Below are positions 1-64,000 of a stretch of 64,000 bases of DNA, in pieces; position 1 is the first letter of the stretch, and each line of letters starts with the position of its first letter. The position numbers were made by a program, and so were the translations under genes. Location of the stretch: positions 34,596,001-34,660,000 of the forward strand of contig NC_135808.1 of the NCBI RefSeq assembly GCF_964213995.1, written 5' to 3'. Source of the DNA: Mustelus asterias (taxonomy: Eukaryota). A model generated the notes under the pieces. The model saw nothing but the letters and a program-made list of their open reading frames with translations. It was not told the DNA's origin and made no database searches.

Positions 1-70
1 GGCCCGACGCCCAACTGTACCACAATTTCGTGCCCGAAGACGGGCGCGAAATTTTGGTAAAATCGGGCCC
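1..70. mobile_element. End of a Harbinger-type element (TIR-like terminus) abutting CR1 ORF1
   Basis: 57-70 gtaaaatcgggccc is the reverse complement of gggcccgattttac, resembling the termini at 4894 (gggcagaattttac) and 22576 (gggcagtattttac). Confidence 0.5.
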
Positions 71-690
71 TATGTCTTGGGTGCCGATGTGCACCACGAC
101 TTGGGGCTGGTCCCCCTCCCCCTTAAGGATCCCGAAAACACGATCCGAGACATCACGGACTCTGGCACCTGGGAGGCAACACACCAGCCGCGAGTCCCTC
201 TCGTTCCCACAGAATCTCCTATCTATCCCCCTGACTATGGAGTCCCAGTAACTAATGCTCTACTCCTCTCCCCCCTTCCCTTCTCAGCAACAAGAACAGA
301 CTCTGTGCCAGAGACCTGTACCCCATGGCTTACCCCTGTTAATTCGTCCCCCCAACAGTATCCAAAACGGAATACTTGTTGAACAGGGGATCCAGGGGAT
401 CGCTGCTCTGACTGCTTGTTACCCCTTCTAGCCGTCACCCATGTATCATAATTTCTAGGAGTAGCTACCTCCCTGTAGCTTCTATCTATAGCTACCTCTC
501 CCTCCCGAATGATCCTGAGTTCATCCAGTTCCAGCTCCAGATCCCTAACACGGTCTTCAAGGAGCTGGAATTGGGTGCACTTCCTGCAGGTGTACTCAGC
601 TGGGACACTGGTGTCCCTCACCTCAAACATCCCACAGGAGGAACATTGCACTGCCTGCACTGACATCCCTGTTAACTTCTGCTAATGTAG
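71..690 (-). mobile_element. CR1 LINE ORF1 fragment (zinc finger, coiled coil, start of SGNH esterase)
   Basis: ORF 235..666 reads QCSSCGMFEVRD...CRKC...VRDLELELDELR and is homologous to ORF1 at 12659-13541. Confidence 0.85.
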
Positions 691-879
691 ATTGAGATAA
701 AAAAGAAAGGAAAATGAAATATTTTTAATCATGTACCACCATTCGTAAGCATTGGATGTCCCAAAACAGGTTTTGCAGGCAATAAATGATCTCTGTTACA
801 GGAATAAGTCACAAAATGTATGAAATCTTCTTGATCATTGGGAAACACTGTATACTCTAACTCCTATTCCTATGCAGAC

Positions 880-1640
880 TGACACAATCATTCCGCCCCC
901 AAGTGCTTATTCCATCATCCAATCAGATCATATTGATCTGCAACCTAACTCCACACACTGTCTTTGCTCCACATCCCTTGATATCTTTGGATAATAAAAA
1001 TCTGTCAGTCTCAGATCTAAAATTAATAATTTATCTAGCTTGCTGTTTGAGGAAGAGAGTTCCAAACTTGTACCATCCTTTTATTGTGTTTTTAAATTTC
1101 ACTCTTAAAATGTCTGGCTCTAATTTTTAAACTATGTCACTTAGCTCCAGACTCAACAACTCATGAAAATAACTTCTCTCTGTCAACTTTTTATTATTTT
1201 CCAATAATATCTTGAATATCTGATCACTTCATCCCGTAACGTTTGACAATTTGGAGAATGTAACTCTCACTTGTTTAATCTCTCCTCCTCATTTAACCAT
1301 TCCAGTTAATCTACACTGCCTTCTCACCTATCCTTCCTGTTGCGAGGGACCTGAACTGTTCCCAATAATCCAGGTGTGGTCAAACCACAGCTGAAATATT
1401 CCTTCGACCTCTTTGGATTATTTTCCTCCAGAAATTAAACCACCTTTCCATTCACCTTTCTGATTATTTTCACCAACAGTTCATGACATTTTAATGATCT
1501 CTGTACAGAGTCTCCAAGACTCTTTGAAACTCCACTTTTTCTAGTTTTTCACCATTTATAAAATATTCTACTCTCCTTTTTAGCTCCAAGTGGATGGCCT
1601 CACACTTTTCTACACTGAAATCTGTTTCCAGTTTTACCCA
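880..1640 (-). mobile_element. Old, degraded CR1 3' fragment
   Basis: Remnant translation SVEKCEAIHL...YFINGEKLEKVEFQRVL, with decayed 3'-region similarity to the other CR1 copies. Confidence 0.6.
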
Positions 1641-1696
1641 TTGACAGGTCCTCTGAATGAGCAGTTCACCCAGTGCCATTCCTTGTCTCCATAACC

Positions 1697-2872
1697 AGAA
1701 AGCGTTTAACAAAGTCCCGCATAAGAGATTATCATGCAAGATTAAAGTGCATGGGATTGGGGGAAGTGTATTAAGATGGATAGAAAACTGATTGGCAGAG
1801 AGGAACCCAAAAGTGGGAATTAATGGATCCTTTTCAAATTGGCAGGCAGTAACTAGTGGGGTGCCACAGGGATCAGTGCTGGGACCCCAGCTATTCACAA
1901 TATATATCAATGATTTGGATGAGGGAACAAAATGTAACATCTCAAAGTTTGCAGATGATACCAAATTGGGTGGGAGTGTGAACTGTGACGAGGATGCAGA
2001 GATCTTTCAGAATGATCTGGACAGGTTGGGTGAGTGGGCAAATCAATGGGGAATGCAGTATGATTTGGATAAAAGTGAGGTTATTCACTTTGGAAGCAAA
2101 AACAAGAAGGCAGATTACTAGCTGGCTGTAAATTGGGAGAGGGGAGCGTGCAGCGGGACCTGGGTGTCCTTGTGCATCAGTCACTGAAGGGAAGCATGCA
2201 GGTGCAGCAGGCAGTAAAGAAGGCAAATGGCATGTTGGCCTTCATTGCGAGAGGTTTCAAGTACAGGAGCAGGGATGTGTTGTTGCAATTATACAGGACC
2301 TTGGTGAGGCCACACCTAGGGTATTGTGTGCAGTCCTGATCTCCTTTTCTGAGGAAGGATGTTCTTGCTCTCAAGCGAATGCAGCAAAGGTTTACCCGGC
2401 TGATTCTGGGGATGACAGGAATGATGTACGAGGAGAGATTGACTAGGTTAGGATTGTTTTTGCTGGAGTTCAGACGAATGAGGGGGAATCTCATAGAGAC
2501 TTATAAAATTCTAAAAGGACTAGACAGGGTAGATGCAGGGAGAATATTCCCGATGGTGGGGGAGTCTAGAATCAGGGGTCACAGTCTGAGGATTCGAGGT
2601 AGACCATTTAAAATGGAGGTAAGGAGACATTTCTTCACCCAAAAAGTGGTGAGCCTGTGGAATTCATTACACAGGAAGTAGTTGATGCCAAAACATTGAA
2701 TGTATCAAGAGGCGGCTGGATATAGCACTTGGGGCAAATGGGATCAAAGGTTATGGGGGAAAAGCAGGATTAGACTATTGAGTTGACGAGCAGCCATGAT
2801 TGTAATGAATGGCGGAGCAGGCTCGAAGAGTCAAAAAGCCTCCTCCTGCTCCTATAATCTATGTTTCTATGT
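1697..2872 (+). mobile_element. 5'-truncated CR1 LINE (RT C-terminal part and 3' tail), disrupted
   Basis: [16 protein letters not shown] and LVRPHL motifs; ends in a short-repeat tail ctatgtttctatgt. Confidence 0.92.
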
Positions 2873-3674
2873 AATCCTGCACATTCTTCCTCTTTGGATA
2901 ATAATCCAATTCCCTTTTGAATACATCGCTTGAACTTGCCTCCACCTTATTATCAGGCAGTGCATTCCAAATCCTAACCACACTCAGTGTGAAACCTTTT
3001 CCTCCTCTATCGGGATCTCTTTGTAATTTTACTTCCATTTACAGCAGCGTACTATGCTGCCTACTTCTGTCATCAGCAGATTTGGGTAGGTGGTTTTCCA
3101 TCCCCTCATCTAAATCTTTATTGAGTGAATAGTTGAAACCCAAAAGCAGATTTTTTTTTGAGACAACACTATTCATGTTCTACCAAATTTCAATTATCCC
3201 GACTCTCTCTCTCTCCTGGTACTCAGCATCTCCTAACAGGGAAATAATTTACCTTCAGCTCATGGGTTTGACTTTAACAGTCTCTTATGAGGAGCTTTAC
3301 CTTTCATTTCACTTGTGCTGCCTGAGCCGGATGGGAAGCTGTCATTGGTGTAGACTGCATTACACCACTGCAGGTAGACCTGCCTCGAGCAGTGTTACAT
3401 AGAAAACTTTGTGTCTCACATCTTCTAACTTTTTTATAATAAGCTTTCTGTCTCTGCTGATCTTGGGCAATCTCTGACCATGAAATTCCATTTCAGGACT
3501 GTCCCTATCCAATAAAATAATAAATATTTGTTAGTAAGCACAAGGCCAATGTAATGGTTTATGTAGAGTCCATGCCTTGTAGATAAAGCAATAAAAATCT
3601 GATTTTCATTTCTTCAGGAAACAGTTCCTTTCAATCTTCCACAATTCTAACAGGCAGATCCTTCCCCCTCCTCT

Positions 3675-4721
3675 CATTGATGGTTCATTGTGGATGGAAA
3701 ATTTTCAGACTGGAGACCAGTGACCAGCAGTGTACCACAAGGATCAGTGCTGGGTCCTCTGCTATTTGTGATTTTTATCAGTGACTTGGAGGAGGGGGCT
3801 GAAGGGTGGATCAGTAAATTTGCTGATGACACCAAGATTGGTGGAGTAGTGGATGAGGTGGAGGGCTGTTGTAGGCTGCAAAGAGACATAGATAGGATGC
3901 AGAGCTGGGCTGAAAAATGGCAGATGGAGTTTAACCCTGATAAGTGCGAGGTTATTCATTTTGGTAGGACAAATTTGAATGCGGATTACAGGGTCAAAGG
4001 TCAGGTTCTGAGGAATGTGGAGGAACAGAGAGATCTTGGAGTTCATATCCACAGATCTCTGAAGGTTGCCACTCAAGTGGATAGAGCCGTGAAGAAGGCC
4101 TATAGTGTGTTAGCGTTTATTGACAGGGGGTTTGAGTTTAAGAGCTGTGGGGTTATGCTGCAACTGTACAGGACCTTGGTGAGACCACATTTGGAATATT
4201 GTGTGCAGTTCTGCTCACCTCACTATAAGAAGAATGAGGAAGCACTGGAAAGAGTGCAAAGGAGATTTACCAGAATGCTGCCTGGTTTGGAGGGTAGGTC
4301 TTATGAGGAAAGGTTGAGGGAGCTAGGGCTGTTCTCTCTGGAGCGGAGGAGGCTGAGGGGAGACTTAATAGAGGTTTATAAGATGATGAGGGGGAAAGAT
4401 AGAGTGGACGTTCAGAGACTATTTCCTCGGGTGAATGTAGCTGTTACTCGGGGGCATAACTATAAGGTTCATGGTGGGAGATATAGGAGGGATGTCCGAG
4501 GTAGGTTCTTTACTCAGAGAGTGGTTGGGGTGTGGAATGGACTGCCTGCTGTGATAGTGGAGTCGGACACTTTAGGAACTTTCGAGCGGTTATTGGAGAG
4601 GCACATGGAGCACACCAGGATGATAGGGAGTGGGATAGCTTGATCTTGGTTTCGGACAAAGCTCAGCACAACATCGAGGGCTGAAGGGCCTGTTCTGTGC
4701 TGTACTGTTCTATGTTCTATG
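3675..4721 (+). mobile_element. 5'-truncated CR1 LINE, open ORF2 C-terminus
   Basis: ORF 3690..4643 with [12 protein letters not shown]; tgttctatgttctatg tail; same subfamily as 9568-13546. Confidence 0.95.
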
Positions 4722-5695
4722 GTCCACCCTTAATTCTTCATCAATTGCCATTTTTAGCCTTATTTTCTGCTTTACTAAAGCAGCATTGAAAAAAATCTTT
4801 GTGCCATAAACTCTAAAACTCCAAGATTTGAAACTGCTCCTAAGTGAATTTCAACAGTCACTTCCTCAGCTTTAACCTCTAGCATTTGACTCTGGGCAGA
4901 ATTTTACGACCACACGCACCCATTTTTCAGCGGGAATATGTATTAAATCAGGAGTGAGTCGACTAGCAGGAATGCCACCTGTTTCGTGCCCATTCCAGTT
5001 GTCCCAAAAAAATGGGCGAGACGTCAATTTGCATTTGTTTGCATTCATCTCCGTGTAATTGGCGAACCTCTCTCGCAGTTGCCCCGGTTACCTGCCTTAG
5101 CCAGCTCACTCACTGCAGCTGCAACCGGCGAGTGGAATATCTCCTGTAGAAAAGTAGGTCTCTGGTTCCAAACACTCCGTGCCTCGGGGGCGGGGGGGAG
5201 AGAGAGAATGGATTGTTGTTTTGTGGCAGCCATTTTGCATTTCGGGCTGGGAGGGGTCTCCGAGTGTGTGAGGGGGTGGGAGGGCTGTTGTTCATGGGGT
5301 CTGACTTTGGCCTCTCAGCCTGGACCCGGGTCTGAGCACTGACTCTGCGTCCCAGTGCTCGCAGCAGCAAGCAATGTTGGCGGTGGGGGGGGGGGAATGG
5401 GCTGGAAACCGGTAGCGCTGCATCCTCGGGATTTGTAAAACAACATTCTCAGGCCACTACTGCAAGGGCGGGGGGAGAATGGGAGGGTGCTCTGTTGCCT
5501 TTCTGAGGGGCTTGGTGAGGGGGGGGAATGGGGACTGGGGCTGGGAATTGGGGAGTGTATGTGGCTTGTCTGGGGGGCTGTGGGAGGAATTGGGGAGTGT
5601 GTGTTGTTGGGCTGGGGGTGAGCAGAGTTCTCTCATTTTTACATCACTCTCTCCACTTTGCCAAATTCCACCCCCACTTCAGATTGGCTTATGCA

Positions 5696-7195
5696 ATGCA
5701 ACCCATTGATCTTGCTGTTCTTTTGGTTGCTGCTGGAGCTGAGGAGGAGAAGCAGGAGGAAGAATTGTGGGTAGAGGGGGCCTAGGCCTTAGCACTCGCA
5801 GGAGTAGAGGAAGATGGCCGCCGGAGGCAGGATGTGGCCGCCATTCGCCCGGGGGGAAGAGGAGAATGAAGTAGCGGAATTCCGCACACGAGTGTTCTTT
5901 GAGCAACTGTTGGACATGGCGTGCTGCCGACAGCTCTGGCTCCGAAAGGAGAAAGTGCGACACCTGTGCCATTTGTTGCAGGACCTGGATCCTCAGGGCA
6001 CCAGCAGGGTGGGGGGGCATCACCCTGAAAGTGACAGCTGCCTTAAACTTTTATGCCACCGGGTCCTTCCAGACCGCCAGTGGAGACCTTTGTGGCATCT
6101 CACAATCATCGGTCCACAAGTGTATGAGGGAGGTCGTGGATGCCCTGTGTGCCCAGATTGGCCAGTATCTTAAATTTGACCTGCAGGATTCGCAGCCATC
6201 GTGGGGAAGCCAAATGTGAGGTGGCTATAGACTGCACCCACGTCACCCTCAAGGCCCCAGAGAAAAATCCTGCAAGATCCATGAATAGAAAGGGCTTCCA
6301 TTCCATCAATGTACAGTTGGTGTGTGACCATCAGCTGAATATCCTGCATGTCTGCACCAGATACCCCGGCAGCGTGCATGACAGCTTCACGGTAGCACAA
6401 TGGTTAGCACTGCTGCCTCACAGCTCCAGGGACCCGGGTTCGATTCAGCTTGGGTCACTATCTGTGTGGAGTTTGCATGTTCTCCCCATGTCTGTGTGGG
6501 TTACCTCCAGGTGCTCTAGTTTCCTCCCACAGTCTAAAGATGTGCGGGTTAGGTGCATTGGCCGTGCTAAATTGATCCTTGGATCCCAGGATGCACAGGG
6601 TAGAGAGATTAGCAGGGTAAATATGTGGGGTCACGGGGATACGGCCTTGGTGGGATTGTAGTCAGTGCAGATTCGATGGGCCGACTGGCCTCCTTCTGCA
6701 CTGTAAGGATTCTATATTGAGGAGTTCTGATGTCCCAAGGTCTTTGAGGAGGAGCCCAGGGCGCAGGGATGGCTCGTGGGGCCATGGGGTACCCGATTCG
6801 GAATTGGCTGATGTCGCCTATGCAGAGGTCGGAGATTGAGATGGAGGCCCGGTACAATGAGGCTCACATTTCCACCCGTAAAATAATGGAGGAGTTCATA
6901 GGGCTCCTCAAAATGCAGTTTAGGTGCCTGGACTGCTCTGGTGGGGCCCTCCAATACAGCCCCCTGATATTGTCCTGCATGTTGTGTGCTATGCCCTTCA
7001 CAACCTGGCATAGCAGCGAGGAGACCTTTTGGAGGAGGATGTGGAGGCCGACCAGCCGGGTGTCACTGGGGAGGAGGCCGCCCAGCAGGAAGAGGAGGCC
7101 AACACCACCCAGGTTCTGAAGGGCTGACAGCAGAAAGGGTCAGGCATGCGAGGGTGGTGAGGAAGGCCCTAATCTCCACATGGTTTGGCAACTAG
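5696..7195 (+). pseudogene. HARBI1-like Harbinger transposase, frameshifted and split by a SINE
   Basis: Motifs ALNFYATGSFQ, GISQSSVHK, AIDCTHV, NRKGFHSINVQLVCD, YPGSVHDSF, YNEAH, GLLKMQFRCLD. Confidence 0.92.
6388..6715 (+). mobile_element. tRNA-derived V-SINE (HE1-like)
   Basis: A-box-like tggttagcac, B-box ggttcgattc, V-domain gtggagtttgcatgttctcccc and a CR1-like 3' tail; interrupts the transposase at HDSF|ILRS. Confidence 0.9.
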
Positions 7196-7861
7196 GGGCC
7201 TATTTTGCTGCATGTGGGTTCCACCTTCCCACCCCTCCCACCTTGTGCACCCCTGCTATCTCCTGCACCATTGTAACACCAGAGTGGTGGGCCTGGGTAT
7301 GCTGTGTTAGCAAGTTTCGGTGGCAGGCCGGAGGGTGATGACGACTCGCTATGCATCATTGTGATGATGCTTTGGTGTAAACTAGTCTGACTCCTACCTG
7401 AGCTCTGCATTCACACTGGGACCTGGGCCCACATCTGGGGGGGAGGCAGTGGGACTACTAAACACCGTTGCAAGCCTTGGGTGGGCAGGGTTGGGGGGGG
7501 TGTGGGATTGTCTCCCTGGTTCTGGGGATTCCATGACATGTTGTAAGTCGGTGCCCCTGCATGCCACCCGATGTAGCCAGTGAATGATTTGAGTGCCTTG
7601 ATTTTCACAGTAGCTGTGACTGAGGGCTCTACCCCACTGACAGCAATGTGTCATTTCCCTCTGACAAAGATCGGGGTAAGTACATTCCTGTTGGAGGCTA
7701 ATCAGAGACAAATTAGTCACAGCTGGGGGATGCAATAATATTTATTGGTGCCAATAAAAGTGCCTTCAAACTCAGTGCTCATATATAACAAGTGAAAATT
7801 AACAGTGCCTAATTATTAAACCTAACTGGTGTTCTCCTTCACCCATACCGTCTTGGTGATG

Positions 7862-8970
7862 CTACAACTTCTTAAACTTACGTGGCCTACCATTACGTCT
7901 CAATGTCTCCCCAGGATGTACATTGGAGGTCGAGGGGACCAGCTGCCTGTCGCACCCTGTGGCCTGTGATGCCCTTGGCAGGCATCCTCTTGAGGGCCTG
8001 GACCTTGAGGGCCCTGGCTGGCTTCCAGCTGTCTGGGGCGTATCCATGACACCCTCTTCATCCGTTGCCCTGAGATGCCCCGGTGTCAGGAAAGGAGGGA
8101 GTCAGAAGGTGTAGCCACAGTCTCCTGGCTGGAAGGCCCTGGCATTGGCTCGAGCCCTTCCTCCTCCCTCAGGGTTCCTGTGGGCCCCTGGGTCATTCCA
8201 TGGGACGGCGGTGCTTCTGCAGTGAGCTCCAGAAGCTCCGGCATCACCTGGCCCTGCCAGTCCTGGAAGACCACCGACATTCTTGCCATGGTGGTCTTAG
8301 CTATGAGGAGAGATTGGGTAAACTGGGGTTGTTCTCCCTGGAAAGACGGAGAATGAGGGGAGATCTAATAGAGGTGTACAAGATTATGAAGGGTATAGAT
8401 AGGGTGAACAGTGGGAAGCTTTTTCCCAGGTCGGAGGTGACGATCACGAGGGGTCACGGGCTCAAGGTGAGAGGGGCGAAGTATAACTCAGATATCAGAG
8501 GGACGTTTTTTACACAGAGGGTGGTGGGGGCCTGGAATGCGCTGCCAAGTAGGGTGGTGGAGGCAGGCACGCTGACATCGTTTAAGACTTACCTGGATAG
8601 TCACATGAGCAGCCTGGGAATGGAGAGATACAAACGATTGGTCTAGTTGGACCAAGGAGCGGCACAGGCTTGGAGGGCCGAAGGGCCTGTTTCCTGTGCT
8701 GTACTGTTCTTTGTTCTTTGGTGGTTGAGCCCTCTGCAATGGCCACCTGAATTGGGGGCCACCTGTCGATTGCCGCAGCAAGTGCTCTCTGAGACTGGGC
8801 CACGCTCTGCAGCCCCTCAGCCATGACCCTCTGTGACAGGGCCACATTCTCGAGGGCTGTTGATGTAGCCCGCTGTGTCTCAGCGCTGTCCCATTGGGTC
8901 TCCTGCAAGCTCTCGAGCCTCACAGCCATTACTCTCTGTGACTGGGCCACGTTCTCAAGGGTTGTTGCCT
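7862..8970 (-). pseudogene. Harbinger accessory (Myb/SANT-type) gene, last exon: coiled-coil repeat region ending RKFKKL*
   Basis: Homologous to 33949-35237 (QSQRVMAEGLQS repeats, PGPSSQETVA, KKL*). Confidence 0.75.
8295..8718 (+). mobile_element. Short CR1 3' fragment inserted in the Harbinger accessory gene
   Basis: LSYEERL...FFTQRVV; ttgttctt tail; tggtggt duplicated on both sides. Confidence 0.9.
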
Positions 8971-9542
8971 TAGCCCATCATCCCTTTAGCCTGAGGTTTT
9001 GCCCTCTGGTTTTAGATTTTCCTACTAGTGGAAACATCCTCTCCACGTCCACTCTATCCGGGCCTCGCAGTATCTTGTAAGTTTCAATAAGATCCCCCCT
9101 CATCCTTCTAAACTCCCATGAGTACAGACCCAAAGTCCTCAACCGTTCCTCATAGGACAAACTCTTCATTCCAGGGATCTTTCTTGTGAACCTCCTCTGG
9201 ACCCTTTCCAAGGCCAGCACATCCTTTCTTAGATATGGGGCCCAGATCTGCTCACAATACTCCAAATGGGGTCAGACCAGAGCCTTATACAGCCTCAGAA
9301 TGACATCCCTGCTCTTGTATTCTAGCCCTCTCAACATGAATGCTAACATTGCATTTGCCTTCCTAACTGCCGACTGAACCTGCACGTTAACCTTAAGAGA
9401 ATCTTGAACAAGGACTCCCAAGTCCCTTTGTGCTTCTGATTTCATAAGCATTTCCCCATTTAGAAAATAGTCTATATCTCCATTCCTCCTTCTAAAGTGC
9501 ATAACCTCTCACTTTTCCACATTGTATTCCATCTGCCACTTT
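8971..9542 (-). mobile_element. CR1 ORF2 C-terminal fragment
   Basis: ORFs 9272..9502 and 8978..9265 with RDLGVLV and ERVQRRFT. Confidence 0.9.
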
Positions 9543-10542
9543 AGTGAGTTGGTACATGACCTCAGATAACATAGAACATAGAACAGTACAGCACAGTACA
9601 GGCCCTTCGGCCCACAATGTTGTGCCGAGCTTTGTCCGAAACCAAGATCAAGCTATCCCACTCCCTATCATTCCAGTATGCTCCATGTGCCTATCCAATA
9701 ACCACTTGAAAGTTCCCAAAGTGTCCGACTCCACTATCACAGCAGGCAGTCCATTCCACACCCCAACCACTCTCTGAGTAAAGAACCTACCTCGGACATC
9801 CCTCCTATATCTTCCACTATGAACCGTATAGTTATGCCCCCGAGTAACAGCTACATCCACCCGAGGAAATAGTCTCTGAACGTCCACTCTATCTATCTGC
9901 CTCATCATCTTATAAACCTCTATTAAGTCGCCTCTCAACCTCCTCCGCTCGAAAGAGAAAAGCCCTAGCTCCCTCAACCTTTCCTCATAAGACCTACCCT
10001 CCAAACCAGGCAGCATCCTGATAAATCTCCTTTGCACTCTTTCCAGCGCTTCCACATCCTTCTTATAGTGAGGTGACCAGAACTGCACACAATATTCCAA
10101 ATGTGGTCTCACCAAGGTCCTGTACAGTTGCAGCATAACCCCACAGCTCTTAAACTCAAACCCCCGTTAATAAACGCTAACATAGAACATAGAACAGTAC
10201 AGCACAGTACAGGCCCTTCGGCCCACAATGTTGTGCCGAGCTTTGTCCGAAACCAAGATCAAGCTATCCCACTCCCTATCATTCTAGTGTGCTCCATGTG
10301 CCTATCCAATAACCAGCCTTCTTCACGGCTCTATCCACTTGAGTGGCAATCTTCAGAGATCTGTGGATATGAACCCCAAGATCTCTCTGTTCCTCCACAT
10401 TCCTCAGAACCCCACCTTTGACCCTGTAATCCACATTCAAATTTGTCCTACCAAATTGAATCACCTCGTACTTATCAGGGTTAAACTCCATCTGCCATTT
10501 TTTGGCCCAGCTCTGCATCCTATCAATGTCTCTTTGCAGCCT

Positions 10543-12633
10543 TCAACAGCCCTCCACCTCATCCACTACTCCACCAATCTTGGTGTCATCAGCAAATTTC
10601 CTGATCCACCCTTCAGCCCCCTCCTCCAAGTCATTGATAAAAATCACAAATAGCAGAGGACCCAGCACTGATCCTTGTGGTACACTGCTGGTAACTGGTC
10701 TCCAGTCTGAAAATTTTCCATCCACCATCACCCTCTGTCTTCTATGAGATAGCCAGTTACTTATCCAATCGGCCAAATTTCCCTCTATCCCACACCTCCT
10801 TACTTTCTTCATGAGCCGACCATGGGGGACCTTATCAAACGCCTTACTAAAATCCATGTATATGACATCAACTGCTCTACCTTCATCGACACACTTAGTT
10901 ACCTCCTCAAAAAATGCAATCAAATTTGTGAGGTAAGACTTACCCTTCATGAATCCGTGTTGACTATCCCGGATTAAGCTGCATCTTTCGAAATGGTCGT
11001 AAATCCTATCCATCAGGACCTTTTCCATTAACTTACCGACCACCGAAGTAAGACTAACCGGCCTATAATTACCAGGGTCATTCCTATTCCCTTTCTTGAA
11101 CAGAGGAACAACATTCACCACTCTCCAGTCCTCTGGCACTATCCCCGTGGACAGTGAGGACCCAAAGATCAAAGCCAAAGGCTCTGCAATCTCATCCCTT
11201 GCCTCCCAAAGAATCCGAGGATATATTTCATCTGGCCCAAGGGACTTATTGACCTTCAGGTTTTTCAAAATTACTAATACATCTTCCCTCAGAACATCTA
11301 CCTCCTCCAGCCTATCAGCCTGTATCACACTCTCATCCTCAAAAACATGGCCCCTCTCCTTGGTGAACACTGAAGAAAAGTATTCATTCATCGCCTCTCC
11401 TATCTCTTCTGACTCCATGTGCAAGTTCCCACTACTATCCTTGACCGGCCCTAACCTCACCCTGGTCATTCTTTTATTCCTCACATAAGAGTTAAAAGCC
11501 TTGTGGTTTTCCTTGATCCGATCATGCCCCCTCCTAGCTCTCCTCAGGCCTTTTTTCAGTTCATTCCTTGCTAACTTGTAACCCTCAATCGACCCAATTG
11601 AACCATGTTTTCTCATCCTTACATACGCTTCCTCCTTCCTCTTGACAAGACATTCAACCTCCTCTATGAACCATGGTTCCCTCACTCGGCCATTTCCTCC
11701 CTGCCTGACAGGGACATACCTATCAAGGACACGCAGTATTTGTCCCTTGAACAAGCTCCACTTTTCATTCGTGCCTTTCCCTGACAGTATCTGTTCCCAT
11801 CTTATGCTCCCTAATTCTTGCCTAATCGCATCATAATTACCCCTCCCCCAATTATAAACCTTGCCCTGCCGTACGGCCCTATCCCTCCCCATTGCAGTAA
11901 TGAAAGACACCGAATTGTTGTCACTATCTCCAAAGTGCTCTCCCACAACCAAATCTAACACTTGGCCCGGTTCATTTCCCAGTACCAAATCCAATGTGGC
12001 CTCACCTCTTGTCGGCCTATCCACATATTGTGTCAGGAAACCCTCCTGCACACCCTGCACAAAAACTGCCCCATCCAAACTATTCAACCTATAAAGGTTC
12101 CAATCAATATTTGGAAAGTTAAAGTCACCCATGACAACTACCCTGTGACCTCCACACCTATCCATAATCTGCTTTGCAATTTCTTCCTCCACATCTCTAT
12201 TACTATTTGGGGGCCTATAGAAAACTCCTAACAACGTGACCACTCCTTTCCTATTTCTAACTTCAGCCCATATTACCTCAGTAGGCAGATCCCCCTCGAA
12301 CTGCCTTTCTGCAGCCGTTAAACTATCCTTGATTAACAATGCTACTCCTCCACCTCTTTTATCACCTTCCCTACTCTTACTGAAACATCTATACCCCGGA
12401 ACTTCCAACAACCATTCCTGTCCCTGTTCTAACCATGTCTCCGTAATGGCCACAACATCGTAGTCCCAAGTACCAATCCATGCTCCAAGTTCACCTACCT
12501 TATTTCGGATGCTCCTTGCATTGAAGTAGACACACTTCAACCCACCTTCCTGTCTGCCGGTACACTCCTGCGACCTTGATACCTTCCTCAGTACCTCACT
12601 ACACTCAACACTGACTTCCAGACTACAGCTCAT
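10543..12633 (-). pseudogene. CR1 ORF2, endonuclease plus RT, 696 aa open segment (continues disrupted to 9648)
   Basis: APE and RT motifs in the supplied ORF. Confidence 0.93.
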
Positions 12634-12658
12634 TTTCCCATCCCCCTGACAAATTAGT

Positions 12659-13541
12659 TTAAACCCCTCCCGAAGAGCTGTAGCAAATTTCCCTCCCAGG
12701 ATATTGGTGCCCCTGGTTCAGGTGCAACCCGTCCTGTTTGTACAGGTCCCACCTTCCCCAGAATGTGTTCCAATTATCCATGTAACTGAAACCCTCCCTC
12801 CTACACCATCCCTGCAGCAACGTGTTTATCTGCACTCTCTCCCTGTTCCTCAACTCGCTATCACGTGGCACCGGCAACAAACCAGAGATGACAACATGGT
12901 TTGTCTTGGCTCTCAGCTTCCACCCCAGCTCCCTAAATTCCTGTTTTAAATCCGCGTCCCTTCTCTTACCTATGTCGCTGGTATCGATGTGTACCACGAC
13001 TTGTGACTGTTCCCCCTTCCCCTTAAGGATCCTGAAAACACGGTCCGAGACGTCATGGACCCTGGCACCTGGGAGGCAACATACCATCCATGAGTCTCTT
13101 TTGCTGCCACAGAACCTCCTATCTATCCCTCTAACTAACGAGTCCCCAATAACTATTGCTTTCCTGCTCTCTCCCTTTCCCTTCTGAGCCACAGGGACGG
13201 ACTTAGTGCTGGAGATCCAGTCACCGTGGCTTACCACTGGTAGGTCGTCCCCCTCAACTGTATCCAAAGCGGTATACTTGTTGCTGAGGGAAATGACCAC
13301 GGGGTCCCTGCACTGTCTGCTTCCTCCCAGCCCCTCTCACCGTCACCCATCTATCTTCATTCTTCGAAGTACCTATATCCCTGAAGCTTCTATCTATGGC
13401 CACCTCTGCCTCCCGAATGATCCAAAGTTCATCCAGCTCCAGCTCCAGTTCCCTAACATGGTTTTTGAGGAGCTGCAGATGGGTGCACTTCCCACAGGTG
13501 AAATCAGCAGGGACACTGACGGCGTCCCTCACCTCAAACAT
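12659..13541 (-). pseudogene. CR1 ORF1 (coiled coil and SGNH esterase), frameshifted
   Basis: GDSLVRG, CLPGA, VVHIDTSD and DGLHLN motifs. Confidence 0.9.
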
Positions 13542-13546
13542 TCATA

Positions 13547-14172
13547 TCTTTTACCCAATGGAAGAAGGTGGAAGAGAGAATGTGTATGGCGTCCTTAATT
13601 ATGTCCGGGGTGCATGAGGTCCTTAATTATGTTGGCTTCTTTGCCGAGTCAGCAGGAAATGTAGACAGAGTCAATGGAAGGGAGGCTGGTTTGCGTGATG
13701 GATTGGGTGACATTCACGACCTTTTGTAGTTCCTTATGGTCTTGGGCAGAGCAGGAACCATACCAAGCTGTGATACAACCAGAAAGAATGCTTTCTATGG
13801 TGCATCAGTAAAAGTTGGTGAGAGTCATAGCTGACATGCCAAATTTCCTTAGTCTTCTGAGAAAGTAGAGACTTTGATGGGCTTTCTTAATTATAGTGTC
13901 GGCATGGGGGGACCAGGGCAGGTTGTTGGTGATCTGGACACCTAAAAACGTGAAGCTCTCAACCATCTCTACTTCACTGCCGTTGTTGTAGACAGAGGCA
14001 TGTCCTCCACTACGCTTTCTGAAGTCGATGACTATCTCCTTTGTTTTGTTGACACTGAGGGAGAGATTATTGTTGCCGCACTAGTTCACCACATTCTCTA
14101 TCTCATTCCTGTACTCTGTCTCGTCATTGTTTGATATCCGACCCACTATGGTGGTGTTGTCAGCAAACGTGA
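13547..14172 (-). mobile_element. Rex1/Babar-type LINE 3' fragment
   Basis: Homologous to 29105-29490 (TNFY.CTIESI...AWYGSCSAQD). Confidence 0.75.
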
Positions 14173-14174
14173 AG

Positions 14175-15420
14175 GGGGTAACGTATCAGCCTGGATCAAA
14201 GATTGACTGGCAGGCTGGCAGAAAACAGAGTATACATGAATGGGTCTTTTTCTAATTGGCAGGATGTGACGAATGGAGTTCTGCAGGGGTCTGTGCTGGG
14301 ACCTCCGCTTTTTACAATTTATATCAATGACTTTGAGTGGAGTGAAGGCATGGTAGCTAAATTTGCAGATGACACAAAGACAGGGAAGTATGTTGTGAAG
14401 AGGACATAAGGAGGCGGCAGACAGATATTGATAGGTTGAGTGAGTGGGCACAAAATGGCAGATGGAGAATAATGTGAGAAAATGTGAAGTTGTTCACTTT
14501 GACCAGAAGAATAAAAAAAGCAGAGAATTACTTTAACGGAGAACAGCTGCAAAATTACAAAGTACAGATGGATCCAGGTGTTCTTGTGCATGAGTCACAA
14601 AATGTTAATATGCAGGTGCAGCAATGATTAAGAAGGTTAATGGAATGCTTTCCTTCATTGAGGGGAATTGAACATAACAGTGAGGATGTTATGCTTCAAT
14701 TATACAGGGAGTTGGTGAGACCACATCACAAATACTGTGTGCAGTTTAGGTCTCTTTATTGAAGGAAGGATCTAAATGCACTGGAGGCGGTTCAGAGGAG
14801 TTTTACTAGATTAATACCTGGAATGATGATAGGTTGGACAAGCTGGGCTTTTTCCACTGGAGTTTAGAAGACTGGGGGTGACTTATTTGAAATGTATAAG
14901 ATCCAGAACAGTCTCAAAGGTGGATGTGGAAAGGATGTTTCCTCTTCTAGAATCATAGAATCCCGAAAGTGCCAAAAGAGACCATTTGGCCCATCAAATC
15001 TGCACCAACTCTTATCCAGGCCCTCTCCCCATTACCCTATCCCCCTAACCGATATATAAGGGACAATTTAGCATGGCCAATGAACCTAACCTTCAAATCT
15101 TTAACCTGTGGGAGGAAACCAGAGCACCCGGAGGAAACCCACGCAGACACGGGAGAATGTGCAGACTCCACATAGTCACCCGAGGCCGGAATTGAGCCCA
15201 GGTACCTGGCACTGAGGCAGCTGTGCTAACTACTGTGCCACCGTGCCACCCAAATTGTGGTTGAATCCAGAACTAGGGGGCACTGTTTTAGGATGGAAAT
15301 GAGAAATCTTTGAGAGGTTTGTGCTACTTTGAACTCTCTGCCGCAGAAGATAGTGGAGGCAGAATCATTAAATAATTTTAAGGCAGAGGTAGATGAATTC
15401 TTGTTAGGCAAGGGATTAAT
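14175..15420 (+). mobile_element. Degraded CR1 3' part with an inserted SINE
   Basis: GVLQGSVLGP, FADDTK and decayed C-terminal motifs. Confidence 0.85.
14950..15250 (-). mobile_element. V-SINE (HE1-like)
   Basis: Reverse-strand V-domain gggaggaaaccagagcacccggaggaaacccacgcagacac; tRNA-like head ends near 15250. Confidence 0.88.
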
Positions 15421-18400
15421 TGTGACCACAATTCTGTAAACTTTCAGATAGTCATGGAAAAGGATGAGTGTTGTCCTATGGGTAAGGTGCTGAATTGGGG
15501 GAAGGCTAACTACAGCCGGATTAGGCAGGATTTGGTGGCTGTTGATCGGGAGAGGCTGTTCGAGGGTAAATCTACATCTGGCATGTGGGAGTCTTTTAAG
15601 GAGCAGTTGATAGGACTGCAGGACAGGCATGTGCCTGTAAAGAGGAAGGACAGGAAAGGTAGGATTCGAGAGCTGTGGATAACCAGAGAAATTATTGGTT
15701 TAATCAAAAAGAAAAAAGAGGCATCCATAAGGTCCAGGCAGCTAAAAACAGATGAAGCGCTGGAGGAATACAGAGAAAGTAGAAAAGAACTCAAACAGGG
15801 AGTTAGAAGAGCAAAAAGGGGTCACGAAATGTCCTTGGCCACAGGATTAAGGAGAATCCTAAGGCATTTTATACATGCGTCAGAGAAAGAGTTAGACCCC
15901 TCAAGAACAAAGGAGGGGAATTATGTTTAGAACCCAAGGAAGTAGGTGAGATCCTAAATGAATACTTTGTGAATACCGATGCAAAGGAGAGGGACACGTT
16001 GATTGGTAGTGTCTCAGAGGGATGTGTAGACCCATTGGAACAAATCGCAATTACAAGGGAGGAAGTGTTAGGTGTTTTAGGAAGCATTAAGGTAGACAAA
16101 TCCCCAGGGCCAGATGGCATCTGTCCTAGATTACTGAGAGAGACAAGAGATGAAATTGCTGGGCCTCTAACAGAAATCTTTGTTTCTTCATTGGACACAG
16201 GTGAGGTCCCAGAGGATTGGAGGATAGCAAATGTGGTCCCGTTATTTAAGAAGGGTAGCAAGGATAACCCGGGTAATTATAGGCCAGTGAGCTTGACGTC
16301 CGTGGTAGGGAAATTGTTGGAGAAGATTCTTAGAGATAGGATCTATACACATTTAGAACTGAATAGTCTCATTAGCGATAGACAACATGGTTTTGTATGA
16401 GGGAGGTCATGCCTCACAAATTTGGTTGAGTTTTTTGAGGAGGTGACAAAAATGATTGACGAGGGAAGGGCCGTGGATGTCGTTTGACAAGGTCCCTCAT
16501 GGCAGGCTGGTGCAAATGGTTAAATCTCACAGGATCAAAGGTGAACTAGCTAGATGGGTACAGAACTGGCTTGGCCATAGAAGACAGAGGGTAGCAGTGG
16601 AGGGGCCTTTTTCTGATTGGAGGCCTGTGACTAGTGGTGTTCCGCAGGGCTCTGTACTGTGACCTCTGCCGTTTGTGATATATATAAATGATTTGGAAGA
16701 TGATGTAGCTGGTCTGATTAGTAAGTTTGCGGATGACACAAAGATTGCTGGAGTTGCGGATAGTGATGAACATTGTCAGAGAATACAGCAGGATATAGAT
16801 AGTCTGGAAAATTGGGCGGAGAAATGACAGATGGAATTTAATCCAGATAAATGCGAAGTGATGCATTTTGGTAGTTCTAATGCAGGGGGAGCTATACAAT
16901 AAATGGCAGAACCATCAGGAGTATAGACACACAGAGAGATCTAGGTGTGCAAGTCCACAGTTCCTTAAAGGTGGCAGCACAGGTAGAAAAGGTGGTGAAG
17001 AAGGCATATGGCATGCTTGCCTTTATTGGACGGGGCATAGAGTATAAAAGTTGGCATATGATGGTGCAGTTATATAGAACGTTGGTTAGGCCACATTTGG
17101 AATACCGCATCCAGTTCTGGTCGCCACACTACCAGAAGGATGTGGAGGCTTTGGAGAGAGTGCAGAAAAGGTTTACCAGGATGTTGCCTGGTATGTAGGG
17201 TATTAGCTATGCGGTGAGATTGAGTTAACTAGGGTTGTTCTCCCTGGAAAGACGGAGGTTGAGGGGCGACCTAATAGAGGTTTATAAAATTATGAAGGGC
17301 ATAGATCGGGTGAACAGTTGGAAGCTTTTTCCCCAAGTCAGAAATGGCAAACACAAGGGGTCACAACCATAGAACCATAGAAATTTACAGCTCAGAAACA
17401 GGCCTTTTGGCCCTTCTTGTCTGTGCCGAACCATTTTTTTGCCTAGTCCCACTGACCTGCACTTGGACCATATCCCTCCACACCCCTCTCATCCATGAAC
17501 CCGTCCAAGTTTTTCTTAAATGTTAGAAGCGCCAGAAGCATTTACCACTTTATCCGGCAGCTCATTCCACACTCCCATCACTCTCTGCGTGAAGAAGCCC
17601 CCCCTAATATTCCCTTTAAACTTTTCTCCTTTCACCCTTAACCCATGCCTTCTGTTTTTTTTCTCCCCTCGCCTCAGAGGAAAAAGCCTGCTTGCATTCA
17701 CTCTATCTATACCCATCAAAATCTTATACACCTCTATCAAATCTCCCTTCAATCTTCTACGCTTCAGGGAATAAAGTCCCAACCTATTCAATCTCTCTCT
17801 GTAACTCAGCTTCTCAAGTCCCGGCAACATCCTTGTGAACCTTCTCTGCACTCTTTCAACCTTATTTACATCCTTCCTGTAACTAGGTGACCAAAACTGT
17901 ACACAATACTCCAAATTCGGCCTCACCAATGCCTTATATAACCTTACCATAACACTCCAACTTTTATACTCAATACTCCGATTTATAAAGGCCAATGTAC
18001 CAAAGGCACTCTTTACGACCCTATCCACCCGTGACCTCACTTTTAGGGAATTCTGTACCTGTATTCCCAGATCCCTCTGTTCAACTGCACTCTTCAGAGT
18101 CCTACCATTTACCCTGTACGTTCTACTTTGGTTTGTGCTTCCAATGTGCAATATCTCTCACTTGTCTGCGTTAAATTCCATTTGCCATTTTTCAGCCCAT
18201 TTTTCTAGTTGGTCCAAATCCCTCTGCAAGCTTTGAAAAGCTTCCTCACTGTCCACTACACCTCCAATCTTTGTATCATCAGCAAACTTGCTGATCCAAT
18301 TTACCACATTATCATCCAGATCATTGATAAAGATGACAAACAACAATGGACCCAACACCGATCCCTGCGGCACACCACTAGTCACAGGCCTCCACTCAGA

Positions 18401-20797
18401 GAAGCAATCCTCCACAACCACACTCTGGCTTCTTCCATTGAGCCAGTGTCTAATCCAATTTACTACCTCCCCATGTATACCTAGCGACTGAACCTTCCTA
18501 ACTAACCTCCCATGAGGGACCTTGTCAAAGGCCTTGCTGAAATCCAGGTAGACAACATCCACCGCCTTCCCTTCATCCACTTTCCTGGTAACCTCCTCGA
18601 AAAACTCTAATAGATTGGTCAAACATGACCTACCACGCACAAAGCCATGTTGACTCTCCCTAATAAGTCCCTGTCTATCCAAATATTTGTAGATTCTATC
18701 CTTTATCACACCTTCCAATAACTTGCCCACCACCGACGTCAAACTTACTGGCCTATAATTTCCCGGATTTCTTTTGGAACCTTTTTTAAACAATGGAACA
18801 ACATGAGCCACCCTCCAATCATCCGGCACCTCCCCCGTGAATACTGACATTTTAAATATGTCTGCCAGGGCCCCTGTAAGTTCAACACTAGCTTCCCTCA
18901 AGGTCCGTGGGAATACCCTGTCTGGTCCTGGGGATTTATCCACTCTGATTTGCCTCAAGACAGCGAGTACCTCCTCCCCTTTAATCTGTAAAGGTTCCAT
19001 GACCTCCCTACCTGTTTGCCCTATTTCCGTAGACTCCATGCCCATTTCCTCAGTAAATACGGATGCAAAAAAACCATTTAGTATCTCCCTCATCTCTTTT
19101 GGTTCCATACACAGTCTACCACTCTGGTCTTCAAGAGGACCAATTTTATCCCTCACTATCCTTTTGCTCCTAACATACCTATAGAAGCTCTTTGGATTTT
19201 CCTTCACTCTGTCTGCCAAAGCAACCTCGTTTCTTCTTTTAGCCCTCCTGATTTCCCTCTTAAGTAGCTTCTTGCACTTTTTATACTCCTCGAGCATCTG
19301 ACCTGTTCCTTGCTGCCTGTACATTTCATACAACTCTCTCTTCCTCTTAATCAGTGTTACAATCTCCCTCGAGAACCAAGGTTCCTTATTCCTATTTACT
19401 TTGCCTTTAATCCTGACAGGAACATACAAACTCTGCACTCTCAAAATTTCTCCTTTGAAGGCCTCCCACTTTCCATTTACATCCTTACCAGAGAACAGCC
19501 TGTGCCAATCCACACTTCCCAGATCCCTTCTCATTTCATCAAATTTGGCCTTTTTCCAGTTCAGAACTTCAACCCGAGAACCAGATCTATCCTTATCCAC
19601 GATCAGGTTGAAACTAATGGCATTATGATCACTGGATCCAAAGTGTTCCCTCACACTCACATCCATCACCTGCCCTAACTCATTTCCCAATAGGAAATCC
19701 AATATCGCATCCTCTCTAGTTGGCACCTCTATATACTGATGTAGAAAATTCTCCTGAACACATTTTACAAACTCTACCCCGTCTAAACCTTTAACAGTAT
19801 GCGAGTCCCAATCTATATGTGGAAAATTAAAATCCTCTACTATCACAACTTTGTGTTTCTTGCAGTTGTCCGCTATCTCTCCACTGATTTGCTTCTCCAA
19901 TTCTTGCTGACTATTGGGTGGTCTATAATACAACCCCATTAATGTGGTCATACCTTTCCTGTTTCTCAGCTCCACCCATAGGGCCTCTGTAGACAAGCTC
20001 CCTAATCTATCCTGCCTGAGTACTGCTGTAACATTTTCCCTGACCAACAATGCCACCCCCCCACCTTTTATCCCTCTGCCTCTATCCCGCCGGAAACATT
20101 GGAACCCTGGAACATTGAGCTGCCAGTCCTGCCCCTCCTGTAGCCAAGTTTCACTCATGGCTACAATGTCATATTTCCATGTGTCTATCCACGCCTTCAG
20201 CTCATCTCCCTTCCCCACAATACTCCTGGCATTGAAATAGACACACCTCAAAAGATTATTTCCACCACACTCTACCCTTCCATTTGTGATTTTGCTTGAA
20301 CTAACCTGTCTTTTTACCCCTGCTCCACTATCTGCTCTGGCACTCTGGTTCCCATCCCCCTGCAAATCTAGTTTAAACGCTCCCCAATAACACTAGCAAA
20401 TCTCCCTGCAAGTATATTGGTTCCCTTGTAGTTTAGGTGTAACCTGTCTCTCTTGTACAGGTCCCACCTGCCCCAGAAGAGGTCCCAATGATCCTCTCAA
20501 GGTAAGGGGGGGCAATCCTCTCAAGGTAGGTAGGTTCAAGGTATGGGGGGCAAGGTTCAATACAGATATGCGGGGGACGTATTTTACACAGAGGGTGGTG
20601 AGGGCCTGGAATGCACTACCAAGCAAGGTGGTTGAGGCAAACACGCTAGGATCATTTAAGACTTATCTAGATAGCCACATGAACAGACTGGGAATACAGG
20701 GATACAAACGGATGGTCTAGTTAGGAACACAATATCAGTGCAGGGTTGGGGGGCTGAAGGGCCGGTTCCTGTGCTGTATTGTTCTTTGTTCTTTGTT
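15421..20797 (+). mobile_element. CR1 ORF2 copy (15421-17366, resuming about 20530-20797) split by an antisense CR1
   Basis: [21 protein letters not shown]; sequence resumes after TRGH with gttcaaggta...; ttgttctttgtt tail. Confidence 0.9.
17367..20495 (-). mobile_element. CR1 LINE with almost intact ORF2 (735 aa plus 211 aa) and the end of ORF1
   Basis: ORFs 18158..20365 and 17516..18151; ccatagaaccatag tail at 17367. Confidence 0.96.
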
Positions 20798-20819
20798 ACA
20801 TTGGAATGTTGAACTTGAA

Positions 20820-20913
20820 ACACAAATAGATCAGCCATAATCTTATGAAATGACACAGCAGACTCGAGGGGCCGAATGGCCTATCTCTGCTCCTATTTTG
20901 TATGTTAATATGT
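20820..20913 (+). mobile_element. Old CR1-type 3' tail
   Basis: gatcagccat...gaggggccgaatggccta...tatgt resembles 2790-2872. Confidence 0.65.
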
Positions 20914-21460
20914 ACTGATCGAGGGATTGTGCAGGTAATGAGATTTTAATAAATCAATGTGCCTTCTTTTCAATGTGTTTGTGATGATTTTCTTTTCAAT
21001 TTAGGAGGGAGGTAGAAGATGTTCAGCCCCAGGGTGAAGCCATCACTGTCGCACTGTGTCCTCTCGTTGCCCCATGAATCTGTTATCGTTGTATTGTGTG
21101 CTCCCATCACTCCTTGTGAAGCTGCCGGAAACTGAAACCAATTTCTAATTCACGGAACATTGATTTATTCTTGATACAATTATGTCTTAGAATTCATGAT
21201 CATTTTCAAATCATTTATTAAGATAGCCTAATTTGTTAACCCTGTTCTTGTGCTACATGAACAATGTTAGTACATTAAGATGTTTCTCATGTCACAGATT
21301 TCATTAAAACTTGTACAAAGTTGTAAAAAGATTTGTAGTTTTTTTTGTTATAGCTGTACTTTCATGATTAATAATATGTCCATTGCACTGTTCGGTACCA
21401 TTCTGTTTAATGGGTTCAGCAGGATAGCAAAACGCTGATGGATAATAATGGAGCTCCAAG

Positions 21461-22575
21461 TCCAGCAATTTTATCTCTTGTCTCCCTCAGTAATCTAGGA
21501 TAGATGCCATCTGGTCCTGGGGATTTGTCGACCTTAATGCATTTTAATATACCTAGCACTTCCTCCCTCGTAATGGTAACTTGCTCTAGGGATTTTACAT
21601 GCCCCTCCGAGACACCATTAACCAACGTGTCCCTTTCCTTTGTGAATACCGATGCAAAATACTCATTAAGGATCTCACCCACTTCCTCACACCCTCTACA
21701 CATAAGTTCCCTCCTTTGTCCTTGAGTGAAATCATAGAAACCCTACAGTACAGAAAGAGGCCATTCGGCCCATCGAGTCTACACCGACCACAATCCCACC
21801 CAGGCCCTTCCCCCATATCCCTACATATTTTACCGCTAATCCCTCTAATCTATGCATCTCAGGACACTAAGGGCAATTTTAGCATAGCCAATCAACCTAA
21901 CCCGCACAGCTTTGGACTGTGGGAGGAAACCGGAGCACCCGGAGGAAACCCACGCAGACACGAGGAGAATGTGCAAACTCCACACAGACAGTGACCCGAG
22001 CCGGGAATCAAACCCAGGTCCCTGGAGCTGTGAAGCAGCAGTGCTAACCACTGTGCTACCGTGCCGCCCTAATGGACCAACTCTTTCTCCAGCTGCCATC
22101 TTGTTCCTAATATATGTATAAAATACCTTGGGATTCTCCTTAATCCTGTCTGCCAATGACATTTCATGACCCCTTTTTGCCCTCCTAGCTCCCTATTTGA
22201 GTACTTTTCTACTTTCCCTGTATTCTTCAAGTTGCGGACAGTGATGAAGATTGTCAGAGGATACAGCAGGATATAGATAGGCTGGAAAACTGGGCGGAGA
22301 AATGGCAGATGGAATTTAATCCGGACAAATGCAGTTTGGTAGATCCAATTCAGGTGGGAGCTATAAAATAATTGGCAGAACCATCAGGAGTGTAGACACA
22401 CCGAGAGATCTAGGAGTACAGCTCCACAGATCTTTAAAAGTGGCAGCACAGGTGGAAAAGGTGGTGAAGAAAGCAGATGGCATGCTTGCCTTCATCGGTC
22501 GCGGCATCAAGTATAAAAGTTGGCAAATTATGTTACAGGTTTATAGAATGCTGGTTAGGCCACATTTGGAATACT
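21461..22575. mobile_element. CR1 ORF2 with internal inversion: - segment 21461-22230 joined to + segment 22231-22575
   Basis: The - piece encodes LEEYRESRK...DKSPGPDG...DKIAG; the + piece encodes VADSDEDCQRIQQD...LVRPHLEY. Confidence 0.85.
21730..22069 (-). mobile_element. V-SINE (HE1-like)
   Basis: Near-identical to 28329-28682; head gggcggcacggtagcacagtggttagc on the - strand. Confidence 0.92.
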
Positions 22576-23330
22576 GGGCAGTATTTTACCTTTTTTTGTC
22601 TAAGTGCTGGGCGGACCTGAAACTGGGAGGGTGTCAGATTCGTCTTCTGAGTGCATTTTTAAGGCCCTCCATATGCACCCTGCCTGCAAAGTTTTGAGCG
22701 AGTACATTTCACGATGCAATGCCTATGGGTGGGGCTTAACAGGCCCGAAACCCTCCCCCTACCCCCACCCTACCCCCCCTACCCCACCCCCCCCCCACAC
22801 CCTCACCCCACACCCCCCAACCCCACCCCCCACCCCACCCCACCCCGCCACCTCACTCCACACCCCCTGCCCACTGCCAAATGCCTTGTATTCTGGGTAC
22901 TCACCCACCCCAGCTGCCCAGATTCCCCGGCCGAGTACCAGGCCCATTCAAGACAGCAAGACTTGTCAGCTCTGGATTCCGGCCTGGCGGTGGGTAAGCT
23001 TTACAAGTGGCTTCAATGCCCTCCCATCACGGAGTCATTCTCGCTTTAAGGGGCCAAGCCAACCTCCTTCTCAGAGTCAGGCCAATAACAGCTCCCCCAA
23101 CAACTACACCCCACATTCACCACCGGTAATGATAATGCCCCCTCCATGCTACCCTAGTGCTGGGGTGATGGCCCTCCACTCCCTGTTCAGCTGACAACCC
23201 CGGTCTGCCATTCAGTAAATAGCCTCAAGCTTCCATTGTCCGTTGTGGGGCTGGCCTCTTGGGCCAATGCAAAACTAATGGTTCCCCAAACCTCCCAAAC
23301 TAACACATCTGAACAACATACACAAACAGT
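22576..23330. mobile_element. Harbinger-related non-coding terminus with a C-rich low-complexity tract
   Basis: Starts gggcagtattttacc (TIR-like) exactly where the CR1 stops. Confidence 0.45.
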
Positions 23331-23650
23331 ATGAAACCCGCCCACACACACACACACTGGAAAACCCACCCACACACACACACACACACACCGGGAAACC
23401 CACCCACATACACACACCGGGAAACCCACCCACACACAAACACCAGGAAACCCACCCACGCACAAAAAAAACCAGAAGCCTCACTTACACACAGACAGAC
23501 AAACACTGCGAAGCCAACCCACACACACACACACCGGGAAACACACCCACACACACACACACACACTGGGAACCCACTCGCACACACAAACACCAGGCAA
23601 TCCACCCACACACACACACGCCGGGAAACCCACCCACACACACAAACACC
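23331..23650. repeat. (CA)n-based minisatellite, unit approximately (ca)n-ccgggaaacccacc
   Basis: About ten visible variant units. Confidence 0.9.
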
Positions 23651-24312
23651 GAGTACGCCACAACAGTTACTGACTTCATTAGTAAGTACGTAGAAGACTG
23701 TGTGTCATCGAAGCTAATCCATGTGATCCTCAACCGGAAACCATGGATGAACAGGGATATCCACTGCTTTCTGAAGTCCAGGTCTGAGGCTTTCAAGTCA
23801 GGCAATACTCACCTATATAAGAAAGCCAGATATGATCTCAGGAGATCCATCAAAGATGCCAAAAGACAGTACCAGATCAAGCTCGAGTCCCAGGCTAGCC
23901 ACACCGACCATCGCCGACTATGGCAAGGTCTGCAAGACATAACAGGCTACAAGATGAAGGCATGTAAAATCACTGGCTCCAACGCACCCCTCCCTGATGA
24001 GCTCAATGCATTCTACGCCTGTCTTGAGCAAGAGATCAATGCGAGCACGCCCTCCACCCTGGAAGCCCTGGATGAACCTGTATCTGGGGTCACCATTGCA
24101 GATGTCAGAGCAGCTTTCTCAAAGGTCAACCCACAGAAAGCGACTGGCCCGGATGGGGTACCCGGACAAGCACTCAGATCCCGCACGGATCAGCTGGCGG
24201 AGGTATTCACAGACATCTTCAACCTCTCTTTACAACAATCTGAGGTCCCTATCTGCTTCAAGAAGACAACCATCATCCGAGTACCAAAGAAAAACCAAGC
24301 AGCGTGCCTTAA
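23651..24312 (+). mobile_element. Rex1/Babar-type LINE internal fragment
   Basis: KPWMN, IKDAKRQY, KATGPDGVPG, DQLAEVFTDIFNLSL, PICFKKTTII. Confidence 0.85.
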
Positions 24313-25016
24313 TGGGGAAATTCAAATTAGAAAACACCTTTCTGTTCACGGATGGGTAGTGAGAGGAGAAATCAGGGCTGTTTAATTGACACACCCCTCC
24401 CCACCCATCCACAACACGTCACTCACTCTAAATGTTCGGGTGTGATTAACTCATGAAGGGCTCATCCACACTGGTTTGCTGGGAAAGGCCAATCTCACCT
24501 TCCCTATGGGAATGAGCTCTGTTTACAAATAGCACCAAGGACCTTCACCCTATTAGGTTACGGTGTGGTGGACCAGTCAGTCCCTGTTCTGCCATGTGAT
24601 TCAGAGAGCTGCTCACACAAATAGTGAGCTTCTAGATGTAAAATTGGACAAGGTTTCCACCTCGCTGCGTAGCAGGAAATGTATCACTAATCCTGCCCAC
24701 TACTGCACTTAGTCTCTGGAGCAGGAAACTTCACCCAATGCCTGAAAGCCAGGTGAACCAATTTTGTTTCATAGATTATAAAATAAAATTGGAGGTGTGA
24801 TTCACGATGGGCACCGGGGTGGATTTTCGGCTTCAGGTCTTCCGCGGTTTCAGCTCATTATTTAGGCTTCAGCAAGAACCTCATTGAATCTCTTGACGGG
24901 GCGGGAGGAATTTGTTTCATGTTACCTCATGATGTCGAAGGTCTTGGCACCATATTGAAATGACAGAGGTACGCACTCACTCAGTGCACCCAGGCATTGT
25001 TGTTTTGAACCAAGAA

Positions 25017-27186
25017 ATGGCACCCAAAAAAAACCAAACCATCTACTCCCAGGTTCAGTCAGGCTTCCCAAGGGATTATCTTCCAGGAAAGCTGGGGGTC
25101 CTCTTTTGGGGATGGAAACAGGAAGCTCTTCCACCTAGACTTGGCAGCCTGAGAGGAGGTTGCCAGAGAGATCAGTGCCCATGGCAAACAAAAAAAGACT
25201 TTGCTACAGAACAGGAAAAGGATGAATGATCTAATCCACTCACCAGGAGAAGTGAACCTTCTATTCAGTTCAAAGTCACTCTCAGAAGGGTATCAGGCAG
25301 TCTAAGGGTTAGAGTCCACAGGGATCTCATAGATTGCCAGCAGATGGAGCATCAGCACTAAATGTCTGCCAAGCACTTTAACTTCACCATCTCACGTAAG
25401 ACACAAACAATATTTTAATTCCTTCCTGGGGAGGACTCAGCGTAACAGCAGACATGCATTTTTCTGAACTGCTCTTTTATTCAGTGCGTTCACAGTCTAG
25501 AACATAGAACATAGAACAGTACAGCACAGAACAGGCCCTTCGGCCCACGATGTTGTGCCGAGCTTTGTCTGAAACCCAGATCAAGCTATTTCCTCCCTAT
25601 CATCCCGAAGTACTCCATGTGCCTATCCAATAGCTTCTTAAATGTTCCTAAAGTTTCTGACTCCACTATCCCTGCAGGCAGTCCATTCCACACCCCAACC
25701 ACTCTGAGTAAAAAACCTACCTCGGACATCCTTCCTATATCTCCCACCATGAACCCTATAGTTATGCCCCCTAGTTACCGCTCCATTCACCCGAGGAAAT
25801 AGACTTTGAACGTTCACTCTATCTATCCCCCTCATCATCTTATAAACCTCTATCAAGTCTCCTCTCAACCTCCTCCGCTCCAAAGAGAAAAACCCAAGTT
25901 CCCTCAACCTTTCCTCATAAGACCTACCCTCCAAACCAGGCAGCATCCTGGTAAATCTCCTTTGCACTCTTTCCAGTGTCTCCACATCCTTCTTGTAGTG
26001 AGGTGACCAGAACTGCACACAATATTCCAAATGTGGTCTCACCAAGGTCCTGTACAGTTGCAGCATAACCCCACGGCTCTTAAACTCAAACCCCCTGTTA
26101 ATAAACGCCAACACACTATAGGCCTTCTTCACGGCTCTGTCCACTTGAGTGGCAACTCTGCATGAAGGACAAGATAACCCACAACAAGATGGAATGATCC
26201 CAGACCAGAGGTGGGACCCCAGAGTTGCGGGACCTCTCCACATTAGGAGGAGGCTGTTGGGCTAACTGGTGAGGATAGAGATTGTTCCTGCATAGAAGGC
26301 AATGAGCCAGTGAAGATACATCCATTATACATCAGCCATACGCAGAAAATGAATTGTGAGTGATCTGCCTAGTCAATCACTAATTCTCTCTTCTATTCCA
26401 GATATCAGCAAGAAAAAGAGGAGGCAAGTTTCCAGTCAGTGCGTCAGCCCCAAGCCACAGGCCTCTTCAGAACTGTATCCATTTGAAGAATACTCATCAC
26501 TGCATTCACCTGCATCCTCCATAGCTCAGAGACACAAACCCCGGTGGGTCCTAGTTCTAGAGTAGGTTTGGGGGTCACAATTCTTTGAGTGCAGCACAGA
26601 CACAGGCCCACAGAAGGCAGAGTATTGACAGCTGAAGTCCCTGACACAGAGAGGACTGCTGGAGACCATGCCCTTGCTGAGCCCAAGTCTACTGATGGGC
26701 ATCTGTAGTCGATTCCTGGACAAACATTGTAGATGTAAAAACAAGCAAGAGAACATCAGATGGAGTTGTCAGAAGCTGTTAACAGACTGGAACGAAGGGT
26801 GGAGGTATCCATCCACGTTATGTCCAATGTCTTCGCTATGGCATCTGAGCGCATCAAAGTCTCCATGGAAAGGGTGGCAGCCACATTGGAGACACAGATC
26901 CAGAAAAACACAGTGTTTCTGCCAGATTTGTGCTCGGACCTGCAGTCCTTCTCTCTTGCCATGGATGTGTTACAGCAGGTGTTACAGAGGGGGGCAGGGT
27001 ATCTCAACATCCCTCCAGGTGCCCCTCCTTCTCAAGGAGTCATGGGTTTTCCCCCACATGGACTGGGAGGCCAGTTACTCTTAAGTCACTCAATCTTTTT
27101 GCTAACAGTTTCTTTTGAGGAATCCAGTAGAAATCTCTGTGGAATATCACAATCGTCAACTCACAAACCCATGAGGCCCTCCATAT
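25017..27186 (+). pseudogene. Decayed Harbinger Myb/SANT accessory gene followed by a short transposase remnant (27070-27186)
   Basis: MAPKK..PRFS start, KRMNDL-like motif, exon-2-like DKITHN...; LCGISQSSTHK remnant. Confidence 0.6.
25498..26156 (-). mobile_element. 5'-truncated CR1
   Basis: VATQVDRAVKKAY...FFTQ; (aacatag)n tail. Confidence 0.93.
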
Positions 27187-27189
27187 AGT

Positions 27190-27925
27190 GATGATCTGCC
27201 TTCCTGAACTGCTGCAGTCCCTGTGGTGTCGGTAGACCCACAGTGCTATCAGGGGGGGAATTCCAGGAATCTGATCCAGCGACAGTGAAGGAACAGTGAT
27301 ATATTTACAAGTCAGGATGGTGGGTGAGTTGGAGCGGAACTTCAAGGTAATTGTCTTCACAGGCATTTGTTGCTCTTGCCCTTCAAGATGGTGGTGGTTG
27401 TGGATTTGGAAGATGCTGCCTAAGGAACTGCAGTTCCTGCTGTGCATCTTGTAGATGGTACACATGGCTGCCACTGTTCGTCTGTGGTGCAGGGAGTGGA
27501 TATGGTGCCAGTTAAGCAGTTGCTTTGTCCTGGATGGTGTCAAGCTTCTTGAGTATAGTTGGAGCTGCACCCATCAATCACTATCCTGACTTGTGCCTTG
27601 TAGATGGTGGATAGGCTTTGGGGAGTCAGGAGGTGAGTTATTCACCATAAGATTCCTAGCCTTTGACCTGCTCAAGTAGTCATAGTATTTATATGGCTAC
27701 ACCAGTTCAGTTTCTGGTCAATGGTAACCCCTATGATGTTGTTAGTGGGGGATTCAGTGATGGTAATGCCATTGAATATCAAGGGCAGTGGTTAGATCCT
27801 CTCTTGTTGGAGGTGGTCATTGCCTGGCATTTGTGGATGGTACTTGCCACTTGTCAGCCCAAACCTTGTCCAGGTCTTGGTACATTTGGACATGGACCGC
27901 TTCAGTATCTGAGCAATTGCTAATG
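27190..27925 (-). mobile_element. LINE 3' fragment, CR1/L2-group family of 60655-62291
   Basis: LHHRRTVAAMCTIYKMH is shared with 61209..62018. Confidence 0.8.
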
Positions 27926-28328
27926 ATACTGAACATTAGCAATGTTCAGTATCATTCAGTAATGACACTGAACATTACTGACCTCAGTAGGAGGCCAAGA
28001 TGAATCATCCACTCAACACTTTTGAAGATTGTTGCAAACGCTTCAGTCTTATCCTTAAATCATGAATGAGCTGGACTTTGGAGAGTGGTGCTGTCCAAAT
28101 GTAGCTCCATCTTCAGATGATCTGGTGATAACCACTGATGGATGCCTTCCGTCTTTGAGCCACCTTGCTATGAAGCAAGGTGCTAAGCTTCATGCTAAGC
28201 TTCTGTCAAATTGGCATGAGCGCATTGATGTGTGCAGCAGCATTTCTGTCTCTTGAAGGTTGCCATGGCCACTGAAATGTTCATGCCTGAAAGGAGAGCA
28301 TTATGTGTGAGTGCTGGCCAGGTGCTTA

Positions 28329-28682
28329 TCATAGAATCATAGAATCATAGAAACCCTACAGTACAGAAAGAGGCCATTCGGCCCATCAAGTCTGCACTGA
28401 CTACAATCCCACCCAGGCCCTACCCCCATATCCCTACATATTTACCCACTAATCCCTCTAACCTGCACATCTCAGGACACTAAGGGGCAATTTTAGCATG
28501 GCCAATCAACCTAACCCGCACATCTTTGGACTGTGGGAGGAAACCGAGCACCATGAGAAAACCCATGCAGACACGAGGAGAATGTGCAAACTCCACACAG
28601 ACAGTGACCCAAGCCGGGAATCGAACCCAGGTCCCTGGAGCTGTGAAGCAGCAGTGCTAACCACTGTGCTACCGTGCCGCCC
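28329..28682 (-). mobile_element. V-SINE (HE1-like)
   Basis: (atcataga)n tail, V-domain and tRNA-like head. Confidence 0.92.
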
Positions 28683-29104
28683 TATTACACAGCCTATTAT
28701 ACAGCCGCCACATGTCCCAATGGTGCTTAGGCCAAGGACGAGCCCATCATTAGGCTTGAATGTGACTTATCACTTTGAGATTGATGACCTTTTGTGAGAT
28801 ATTGAAGATGATGAGGAACAGCGCTCATATCAATTTGTCTTCACCTTATTCCTGCTGGAACTTTGTTCTTGTGAGGTTGTCACAGGCATGTCTTCCCCGT
28901 TTTGCCAGTGTAATGCCTTCTTCATGTGGCTTGCCTGAACCTCGCCCTCTTCAAAATCATCCTGTTCAATGTTCTTCACTTCTGAGGAGACGTACTCCTC
29001 CTCCATTTCTTCATGTGGCTATTCTCACCCTTTTTCAGCATTCAGCTGTGCAGGGCACAACACATAGCAATGATATGGAACACCCTTTGAATGTAGTGTT
29101 ATAA

Positions 29105-29490
29105 TCATAGCTCGGGTGTAGAGAAAGATCGGCTTAGTGCAAGATAGGTCGATTCAAAAGTCTGATGGTAGCAGGGAAGAAGATGTTCTTAAGTCGGTTG
29201 GTACGTGACCACAAACTTTTGTATCTTCTTCCCGATGGAAGGAGGAGGAAGACAGAATGTCCGGAGTGCGTGGGGTCCTTAATTATGCTGGCTGCTTTGC
29301 CGAGGCAGCGGGAAGTGTAGACAGAGTCAGTGGATGGGAAGCTGGTTTGCGTGATGGATTCAGCTACATTCATGACCTTTTGTAGATTCTTGCAGTCTTG
29401 AGCAGAGCAGGAGCCATACCAAGCTGTGATGCAACCTGTTTTCTATGGTGCATCTGTAAAAGTTGGTGAGAGTCCTGGCTGACATACCAA
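29105..29490 (-). mobile_element. Rex1/Babar-type LINE 3' fragment
   Basis: TNFYRCTIE; KAASIIKDPTHSGHSVFLLLPSGRRY. Confidence 0.85.
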
Positions 29491-29840
29491 AGAACACACC
29501 CGTCAACTCAACAGACTGACCAAGACCTTTGGTCCGGACCTTTAGACCACCCTCCGTGCTCTCATTCCACGTACTCCCCACGTTGGAGATCTCTACTGCC
29601 TCCCGAAGATACACAAGCCAAACACACCCGGCCGTCCCATTGTATCGGGCAATGGGACCCTGTGCGAGAACCTCTCCGGCTATGTCGAGGGCATCCTGAA
29701 ACCCATTGTACAAAGAACCCCCAGCTTTTGTCGTGACACTACGGACTTCCTACAGAAACTCAGCACACATGGAGCAGTTGAACCAGGAACACTCCTCGTC
29801 ACAATGGATGTCTCGGCACTCTACACCAGCATCCCCCACA

Positions 29841-31195
29841 ACAAAGAACAAAACAAAGAACAAAGAACAATACAGCACAGGAACAGGCCCTTCGGCCCTC
29901 CAAGCCCGTGCCGCTCCCCGGTCCAGGATTGAATCCTGAATCCAGGATCCCCGCCCAATTTTCCAGCCTATCTACATCCTAATATCCTATCCACCGAGCT
30001 GTCCCTCACAGCTACGATGCTTTGTTCATCACAACCTATTAACTCACCCCCACCCCCCCATTCCAGACCATGTGATCTCCAGGGAGAGGCGAAAACCCAG
30101 AGTGAAAACCCCAGTTCTCCACCCATCTAGCCACCTCCCCCTTTATCCCATGAGATCCAACCTTTTTCACTAGCCTACCATGAGGGACTTTGTCAAACGC
30201 TTTACTAAAGTCCATATAGACAACATCCACGGCCCTTCCTTCGTCAACCATTCTGGTCACTTCTTCAAAAAACACCACCAGGTTAGTGAGGCATGACCTC
30301 CCTCTCACAAAACCATGCTGACTATCGTTAATGAGTTTATTCCTTTCTAAATGCGCATACATCCTATCTCTAAGAATCTTCTCCAACAACTTCCCCACCA
30401 CGGACGTCAAGCTCACCGGCCTATAATTACCCGGGTTATCCTTCCTACCCTTCTTAAATAACGGGACCACATTGGCTATCCTCCAATCCTCTGGGACCTC
30501 ACCTGCGTCCAGTGACGAGACAAAGATTTGCGTCAGAGGCCCAACGATTTCACCTCTCGTCTCCTTGAGCAGCCTTGGATAGATTCCATCAGGCCCTGGG
30601 GACTTGTCAGTCTTTATATTCTCTAACAAACCTAACACTTCCTCCTTTGTAATGGAGATTTTCTCCAACGGTTCAACACTCCCCTCCGAGACACTCCCAG
30701 TCACCACATCCCTCTCCTTTGTGAATACCGACGCAAAGTATTCATTTAGGATCTCCCCTACTTCTTTGGGCTCCAAGCATAAGTCCCCACTTTTGTCCCT
30801 GAGAGGTCCGATTTTTTCCTAACAACCCTTTTGTTCCTAACGTATGAATAAAATGCCTTGGGATTCTCCTTAATCCTGTCTGCCAAGAACATTTCGTGAC
30901 CCTTTTTGCTCTTCTAATTCCCCGTTTGAGTACTTTCCTACTTTCTTTGTACTCCTCCAGAGCTCCCTCCGTTTTTAGCTGCTTGGACCTAACATACGCC
31001 TCTCTTTTCTTTTTGACCAGTCCCTCAATTTCCCTGGTTATCCACGGTTCTCTAATCCTACCCTTCCTATCCTTCTTTTTTACAGGCACATGCTTGTCCT
31101 GTAGCCCTAACAACCATTCCTTAAAAGACTGCCACATACCAGATGTGGATTTACCCTCAAACAGCCTCTCCCAATCAAGAGCTGCCAATTTCTGC
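29841..31195 (-). mobile_element. CR1 derivative inserted in the Penelope RT; ORF2 truncated and joined to a short novel 3' module
   Basis: ORF 30039..30776 stops being RT at RWVENW; (aaagaac)n tail at 29841; caac duplicated at both ends. Confidence 0.85.
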
Positions 31196-31820
31196 AACAG
31201 TGGCATTGCTGCAACGGCCTCAGTACTCAACGCCGACAACTGCCAGTTTCCAGATGCAATTTTACAACTCATCCGCTTCATCCTGGACCACAATGTGTTC
31301 ACCTTCAACAACCAGTTCTTCATCCAGACACACAGAACAGCCATGGGGACCAAATTCGCACCTCAATATGCCAACATCTTCATGCAACTTGGCCAATGTT
31401 GTCTACCTGATACGCTGCAGGAAAGGATGTCCCAAGGCATGGTACATTGGGGAGACCATGCAGACGCTACAACAACGGATGAATGAACACCGCTTGACAA
31501 TCACCAGGCACGAGTGTTCTCTTCCTGTTGGGGAGCACTTCAGTGGTCACGGGCATTCGGCCTCTGATCTTCGGGTAAGCGTTCTCCAAGGCGGCCTTCA
31601 CGACACACGACAGCGCAGAGTCGCTGAGCAGAGACTGATAGCCAAGTTCCGCACACATGAGGACGGCCTCAACCGGGATCTTGGGTTCATGTCACACTAT
31701 CTGTAACCCCCACAACGCGCCTGGGCTTGCAAAATCTCACAAACTGTCCTGTCTGGAGACAATACACATCTCTTTAACCTGTGCTTAACCCTCTCTCCAC
31801 TCACATTGTCTGTACCTTTA

Positions 31821-32772
31821 AAGAACAAAGAACAGTACAGCACAGGAAACAGGCCCTTCAGCCCTCCAAGCCTGTGCCGCTCCTTGGTCCAACTAGACCA
31901 ATCGTTTGTATCCCTCCATTCCCAGGCTGCTCATGTGACTATCCAGGTAAGTCTTAAACGATGTCAGCGTGCCTGCCTCCACCACCCTACTTGGCAGCGC
32001 ATTCCAGGCCCCCACCACCCTCTGTGTAAAAAACGTCCCTCTGATGTCTGAGTTATACTTCGCCCCTCTCAGCTTGAGCCTGTGACCCCTCGTGATCGTC
32101 ACCTCCGACCTGGGAAAAAGCTTCCCACTGTTCACCCTATCTATCCCCTTCATAATCTTGTATACCTCTATTAGATCTCCCCTCATTCTCCGTCTTTCCA
32201 AGGAGAACAACCCCAGTCTACCCAATCTCTCCTCATAGCCAAGACCCTCCATACCAGGCAACATCCTGGTAAACCTTCTCTGCACTCTCTCCAATGCCTC
32301 CACGTCCTTCTGGTAGTGCGGCGACCAGAACTGGACGCAGTACTCCAAATGTGGCCTAACCAGCGTTCTATACAGCTGCATCATCAGACTCCAGCTTTTA
32401 TACTCTATACCCCGTCCTATAAAGGCAAGCATACCATATGCCTTCTTCACCACCTTCTCCACCTGTGTTGCCACCTTCAAGGATTTGTGGACTTGCACAC
32501 CTAGGTCCCTCTGTGTTTCTATACTCCTGATGACTCTGCCATTTATTGTGTAACTCCTCCCTACATTATTTCTTCCAAAATGCATCACTTCGCATTTATC
32601 CGGATTAAACTCCATCTGCCACCTCTCCGCCCAATTTTCCAGCCTATCTATATCCTGCTGTATTGCTCGACAATGCTCTTCGCTATCCGCAATTCCAGCC
32701 ATCTTCGTGTCATCCGCAAACTTGCTGATTACACCAGTTACACCTTCTTCCAAATCATTTATATATATCACA
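31821..32772 (-). mobile_element. 5'-truncated CR1 inserted in the Penelope 3' region
   Basis: Open ORF 31893..32771 with FADDTK. Confidence 0.95.
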
Positions 32773-32875
32773 AATACTTAAGACTTGATTACCTGTAAAG
32801 ACTCGCATTCCAACCATTATTTTGTAAATTGAGTTTGTGTCTTTATATGCCCTGTTTGTGAACAGAACTCCCACT

Positions 32876-32910
32876 CACCTGATGAAGGAGGAGCGCTCCG
32901 AAAGCTTGTG
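32876..32910 (+). ncRNA. Minimal type I hammerhead ribozyme (Penelope pseudo-LTR)
   Basis: CAC-CTGATGA-A-GGAG..CTCC-GAAA-GCTT-GTG. Confidence 0.85.
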
Positions 32911-32982
32911 CTGCCAAATAAACCTGTTGGACTTTAACCTGGTGTTGTGAGACTTCTTACTGTGTTTACCCCAGTCCACATC

Positions 32983-35237
32983 AGGTTGCTGGAGGTAGTG
33001 GAAGCAAGACAGGACACCCTCTTGCCCCAGCAGGACATCATCCCAGGGGAAGCGACAGGAAAGCGACCTGGGATGCAGTGACTGCATCTGTGAGTGCCAT
33101 AGCACTGGCCAGAAAAACCGGCAAGCAGTGCCGCAAAAAGATCAATGACCTCCTCAAGGCAGAAAGGGTGAGTGTTTAACCCCAACTGGCATCTTCCCCC
33201 AAATCGCCCCAAGATCATCCCATCCCCAGCACCCTGCATGTCTCCAGCCCCTGACCCCCAAGCACCTCCTTCCTGCCCAGCACTCAAGAGTGTCATTGTG
33301 CTTGCCCTCTGAGTGCCACCCCCAATACTCTGCAGGAGTCATGCCATCATATTTTTCATGGCTCCTTCTGTCCCCACAGGAGGAGAATGCCCACAACTGC
33401 TGGCAGAGGGCAAAGACAGGGGGTGGTGAGCCTGACCTCCAAGTCCTCATCTCCATTGAGGAGCAGGCGCTGGAGCTCTCAGGAGAGGAGGACATCTGGG
33501 CCATCAGCAACAGCAAGGTCGAGGCTGGAGTCGAGAAGTGAGCGCCTGTCAATCCTCCACTCAGTTTGAGTCAATTACTCGGGGGGCATAGGTTTAAGGT
33601 ACAAGGGGCAAGGTTTGAAGGAGATGTACGAGGCATGTTTTTTCATACAGAGGTTGGTGGGTGCCTGGGACTCGCTACCGGGGGAGGTAGTGGCATGATA
33701 GTGACTTTTAAGGGGCATCTTGACAAATATATGAATAGGATGGGAATAGAGGGATATGGTCCCCAGAAAGGTCGAGGGGTTTTAGTTCAGATGGGCAGCA
33801 TGATAGGTGCAGGCTTGGAGGGCCAAAGGGCCTGTTCCTATGCTGTACTTTTCTTTGTTCTTTGTTCTATGTTCAGTGGAAAAATGTCAAGTAAGTTGCC
33901 TGAATCCCAGATTCCTCTCCCTCTCTCTCCTTGTGTCCTGTGTTGCAGGGAGGGACCCAGATGCGCCTGGGCCATCTGGCATCACGGCCCCCACTGCTGC
34001 TCCCACCCATCCAGCCCCAGTCACCTCTGACGATCCTCGGAGGAAGCAGGTGAAGGGACCTCTGACGGTGGCACCTTTTTGGCGACAGCTTCCACCTCAC
34101 AACTCACCATCCCATGTTGGTGGGTCAAGTTAGTGTTGAGGCATCTGGGTCACTTTCTGGTGAGCACGACACATCTGCTGATGTACAGGTGGAGGAGGGA
34201 ACATCTGAGGCCTCTGGCATGTGGGGGCCTGCCGGAGATGAGGACTCAGCTGGTCTCAGGCTATATGCTGGGCCTCTGAGATCACTTCTCCCTCAGCTGC
34301 TGGAGATGCAGCAACAGAGCCAGGGAATGCAGGAGGGGCTGACAGCCGCACTGGACCAACTGCGAGGCTGCTGGGAGGAATCCCAAAGCTTTCAGGTGGA
34401 CCAGCTATCACCTGTCTTGCGTGGTTCCCAGGCCAACACTGCAAGGGTGGCATCCGCAGTGGAAAGCCTGGGGCAAGGAATCCTCATCATGAGTGGCAGG
34501 GTCCAAGCAATGGCTGAGTCACAGCAGGGCCACAGCGGAGTCCCAGAGGGCAGCGGCTGAATCACAGCAGGCCATAGCTGAGGGACTCAACAGGCTTCCT
34601 GAGATTCTGTAGCCCATGGCTGAGAGGCTCGAGAGCTTGCAGGAGACCCAGTGGGACACGCTGAGACACAGTGGGCTATGGCAGCAGCCCATGAGAACGT
34701 GGCCCAGTCACAGAGGGTCATGGCTGAGGGACTGCAGAGCATGGCTCAGTCTCAGAGGACACTTGCTGCGGCCATTGACAGGCGGCCCCCGACTCAGGTG
34801 GCCATCGCAGAGGGCTCGACCACCATGGGTAGGATGCAGGGCCAGGTGATGCTGAAGCTTCTAGAGCTCACTGCAGAAGCACCGCCGTCTCATGAGTGAT
34901 CCAGGGGCCCACAGAATTCCTGAGGGGGGATGAAGGGCTCAAATCTGCGCCGGGGCCTTCCAGCCAGGAGACTGTGGCTGTGGCTACACCTTCTGACTCT
35001 CCCCCCCCCGACACCGGGGCATCTCAGGGGCAGCGGGATGCAGAGGCTGTCATGGATACATCCCAGACACCTGGAAGCCGGCCAGAGCCCTCAAGGTCCA
35101 GGCCCTCGAGAGAACGCCTGCCAAGGGCATCACAGGCCAGGGGGCAAGGTAGGCAGCTGGCCCCCTCAACCTCCAATGTACATCCTTGGGAGACACCGAG
35201 ACCTAGTAGTAGGCCACATGAGGTTAAGAAGTTGTAG
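32983..35237 (+). pseudogene. Harbinger 2 spliced Myb/SANT (trihelix-like) accessory gene with coiled-coil last exon
   Basis: Exon 1 ends WDAVT...QCRKKINDLLKAER|gtgagt (33167); exon 2 ccacag|EENAHN..KTGGG (33380 to about 33537); exon 3 from 33949; ends EVKKL*. Confidence 0.8.
33580..33872 (+). mobile_element. Short CR1 3' fragment in an intron of the accessory gene
   Basis: GHRFKVQGARF; tgttctttgttctatgtt tail. Confidence 0.85.
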
Positions 35238-35905
35238 CATCACTAAGATGGCACGGGTGAAGGGCAGCACTAAGTAGATAGACCCCTCAATGCCATTGAG
35301 AAAATGGAAGGCGCTCAAATAAATCACTGCCTAAAGTAGGTGGCATGCATTGGCAGCAACGTACAGCATCTGGCATGGCATCCCCAGAACCCATGAGCGA
35401 TTCCCTCCCCTCTCCCACTCCACCCACCCTGGGGCCCTGTATGGGGGTTTCAGACCCTTACCCACTACACAGAAGTGGATCCAGGTGCCAGTGTGCATGC
35501 GGAGCTCAGGTAGGAATCAGGCTAGTTTGCACCAGGGCATCATCATAATGGTGCTTAGCGAGTCGTCATCACCCTCCTGCCTGCCAAAGGCACTCGCTAA
35601 CACAGAGTACCCAGGCTCATTACACTGGTGTGACGATGTTGCAACAGGCTTCATGGACTCGCTAAGCACCAGGAGGTAATAGGACTTTGGGGAGGGGGGA
35701 ATGGAGCCCACGTACAGCAGCACAGGCCCCTAGTGAGCAAAGCGTCTGGTGATCAGGGCCTCCCTCGCCACCCTCGCATGCCTGGTCCTTGCTGCCAGCC
35801 CTCCAGCACCTGGGTGGTGTTGCTTGGCATTGTCCTCCTCTTCCTGCTGGGCGGCCTCTTCCCCAGCGACACCCGACCTCCGCGTCCTCCTCCTCCTCAA
35901 GAAGA

Positions 35906-38900
35906 TGATGCGCGTTATCACACACGAGGCTAGATGCTCAGGAAAAAAAGGGTTTTATTTGCTGTAACGAAGCAGCCAACAATTATATACACGATCCCAG
36001 ACTGAGGGGCTCCAGCCAGAGCAGGGACCTTTATACCTCTCCCAGGAGGCGGAGCCCGACTGGGATGTACCACAACACTACAGTACAAAGGTGTAACAAC
36101 CCCACCCTAACCCCAACAGCAACAAGTAGAACAACCCATCCCTAACCCAACAGCAACATATGTACATACTTGTAGTACTGGCCAGACCCTGGCTCAGTAC
36201 TATCTAGTGGGAACCATCGATGGTTCACCACATTCACCCCTCCTTTGAAAACAAAGGCCGGCGGGGTACAAAAAGAGAATAATTTGTCATCAGTCTATAA
36301 GTTCAGACGGTCAGGGGGACCGCACTGTCGTTGTGACCTCCTCAATACCGGTGGTGACACCGGAGTAGGCACTTGCGGTGGCGTTCTCCCCAAGGCGATG
36401 TCCAGCTGTTCCTCCACAGACTCACGGGCCGGTTGACCCTGAGGTGACGGTAATCCATGGAGTCCCGACACGCCCTGAAGTGGCGACCATCCTCTGGACT
36501 CAGGCAAGCTGTGCACGGGAGTAAAAGGGTTAAGCAATGGTCCCGATGCTGCCCGCGCCGTGTCCGGGGGGGAAACAAGAGTTATGGGGTTTGTAACAGG
36601 GGGTATGGGAGCGACAGGGGTTGCTACGTCCCCTGCTGGCGCCAGGTCTCGGATCAAGACCGTGTCCTCTCGCCCGTCAGGGTATGCCACATAGGCATAC
36701 TGCGGGTTGGCGTAGAGGAGATGGACCTGTTCGACCAACGGGTCGGACTTGCGGGCCCTTACATGTCGCTGCAGGAGGACAGGTCCTGAGTACGTCAACC
36801 AAGACGGTAAAGAGGTCCCCGAGGAAGACTTCCGAGGGAAGGAAAACATGCTCTCATGGGGAGTAGCATTGGTTGCCGTACACAGGAGTGAGCGAATAGA
36901 ATGGAGCGCATCAGGGAGCACCTCTTGCCAACGGGAGACTGGAAGGCTTTTTGACTTCAACGCCAGTAAGACAGCCTTCCAGACTGTAGCATTCTCACGT
37001 TCCACCTGTCCGTTACCCCTAGGGTTGTAGCTCGTGGTCCTACTAGAGGCAATCCCGTATGAGAGCAGGTATTGCCTCAAGTCATCGCTCATGAACGACG
37101 AGCCCCTGTCGCTGTGAATGTAGCCGGGGTACCCGAACAGGGTAAAACGATCGCGGAATGCCTTGACTAAATGTGCCCGGTCAGGTCGGTAAAAGTGCAG
37201 TTTGCATTCCGCGTATACCCGACAGCTTCTTGTTACTGACCTGACGTCCTCCTCCGAGTAGGGCAGATTGCGGGCTTTTATAAAGTGGTAGAGCCGAATG
37301 ACCCCAGGATGGCATAGGTCATTATGGAGAGCCTGCAAACGGTCCTCCTGTATACTGGCGCATGTTCCACACGAGAGGGCATCCGAGGGCTCATTGAGTT
37401 TCCCTGGACGATACATGATGTCATAGTTATAGGTGGAGAGTTCAATTCTCCACCGCAAGATCTTGTCATTCTTGATCTTGCCCCTCTGCGTGTTATTAAA
37501 CATGAACGCCACGGACCGCTGGTCCGTGATCAGGGTGAACCGTTTTCCCGCCAAGTAATGGCGCCAGTGCCTGACGGCCTCCACAATGGCCTGGGCCTCC
37601 TTTTCCACCGCTGAATGCCGGATTTCCGGGCCTTGGAGGGTGCGGGAAAAAAATGCGACGCGCCTGCCCGCCTGGTTAAGTGTGGCGGCCAGGGCGAAAT
37701 CAGATGCATCGCTCTCCACCTGAAAGGGGATGGACCCGTCTACCGCGTGCATCGTAGCTTTCACGATGTCGGCTTTTAATTTATCAAAGGCCAATCAGGC
37801 CTCTGGCGTTAGGGGAAAAGTAGTGGACTTAATGAGCGGACGGGCTTTGTCCGCGTAATTGGGAACCCACTGCGCATAATAAGAGAAGAAGCCTAAGCAT
37901 CTTCTCAGTGCTTTTGCACTAGTGGGCAAGGGAAGTTCGGAAAGGGGGCGCATACGGTCTGGATCAGGGCCAATGACCCCATTTTCCACCACGTATCCTA
38001 GGATGGCTAAATGGCGCGTACGAAATACACACTTCTCCCTGTTGTAGGTCAGGTTCAGGCGAGATGCAGTGCATAGGAAATTCAGGAGATTTGTGTCGTG
38101 GTCCTGCTGGTCATGGCCGCAGATGGTGACATTATCCAGGTATGGGAAGGTAGCCCGCAGCCCGTTCTGGTCCACCATTCGGTCCATAGCACGCTGGAAG
38201 ACCGAGACCCCATTGGTGACACCAAAGGGAACCCTTAGAAAGTGATACAAGCGACTATCTGCCTCAAAAGCCGTGTATTGTCGGTCCTCTGGGCGAATGG
38301 GGAGTTGGTGGTAGGCAGACTTGAGGTCTATGGTGGAGAACACCCGGTACTGCGCAATCTGATTGACCATGTCAGATATGCGCGGGAGTGGATACGCATC
38401 CAGCTGCGTGTATCGATTAATGGTCTGACTATAGTCAATGACCATCCGGGGTTTGTTCCCGCTCTTGACCACCACGACCTGCACTCTCCACGGACTAGCG
38501 CTGGGTTGTATGATCCTTTCTTTGAGGAGCCACTGAACCTCAGATCGAATGAAGATCCGATCCTCAGCGCTGTAACGCCTACTCTTAGTCGCAATGGGCT
38601 TGCAGCCTGGCACAAGATTCTGGAACAGGGAGGGTGTGGTGATCTTCAGCGTCGAGAGGCTACAGGCGTTGGGCAATTTGGAGGCTGCTGTTCTCCCACC
38701 GAAAGTGAAGGGAGTGGCCCACCGTACTGTAGGGTTACACTCCTCAAGTGGACCATGAAGTTAAGTACGAGAAGTATTGGCGCGCAAAGGTGTGGCAACA
38801 CTAGGAGCTTGAAACGCTCGTACACTGTGCCTTGCACCGTTAAAGTTACCACGCAACTCCCTAGCACGGTGACAGACCGGGACCTCGATGCCATAGAAAT

Positions 38901-40485
38901 TGTCTGTTTGACAGGTTGAATCCGGAGTCCACACCGCTTCACAGTGTCTGGGTGGATAAAGCTCTCAGTGCTCCCGCTATCAAACAGACAATAAATTAAG
39001 TGGTCATTTACCTGGATGTTCATCATAGATTTGTCAAGTCTATGAGGCTTGGCTTGGTCCAGGATGATCAACGCCACCGTTGGTTCATGAGCGCCACTGC
39101 AGGCAGCTGAAATTGACAAGGATGACCCCTGCTGGTCGTTCGCGGTTGGTGCCGACCAACATGGCCGCTCCCATAGGTCGCACGTGGGTGATGGCGCCAA
39201 ACTCCGTGACCCCTGGTGGTCACACATCTCCGACTCCGTCGTAATGGCGTCGTCCTGGCCTCGCACGTGGACGAAACCCTCGATGATTTCAACGATGAAG
39301 ACCCGGGCTCTGAGGAATCACAGGCCGCACTGCTGTTCCTAGGTTTAGATCGGCACAATTTTGAATAGTGCCCCTTCTTACCGCAGGCTGAGCACAACAC
39401 AGCTTTAGCGGGACACCGTTGCCGAGTATGCTTCGCTCCCCCACAGAAGTAACACTGCGGGCCGCCCGGAGCTGCTGCCGTCGTCTGGCCCGAGTGTGAG
39501 CACGCCATTACGCAGCATTTCGAACCCGAGGGACGAGGAAGGATTGGCGACTGCTCCTGCCACGTGGTCTTCCGGATACAATACGCGGTTTTTGGAGGCC
39601 GTCTCCAGCATCTCCGCTCGCTCGATTGCCTGGGTAAGGTCAAGGATACCTTTCTCTAGTAGTTTAAGTCGAATGTACGACGAACCGAATCCCGCCACAA
39701 ATGCATCTCGGGCGAGGTCATTCATACTCTGCTCAGCCGACACAGCTTTGCAGTTACAACCCCTGGCTAGCTGTAGGAGCTCATTCGCGTATTCCTCCAT
39801 CGTTTCGCCAGACTGCTGTCGTCGAGTGGCTAAGAGGTAACGAGCGTGTATTTCGTTGGGCGGTATAATATAACGCTTCTTCAGAAGCTCGAGGGCCTTT
39901 GTGTAATCGGTGGCTGCACGGATCGCGAGGTAGACAGTGTCGCTTACCCTCGTATGGAGGACCCGGAGTCTGTCATCATCTGTGGTGACCGCTGCGGAGG
40001 CTGCCAGGTAGTCTTCGAAACACTTCAGCCAGTGGTCGAAGGTGTTAGATGCGCCCACCGCACGTGGATCTAGTGTAAGGCGTTCCGGCTTCAGTATCTG
40101 CTCCATACTCTCTTTTTTTTTCTTCGACGAGAGTTTCTTTACAGTAAATAAAATTGATGCGCGTTATCACACACGAGGCTTGAGATGCTCAGGAAATGAA
40201 GGCTTTTATTTACTGTAGCAAAGCAGCTAACAATTATATACACGATCCCAGACTGAAGGGGTCCCAGCCAGAGCAGGGACCTTTATACCTCTCCCAGGAG
40301 GCGGGGCCCGACTGGGATGTACCACAATAACTATAATACAAAGGTGTAACAACCCCACCCTAACCCCAACAGCAACAAGTAACACAACCCATCCCCAACC
40401 CAACAGCAACATATGTACATACTAGTAGTACTGGCCAGACCCTGGCTCAGTACTATCCAGTGGGAACCAACGATGGTTCACCACA
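35906..40485 (-). mobile_element. Gypsy LTR retrotransposon A (Mag-like architecture), full length, defective
   Basis: TG...CA LTRs at 40155-40485 and 35906-36232; PPT 36233-36246; TSD gaaga/gaagg; gag-PR-RT-RH-IN order. Confidence 0.96.
36295..40106 (-). pseudogene. gag-pol: gag-pol of Gypsy A (frameshifts, stop, 153-bp integrase deletion)
   Basis: Two CCHC knuckles, FDSGS protease, YLDN RT, DASD RNase H, HSDRG and QVER integrase motifs. Confidence 0.93.
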
Positions 40486-40851
40486 GAAGGTCTCCTCGCT
40501 GCTGTGCCAGGTTGTGCAGGGCACAGCACATCACCACAATGTGGGAAGAGATCAGGGGACTGTGCTGTCGGGCTCCGCCAGAGCAGTCCAGGCACCAGGG
40601 TCGCATTTTGAGGAGCCCTTTGCACCTTTCCACTATCGCGTGGGTGGCTACATGGGCCTCATTATAGCGGGTCTCCCCTCAGTCACAGTCCTCTGCATAC
40701 GCATCATCAGACAAGTCCGCAGCGGGTAACCAAATGTCCCCCACGAGCCACCCCTGCAGCCTGGGCTCCTCCTCAAAGACCACCAGGATATCCGAGCTCC
40801 TCAATATAAAGCTGTCATGCACGCTGCTGGGGTGTCTGACGCAGACTCCTC

Positions 40852-41056
40852 CCACCCTGAACATGCAGATTGTCTGCGACCATCAAATGAACATCATGTA
40901 GGTCGATGCACGACACCCAGGGAGTGTCCATGACAGCTTTGTGATCCGGCAGTCGGATATCCCTGGGCTCTTTGAAGACCAGCCCAGGCTCCCGGGCTGG
41001 CTACTGGGTGACAAGGGTTACCCGCTAAGGTCATGGCTGATGATGCCTGTGCAGAG
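40852..41056 (+). pseudogene. Harbinger 3 transposase fragment
   Basis: LNMQIVCDHQ...HPGSVHDSFVIRQS...WLLGDKGYPLRSWLMMP. Confidence 0.88.
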
Positions 41057-41253
41057 TGTGGTGAACCATCGTTGGTTCCCACTAGATAGTACTGAGCCAG
41101 GGTCTGGCCAGTACTACAAGTATGTACATATGTTGCTGTTGGGTTAGGGATGGGTTGTTCTACTTTTTGCTGTTGGGGTTAGGGTGGGGTTGTTACACCT
41201 TTGTACTGTAGTGTTGTGGTACATCCCAGTCGGGCTCCGCCTCCTGGGAGAGG

Positions 41254-41335
41254 TATAAAGGTCCCTGCTCTGGCTGGGACCCCTCAGTCTGGGATCATGT
41301 ATATAATTAGTAGCTGCCTTGTTACAGCAAATAAA
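41254..41335 (+). promoter_or_regulatory. LTR promoter and poly(A) signal: TATAAA 41254-41259, Inr-like TCAGT 41284-41288, AATAAA 41330-41335
   Basis: TATA-to-Inr spacing is about 30 nt; the same layout is present in the 5' LTRs of A and C. Confidence 0.65.
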
Positions 41336-42943
41336 AGCCTTTATTTCCTGAGCATCAAGCCTCGTGTATGATAACGCGCATCAATTTTATTTGCTGTAAA
41401 TAAACTCACATCGAAGAAGAAAAGAAAAGAGAGTATGGAGCAGATACTGAAGCCTGAACGCCTTACACTAGATCCATGTGCGGTGGGCGCCTCTAACACC
41501 TTCGACCAGTGGCTGAAGTGTTTTGAGGACTACCTGGCAGCCTCTGCAGCGGTCACCACAGATGATGACAGACTCCGGGTCCTCCATACGAGGGTAAGCG
41601 ACACTGTCTACCTCGCGATCCGTGCGGCCACCGATTACACAAAGGCCCTCGAGCTTCTGAAGAAGCGTTATATCAAACCGCCCAATGAAATACACGCTCG
41701 TTACCTCTTAGCCACTCGACGACGGCAGTCCGGCGAAACGATGGAGGAATACGCGAACGAGCTCCTACAGCTAGCCAGGGGCTGTAACTGCAAAGCTGTG
41801 TCGGCTGAGCAGAGTATGAACGACCTCGCCCGAGATGCGTTTGTGGCGGGAGTCGGATCGTCGTACATTCGACTCAAACTACTGAAGAAAGGTAACCTTG
41901 ACCTTACCCAGGCAATAGAACTAGCGGAGATGCTGGAGACGGCCTCCAAAAGCCTAGTATTGTATCCTGAAGACCACGTGGAGGCAACGTGGCAGGAGCA
42001 GTCGCCAATCCCTCCTCGTCCCTCGGGTTCGAGATGCTGCGTAATGGCGTGCTCACACTCGGGCCAGACAATGGCAGCAGCTCCGGGCGGCCTGCGGTGT
42101 TACTTCTGTGGGGGAGCGAAGCATACTCGGCAACGGTGTCTCGCTAAAACTGTGTTGTGCTCCGCCTGCGGTAAGAAGGGGCACTATTTGAAAGTGTGCC
42201 GATCTAAATCTGCTTCTAGGAACAGCAGTGCGGCCTGCGATTCCTCAGAGCCCGGTTCTTCGTCGTCGAAATCGTCAAGGCTTTCGTCCACGTGCAAGGC
42301 CTGGACGACGCCATTACGGTCGACGGAGTCGGAGATGTGTGACCACCAGGGGTCACGAAGTTTGGCGCCATCACCCACGTGCGACCTATGGGAGCGGCCA
42401 TGTTGGTTGGCACCGACCGCGAACGACCAGCAGGGGTCATCCTTGTCAATTTCAGCTGCCTGCAGTGGCGCTCATGAACCAACGGTGGCGTCGATCATCC
42501 TGGACCAGGCCAAGCCTCATAGACTTGACAAGTCTATGATGGACATTCAGGCAAATGACCACTTGATTTATTGTCTGTTTGACAGCGGGAGCACTGAGAG
42601 CTTTATCCACCCAGACACTGTGAAGCGGTGTGGACTCCAGATTCAACCTGTCAAACAGACAATTTCTATGGCATCAAGGTCCCGGTCTGTCACCGTGCTA
42701 GGGAGTTGCGTGGTAACTTTAACGGTGCAAGGCACAGTTTACGAGCGTTTCAAGCTCCTAGTGTTGCCGCACCTTTGCGCGCCAATACTTCTCGGACTTA
42801 ACTTCATGGTCCACTTGAGGAGTGTAACCCTACAGTACGGTGGGCCACTCCCTTCGCTCTCAGTGGGAGAACAGCAGCCTCCAAATTGCCCAACGCCCCG
42901 CCTGTAGCCTCTCGACGCTGAAGATCACCACACCCTCCCTGTT

Positions 42944-43648
42944 GACGTGCCGGATCATCGACACAGATGCCATCATCTCACGTGAGAACACCATCCACCA
43001 GGTACATGGTACATACTCTTGCAACTCGGCCAACGTTGTCTACCTGATACGCTGCAAGAAAGGATGTCCCGAGGCATGGTACATTGGGGAAACTATGCAG
43101 ACGCTGCGACAACGGATGAATGAACACCGCTCGACAATCACCAGGCAAGACTGTTCTCTTCCTGTTGGGGAGCACTTCAGCGGTCACGGGCATTCGGCCT
43201 CTGATATTCGGGTAAGCGTTCTCCAAGGCGGCCTTCGCGACACACGACAGCGCAGAGTCGCTGAGCAGAAACTGATAGCCAAGTTCCGCACACTCGAGGA
43301 CGGCCTCAACCGGGATATTGGGTTCATGTCACACTATTTGTAACTCCCACAGTTGCGTGGACCTGCAGAGTTTCACTGGCTGTCTTGTCTGGAGACAATA
43401 CACATCTTTTTAGCCTGTCTTGATGCTCTCTCCACTCCCATTGTTTTGTTTCTTAAAGACTTGATTAGTTGTAAGTATTCGCATTCCAACCATTATTCAT
43501 GTAAATTGAGTCTGTGTCTTTATAAGCTCTGTTTGTGAACAGAATTCCCACTCACCTGAAGAAGGGGCTTAGAGCTTCGAAAGCTTGTGTGGCTTTTGCT
43601 ACCAAATAAACTTGTTGGACTTTAACCTGGTGTTGTTAAACTTCTTAC
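42944..43648 (+). mobile_element. Penelope-like 3' fragment (GIY-YIG plus pseudo-LTR) inserted in Gypsy B, no TSD
   Basis: VVYLIRCKKGCPEAWYIGET; removing it restores ccctgtt|ccagaatc. Confidence 0.93.
43553..43589 (+). ncRNA. Minimal hammerhead ribozyme
   Basis: CAC-CTGAAGA-A-GGGGC..GCTTC-GAAA-GCTT-GTG. Confidence 0.8.
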
Positions 43649-46329
43649 CCAGAATCTTGTGCCAGGCTGCAAGCCCATCGCGACTAAGAGTAGGCGTTAC
43701 AGCGCTGAGGATCGGATCTTCATTCGATCTGAAGTTCAGTGGCTCCTCAAAGAAAGGATCATACAACCCAGCGCTAGTCCGTGGAGAGCGCAGGTCGTGG
43801 TGGTCAAGAGCGGGAACAAATCGCGGATGGTCATTGACTATAGTCAGACCATTAATCGATACACGCAGCTGGATGCGTATCCCCTCCCGCGCATATCTGA
43901 TATGGTCAATCAGATTTCGCAGTACCGGGTGTTCTCCACCATAGACCTCAAGTCTGCCTACCACCAACTCCCCATTCGCCCAGAGGACCGACAATACACG
44001 GCTTTTGAGGCGGATGGTCGCTTGTATCACTTTCTCAGGGTTCCTTTTGGTGTCACCAATGGGGTCTCGGTCTTCCAGCGTGCTATGGACCGAATGGTGG
44101 ACCAGAACGGGCTGCGGGCTACCTTCCCGTACCTGGATAATGTCACCATCTGCGGCCATGACCAACAGGACCACGACACAAATCTCCTGAATTTCCTATG
44201 CACTGCATCTCGCCTGAACCTGACCTACAACAGGGAGAAGTGTGTGTTTCGTACGCGCCATTTAGCCATCCTAGGATACGTGGTGGAAAACGGGGTCATT
44301 GGCCCTGATCCAGACCGTATGCGCCCCCTTTCTGAACTTCCCCTGCCCACTAGTGCAAAAGCACTGAGAAGATGCTTAGGCTTCTTCTCTTATTATGCGC
44401 AGTGGGTTCCCAATTACGCGGACAAAGCCCGTCCGCTCATTAAGTCCACTACTTTTCCCCTAACACCAGAGGCCCGATTGGCCTTTGATAAATTAAAAGC
44501 CGACATCGCGAAAGCTACGATGCACGCTGTTGATGAGTCCATCCCCTTTCAGGTGGTGAGCGATGCATCTGATTTCGCCCTGGCCGCCACACTTAACCAG
44601 GCGGGCAGGCCCGTCGCATTTTTTTCCCGCACCCTCCAAGGCCCCGAAATTCGGCATTCAGCGCTGGAAAAGGAGGCCCAGGCCATTGTGGAGGCCGTCA
44701 GGCACTGGCGCCATTACTTGGTGGGAAAACGGTTCACCCTGATCACGGACCAGCGGTCCGTGGCGTTCATGTTTAATAACACGCAGAGGGGCAAGATCAA
44801 GAATGACAAGATCTTGCGGTGGTGAATCGAACTCTCCATCTATAACTATGACATCATGTATCGTCCAGGGAAACTCAATGAGCCCTCGGATGCCCTGTCG
44901 CGTGGAACATGCGCCAGTATACAGGAGGACCGTTTGCAGGCTCTCCATAATGACCTATGCCATCCTGGGGTCACTCGGCTCTACCACTTTATAAAAGCCC
45001 GCAATCTGCCCTACTCGGTGGAGGACGTCAGGTCCATAACAAGAAGCTGTCGGGTTTGCGCGGAATGCAAACCGCACTTTTACCGACCTGACCGGGCACA
45101 TTTAGTCAAGGCCACTCGTCCCTTCGAGAGACTGAGTGTCGATTTTAAGGGCCCCCTTCCCTCAACAGATCGGAATGTGTACTTCCTCAACATCATTGAC
45201 GAGTACTCTAGATTCCCTTTTGTTGTTCCCTGCTCTGATACATCCGCTGCCACGGTTATCAAGGCATTCCGTGATCTCTTTACCCTGTTCGGGAACCCCG
45301 GCTACATTCACAGCGACAGGGGCTCGTCGTTCATGAGTGATGACTTGAGGCAATACCTGCTCTCATACAGGATTGCCTCTAGTAGAACCACGAGCTACAA
45401 CCCTAGGGGTAACGGACAGGTGGAACGTGAGAATGCTACAGTCTGGAAGGCTGTCTGACTGGCATTGAAGTCAAAAAGCCTTCCAGTCTCCCGTTGGCAA
45501 GAGGTGCTCCCTGATGCGCTCCACTCCATACGCTCACTCCTGTGTACGGCATCCAACGCTACTCCCCATGAGAGGATGTTTTCATTCCCTCGGAAGTCTT
45601 CCTCGGGGACCTCATTACCGTCTTGGTTGACGTACTCAGGACCTGTCCTCCTGCGGCGACATGTAAGGGCCCGCAAGTCCGACCCGTTGGTCGAACAGGT
45701 CCATCTCCTCCACGCCAACCCTCAGTATGCCTATGTGGCATACCCTGACGGGCGAGAGGACACGGTCTCGATCCGAGACCTGGCGCCAGCAGGGGACGTA
45801 GCAACCCCTGTCGCTCCCATACCCCCTGTTACAAACCCCATAACTCTTGTTTCCCCTCCGGACACGGCGCGGGCAGCATCGGGACCATTGCTTAACCCTT
45901 TTACTCCCGTGTACAGCTTGCCTGAGTCCAGAGGATGGTCGCCACTTCAGGGCGTGTCGGAACTCCATGGATTACCGTCACCTCAGGGTCAACCGGCCCG
46001 TGAGTCTGTGGAGGAACAGTTGGACATCGCCTTGGGGAGAACGCCACCGCAAGTGCCTACTCCGGTGTCATCGCCGGTATTGAGGAGGTCACAACGACGG
46101 TGCGGTCCCCCTGACCGTCTGAACTTATAGACTGATGTCAAATTATTCTGTTTTTGTACCCCGCCGGCCTTTGTTTTCAAAGGAGGGGTGAATGTGGTGA
46201 ACCATCGTTGGTTCCCACTAGATAGTACTGAGCCAGGGACTGGCCATTACTACAAGTATGTATATATGTTGCTGTTGGGTTAGGGATGGGTTGTTCTACT
46301 TGTTGCTGTTGGGGTTAGGGTTGGGCTGA

Positions 46330-47703
46330 CGCCGACCAGGCTGTCAGTCTTCAGGCTATTGAATCACCCCCTGCCAGTCCCTGGCACTCTGCTCACACCC
46401 GGTCAGTTGCTGCAGCAGAGTCACACCGCCACCAGTCTGTACCCTCTCTCGCTGGTTGTGTGCGGTTTTCTCCTGTGGGAACATGAGATGGATTGCAAGC
46501 ATTAATATATTGAAGTGCATGGTGTTCAATGTGTGTCTGTGTCTCAGACCTGATGTTGGCAGTTTCAGGGAAAAGCGTCACCACTGCGCGGGTGCTAGTT
46601 GAGGGAGATGGTTAAGGGGTTGGATGCAGTTCTAGGGAGGGGATGGGGAGTGGGGGGGGGCTTTGTTGGATGCCCTTTAGGTGTCTAATCATGGCTTGAG
46701 ATCCCAAACATGTGCAGGTTTCAAAGTGGGATGCGCACTCACCCTTGCTGCCCGAAGAAGGTGGTACAGCTTCTTTACACTGATGCCCGGATCGAGGTGT
46801 CAGGCTCCTGGCATTTAATGCAGCTGCCACCTCTTCCCACAATGCCCTCGCGGTTATACCCCTTGGGTGAGGGCCCTGATTGGGGAACTGCAGCTGGCGT
46901 CTCTACTCCACTGCATCAAGCAGATGGGCCTGGTCAGCCTCGGAGAATCTCGGGATAGGTTTCTTGCCAGATATCTTTGTGGCGTGACTGGCTGTGTATC
47001 CATTCTTGCAGCTTATACACAGCTCTGGCTTGTTAGAGGAGTGCAGGTGCGGTAGGTTTGGGCCAGTCATGGGCCAGATGGTAAAAATTCCTTGTGTGAA
47101 ATTTGAAGGGAACCTGGTTTCAGTTGAGGGTCAGCCATCCCTTGGTGTGTTGATTGGCTCTCATTCAACAATATGCTGTGTCCAGGGGGTGTGAAATGCT
47201 CAAAGCTCTCATTCAACAGAGGAATGCTCGCAAGCAGAGTGTGTGCATGGCAGCACAGTGCAATTTCTGTGCAAGGCACAGTGAGGTCAGTGTGCTCATG
47301 GGGAGGAGAGGGAGGGATGGGATACCTGTGATATCCGGCTCAGTGGAGGCACAGGGAGAGAGGCCAGCGGTGTCTGTGTCGGGGAGGGGGGGGTGGGAAG
47401 AGAGGCCAGCGATGAGGCCAGCAATGTCTGTGGGGGTTTGAGGGCAGTAATCTGGATGCTGGGAGGTCTTTTCCGCGATCTCCCACTGATGTGTGCATGC
47501 GCAGGTTCCCGCTCATCCGGCCGATTTCAGCCTCTTCAGCGGGAATAGCCCCCTCAACCAAACTTTTAATGATATTCACGATTGTGACCTCTGCAGGGCA
47601 CAGAACGTGGGAGATTCTCGTGTGAACTCCCACTGAATAAACCAGCATGATTTACTCCAGTTTCCCCATGAATTCGGCACTTAGGACTTTTTGGGAGAAT
47701 TCC
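46330..47703 (-). mobile_element. Harbinger 3 distal part: Myb/SANT exon 1 (about 46740-47030) and terminus
   Basis: RFSEADQAHLLDAVE...WEEVAAALNARSLTPRSGHQCK then gtgagt; gggagaattcc end near 47703; convergent with 40852-41056. Confidence 0.7.
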
Positions 47704-47705
47704 AA

Positions 47706-49642
47706 GTTTTCCAGACCGCTCCAGCTGTGACAAATGAGGTGGTAAAGGCAGGGGGGGCTCGTAAAATGGGGCATGCAGCTCGCTAATTGCATTCAGATAA
47801 ATGCAAAAATATTTTAATTGACGTCTTGCCTGTTTTGGGCAGGCTCCCAATCGCACCAATTTTTTTCCTGTCATACAAATCAGGAAAAATAATACAATAA
47901 AACAATGCAGAGGAAGGCAGGCATTCAGTGCCGCAAGAGGATGAATGATTTCCTCCATTCTTGAAGTCACTCTTCTCATCACTCTCCACTCCCACACTCA
48001 TCACACATCCACAGGGAACTCACCCGCTGCCACACGAAGGGAAACCATTCGCTCTCCCATGCACTACATCTCCACTGCAGTTCAGCTCCTCATCGCCTCC
48101 CTGCTCCCACTCACCATCCATACATGCCAGATATCCTTATCATCTGCCCTGGCATGTGTCCTGTTTACACTCTGTCCATCTGTTCCATGCAGGACAAGTT
48201 CACAAAGTAAACGGGAGAGATCGCAGACAGGTGAAGGAATGGCTAAGTTTAAAATCCTCCTGCAGTCCAAGGAGAGAGCCCTCCATCTGGCCGGGAAGGA
48301 AGACGACCGCTCCTGTGCCATTGGCGAGGTGGGTGCCAAAAACCAAGTGAGAACCCAGAACACCATCACCCATCGCACCAAGCTAATATGAATCTTGTCT
48401 ATTCTCTCTGAACATTCCTGCCGTACACTAATGAAATCTTCTTTGCTTTGCAGGTGCATCGGGGCAGGAGCTCAGGGCCTCCACCAACCAGGCAGAAGAG
48501 TCCACCCCAGAGACCAACAAGGATGAATTCTCAGATGTGGAGGTTGAAGAGGTGTCACAGCTTTCACCCACACCCCCTACCACCACAGAGACACACATCT
48601 CGGTGATTATTAAGAGAGGCCTCAGGGTCACAATGTGGAAAGCACCTCACTCTCTCTGATCAACAGCAGACGGAGGCAGGGAATCCCAGAGTCCTGGCAT
48701 CCAGAGCACTGCTGGAGACCAGTACCTCGGGACTCGGTCATGCCTCAGTTGCTGGAGCTCCAATGGCAAAGTCGGAAACATCAGGAAGGGATATCAGCGA
48801 CACTTCTCAGATTGAAAGGCCAAATGGAAGAGTTCCAATGCCTTCTGTCTGAGGAGACGTTGCCAATGACCTGAGACAGCCAAGTCAACACTGCGAGAGT
48901 GGCAGACGCAATGGAGACCTTGGTGCCAGACTTCAGTCCTGCAGTGGTGACCATGAATTCCATGGTGCGGGATTTGAACTCCAAGGTTAAGGGTCTTGTG
49001 GATATTCACGAGTGCCAAAGCCAGAGAACAGCAGAGTTTCTTGACCTCATTGCAGCTGCCCTGTATCCTAAGTGTGAAGCCAAGAGCACTCTAGCACGCA
49101 TAGGCAATTGGTATACAGCTCAGGGCCTTCCACCCAGGAGACTCAGGGAGTGTTCAAACCATTCAACTCCATCCTTCCTGTGACCAAATCAGCTCCAGCC
49201 CCACAGGCCGAGGAGGATGACACTACCACACAGCAACAGCCTGAAAACAGGCCTGGACTCTCCAGACCCAGCCCTCTACAGGAGAGCCGTTAAGGACATC
49301 ACAGAGAACAGGGCATGGCAAACAACAGGCTACCTCCACCTCTGCTGTGGATCCTGGCGTCTTCCACCTCAACGCCACTCCTCCATCTCCTCCTCAGGTA
49401 TCTCCTTACCCTATTGAAGTGTCAGGTTATTCAGGATGCAGCAGACAGCCATGATGTGTGACACCCCTGTGTTCTATACTGCATGGCTCCACCAAACTGG
49501 TCCAGGCACCAGAACCACATCCTCAGCATCCCTGTGGTCTGATCTACCAGAGTGCAAGTTGCAGCAAGAGCCTCATTGTATCTGGTCTCAGCTGCACTCT
49601 GTGGCCTCCGCTCAGGCATCATCAACCACCTCCTCAGTGGGT
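47706..49642. mobile_element. Harbinger 4 remnant: Myb gene (+, about 47920-49370) and transposase piece (-, 49431-49640)
   Basis: QCRKRMNDF; RERSQTGEG...ERALHLAG; ETRYNEALAAT...GMLRMWFWCLD. Confidence 0.75.
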
Positions 49643-50585
49643 CATAGAGTCATAGAGGTTTACAGCATGGAAACAGGCCCTTCGGCCCAACTTGTCCATG
49701 CCGCCCTTTTTTTTTAAAACCCCTAAACTAATCCCAATTGCCCGCATTTGGCCCATATCCCTCTATACCCATCTTACCCATGTAACTGTCTAAATGCTTT
49801 TTAAAAGATAAAATTGTACCCGCCTCTACTACTGCCTCTGGCAGCTTGTTCCTGACACTCATCACCCTCTGTGTGAAAAAATTGCCCCTCTGGACACTTT
49901 TGTATCTCTCCCCTCGCACCTTAAACCTATGCCCTCTAGTTTTAGACTCCCCTACCTTTGGGAAAAGATATTGACTTGTCTATACCCCTCAAACCTTGCT
50001 GCCTTGCCTTTGCTCCTCATTATTTTATAGACCTCTATAAGGTCACCCCTCAGCCTTCTATGCTCCAGAGAAAAAAGTCTCAGTCTATCCAGCCTCTCCT
50101 TATAACTCAATCCATCAAGTCCCGGTAGCATCCTAGTGAATGTCCTTTGTTCCTGAGGAGCCAACATTGTAGCTGCTGTGAACCCTCAAAAACAATGGGG
50201 ATTTATAGACTCGCAGACATTTCCAGCACCTCAATTTCCCTCTTAACCTTCGATCTCTGACATTAAATCTATGCCCCCTGGTTATTGACCCCTCTACTAA
50301 TGGAAAAAATGCCTTCCTATCCATCCTATGCCCCTCAAAATGATGTATAATGTTACACATCTCTATCAGATCCCCTCTCACCCGATGCTGCTCAAAGATA
50401 AACAGCCCCAGCCTAATTGATCTGTCCTCATCGCTCAGACCCTCCAGCTCAGGCAGTGTCCCCACTCCAGTGTGATGACATCCTGCCTATACTGTGGCAA
50501 CCAGCACTGCACACAGTAAGCTGGTTATGCCTACCCAGTGTTTCACACAGTCCCATCATAACTTCCCTGCTCGTATAATCTGTGC
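49643..50585 (-). mobile_element. Two adjacent CR1 3' fragments (49643-50142 and about 50220-50585)
   Basis: FTRMLPGLDGLSYKERL; LSDEDRSIRLGLF; tcatagag tail. Confidence 0.85.
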
Positions 50586-50619
50586 CACAGTCATGCACAC
50601 ACACATGCACACGCACACA

Positions 50620-51255
50620 CGGGCATCCTCCAGCAAAGATTCTAGCTCTTCCACCAACCCAGAAGAATTCTCAGATGTTGACACTAAAAAGGCATCACAG
50701 CTTTCACTTACACCCTCCACCAGTGCAGAAGCACACACCTCGATGGGACCTAATTTTAGAGAGGCCTGTGGTCACAAATTGGTGAGCACCTCACACTCTC
50801 TGATCTGCAGAGGCGGAGGCAGATGTCCCAGAGAAATAACACTAAGGGGATTGCTAGAAGCCGGGATGTTGCCAAGTCCCAGGCAGGTGATGTGCCTCTG
50901 GAGTTGGTCATGCCTCAGTTCCTAGAGCTCCAAAGGCAAACTCGGGAACATCAGGTCAGCTACACTCCTCGGATTGAGACAGAATGGAGGAGTACTAATG
51001 ACTTCTGTCCAAGGCGATTGTGCCGACACTCCAACACAAAGAGGTCAACTCAGCTCAGGGAGGGTGGCAGCCACCGTGCAAACCTTGGTGCAAGATTTTT
51101 GTCTTGCGCTGCTGTGAGACATGTAGGCACTTGTGGGGATCAACAAGATAATGCAAGGAGATGGCAGGGCTTCTCAAGCTCACTTCAGCTGCCCCTCTAT
51201 CTCAGGAAGGAGGCCAGGGGCCCGCAGGCACCCATAGGAAGGAGGAGCAGTTACT
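50620..51255 (+). pseudogene. Harbinger accessory-gene last-exon remnant
   Basis: EEFSDVD..ASQLSLTPSTSAEAHT and VMPQFLELQRQ match 48520-48790. Confidence 0.6.
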
Positions 51256-51842
51256 GAGTGACAGCTAATTGTCAGCATCTGAAAGCCCTTTTCCTGAATA
51301 GGACCTGAATAGATGTTAATAACTCGAGCAGGAAACTAACTTTAGGAGTGACTCTTCTCAGCTTTATATAAGAAAGGGGCTTTTTCAAATGCACGATCAG
51401 GAGTGATGCACAAGCAGAGGGGGAGTGTTCATCCTGAGTGAGACACAGTCCGAGTGAGTATATTTGGGAATTTGGATCAAAGTAGGAATTTTGGGGTAAG
51501 AGGTGCTCTTTGGTTTTCTAACTTTTTCACCCTTCAGAAAGTAGTCCTGCCCTTCTGCAGGAGAAGAGGCCAGCTACTTGGCGAGTATTTCAGCTGCTGT
51601 AAGCAGCAGTGGGGAAAAAGACAACTGTCACATCACAAGAAACTGGTAAGTGCTCAGCGTAAGGGGCTGTGTGTGAAAAACTAGCATGTGGAATAAGGGA
51701 ATATTAGCACCAATATAGTAAGATAATACGTATAACTCAAAGTAAAATAGAGTTAATACACAAGAAGTAAAGTTAAAGTAAAGTGGCAGGCCAGCTCAGA
51801 GAAGTGGAATGTGTGTCCTGCAATAAGTCTAAAGTTATGGAG

Positions 51843-54800
51843 TGTGGTGAACCATTGTTGGTTACCACCAGGAGTGCTGAGCCATGGTCTGGCCAGTACT
51901 ATGAGTCTGTAGATATGTTACTGTTGAGGTTAGGGTTGGGCTGTTCTACCTGTTGATATAGTCCTATGGTACTCCCCAGTTGGCTCCGCCTTCCGGGAGA
52001 GGTATAAAGGTCACTGCTCTGCCTGGTGACCCTTTAGTCTGGGATTGTATATTGTATATAGTAGCTCCGTTATTGTTGGCAATAAAAGCCTTTATTTCCC
52101 AGGTACATCCTGCCTCCTGTGTGATTTATCACGCATCAATTTTATTGCCAATAAGTAAATTTTATTTGAAAAAAACCCAAAAGAAAACCATGGAGCAAAT
52201 GCTGAAACCCGAACGGCTTACGTTGGATCCACGTGCGGCGGGAGCATCGAACACTTTCGACCACTGGTTGAAGTGTTTCCAAGATTACCTCGACGCCTCC
52301 ACAGCGGTCCACAACGACACCGACAGACTCCGGGTCCTCCACGCGAGGGTAAGCGACGCTGTATACCTAGCGATCCGTGAGGCCCAAGACTACAAAGGGG
52401 CCCTCGAGCTTCTCAAAAAGCGATACATCAAACCGCCGAATGAGATCCATGCTCGACACCTTCTAGCCACTCGACGGCGGCAGCCCGGCGAAACGACGGA
52501 ACAGTACCTGTGTGAACTTCAGCAGCTAGCCAGAGCCTGCAACTGCAAGCCAGTGTCGGCAGCCCAGTACATGAGCGACCTAGTTCGAGATGCGTTCGTG
52601 GCGGGAATCGGCTCATCGTACATCCGCCTTCGGCTGCTGGAGCAAGGTAACCTCGACCTCACTAAAACCGTAGAGTTAGCTGACGCTCTAGAAACGGCCT
52701 CCAAAAGTCTGGAGATGTCCCCCGACGACCACGTGGAGACAGTGTGGCAGGGGCAGCCGCAGACTCCACTTTATTCAGCGGGACCGAAAAACTGCGCGAT
52801 TGCGTTTCCAGCCTCGGACCTGACGACGGCAGCAGCTCCAGGTGGCCCGCGGTGTTACTTCTGTGGGGGGGGGTGAAACACCCTCGGCAGCGATGTCCAG
52901 CTAAAACGGTGTTGTGCTCCGCCTGTGGCAAGAAGGGACATTATTCCAAAGTATGCCAGACCAAACCACTCTCCAAACACAGCAGTGCGGCGTGTGACTC
53001 CCCGGAGCCGGCCTCCTTGTCTTCTGCATCTTCGAGGTCTTCCACCACGTGCGATTCCAGGACGTCGCCATTCCTAACGACAGAGTTGCAAAACACGTGC
53101 GACCTGCAGGGGCCGCCGGTTTTGGCGCCATCGACCACGTGCAACCTATGGGGGCAGCCATTTTGGTCGGCACCGACCGCAAATGACCAGCAGGGGCCGT
53201 CATCAACCATCTCAGCTGCCTGCAGTTGCACCCACGATCCAACGGTGGCGTCAATCATCCTGGACCAGGCCAAGCCTCACAGACTCGACAAGTCCATGAT
53301 GGACATACAGGTAAACGGACGCCAGATTTATTGTTTGTTTGACAGCGGGAGCACGGAGAGCTTCATTCACCCTGACACCGTGAAGCGGTGTGGTCTCCAG
53401 ATTCGGACTGTCAAGCAGACAATTTCGATGGCGTCAAGGTCCTGGTCTGTCACCGTGCTAGGGAGCTACGTGGTCAATCTGACGGTGCAGCGCACGGTTT
53501 ACGAGAACTTCAGGCTCCATGTGTTACCACACCTTTGCGCGCCGATACTCCTAGGACTAGGTTTTATGGTCCACCTGAAGAGTGTAACCCTGCAGTACGA
53601 TGGGCCACTCCCTCCGCTTTCAGTGGGAGATCTGCAGCCTCTAAATTGCCCAATGCGCTCCACATGTAGTCTCTCGACGCTCAGGATTACCACACCCTCC
53701 CTATTCCAGAATCTCGTGCCAGGCTGCAAGCCCATCGCAACAAAGAGCAGGCGTTACAGCACTGAGGATCAGATCTTCATTCGATCTGAAGTTCAGCGGC
53801 TCCTCAAGGAAGGGATCATCCAACCTAGCGCTAGTCCTTGGAGAGTGCAAGTCGTGGTGGTTAAGAATGGGAACAAACCCCGGATGGTCATAGACTATAG
53901 TCAGACCATTAACAGATACACGCAGCTGGATGCGTATCCCCTCCCGCACATATCTGACATTGTCAATCAGATTGCGCAGTACCGGGTGTTCTCCACCATT
54001 GACTTAAAATCTGCTTACCACCAGCTCCACATTCGCCCAGAGGACCGAAAATACACGGCCTTTGAGGCGGATGGTCGCCTGTACCACTTTTTAAGGGTTC
54101 CCTTTGGTGTCACGAATGGGGTCTCGGTCTTCCAGCGTGCTATGGACCGAATGGTGGACCAGAACAGGCTGCGGGCTACCTTCCTGTACCTGGATAACGT
54201 CACCATCTGCGGCCATGACCAGCAGGACCACGATGCCAACCTTCTTAGATTCTTACGCACTGCATCTCACCTGAATCTGACCTACAACAGGGAGAAGTGT
54301 GTATTTCGCACGCGCCGCCTAGCTATCCTCGGATACGTGGTGGAAAACGGGGTCCTTGGCCCTGATCCAAACCGTATGCGTCCCCTCCTCGAACTCCCCC
54401 TGCCCACTAGCATCAAAGCACTGAGAAGATGCTTAGGCTTCTTCTCATACTATGCACAGTGGGTTCCCAATTACGTGGACAAAGACCGTCCGCTCATCAA
54501 GTCTACCTCCTTTCCCCTAACAACAGAGGCTCGCTTAGCCTTTGCAGGAATAAAAGCCGACATTGCGTAAACCACGATGCACGCTATTGATGAGTCCATC
54601 CCCTTCCAGGTGGAGAGTGATGCATCTGATTTCGCCCTGGCCGCCACACTTAACCAGGCGGGCAGGCCCGTCGCCTTTTTCTCTCGCACCCTCCAAGGCC
54701 CTGAAATTCGGCATTCTGCGGTGGAAAAGGAGGCCCAGGCCATTGTGGAGGCCGTTCGGCATTGGCGCCATTACTTGGCGGGAAAACGGTTCACTCTGCT

Positions 54801-56547
54801 CACGGACCAGCGGTCCGTGGCGTTCATGTTCAACAACACGTTACGGGGTAAGATCAAGAATGATAAAATCTTGAGGTGGAGAATCGAACTCTCCACCTAC
54901 AATTATGATATCATGTACCGTCCAGGGAAGCTCAACGAGCCCTCGGACGCCCTGTCGCGTGGAATATGCGCTAGTATGCAGGAGAATCGATTACAGGCTC
55001 TCCACAATGACCTCTGCCATCCGGGGGTCACTCGGCTCTTCCACTTCATAAAGGCCCGGAATCTACCCTACTCGGTGGAGGATGTCAGGTCCATAACCAG
55101 AAGTTGCCAGGTATGCGCGGAATGCAAACCGCACTTCTACCGACCTGACAGGGCACACCTCATTAAGGCCACTCGTCCTTTCGAAAGACTGAGTGTGGAC
55201 TTCAAGGGCCCCCTTCCCTCGACAGATCGGAACGTGTACTTCCTCAATGTGATTGATGAGTACTCATGATTCCCTTTTGTCATTCCCTGTTCTGATATGA
55301 CCGCTGCCACGGTTACCAAGGCATTATGGGATCTTTTCACCCTGTTCGGTTACCCCTGTTATATCCACAGCGATAGGGGCTCGTCGTTCATGAGCGATGA
55401 CTTGAGGCAATACCTGCTCTCATATGGGATTGCCTCTAGTAGAACCACGAGCTACAACCCAAGGGGTAACGGACAGGTTGAACGAGAGAATGCTACAGTC
55501 TGGAAGGCTGTCTTACTGGCATTGAGGTCTAAAGGTCTTCCAGTCTCCCGTTGGCAAGAGGTACTCCCTGATGCGCTCCACTCCTTACGCTCACTCCTGT
55601 GTACGGCAACCAACGCTACTCCTCATGAGAGAATGTTTTCATTCCGTAGGAAGTCTTCCTCTGGGACCTCATTACCGTCTTGGTTGACATACTCAGGACC
55701 TGTCCTCCTGCGGCAGCATGTTAGGACCCGCAAGTCCGACCCTTTGGTTGAACAGGTCCATCTCCTCCACGCCAACCCTCAATATGCCTATGTGGCATAT
55801 CCTGACGGGCGAGAGGACACGGTCTCGATTCGAGATCTGGCGCCAGCAGGGGGCTTGGAAACCCCAGTCGCTCCCACACCCCCAGTTAGGGACCCCCCGA
55901 CCATTATCTCTCCTCCTGACACGGCGCGGGCAGTATCGGGACCGCCACTTAACCCTCTTACTCCCGTGTACAGCTTGCCTGAGTCCAGGAGATTGTCGCC
56001 ACCTCGAGGCGTGCTCGAGTCCAGTGGATTGTCACCACCTCGTGGTCTACTGGCCCGTGAGGAACTGGAGGAGTCACTGGACACCGCCTTGGAGAGAAGG
56101 TCACCGCGATTGCCTGAACCGGCGTCATCGCCGGTGTTGAGGAGGTCGCAGCGACGGTGCGGTCCCCCAAACCGTTTGAACTTATTGACAGATGAACAGT
56201 TGTTCTGTTTTTTTGTGCCCCGCCGGCCTTTGTTTTAAAAGGAGGGGTGAATGTGGTGAACCATTGTTGGTTACCACCAGGAGTGCTGAGCCATGGTCTG
56301 GCCAGTACTATGAGTCTGTAGATATGTTACTGTTGGGGTTAGGGTTGGGCTGTTCTACCTGTTAATATAGTCCTATGGTACACCCCAGTTGGCTCCGCCT
56401 CCTGGGAGAGGTATGAAGGTCACTGCTCTGCCTGGTGACCCTTTAGTCTGGGATTGTATATTGTATACAGTAGCTCCGTTATTGTTGGCAATAAAAGCCT
56501 TTATTTCCCGGGTACGTCCAGCCTCCCGTGTGATTTATCGCACATCA
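51843..56547 (+). mobile_element. Gypsy LTR retrotransposon C (sister subfamily), full length
   Basis: 296-bp LTRs at 51843-52138 and 56252-56547; perfect TSD tggag; PPT aaaaggaggggtgaa. Confidence 0.98.
52190..56238 (+). pseudogene. gag-pol: Single gag-pol ORF of Gypsy C (one frameshift in the G run near 52870, stops at 54570 and 55269)
   Basis: Knuckle-PR-RT is continuous in ORF 52744..54570; YLDN at 54187-54198. Confidence 0.95.
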
Positions 56548-57309
56548 TGGAGCTACTAGTGTCCCAGATGACCATATGTGCAGAACTTGCTGCCAGCTGC
56601 AGAAATTTGAGTTTCAGAGTTCCAGCGATGGCGGGAGTCACCAAGGAGCATTTGCGAGGCTAAGAGCTGTATGGATAACATATCCAGCCAGGAGAGAAGG
56701 ATGCAGAGAACAAATTACAAAGAGATGTAAACATTATAAGGTAGTCATAATGCAGGATTTTCATTCCCCAAATGTAGACCGGGGTGTGATAGTGTAAAGG
56801 GTGGGGAGGGGCAAAAGTTCCCACAGTGTGTTCAGGAAAATTTTCTACAGCAGGAGAAGTGATGTACTGTTGGATCTGGTTCTGGGAAATGAGGTTGGCC
56901 AAGCAGATCATGTGTCAGTGGGGGAATATTTAGGAAACAGTGATCATTGTATCATAAGGTTTAGGATGGCGGAAAAGGAAAATAGGCGCTAGAGTAAAAT
57001 AATTAAATGAGGGCGAGCCAACTTCAATGGGGCAAGAACGGAGTTTGTCTGGAACGAAAGGCCAGCGGGAAAAACTTAAGCTGAACAATGGGCCACCTTC
57101 AAAAGAGAAGTAGTCTGGACTCAATCAAGATACATTTCCTTAGAAGAGAAAGGCAGGGTAAACAAATCCAGAACTCTCTGAAGTGACAAGGAGCTAGAAA
57201 TTAAGATAAAGAAGAATGCATATGGCAGGTGTCAGGTCGAAAATACAATTGGGAACCAAGAGGAAAAAAGAGATTCAGAGGGAAGGTTAAAAAAAGCCTT
57301 CCCCACAAG

Positions 57310-58087
57310 CCTATCCCCACACCTCCACTACTTGTCTTCAAATGACCGCGCAATCTCAAACAGACCATTGTACGCAGCAAACTACCCAGCCTTCTGGAGA
57401 ACAGTGACCACGACACCACACAACCTTGCCTCTCGTTGTCTCTCGTTGTCTACCTGATACGCTACAGGAAAGGATGTCCCGAGGCATGGTACATTGGGGA
57501 GACCATGCAGACGCTACGACAACAGATGAATGAACACCGCTCGAAAATCAGCAGGCAGGAGTGTTCCCTTCCTGTCGGGGAACACTTCAGCAGTCACAGA
57601 CATTCAGCCTCTGATCTTCGGGTAAGCGTTCTCCAAGGTGGCCTTCAAGACACATGACAACGCAGAATCGCCGAGCAGAGACTGATAGCCAAGTTCACAC
57701 ACATGAGGACGGCCTCAACCAGGATCTTGGGTTCATGTCACACTATCTGTAACCCCCACAATTTGGCCTGGGCTTACAAAATCTTTCTAACTTTCCTGGC
57801 TTAAGACAATTCATACCTCTTTAACCTGTGCTTCACCCTCTCTCCACTCGCATTGTCTGTATCTGTAAAGACTTGGTTACCTGTAAAGACTCGCATTCCA
57901 GACATTATCTTGCAATTGAGTCTGTGTCTATATATGCTGTGTTTGTGAACCCAGCTCCCCACTCACCTGATGAAGGAGCAGCACTCCGAAAGCTCGTGCT
58001 ACCAAATAAACCTGTTGGACTTTAACCTGGTGTTGTGAGACTTCTTACTGTGCCCACCCCAGTCCAACGCCAGCATCTCCACATCAT
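57310..58087 (+). mobile_element. Penelope-like 3' fragment (GIY-YIG plus pseudo-LTR)
   Basis: PRNLKQTIVRSKL; VVYLIRYRKGCPEAWYIGET. Confidence 0.9.
57964..57998 (+). ncRNA. Minimal hammerhead ribozyme
   Basis: CAC-CTGATGA-A-GGAG..CTCC-GAAA-GCTC-GTG. Confidence 0.85.
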
Positions 58088-58165
58088 GTTTAATCATGCC
58101 ATTTTTTCAAACAGGCCCTGTTAATTTATTTGGCACCATTTTGTCTGTAGTCGGTGTCCTCTAAC

Positions 58166-58885
58166 TGTTACTGAAGCAATATAATGGACATCATGTTTAT
58201 TTTTAATCTGGACTAATGCAGTGTCCCTTGGGATTGCTGACTGGGGCTTCGTTTGGGGGTGACTGACAGGTCAGGTGATGCATTGGGACAATTTGTTTCA
58301 ACAGCAAAATGCAGGGTTTTAGTTTTGGTTTAGGTGCTGGCTCAGAGCTGTTTGGACTTGAAACAGAAAGTAGTGTTCTTTTCTTCCCTCTCTCTGGAGT
58401 TGAAAATTCTGCTGTTTTTTGAGTTGCTGTCAGAAGCTAGTGAAGGAAGGCAGTGCGTTTCTGTCTCTCTCCCAGAGGCATCCTGAAAGGTCCAAGACTG
58501 GGAAGCCTGTCCATCATCCAACATCCAAAGGACTAATTCACAGCAGGTGTTAAACAGCTGCAAAATCCAGCATCACATGAGCATACATTTTTTGTGCCAT
58601 GTGAAGAAAGGGATGTTTGTGGGGGTTGTTTGACTTGGAACAGTGTAGTTAGCTGGTAAAGTTCATTGTTTTTTTTTGTAATTGGTAAAGTTATGTTAAT
58701 TTTTCTTTTTATATTTTAACTGTGTTCTTAAATAAACTTTATTTGATAAAATCTTCCGAGTGGATCAATTGAATCATACATGGAGTGAAACATCTTATGG
58801 TCACCCGTGCCAAAATCAAAGGTAACAACTTAGATTCCAGGTTATCTTCATAAAACATCTTGGAGTTTCTGCCCTGATCTTAACA
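58166..58885 (+). mobile_element. Possible solo LTR of an unrelated family
   Basis: TGTTA...TAACA inverted ends and AATAAA near 58731; no clear TSD. Confidence 0.4.
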
Positions 58886-58889
58886 CACT

Positions 58890-59790
58890 AGAATAGTTCA
58901 AATTTGATAAGGAGGAAGTGTTGAATAGGGTGTAGGTACTGAAAGTTGACAAGGCACCCGGACAGGGTGAGATTTACCAAGGATATCAAAGGAAGTGAGC
59001 GAGGCGCTGGCCATAATCTTCCAGTCTCGGGGGAGGTGCCGGATGACTGGAGAAATGCAAATGTTACGCCCTTGTTCAAAAAGGTTTTAAGGATAGTCCC
59101 AGCAATTACAGACCAATCAGTTTAACATTAGTGGCGAGGAAGTTTCTAGAATTAACAATGATTCAGGATTGAATTAGTAGTCATATGAACAAATACGGTT
59201 TCATTAGAAAGAGCCAGCATGGGTTTTTAAAAGGGAAATCATGTTTAACTAACGGTATCAGAAAGGGTCGATATCGGTCGGGTAATGGTGTTGATGTAGT
59301 GTACATGGACTTTCATAAGGCATTCGATTCAGTGCCACACAACAGACTTGGTGAGAAATAAAAGGGACAGTAGCAACGTGGATACAAAATAGGAAGCAGA
59401 GAATAATGGTCAACTGATATTTTTCAGGCTGGAAGAAGGTTTGTAGTGGTGTTCCCCAGGGGTCAGTATTGGGACTCTTGATTTTCGTGATAAGAAGATA
59501 GGGAGAGACAATATAAAATAATGGGGACAATTCTTAAAGGGGTTTCAGGATCAAAGGGACCTGGGTGTATATATGCCGAGATCATTGAAGGTAGCAGATG
59601 AGGTGAACGGCAGTTAATAAAGCAGACAGTATTCTGGGTTTTAGTAACAGGGGCACAGATTACAGGAGCAAGGAGATTATGCTGAACTTGTACAAGTCAC
59701 TAGTTATACCTCAGCTGGAATATTGTTGTCACTTCTGTGCGCCACACTACAGGAGGGATGTGAATGCATTGGAGGAAGTACAGGAGAGAA
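58890..59790 (+). mobile_element. Degraded CR1 ORF2
   Basis: VPDDWRNANVTPLF, DFHKAFD and GVPQGSVLG remnants. Confidence 0.8.
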
Positions 59791-62488
59791 CACCCTCTAA
59801 GATCATCACAGGCAACAGAGTGTGACAGACGGCAGGCTGCCTTCACCTCTGCTGTGGATATTGAGGATGCACCAAGACAGAGCAGTGGGGTTAGAAAGGT
59901 TAAGAAGCTCTAGTTTCACAATGTGGGCACAGGTGTTTAGCACTTGTACATGACGGTCACCTCTGTAAATGAATTCTCACTATTGCAGCTTTTCTATGGC
60001 TCCTTGTTCTGATGTTCTGTATTCCTGTAGTCCCAACTGTAACACTGAACTCCTGCACCAGAAAAAGGCAGGGTGCTCAGTCCAGAGCTTCCTCCATGTG
60101 CTTTGTGCAAGGTTGCCCATATTGGTGATGCCCCTTCACAGTGACTAATGCATCAGCCTTAATCTCGAAGGTATGAGCATGTCTCCACAACTTACAAATA
60201 TAATGTCACTCATTCCAGTCATTGTCAATGTGAGATCTCTGCACCTTTTGAGCTGTGGCTGGTCCCCCCATCCGAACTGCCTTAGCGTCCGGTGACTCTG
60301 CATCTCAATGGTTCCGTTCAGGAAGGATGCCTTAAGATCAGGCGAATTGAAACTTCCCCGCTACGTCATTTGATATGACCCAAGTCACTGAGAGTAACTG
60401 ACCTGCCATGGGCCAGACATTATCAGAAACTCTTTGAGGATCTATGCTCTGTCTGCACTGCAAGTCATCATCCTCCTGCAACATAGGGACTATGGGCAAC
60501 TGCTCCCTCCCCACGACACAAGCCATATCAGTGAGAGTGAGTGCTGCTGGCAGTCAGACTGGACAGTAACCCACTGAAGCCCTGTGAAGATACTGGATGT
60601 CCTCCCCGGATATCCTCGTCACCATCCATAAACATAATGACAGTGATCAACTGAGTGGATGATCCATCTCAGCCTCCTCCAGTGGTCTCCAGCATCTCAG
60701 ATGCCAGTCTCCAGCCAATTCGATTCACTCCACGTGATATCAAGAAATGGTTGGAGGCACTGGATATTGCAAAGGCAATGGGCCCTGATAACATTCCGAC
60801 AATAGTATTGAAGACTTGTGCTCGAGATCTTGCCGCTCCCCTAGCTAAGCTCTTCCAATACAGTTACAACACTGGCATCTACTCAACAATGTGGAAAATT
60901 GCCCAGGTATGTCCTGTGCACACAAAGCAGGACAAATCCAATCCAGCCAATTAGAGCCCAATCAGTCTACTCTCGATCATCAGTAAAGTGATGAAGGGGT
61001 CATCAACAGTGTTATCAAGCAGCACCTGCTCAGCAATAACCTGCTCAGTGACACCCAGTTTGGGTTTCACCAGGGTCACTCAGCTCCTGACCTCATTACA
61101 GTCCTGGTTCAAACATGGACAAAAGAGCTGAATTCCAGAGGTGAGGTGAGAGTGACAGCCCTTGACATCAAGGTTGCATTCGACCGAGTGTGGCATCAAG
61201 GAGCCTGAGTGAAACTGGAATCAATGGGTATCAGGGGGCAAACACTCCATTGGTTGGAATCATACCTGGTACATAGGAAGATGGTTGTGGAGGGTCAGTC
61301 ATCTCAGCTCCAGGACATCTCTGCAGGAGTCCCTCAGGGTAGTGTCCTCGGCCCAACAATCTTCAGCTGCTTCATCAATGACCTTCCCTCCATCATAAGG
61401 TCAGAAGTGGGGATGTTTGCCGATGATTGCATAATGTTCAGCACCATTCGCGGCTCCTCAGATACTGAAGCAGTCCATGTTCAAATGCAACAAGATCTGG
61501 ACAATATCCAGGCTTGGGCTGACAAGTGGCAAATAACATTTGCGCCGCACAAATACCAGGCAATGATCATCACCAATAAGAGATACTCTAACCACCGCCC
61601 CTTAACATTCAATGGTGTAACCATCACTGAATCCCCCACTGTCAACATCCTTGGGGTTATCATTGACCAGAAACTCAACTGGACTCGCCACATAAACACA
61701 GCTACAACAGCAGGTCAGAGGCTAGGAATACTGTGGCGAGTAGCTCACCTCCTGACTCCCCAACGCCTATCCAGTATCTACAAGGCACAAGTCAGGAACG
61801 TGATGGAATACTCCCCACTTACCTGGATTGGTGCAGCTCCCACAACACTCAAGAAGCTTGACACTATCCAGGACAAAGCAGCCCACTTGATTGGCACCAC
61901 ATCTACAGACATTCAATCCCTTCACCACCTACGCTCAGTAGCAGCAGTGTGTACTATCTACAAGATGCGCTGCAGCAATTCACCAAAGATCCTTAGACAA
62001 CACTGTCCAAACCCATGACCACTTCCATCTAGAAGGACAAGGGCAGCAAATAAATGGGAACACCACCATCTGCAAGTTCCCCTCCAAGTCACTCACCATC
62101 CTGACTTGGAAATATATCGCCGTTCCTTCGCAGTCGCTGGGTCAAAATCCTGGAATTCCCTCCCGAACAGCATTGTGGGTCAACCCACAGAACATGGACT
62201 GCAGCCATTCAAGAAGGCAGCTCACCACCACCTTCTCAAGGGCAACTAGGGATGGGCAGTAAATGCTGGCCAGCCAGTGACACCCATGTCCCACGAAGAA
62301 GTAAAAAAAAACATCCCGAGTTCGTCTGTCTCGTCATTGCCTCATGGCTGACATCCTCTCCCTTCAGGACCTCTGCAGCTTCATTCCCTTTGACATCCTT
62401 CTCATCAAAAGAAATGTGTCACTCCCCCAACTCCTCCTCTGGCAGTTCCTCCCCCTATTGCAGTGCCAGGTTATTCAAGGTGCAGCAG
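59791..62488. mobile_element. Harbinger remnant: accessory-gene end (RKVKKL* at 59913, +) and transposase C-terminus (-), split by a LINE
   Basis: agaaaggttaagaagctctag; CCTLNNLALQ-like translation at 62460-62488. Confidence 0.55.
60655..62291 (+). mobile_element. LINE (CR1/L2 group), RT and 3' end
   Basis: [24 protein letters not shown]; short A tail. Confidence 0.9.
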
Positions 62489-64000
62489 ATAGAAACATAG
62501 AAACATAGAAAAAATACAGTTTAGAGGGATGTCTAAACAGGCCCTTCGGCCCACAAGTTGCGCCGGTCATGTCCCTATCTACCTAGGCTTATATATAGGC
62601 CTACCTATAACCCTCAATCCTATTAACTCCCATGTACTCATCCAGAAGTCTCTTAAAAGACCCGATCGAGTTTGCCTCCACCACCACTGACGGCAGCCGA
62701 TTCCACTCACCCACAACCCTCTGAGTGAAAAACTTACCCCTGACATCTCCTCTGTACCTACTCCCCAGCACCTTAAATCTGTGTCCTCTCGTAGCAACCA
62801 TTTCAGCCCTGGGAAAAAGCCTCCGAGAATCCACTCGATCTATACCTCTCAACATCTTGTACACCTCTATCAGGTCACCTCTCATCCTTCGTCTCTCCAA
62901 GGAGAAAAGACCGAGCTCCCTCAACCTATCCTCATAAGGCATGCTACCCAACCCAGGCAACATCCTTGTAAATCTTCTCTGCACCCTTTCAATAATTTCC
63001 ACATCCCTCCTGTAATGAGGCGACCAGAACTGAGCACAGTACTCTAAGTGGGGTCTGACGAGGGTCTTATATAGCTGCATCATTATCCCCGGACTCCTAA
63101 ACTTAATCCCTCGAATGATGAAAGCCAGCACACCATACGCCTTTTTAACCACCTCCTCTATCTGCAAGGCCGATTTAAGAGTCCTATGGACCCGGACCCC
63201 AAGGTCCTTCTGATCCTCCACACTGCTAAGAGTCTTACCCTTGATATTATACTCCTTCATCCCATTTGACCTGCCAAAATGGACTACTACACATTTATCC
63301 GGGTTGAAGTCCATCTGCCACTTCTCTGCCCAGTCTTGCATCCTATCTATGTCACACTGCAGCTTCTGACATCCCTCTAAACTATCCACAACACCACCAA
63401 CCTTCGTGTCGTCGGCAAACTTACCAACCCATCCCTCCAGTTCCTCATCCAGGTCATTTATAAAAATGACAAACAGCAAGGGTCCCAGAACAGATCCCTG
63501 GGGCACTCCACTGGTGACCGACCTCCATTCAGAAAAAGACCCATCTACAACCACTCTCTGCCTTCTGCAGGCAAGCCAGTTCTGGATCCGCAAGGCAACA
63601 GCCCCTTGGATCCCATGCCCTCTCACTTTCTCGAGAAGTCTTGCATGGGGGACCTTACCGAACACCTTGCTGAAGTCCATGTAAACCACATCTACTGCTT
63701 TTCCTTCGTCAATGTGTTTAGTCACATTATCAAAGAACTCCACCAGGCTCGTAAGGCACAATTTGCCTTTGACAAAGCCTTGCTGACTACTTTTGAGCAT
63801 ACTAAGCTTCTCTAAATGTTCATAAATCCTGTCCCTCAGGATCTTCTCCATCAACTTACCAACCACTGAGGTTAGACTCACCGGTCGATAATTTCCTAGG
63901 CTGTCCCTATTCCCTTTCTTGAATATAGGAACCACATCCGCAATCCTCCAATCCTCCAGAACCTCTCCCATCTCCATGGACGGCGCAAAGATCATCGCCA
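62489..64000 (-). mobile_element. CR1 ORF2 RT region, open to the window end
   Basis: ORF 62601..63995; (tagaaaca)n tail. Confidence 0.95.

Follow-up and report, generated by a model that had tools for sequence, protein, structure and literature searches.

A Ty3/Gypsy clade of animals with a primer site complementary to its own LTR: candidate self-priming and palindromic by-products

In a 64-kb window (the whole stretch of DNA that was analyzed) of a 3.68-Gb genome, three Ty3/Gypsy copies, here called A, B, and C, carry at their primer-binding position an exact complement of a stretch located inside their own LTR. Throughout the clade represented by these copies, the complement between this LTR arm and the primer site is exact and 13-16 bp long, mostly 15 bp, whereas its letters vary. 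The pattern is real and clade-wide, and it very probably reflects self-priming of some form. The best reading of the sequences, to which a probability of roughly 0.6 can be given, is that the primer would be the internal arm of the 5' LTR, cut free directly before a conserved RCC. Self-priming had been raised as a candidate explanation in the initial annotation of the window, and it holds up as the best one because the primer site must adjoin the LTR end, occurs with 21 different paired octamers, and is tracked, among the partners seen, only by the LTR arm.

The LTR arm and its complement behind the 5' LTR

The relevant features of the three elements are listed below, with positions counted from the first base of the window.

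41057-46328, plus strand: element B, a Ty3/Gypsy copy with an insertion and a cut 3' LTR
41057..41383, plus strand: 5' LTR of B, 327 bp, TG...CA
41254..41259, plus strand: TATA box of B, whose spacing to the initiator-like motif is kept in 73/77 copies
41284..41289, plus strand: initiator-like motif of B; putative RNA start at 41286
41322..41336, plus strand: LTR arm of B, the proposed self-primer, ending in the poly(A) hexamer plus one A
Between 41336 and 41337, plus strand: proposed cut in B
41337..41340, plus strand: GCCT adjoining the arm of B (GCCT in 75/80 copies; RCC in 19/24 distant families)
41384, plus strand: single spacer base of B between LTR end and primer site, A in 80/80 copies
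41385..41399, plus strand: primer-binding position of B, exact complement of the LTR arm
41435..46130, plus strand: gag-pol of B, with two CCHC arrays, protease, RT, RNase H, and integrase and no chromodomain
42943..43649 (approximate ends), plus strand: insertion in pol of B, a GIY-YIG fragment, presumably Penelope-like
46179..46192, plus strand: polypurine tract and spacer of B, before the 3' LTR
46193..46328, plus strand: truncated 3' LTR of B, 130/136 bases matching the 5' LTR
40485-35906, minus strand: element A, a Ty3/Gypsy copy
40155..40485, minus strand: 5' LTR of A
40204..40217, minus strand: LTR arm of A, with T where B has C
40140..40153, minus strand: primer-binding position of A, with the compensating A
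35906..36232, minus strand: 3' LTR of A, 308/327 bases matching; target duplication 4/5
51843-56547, plus strand: element C, a Ty3/Gypsy copy with a perfect 5-bp target duplication
51843..52138, plus strand: 5' LTR of C, from another subfamily and ~72% like the LTR of B
52073..52087, plus strand: LTR arm of C
52140..52154, plus strand: primer-binding position of C
56252..56547, plus strand: 3' LTR of C, 283/296 bases matching, next to the perfect 5-bp target duplication

The gag-pol of B is interrupted by stops as well as by the one insertion. Elsewhere in the window, kin of the GIY-YIG-bearing fragment are located near 31374-31809, 32780-32960, and 57444-58048. The interval between A and B (40486-41056) holds two inverted fragments of a DDE_Tnp_4 transposase (Pfam), which we take to be Harbinger-type, and a degenerate CA-rich tandem array with units of ~28 nt is found at 23279-23680.

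The pairings first noticed in the three copies were confirmed by a sequence check, in which all six arms proved to be exact reverse complements. In B, 41322-41336 pairs with 41385-41399 over 15 bp; in A, on the minus strand, 40217-40204 pairs with 40153-40140 over 14 bp; and in C, 52076-52087 pairs with 52140-52151 over 12 bp, followed by a G-U and two more pairs. In each copy the second arm begins one base past the CA that closes the 5' LTR. The G-U of C is a minor variant: the pair is Watson-Crick in 28 of the 30 closest copies, and the copy in the window is one of the two exceptions.

The same geometry, written as the pattern AATAAAA-N42..62-CA-N-TTTTATT, has 12,012 matches in the genome versus 504 for a reversed control, and thus cannot be attributed to chance. 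A set of 80 full-length copies was taken from the first 100 listed matches, leaving out 5 that were chance-like, 1 palindrome, and 14 further loci. Because the search pattern fixes the outer seven pairs (positions 1-7), only stem positions 8-15 are free to count, and at these positions 601 of 640 cells are Watson-Crick, 16 are G-U, and 23 are mismatches. Fully paired octamers at positions 8-15 come in 21 different versions within this one genome. The helix also stops sharply, with exactly 15 perfect pairs in 53/80 copies, 13 bp in 10/80, and pairing at position 16 in 5/80. This last value is lower than base composition would predict; since the copies are related, it can do no more than suggest that a longer helix is selected against.

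The compensating change that distinguishes A from B (C-G versus T-A), also pointed out at the outset, is concordant in 1,755 of 1,791 copies genome-wide. Of the exceptions, 25 are G-U and 11 are mismatched, and 8 of the G-U rows are identical and probably represent one duplicated segment. Mutations acquired since insertion could account for a discordant share of this size (in 38 copies, LTR-LTR identity has a median of 0.985).

The claim that these elements are without a tRNA primer-binding site was likewise borne out. TGG occurs within 3 nt of the LTR end in 0/80 copies, a count to be read with the fact that the selecting pattern already excludes TGG. When two sets of 30 copies were chosen instead by LTR similarity, the same site was present at every junction displayed (26/30 and 30/30 loci). 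LTR ends followed by N-TGG have 707 matches in the genome, with a variable first base; two of these are located ~4.4 kb downstream of 5' junctions, so those two are 3' LTRs, and the count is not informative on tRNA priming. ARAGORN finds no tRNA gene in the 64-kb window, and no Rfam family scores above threshold here, with two matches below it. An assembly artefact was considered and is ruled out by thousands of dispersed copies with their own target duplications, as well as by the same geometry in independent metagenome contigs.

The initial annotation had proposed examining covariation of the two arms in copies from the whole genome, and in these copies the arms do change together. On a ladder-like gag tree of 75 of the 80 copies, changes at positions 8-15 number 53 for the arm, 64 for the primer site, and 70 for both taken jointly, versus 117 if the two were independent. 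The corresponding numbers for positions 16-25 are 72, 126, and 183, and registers slid by one or two positions give 72/75, 87/97, 90/101, and 76/82, which amounts to almost no sharing. Most subfamilies are placed on one ladder of this tree, as if a single lineage had replaced itself over time.

Pairing is maintained without any slowing of change. Arm positions undergo 6.6 changes per site versus 5.98 for the fastest gag codon position, and position 8 occurs as all four Watson-Crick types (27, 18, 17, and 17 copies), which indicates that changes frequently occur with no G-U intermediate. Selection acting on double mutations should maintain a slowly evolving helix rich in G-U. The helix observed here is fast, nearly free of G-U, sharply bounded, and represented by all four pair types at one position, as if one arm were copied from the other. 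Copying of the primer site from the arm would produce just such joint change. However, progeny primer sites of Ty1 and Ty3 are described as not derived from the primer (PMC5371799), and rewriting of the site from the primer is thus not general. A fixed mismatch at position 14 in some subfamilies also counts against the copying step, because strict copying of 15 nt would erase it. Where the arms of the two LTRs differ, the primer site follows the 5' arm in 11 cells and the 3' arm in 3, but seven of the 11 cells derive from two chimeric copies, so these counts carry no signal on which LTR is followed. Among copies with differing LTR arms, L257 and L265 seem to be chimeras of different subfamilies. 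Another such copy (L282) has a perfect target duplication, and at two positions its primer site agrees with the 3' arm but not with the 5' arm.

Palindromic mini-elements at the primer site

A second type of evidence comes from palindromes. The first case, encountered among the first 30 pattern matches, consists of an LTR, the primer site, and then an inverted LTR running back to its first base, and is flanked by a 5-bp duplication. Junctions leading from the primer site into an inverted LTR have at least 124 matches in the genome versus 0 for the control, and they come from many subfamilies. Among 30 junction loci examined, 22 are palindromic mini-elements with a 5-bp target duplication, which is perfect in 18, matches at 4/5 bases in 2, and was read from the flanks in 2. 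The mini-elements measure 540-614 bp where both ends were located, and their arms are 97-99.6% identical. At four of the 30 loci the inverted half ends at the LTR start while the other half is rearranged or missing. Another four of the 30 junctions, belonging to three elements, continue past U3 for 130-680 nt into the polypurine tract and pol, which implicates the 3' LTR arm as the partner in those cases; one of these elements has a target duplication. Inspection by eye of 100 listed junctions revealed no primer copy that stops at the putative RNA start, as all run into U3, and no foreign letters at the point of fold-back. Since folding back yields the same product either way, the run into U3 decides nothing about where the RNA starts.

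These palindromes are probably by-products of reverse transcription. In the simplest origin, plus strong-stop DNA would be displaced, its 3' copy of the primer would fold onto its own arm and be extended, and the second strand would be made from a re-used polypurine primer. Ty3 is known to re-use its polypurine primer and to displace the plus strong-stop DNA made first, and a distance of ~13 bp separates its two active sites (PMC5371799). Similarly, the cDNA of Tf1 frequently terminates with the primer site copied as a single strand (PMC11042837). The palindromes show that the stretch behind the LTR truly serves as the primer site and that a polymerase has used the pairing of this stretch with the arm. 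Alone they do not tell which RNA primes, and they fit any model in which plus strong-stop DNA ends in the complement.

Certain loci are more complex inserted products (L121 at G000:C2:126045500-126052500, L226, L231, L227, and L206), with template switches at the match between arm and primer site and with inverted pieces of pol or gag. The first of these has two such junctions together with a 5-bp target duplication.

The junctions are also informative for an alternative in which the 3' copy of R primes. Here the 3' end of the RNA would be cut or trimmed to the arm and would anneal to the primer site, with priming in an RNA circle or from a partner RNA. This version is unlikely, although it survives better than the others considered below. 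The arm is indeed present in both copies of R and, in this genome, ends at the poly(A) hexamer, but the local 5' helix, with its predicted probability of 0.95, would already occupy the primer site. The four of 30 junctions (three elements) that run on through U3 into the polypurine tract and pol can be read as products of a 3' primer, yet they also follow if plus strong-stop DNA anneals to the 3' R of the RNA, and 22 of the 30 have a target duplication and extend precisely to the first base of U3 and no further.

The RNA leader, distant relatives, and a proposed priming route

Promoter motifs agree with the initial placement of the arm about 35 nt inside R. The TATA box precedes the initiator-like motif by 31-34 nt in 73/77 copies, and the motif is 50-55 nt from the arm's end in 74/77. 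From this spacing, the arm would correspond to about nucleotides 37-52 of R (37-51 in the RNA of B). The leader up to the gag start is only 23-67 nt long (76/80 copies with a start found). In 77 folded leaders the probability of the helix between arm and primer site averages 0.95, although the 155-nt leader of B, taken in its entirety, does not exceed its shuffles in stability, 189/200 of which fold as well. A second helix, formed by the GC that follows the arm and the GC close to the end of the LTR, is only weakly predicted in this genome (21-22 of 77 folds), and no conserved third helix was seen in the 17 folds viewed.

The clade reaches far beyond this genome. Its closest named RT relatives are from catshark and rays, and further ones occur in coral, anemone, spider, sea slug, flatworms, and a nematode. 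A search based on 31 aligned RT proteins yielded 80 metagenome loci with 42-66% identity. A complement of 11-19 nt behind CA is present in 31 of the 54 loci with enough upstream DNA, two of them off the standard junction, versus 0 of 54 control stretches. Among metagenome loci with a recognized gag start the proportion is 25/31. When 23 loci were re-examined by eye, most of those showing a gag start were found to carry a decayed version of the same pair, and no clear tRNA site was seen in any of the 23. Self-pairing members are spread over the whole RT tree, which is unrooted and covers this clade only. A first metagenome scan and a viral scan returned no relative, and the ESM Atlas returned only generic Gag/CCHC clusters.

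The RT of B, at 43626-44822, invites a separate remark. The catalytic motif is YxDN rather than YxDD in each of the 67 genome copies, of 80, in which it could be located. The same holds for 79 of the 113 database relatives whose motif could be called; self-pairing families with YLDD exist too. A change equivalent to YxDN blocks transposition of Ty1. A literature search on the YxDN motif found nothing.

Features of the helix itself were compared in 24 distant families, hand-picked and represented by one copy each. The spacer base is A in 21 and T in 3. RCC directly follows the arm in 19/24, and the three bases after the arm are predicted to be paired in 16/24, versus 5.0 expected from shuffled loops. 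The proposal that the arm ends in the poly(A) signal holds for the present genome and fails as a rule for the clade, for in the distant families a canonical hexamer ends the arm in only 13/24. Conservation is thus stronger at the boundary that follows the arm than at the poly(A) signal, and this favors a cut site over pure masking.

Pure masking, in which the sole role of the helix is to conceal the 5' LTR's poly(A) signal against premature termination while some other RNA primes, is improbable. It would account for a hexamer inside the helix in 80/80 copies, a count fixed by the search pattern, and in 13/24 distant families, and for a partner strand that is present only behind the 5' LTR. However, in 11/24 distant families the arm does not end in a canonical hexamer, and in three families a hexamer is located in the loop and is thus left uncovered by the helix. 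Masking also creates no need to begin exactly one base past the LTR. Furthermore, a masking helix would be expected to tolerate G-U, which is found in 16/640 cells, and to evolve slowly, which it does not, and an outside primer would have to match 21 different octamers. As a second use of the same helix in this genome, concealment of the hexamer of the 5' LTR only is likely.

No better are the prospects of a plain Tf1 geometry, in which the RNA starts at the first base of the arm, the primer is its first 15 nt, and the 15-bp boundary is simply the start site. This geometry is the documented one (PMC4600332; bioRxiv 2022.12.06.519325), it accounts for the abrupt end of pairing at position 16 with no need for further trimming, and alternative start sites are described for Tf2 (PMC5341516). 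Nonetheless, the TATA box is placed 31-34 nt before an initiator-like motif that is itself 50-55 nt before the arm's end, and TATA-like letters nearer the arm are found only in some subfamilies. With a start at the arm, moreover, no more than 15 nt would lie between the cap and the end of the poly(A) hexamer.

Priming by a host tRNA, tRNA half, or other small RNA, with the LTR match being secondary, is very improbable even though tRNA halves prime some Copia elements (PMC10886601; PMC6317226), given that the site has no TGG and varies at eight positions in step with the LTR, that no foreign letters were seen by eye at the 100 listed fold-back junctions, and that no Rfam family is above threshold.

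Self-priming from the internal 5' arm would proceed as follows. The RNA would start at the initiator, ~36 nt before the arm, and the arm and primer site would pair in the 5' leader. A cut would then fall right after the arm, before the conserved RCC that in many families opens a second, stacked helix; the cutter would probably be the element's own RNase H, as in Tf1. The freed 3' end could prime DNA through the spacer base and U5. Plus-strand strong-stop DNA would later copy ~15 nt of the primer, so that the arm serves as the source from which the primer site is renewed, and both change jointly. In some cases the single strand would fold on its own arm, be completed from the polypurine primer, and be inserted by integrase as a palindromic mini-element. 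The 36-nt 5' tail of the primer would have to be lost at some step. A primer with such a tail has no precedent in the literature compared, which counts against this reading.

Known elements and implications

The order of gag, protease, RT, RNase H, and integrase in B and C (Pfam) is that of Ty3/Gypsy, the best solved relative is the Ty3 RT (E 2.9e-50), and the TG...CA LTRs and the purine tract before the 3' LTR agree with this assignment. Several traits named in the initial annotation were verified: the 5-bp target duplication is perfect in 38 of 43 copies with clean ends, two CCHC arrays are present in B and in C, and no Pfam family, a chromodomain included, matches the C-terminal parts of B (223 aa) and C (243 aa) with E values of up to 1. 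The suggestion that the elements are Mag-like fared less well. Mag elements use tRNA primers, and that primer site is absent from the elements studied here. What stands is the presence of two CCHC arrays, a trait of Mag and also of Micropia/Mdg3 that is therefore not diagnostic for Mag, whereas chromoviruses usually have one (PMC2577118). Animal hosts are another point in common with the Mag clade, as is an AATAAA near the LTR end (PMC3601003).

Self-priming is common in the Tf1/sushi chromoviruses, where the primer is the RNA 5' end held in a structure of three duplexes (bioRxiv 2022.12.06.519325; PMC4600332). As in Tf1 and Tf2 of Schizosaccharomyces pombe, Tj1 of S. japonicus, and Tf1/sushi elements generally, the primer site of the present elements is complementary to their own 5' LTR. 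Members of the Tf1 group require an RT cut to free the primer and have neighboring helices around the primer duplex (PMC4600332; bioRxiv 2022.12.06.519325; PMC5341516). In contrast to the 5'-terminal primer of that group, the putative primer here would be ~15 nt located ~36 nt inside R, and it overlaps the poly(A) hexamer; its second helix starts right after the arm. Tf1/sushi elements also have a chromodomain and usually one CCHC array, whereas those described here have no chromodomain and two arrays. Thus, the elements would work like Tf1 but, by these two traits, are not members of the Tf1/sushi group. An origin of self-priming independent of Tf1 is likely.

Tcn1 (plant Gypsy) and TAR/Houba (plant Copia) are predicted self-primers under the rule of at least 10 nt complementary to the 5' LTR and starting 0-5 nt past the LTR, which the present elements follow as well (PMC6317226). 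They belong to other lineages and kingdoms, Tcn1 grouping with Tf1/sushi, and the sections compared here report for them no position inside R, covariation, or fold-back products (PMC6317226).

Among non-chromovirus animal Gypsy elements, Saci2/lennie and CsRn1 are relevant for comparison, as RT kin of the present elements occur in Spirometra and Clonorchis. Membership in either group was considered and rejected: the present elements have two CCHC arrays and a 5-bp duplication, whereas Saci-2 has a CCCH motif and a 4-bp duplication (PMC12471100), and CsRn1 a CHCC Gag motif, a tRNA-Trp primer site, and a 4-bp duplication (PMC2582038). Saci2 families of tapeworms have variable primer sites that the authors read as tRNA switches, and these sites are worth comparing with their own LTRs (PMC12471100). 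Three Spirometra accessions near the RT of the present elements are absent from the supplement text of that paper.

The palindromes also have parallels. Displaced single-stranded strong-stop DNA accompanies polypurine-primer recycling in Ty3 (PMC5371799), and hairpin self-extension of strong-stop DNA is documented for HIV-1 (PMC6088434). These are described as dead ends in particles or in vitro, with the HIV case involving the minus strand, whereas the products found here appear integrated in the germ line with target duplications. Further comparison literature includes PMC5753468, PMC6934838, and PMC5006619.

Searches of the open literature turned up no account of self-priming in an animal Gypsy clade outside the chromoviruses. 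Repeat-database entries reportedly call some animal Gypsy families self-primed. To our knowledge, self-primed reverse transcription has been proven experimentally only in fission-yeast elements, with predictions extending to their kin and to a single plant Copia lineage.

The full picture can be offered only tentatively, at slightly worse than even odds. It would be that of a widespread non-chromovirus animal clade with tRNA-free priming independent of Tf1, in which the primer is excised inside R (or from the 3' R) at an RCC-marked helix junction. The primer site would be rewritten in each round and drift near-neutrally, the helix would serve as a poly(A) mask in some lineages, and failed second strand transfer would give rise to integrated palindromes.

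If true, a large animal clade with an internal primer would be a second solution to self-priming within Gypsy. Such a clade would escape host control that acts via tRNA fragments, and tools that seek tRNA primer sites would miss or mis-assign its elements. The many subfamilies would provide a natural experiment on the copying of primer sites from primers, and the palindromic by-products would constitute a genomic record of an intermediate that is usually seen only in particles.

Follow-up and report, generated by a model that had tools for sequence, protein, structure and literature searches.

The job of the second aspartate in the YxDD motif of reverse transcriptases (RTs) has been open since the Ty1 mutant D211N was found to polymerise without transposing. 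The locus analysed here, a 64,000-nt stretch of Mustelus asterias DNA (the window; contig NC_135808.1, positions 34,596,001 to 34,660,000), raises the question in natural form, since its three Gypsy elements all encode Asn at this position: can an RT with two catalytic aspartates be the working enzyme of a retrotransposon family? In Ty1, D211N keeps polymerase activity, with a 223-fold lower kpol, a preference for Mn and no transposition, whereas D211E abolishes activity; suppressors in RNase H bring back 5-10% of D211N transposition, and Ty3 RT is described as similarly flexible (PMC2148107). The sequence-only reading of the window, whose account of a Ty1 mutant that polymerises yet blocks transposition agrees with that source, had proposed a naturally active two-aspartate RT, possibly co-evolved with unusual priming.

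The three copies, A, B and C, and the RT features on which the question turns are:

35906..40485, minus strand: copy A, full-length but broken (5' LTR 40155-40485, 3' LTR 35906-36232)
38131..38142, minus strand: RT motif C of copy A, YLDN, Asn codon AAT
41057..46326, plus strand: copy B, broken (5' LTR 41057-41383, polypurine tract 46179-46192, 3' LTR from 46193)
42943..43649, plus strand: insertion in the protease/RT interval of copy B, a repeat fragment with a GIY-YIG domain (PF01541, E 7.7e-05)
43944..43946, plus strand: motif-A catalytic Asp of copy B (TIDLKSAY), from translation and alignment
44130..44141, plus strand: RT motif C of copy B, YLDN, Asn codon AAT, aligning with YLDD of Ty3
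51843..56547, plus strand: copy C, full-length but broken (LTRs 51843-52138 and 56252-56547, polypurine tract 56238-56251)
54187..54198, plus strand: RT motif C of copy C, YLDN, Asn codon AAC within a CpG

The motif, its positions and its codons in all three copies are thus as first read, but the AAT/AAC difference, taken then as a sign that selection had kept Asn, is weak by itself and was dropped as proof: AAC is followed by GTC and so forms a CpG, C>T and G>A are both observed at the CpG spanning the Asn codon, and AAT can therefore come from neutral decay. The marks of transposition attributed to these copies hold fully for copy C, with LTRs identical at 283 of 296 positions and a perfect target-site duplication (TSD), TGGAG/TGGAG, and only in part for the others: the LTRs of copy A agree in 308 of 331 columns but its TSD, CCTTC/TCTTC, has one mismatch, and the 3' LTR of copy B stops after ~134 nt, leaving it without a 3' TSD. 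Similarly, the statement that catalytic residues are otherwise retained stands for the motif-A Asp, for RNase H (D-E-D-D, seen in the translations together with the protease DSGS motif) and for the integrase HHCC/D,D,E of copies B and C, but not for copy A, where a deletion takes out part of the integrase core. Stops, frameshifts or the insertion break all three copies.

Some features of the surroundings may be recorded here. Copies A and B lie head to head with ~570 bp between them and form a long inverted repeat (35906-41383) in which the RTs are 97% alike. The GIY-YIG fragment in copy B is probably Penelope-like, and relatives of it lie near 31374-31673 and 57421-57720. Repeats fill the window nearly throughout, and many fragments with a FADD motif, on both strands at 1900-33000 and 61200-64000, are presumably CR1-like LINEs. 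No tRNA gene was found in the 64 kb.

By every feature tested, the window elements are Ty3/Gypsy (Metaviridae). The order of Pfam domains in copy C (gag-asp_proteas, RVT_1, RT_RNaseH, Integrase_H2C2, rve) is PR-RT-RH-IN, which they share with yeast Ty3 along with TG...CA LTRs, a 5-bp TSD and a polypurine tract, and the motif-C Asn falls opposite the second YLDD aspartate when aligned to Ty3 RT (PDB 4OL8, E 2.9e-50), compared to E values of 1e-20 or weaker for retroviral RTs among solved structures. No Pao-type Pfam family was present among the domain matches, all of them of Ty3/Gypsy type, and the elements are hence not BEL/Pao members. They differ from other Ty3/Gypsy elements in having YxDN, which occurs in ~60% of the sampled members of their clade and in essentially all copies in this genome, a single gag-pol frame, no tRNA-type primer-binding site (PBS), and clade-specific residues such as SPWRAQ.

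We searched the genome (3.68 Gb) for motif patterns, whose counts leave out copies differing in flanking residues. An exact 23-mer pattern gave 7,794 matches with Asn, 15 with Asp and 21 with Ser at the third catalytic position, and a degenerate 26-mer gave 10,852 with Asn and 21 with Asp (0.19%). Since Asp is not above Ser, the Asp copies correspond to mutation background, at the level expected for any single transition. Consistent with this, the nearest relative of 15 of 18 Asp copies examined carried Asn, and the sole all-Asp clade among the 18 was one pair 99.8% identical. YLDN is therefore the normal state of the family, with Asn at the third position across the sampled subfamilies, in contrast to the three aspartates of the canonical RT active site. 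Neither the motif counts nor the relatedness of the 18 Asp copies revealed an Asp-bearing lineage that could act as helper, and the rarity of Asp copies and their scatter among Asn copies speak against one within the family; the intact YLDD relatives sharing the LTRs, which would have pointed to mobilisation in trans, were likewise not found in this genome.

The family is, moreover, recently mobile. The 72 loci analysed for structure were picked partly for long frames, partly in genome order and, in six cases, for Asp; by hand count, 45 of these have an exact 5-bp TSD, and in 11, every one of them with Asn, LTR identity is 99% or more (100% in two). A single gag-pol frame of 1329-1355 codons with YLDN was present in 12 of 12 copies picked for long open frames. 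Pairwise dN/dS in RT-RNase H fell from 0.38 for near copies (dS below 0.05, 54 pairs) to 0.07 for pairs from different subfamilies (dS 0.7-1.5, 433 pairs), and was 0.084 for RT alone (Nei-Gojobori, 403 codons, 74 distinct stop-free collinear copies of 133 loci, eight of them Asp copies; pairs are non-independent and the stop-free filter favours young copies). This fall is the pattern expected from selected master lineages plus decaying inserted copies. RT and RNase H are hence under purifying selection, and the relaxed selection on YLDN RTs that had been named as a possible sign against their activity is not seen.

Could the family nonetheless be copied by another enzyme? If the Asn polymerase were dead or too slow, an Asp RT from a rare member or from another Gypsy family might copy its RNA in trans, its own Pol serving for protease, RNase H and integrase. 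The block on transposition in Ty1 D211N (PMC2148107), the 21 Asp copies and a survey that covered this one among the Gypsy families of the genome would all leave room for such a scheme. Against it, besides the number and scatter of the Asp copies, stand the dN/dS of the polymerase domain itself and the retention of the motif-A Asp, needless for a dead polymerase, in 116 of 117 aligned Asn rows, and we regard it as very improbable. Even harder to credit is A-to-I editing of the mRNA that recodes the Asn codon and yields an ordinary YLDD protein. The required change, AAY to GAY, is indeed an A-to-G in the first base of the codon, at a site that is Asx-only, but the same RNA serves as copying template, so that editing would seed Asp copies in the genome, where Asp stands at 0.19% and is not above Ser; nor was A>G listed at window position 54196 in contigs from two putative RNA runs and one more, a weak sign since contigs drop rare variants. 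Taken together, the copy counts, recent insertions, dN/dS and lack of an Asp helper lineage in the genome give good support at the sequence level to the natural two-aspartate RT proposed at the outset, and the Asn-bearing RT is very probably the working enzyme of the family.

We next asked how far the trait extends. The nearest named relatives are in sharks and rays (73-82% identity), and a scan of viral contigs gave 226 pattern matches with no relative among them. For the query plus its 120 best homologues out of 1,189, motif C is YxDN in 94, YxDD in 26 and YLNK in one. Host names, available for a minority of these best 120, are five sharks and rays, a sea anemone and a tunicate for Asn, and a sea cucumber, Trichuris and Trichinella for Asp; all nine named shark and ray rows have Asn. 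Of the best 150 cluster representatives, 148 span the motif; 79 of these are at least 38% identical, 30 of them with Asn, and none of the 69 below 38% has it. Across 201 clade rows the third catalytic position is Asn in 124, Asp in 74 and something else in three, never Glu, and the first motif-C Asp is present in 200; Asn and Asp rows alike retain the motif-A Asp and all four acidic residues of RNase H. Asn/Asp pairs can be as close as 77-87% identity.

In a FastTree phylogeny inferred with the motif column removed, 189 clade rows (120 Asn, 69 Asp) were split from 16 outgroup rows by a branch with support 100, whereas 65 of 201 inner branches of the FastTree trees had support below 80. The Asp/Asn site required 19 changes on the 189-row tree, compared to 47-65 with shuffled labels. 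The deepest branches are mostly Asp, Asn arises at several places, and multi-member Asp groups lie inside Asn groups, which makes it likely that the site has changed in both directions. On this evidence the YLDN trait of the family belongs to one animal Ty3/Gypsy clade, with at least 19 switches. No compensating residue tracked the switch once relatedness was allowed for, in 7 of the 15 top columns and with 8 independent pairs usable; the candidates Pro before the motif, Thr at +5 and Asn at +155 were rejected, their association vanishing under independent-pair tests. Residues invariant in the clade and rare in other Gypsy RTs include SPWRAQ (fingers) and GKIKNDKI (RNase H), which are candidates for a background that tolerates Asn.

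These data suggest how the enzyme might work. The RT would polymerise with only two catalytic aspartates, that of motif A and the first of motif C, binding the two metals, and the third position would be filled by Asn, which has the same shape and can form hydrogen bonds; what matters there would be the shape of the Asx side chain rather than its charge. That Ty1 D211N polymerises and D211E does not agrees with an Asx-only site, and as Ty1 D211N cannot transpose, the clade must have a permissive background. This background may have arisen once, early near the base of the clade, after which Asp and Asn would be near-interchangeable with no single compensating residue for each switch. The GDN motif of negative-strand RNA virus polymerases offers a possible analogy to YxDN.

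The second part of the original proposal concerned priming, and rests on complementarity between the LTR and the PBS in the three window copies:

40139..40218, minus strand: copy A, LTR arm 40204-40218 and PBS 40139-40153
41254..41289, plus strand: copy B, TATA box and initiator-like TCAGT motif ~32 nt apart, with the predicted transcription start
41322..41336, plus strand: copy B, LTR arm with the AATAAA signal at its end, complementary to the PBS, the predicted self-primer
41385..41399, plus strand: copy B, PBS, one base past the LTR end and complementary to the element's own LTR arm
52073..52087, plus strand: copy C, LTR arm complementary to the PBS (fold z -5.75)
52140..52154, plus strand: copy C, PBS

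The LTR ends in CA and is followed by one spacer base and then by 13-15 bases complementary to an LTR arm that ends in AATAAAA; z scores for the LTR/PBS folds of the window copies are -1.8, -5.8 and -2.4. Scoring the stem in 64 of the 72 loci (49 distinct arm pairs) revealed that every one of positions 1-13 is Watson-Crick paired in 45-49 of the 49, and that most of positions 8-13 use three or four different pair types. An arm formed on average 5.55 of 6 pairs with its own partner, compared to 2.94 with shuffled partners (maximum 3.51 in 1,000 shuffles). In 57 of 64 copies a spacing of 31-33 nt separates the TATA box from the initiator-like TCAGT, which would place the arm at about +37 to +52 in the RNA, its end at +45 to +55 from the predicted start in 57 of the 64. 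This co-varying stem points to tRNA-free self-priming, in which the arm in the R region of the element's own RNA would pair with the PBS and, once cut after its AAUAAAA, prime minus-strand synthesis. GCC(T) follows the poly(A) signal of the arm here and in most of the distant relatives shown, a candidate for a conserved cut site.

The stem could instead serve a single, different purpose, pairing between LTR and PBS hiding the polyadenylation signal of the 5' LTR while something else primes. The arm does contain AATAAA, its partner lies only downstream of the 5' LTR, and its end falls within the transcript instead of at the RNA 5' end as in Tf1 and Tj1, all of which would suit masking. However, exactly one base separates the partner from the LTR CA, the register of a primer, in the 64 scored copies (where this was a selection criterion) and in many distant relatives, and its middle varies so freely that no tRNA can serve. 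Masking and priming are also not exclusive. We thus favour self-priming from the internal arm, see masking of the 5' poly(A) signal as the alternative or a second role, and consider a stem with the masking role alone to be quite unlikely.

Self-priming is known in Tf1/Sushi elements and predicted in Tcn1 and TAR (PMC6317226), and their PBS, like that of the shark family, where compensatory changes in 49 arm pairs attest to it, is complementary to the element's own 5' LTR and not to a tRNA. Tf1 and Tj1 use the mRNA's own 5' end as primer (PMC4600332), whereas the arm described here contains AATAAA and, judged from the predicted start, would be internal. In copy C the C-terminal part matched just rve and no chromodomain, and the shark family is accordingly not a Tf1/Sushi chromovirus, the position of the arm differing by inference. 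If confirmed, an internal self-primer would be a further independent case of priming without tRNA.

Is Asn then kept because of the priming? Asn might be adaptive, tuning the rate, metal use or pyrophosphate release of the RT to a self-primer or to a limit on copy rate, and co-evolve with the priming structure. This is compatible with an active Asn enzyme and differs only on the reason for which Asn is kept. Asn is fixed in the nine named shark and ray rows and in more than 10,000 copies here, with Asp one transition away, and is found only in a clade that also has the self-complementary PBS. We scored the stem in metagenome and genome loci, 40 of which had a gag start and 37 enough upstream DNA: stems of at least 11 pairs occurred in 26 of 37 (control windows within ORFs reached 11 at most), namely in 20 of 25 Asn loci, 2 of 7 Asp loci and 4 of 5 others. 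The predicted co-occurrence of YxDN with the self-complementary PBS thus holds in that most Asn relatives have the stem, but fails in that it is not exclusive to them: two YLDD relatives have a full 15-pair stem, and three of the five Asp loci that miss it are degraded, with the motif Tyr replaced by a stop. The stem is clade-wide, and with an Asp sample that is small and mostly degraded, a bias towards Asn is possible. Set beside the multi-member Asp lineages nested among Asn lineages, the close Asn/Asp pairs and the independent presence of YVDN in nematode BEL/Pao elements, these data leave co-evolution with priming unsupported, and an adaptive Asn seems to us unlikely. A site that tolerates either residue in a permissive background remains the reading we prefer.

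A natural two-aspartate RT is not in itself new, which tempers the surprise. Nematode belpaoviruses (Atlas virus, Tas) have YVDN as a distinguishing feature, seen in an element that is intact and whose LTRs are identical (bioRxiv 10.1101/2021.11.23.469668), the same natural Asp-to-Asn change at the same RT position. They belong to a different superfamily and carry env, and in the part of that report available YVDN is given as a family trait, without repeated Asp/Asn switching; the difference in superfamily implies that YVDN and the shark YLDN are of independent origin. Ty1 D211N is the same substitution in a laboratory mutant that does not transpose, whereas Asn here accompanies more than 10,000 genomic copies. 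For Ty3/Gypsy, literature searches outside subscription journals and Repbase turned up neither YxDN nor Asp/Asn switching nor the internal-arm primer geometry. What is added here is scale, with Asn fixed in those copies, a direct test for a helper lineage, and matched pairs of natural enzymes.

Combining both parts, we tentatively envisage, with somewhat less than even confidence in the whole, an old animal-wide clade in which Asp and Asn are freely exchangeable (at least 19 two-way switches), which powers a 10,000-copy expansion in a cartilaginous fish and primes itself from an internal arm containing the poly(A) signal, in a geometry unlike that of Tf1 and possibly silencing the 5' poly(A) site. 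As natural Asn and Asp enzymes 77-87% identical exist, the job of the residue (metal choice, pyrophosphate release or RNase H coupling) can be tested without design. Were YxDN taken in annotation as the mark of a dead RT, one of the large and recently mobile families of this genome would be misclassified.

The clade may correspond to Cigr-1 (RepeatMasker class LTR/Gypsy-Cigr), to which we liken it by description. Cigr-1 has a single frame of ~1,210 codons, in line with relatives of the window elements that measure 1,150-1,280 aa. A single long ORF, short LTRs and marine invertebrate and chordate hosts are consistent with this likeness, and the host range fits, but they are not diagnostic, and no named Ciona protein was among the 120 matches listed in a Styela-centred search. 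Cigr-1 elements are reported from Ciona, molluscs and annelids (PMC6238403, PMC8556966), and the available portions of that literature make no mention of YxDN or of the PBS. Elements of the clade also occur in bacterial MAG records (GTDB genome contigs), under the name of bacterial integrases; the most likely source is host DNA contaminating the bins.
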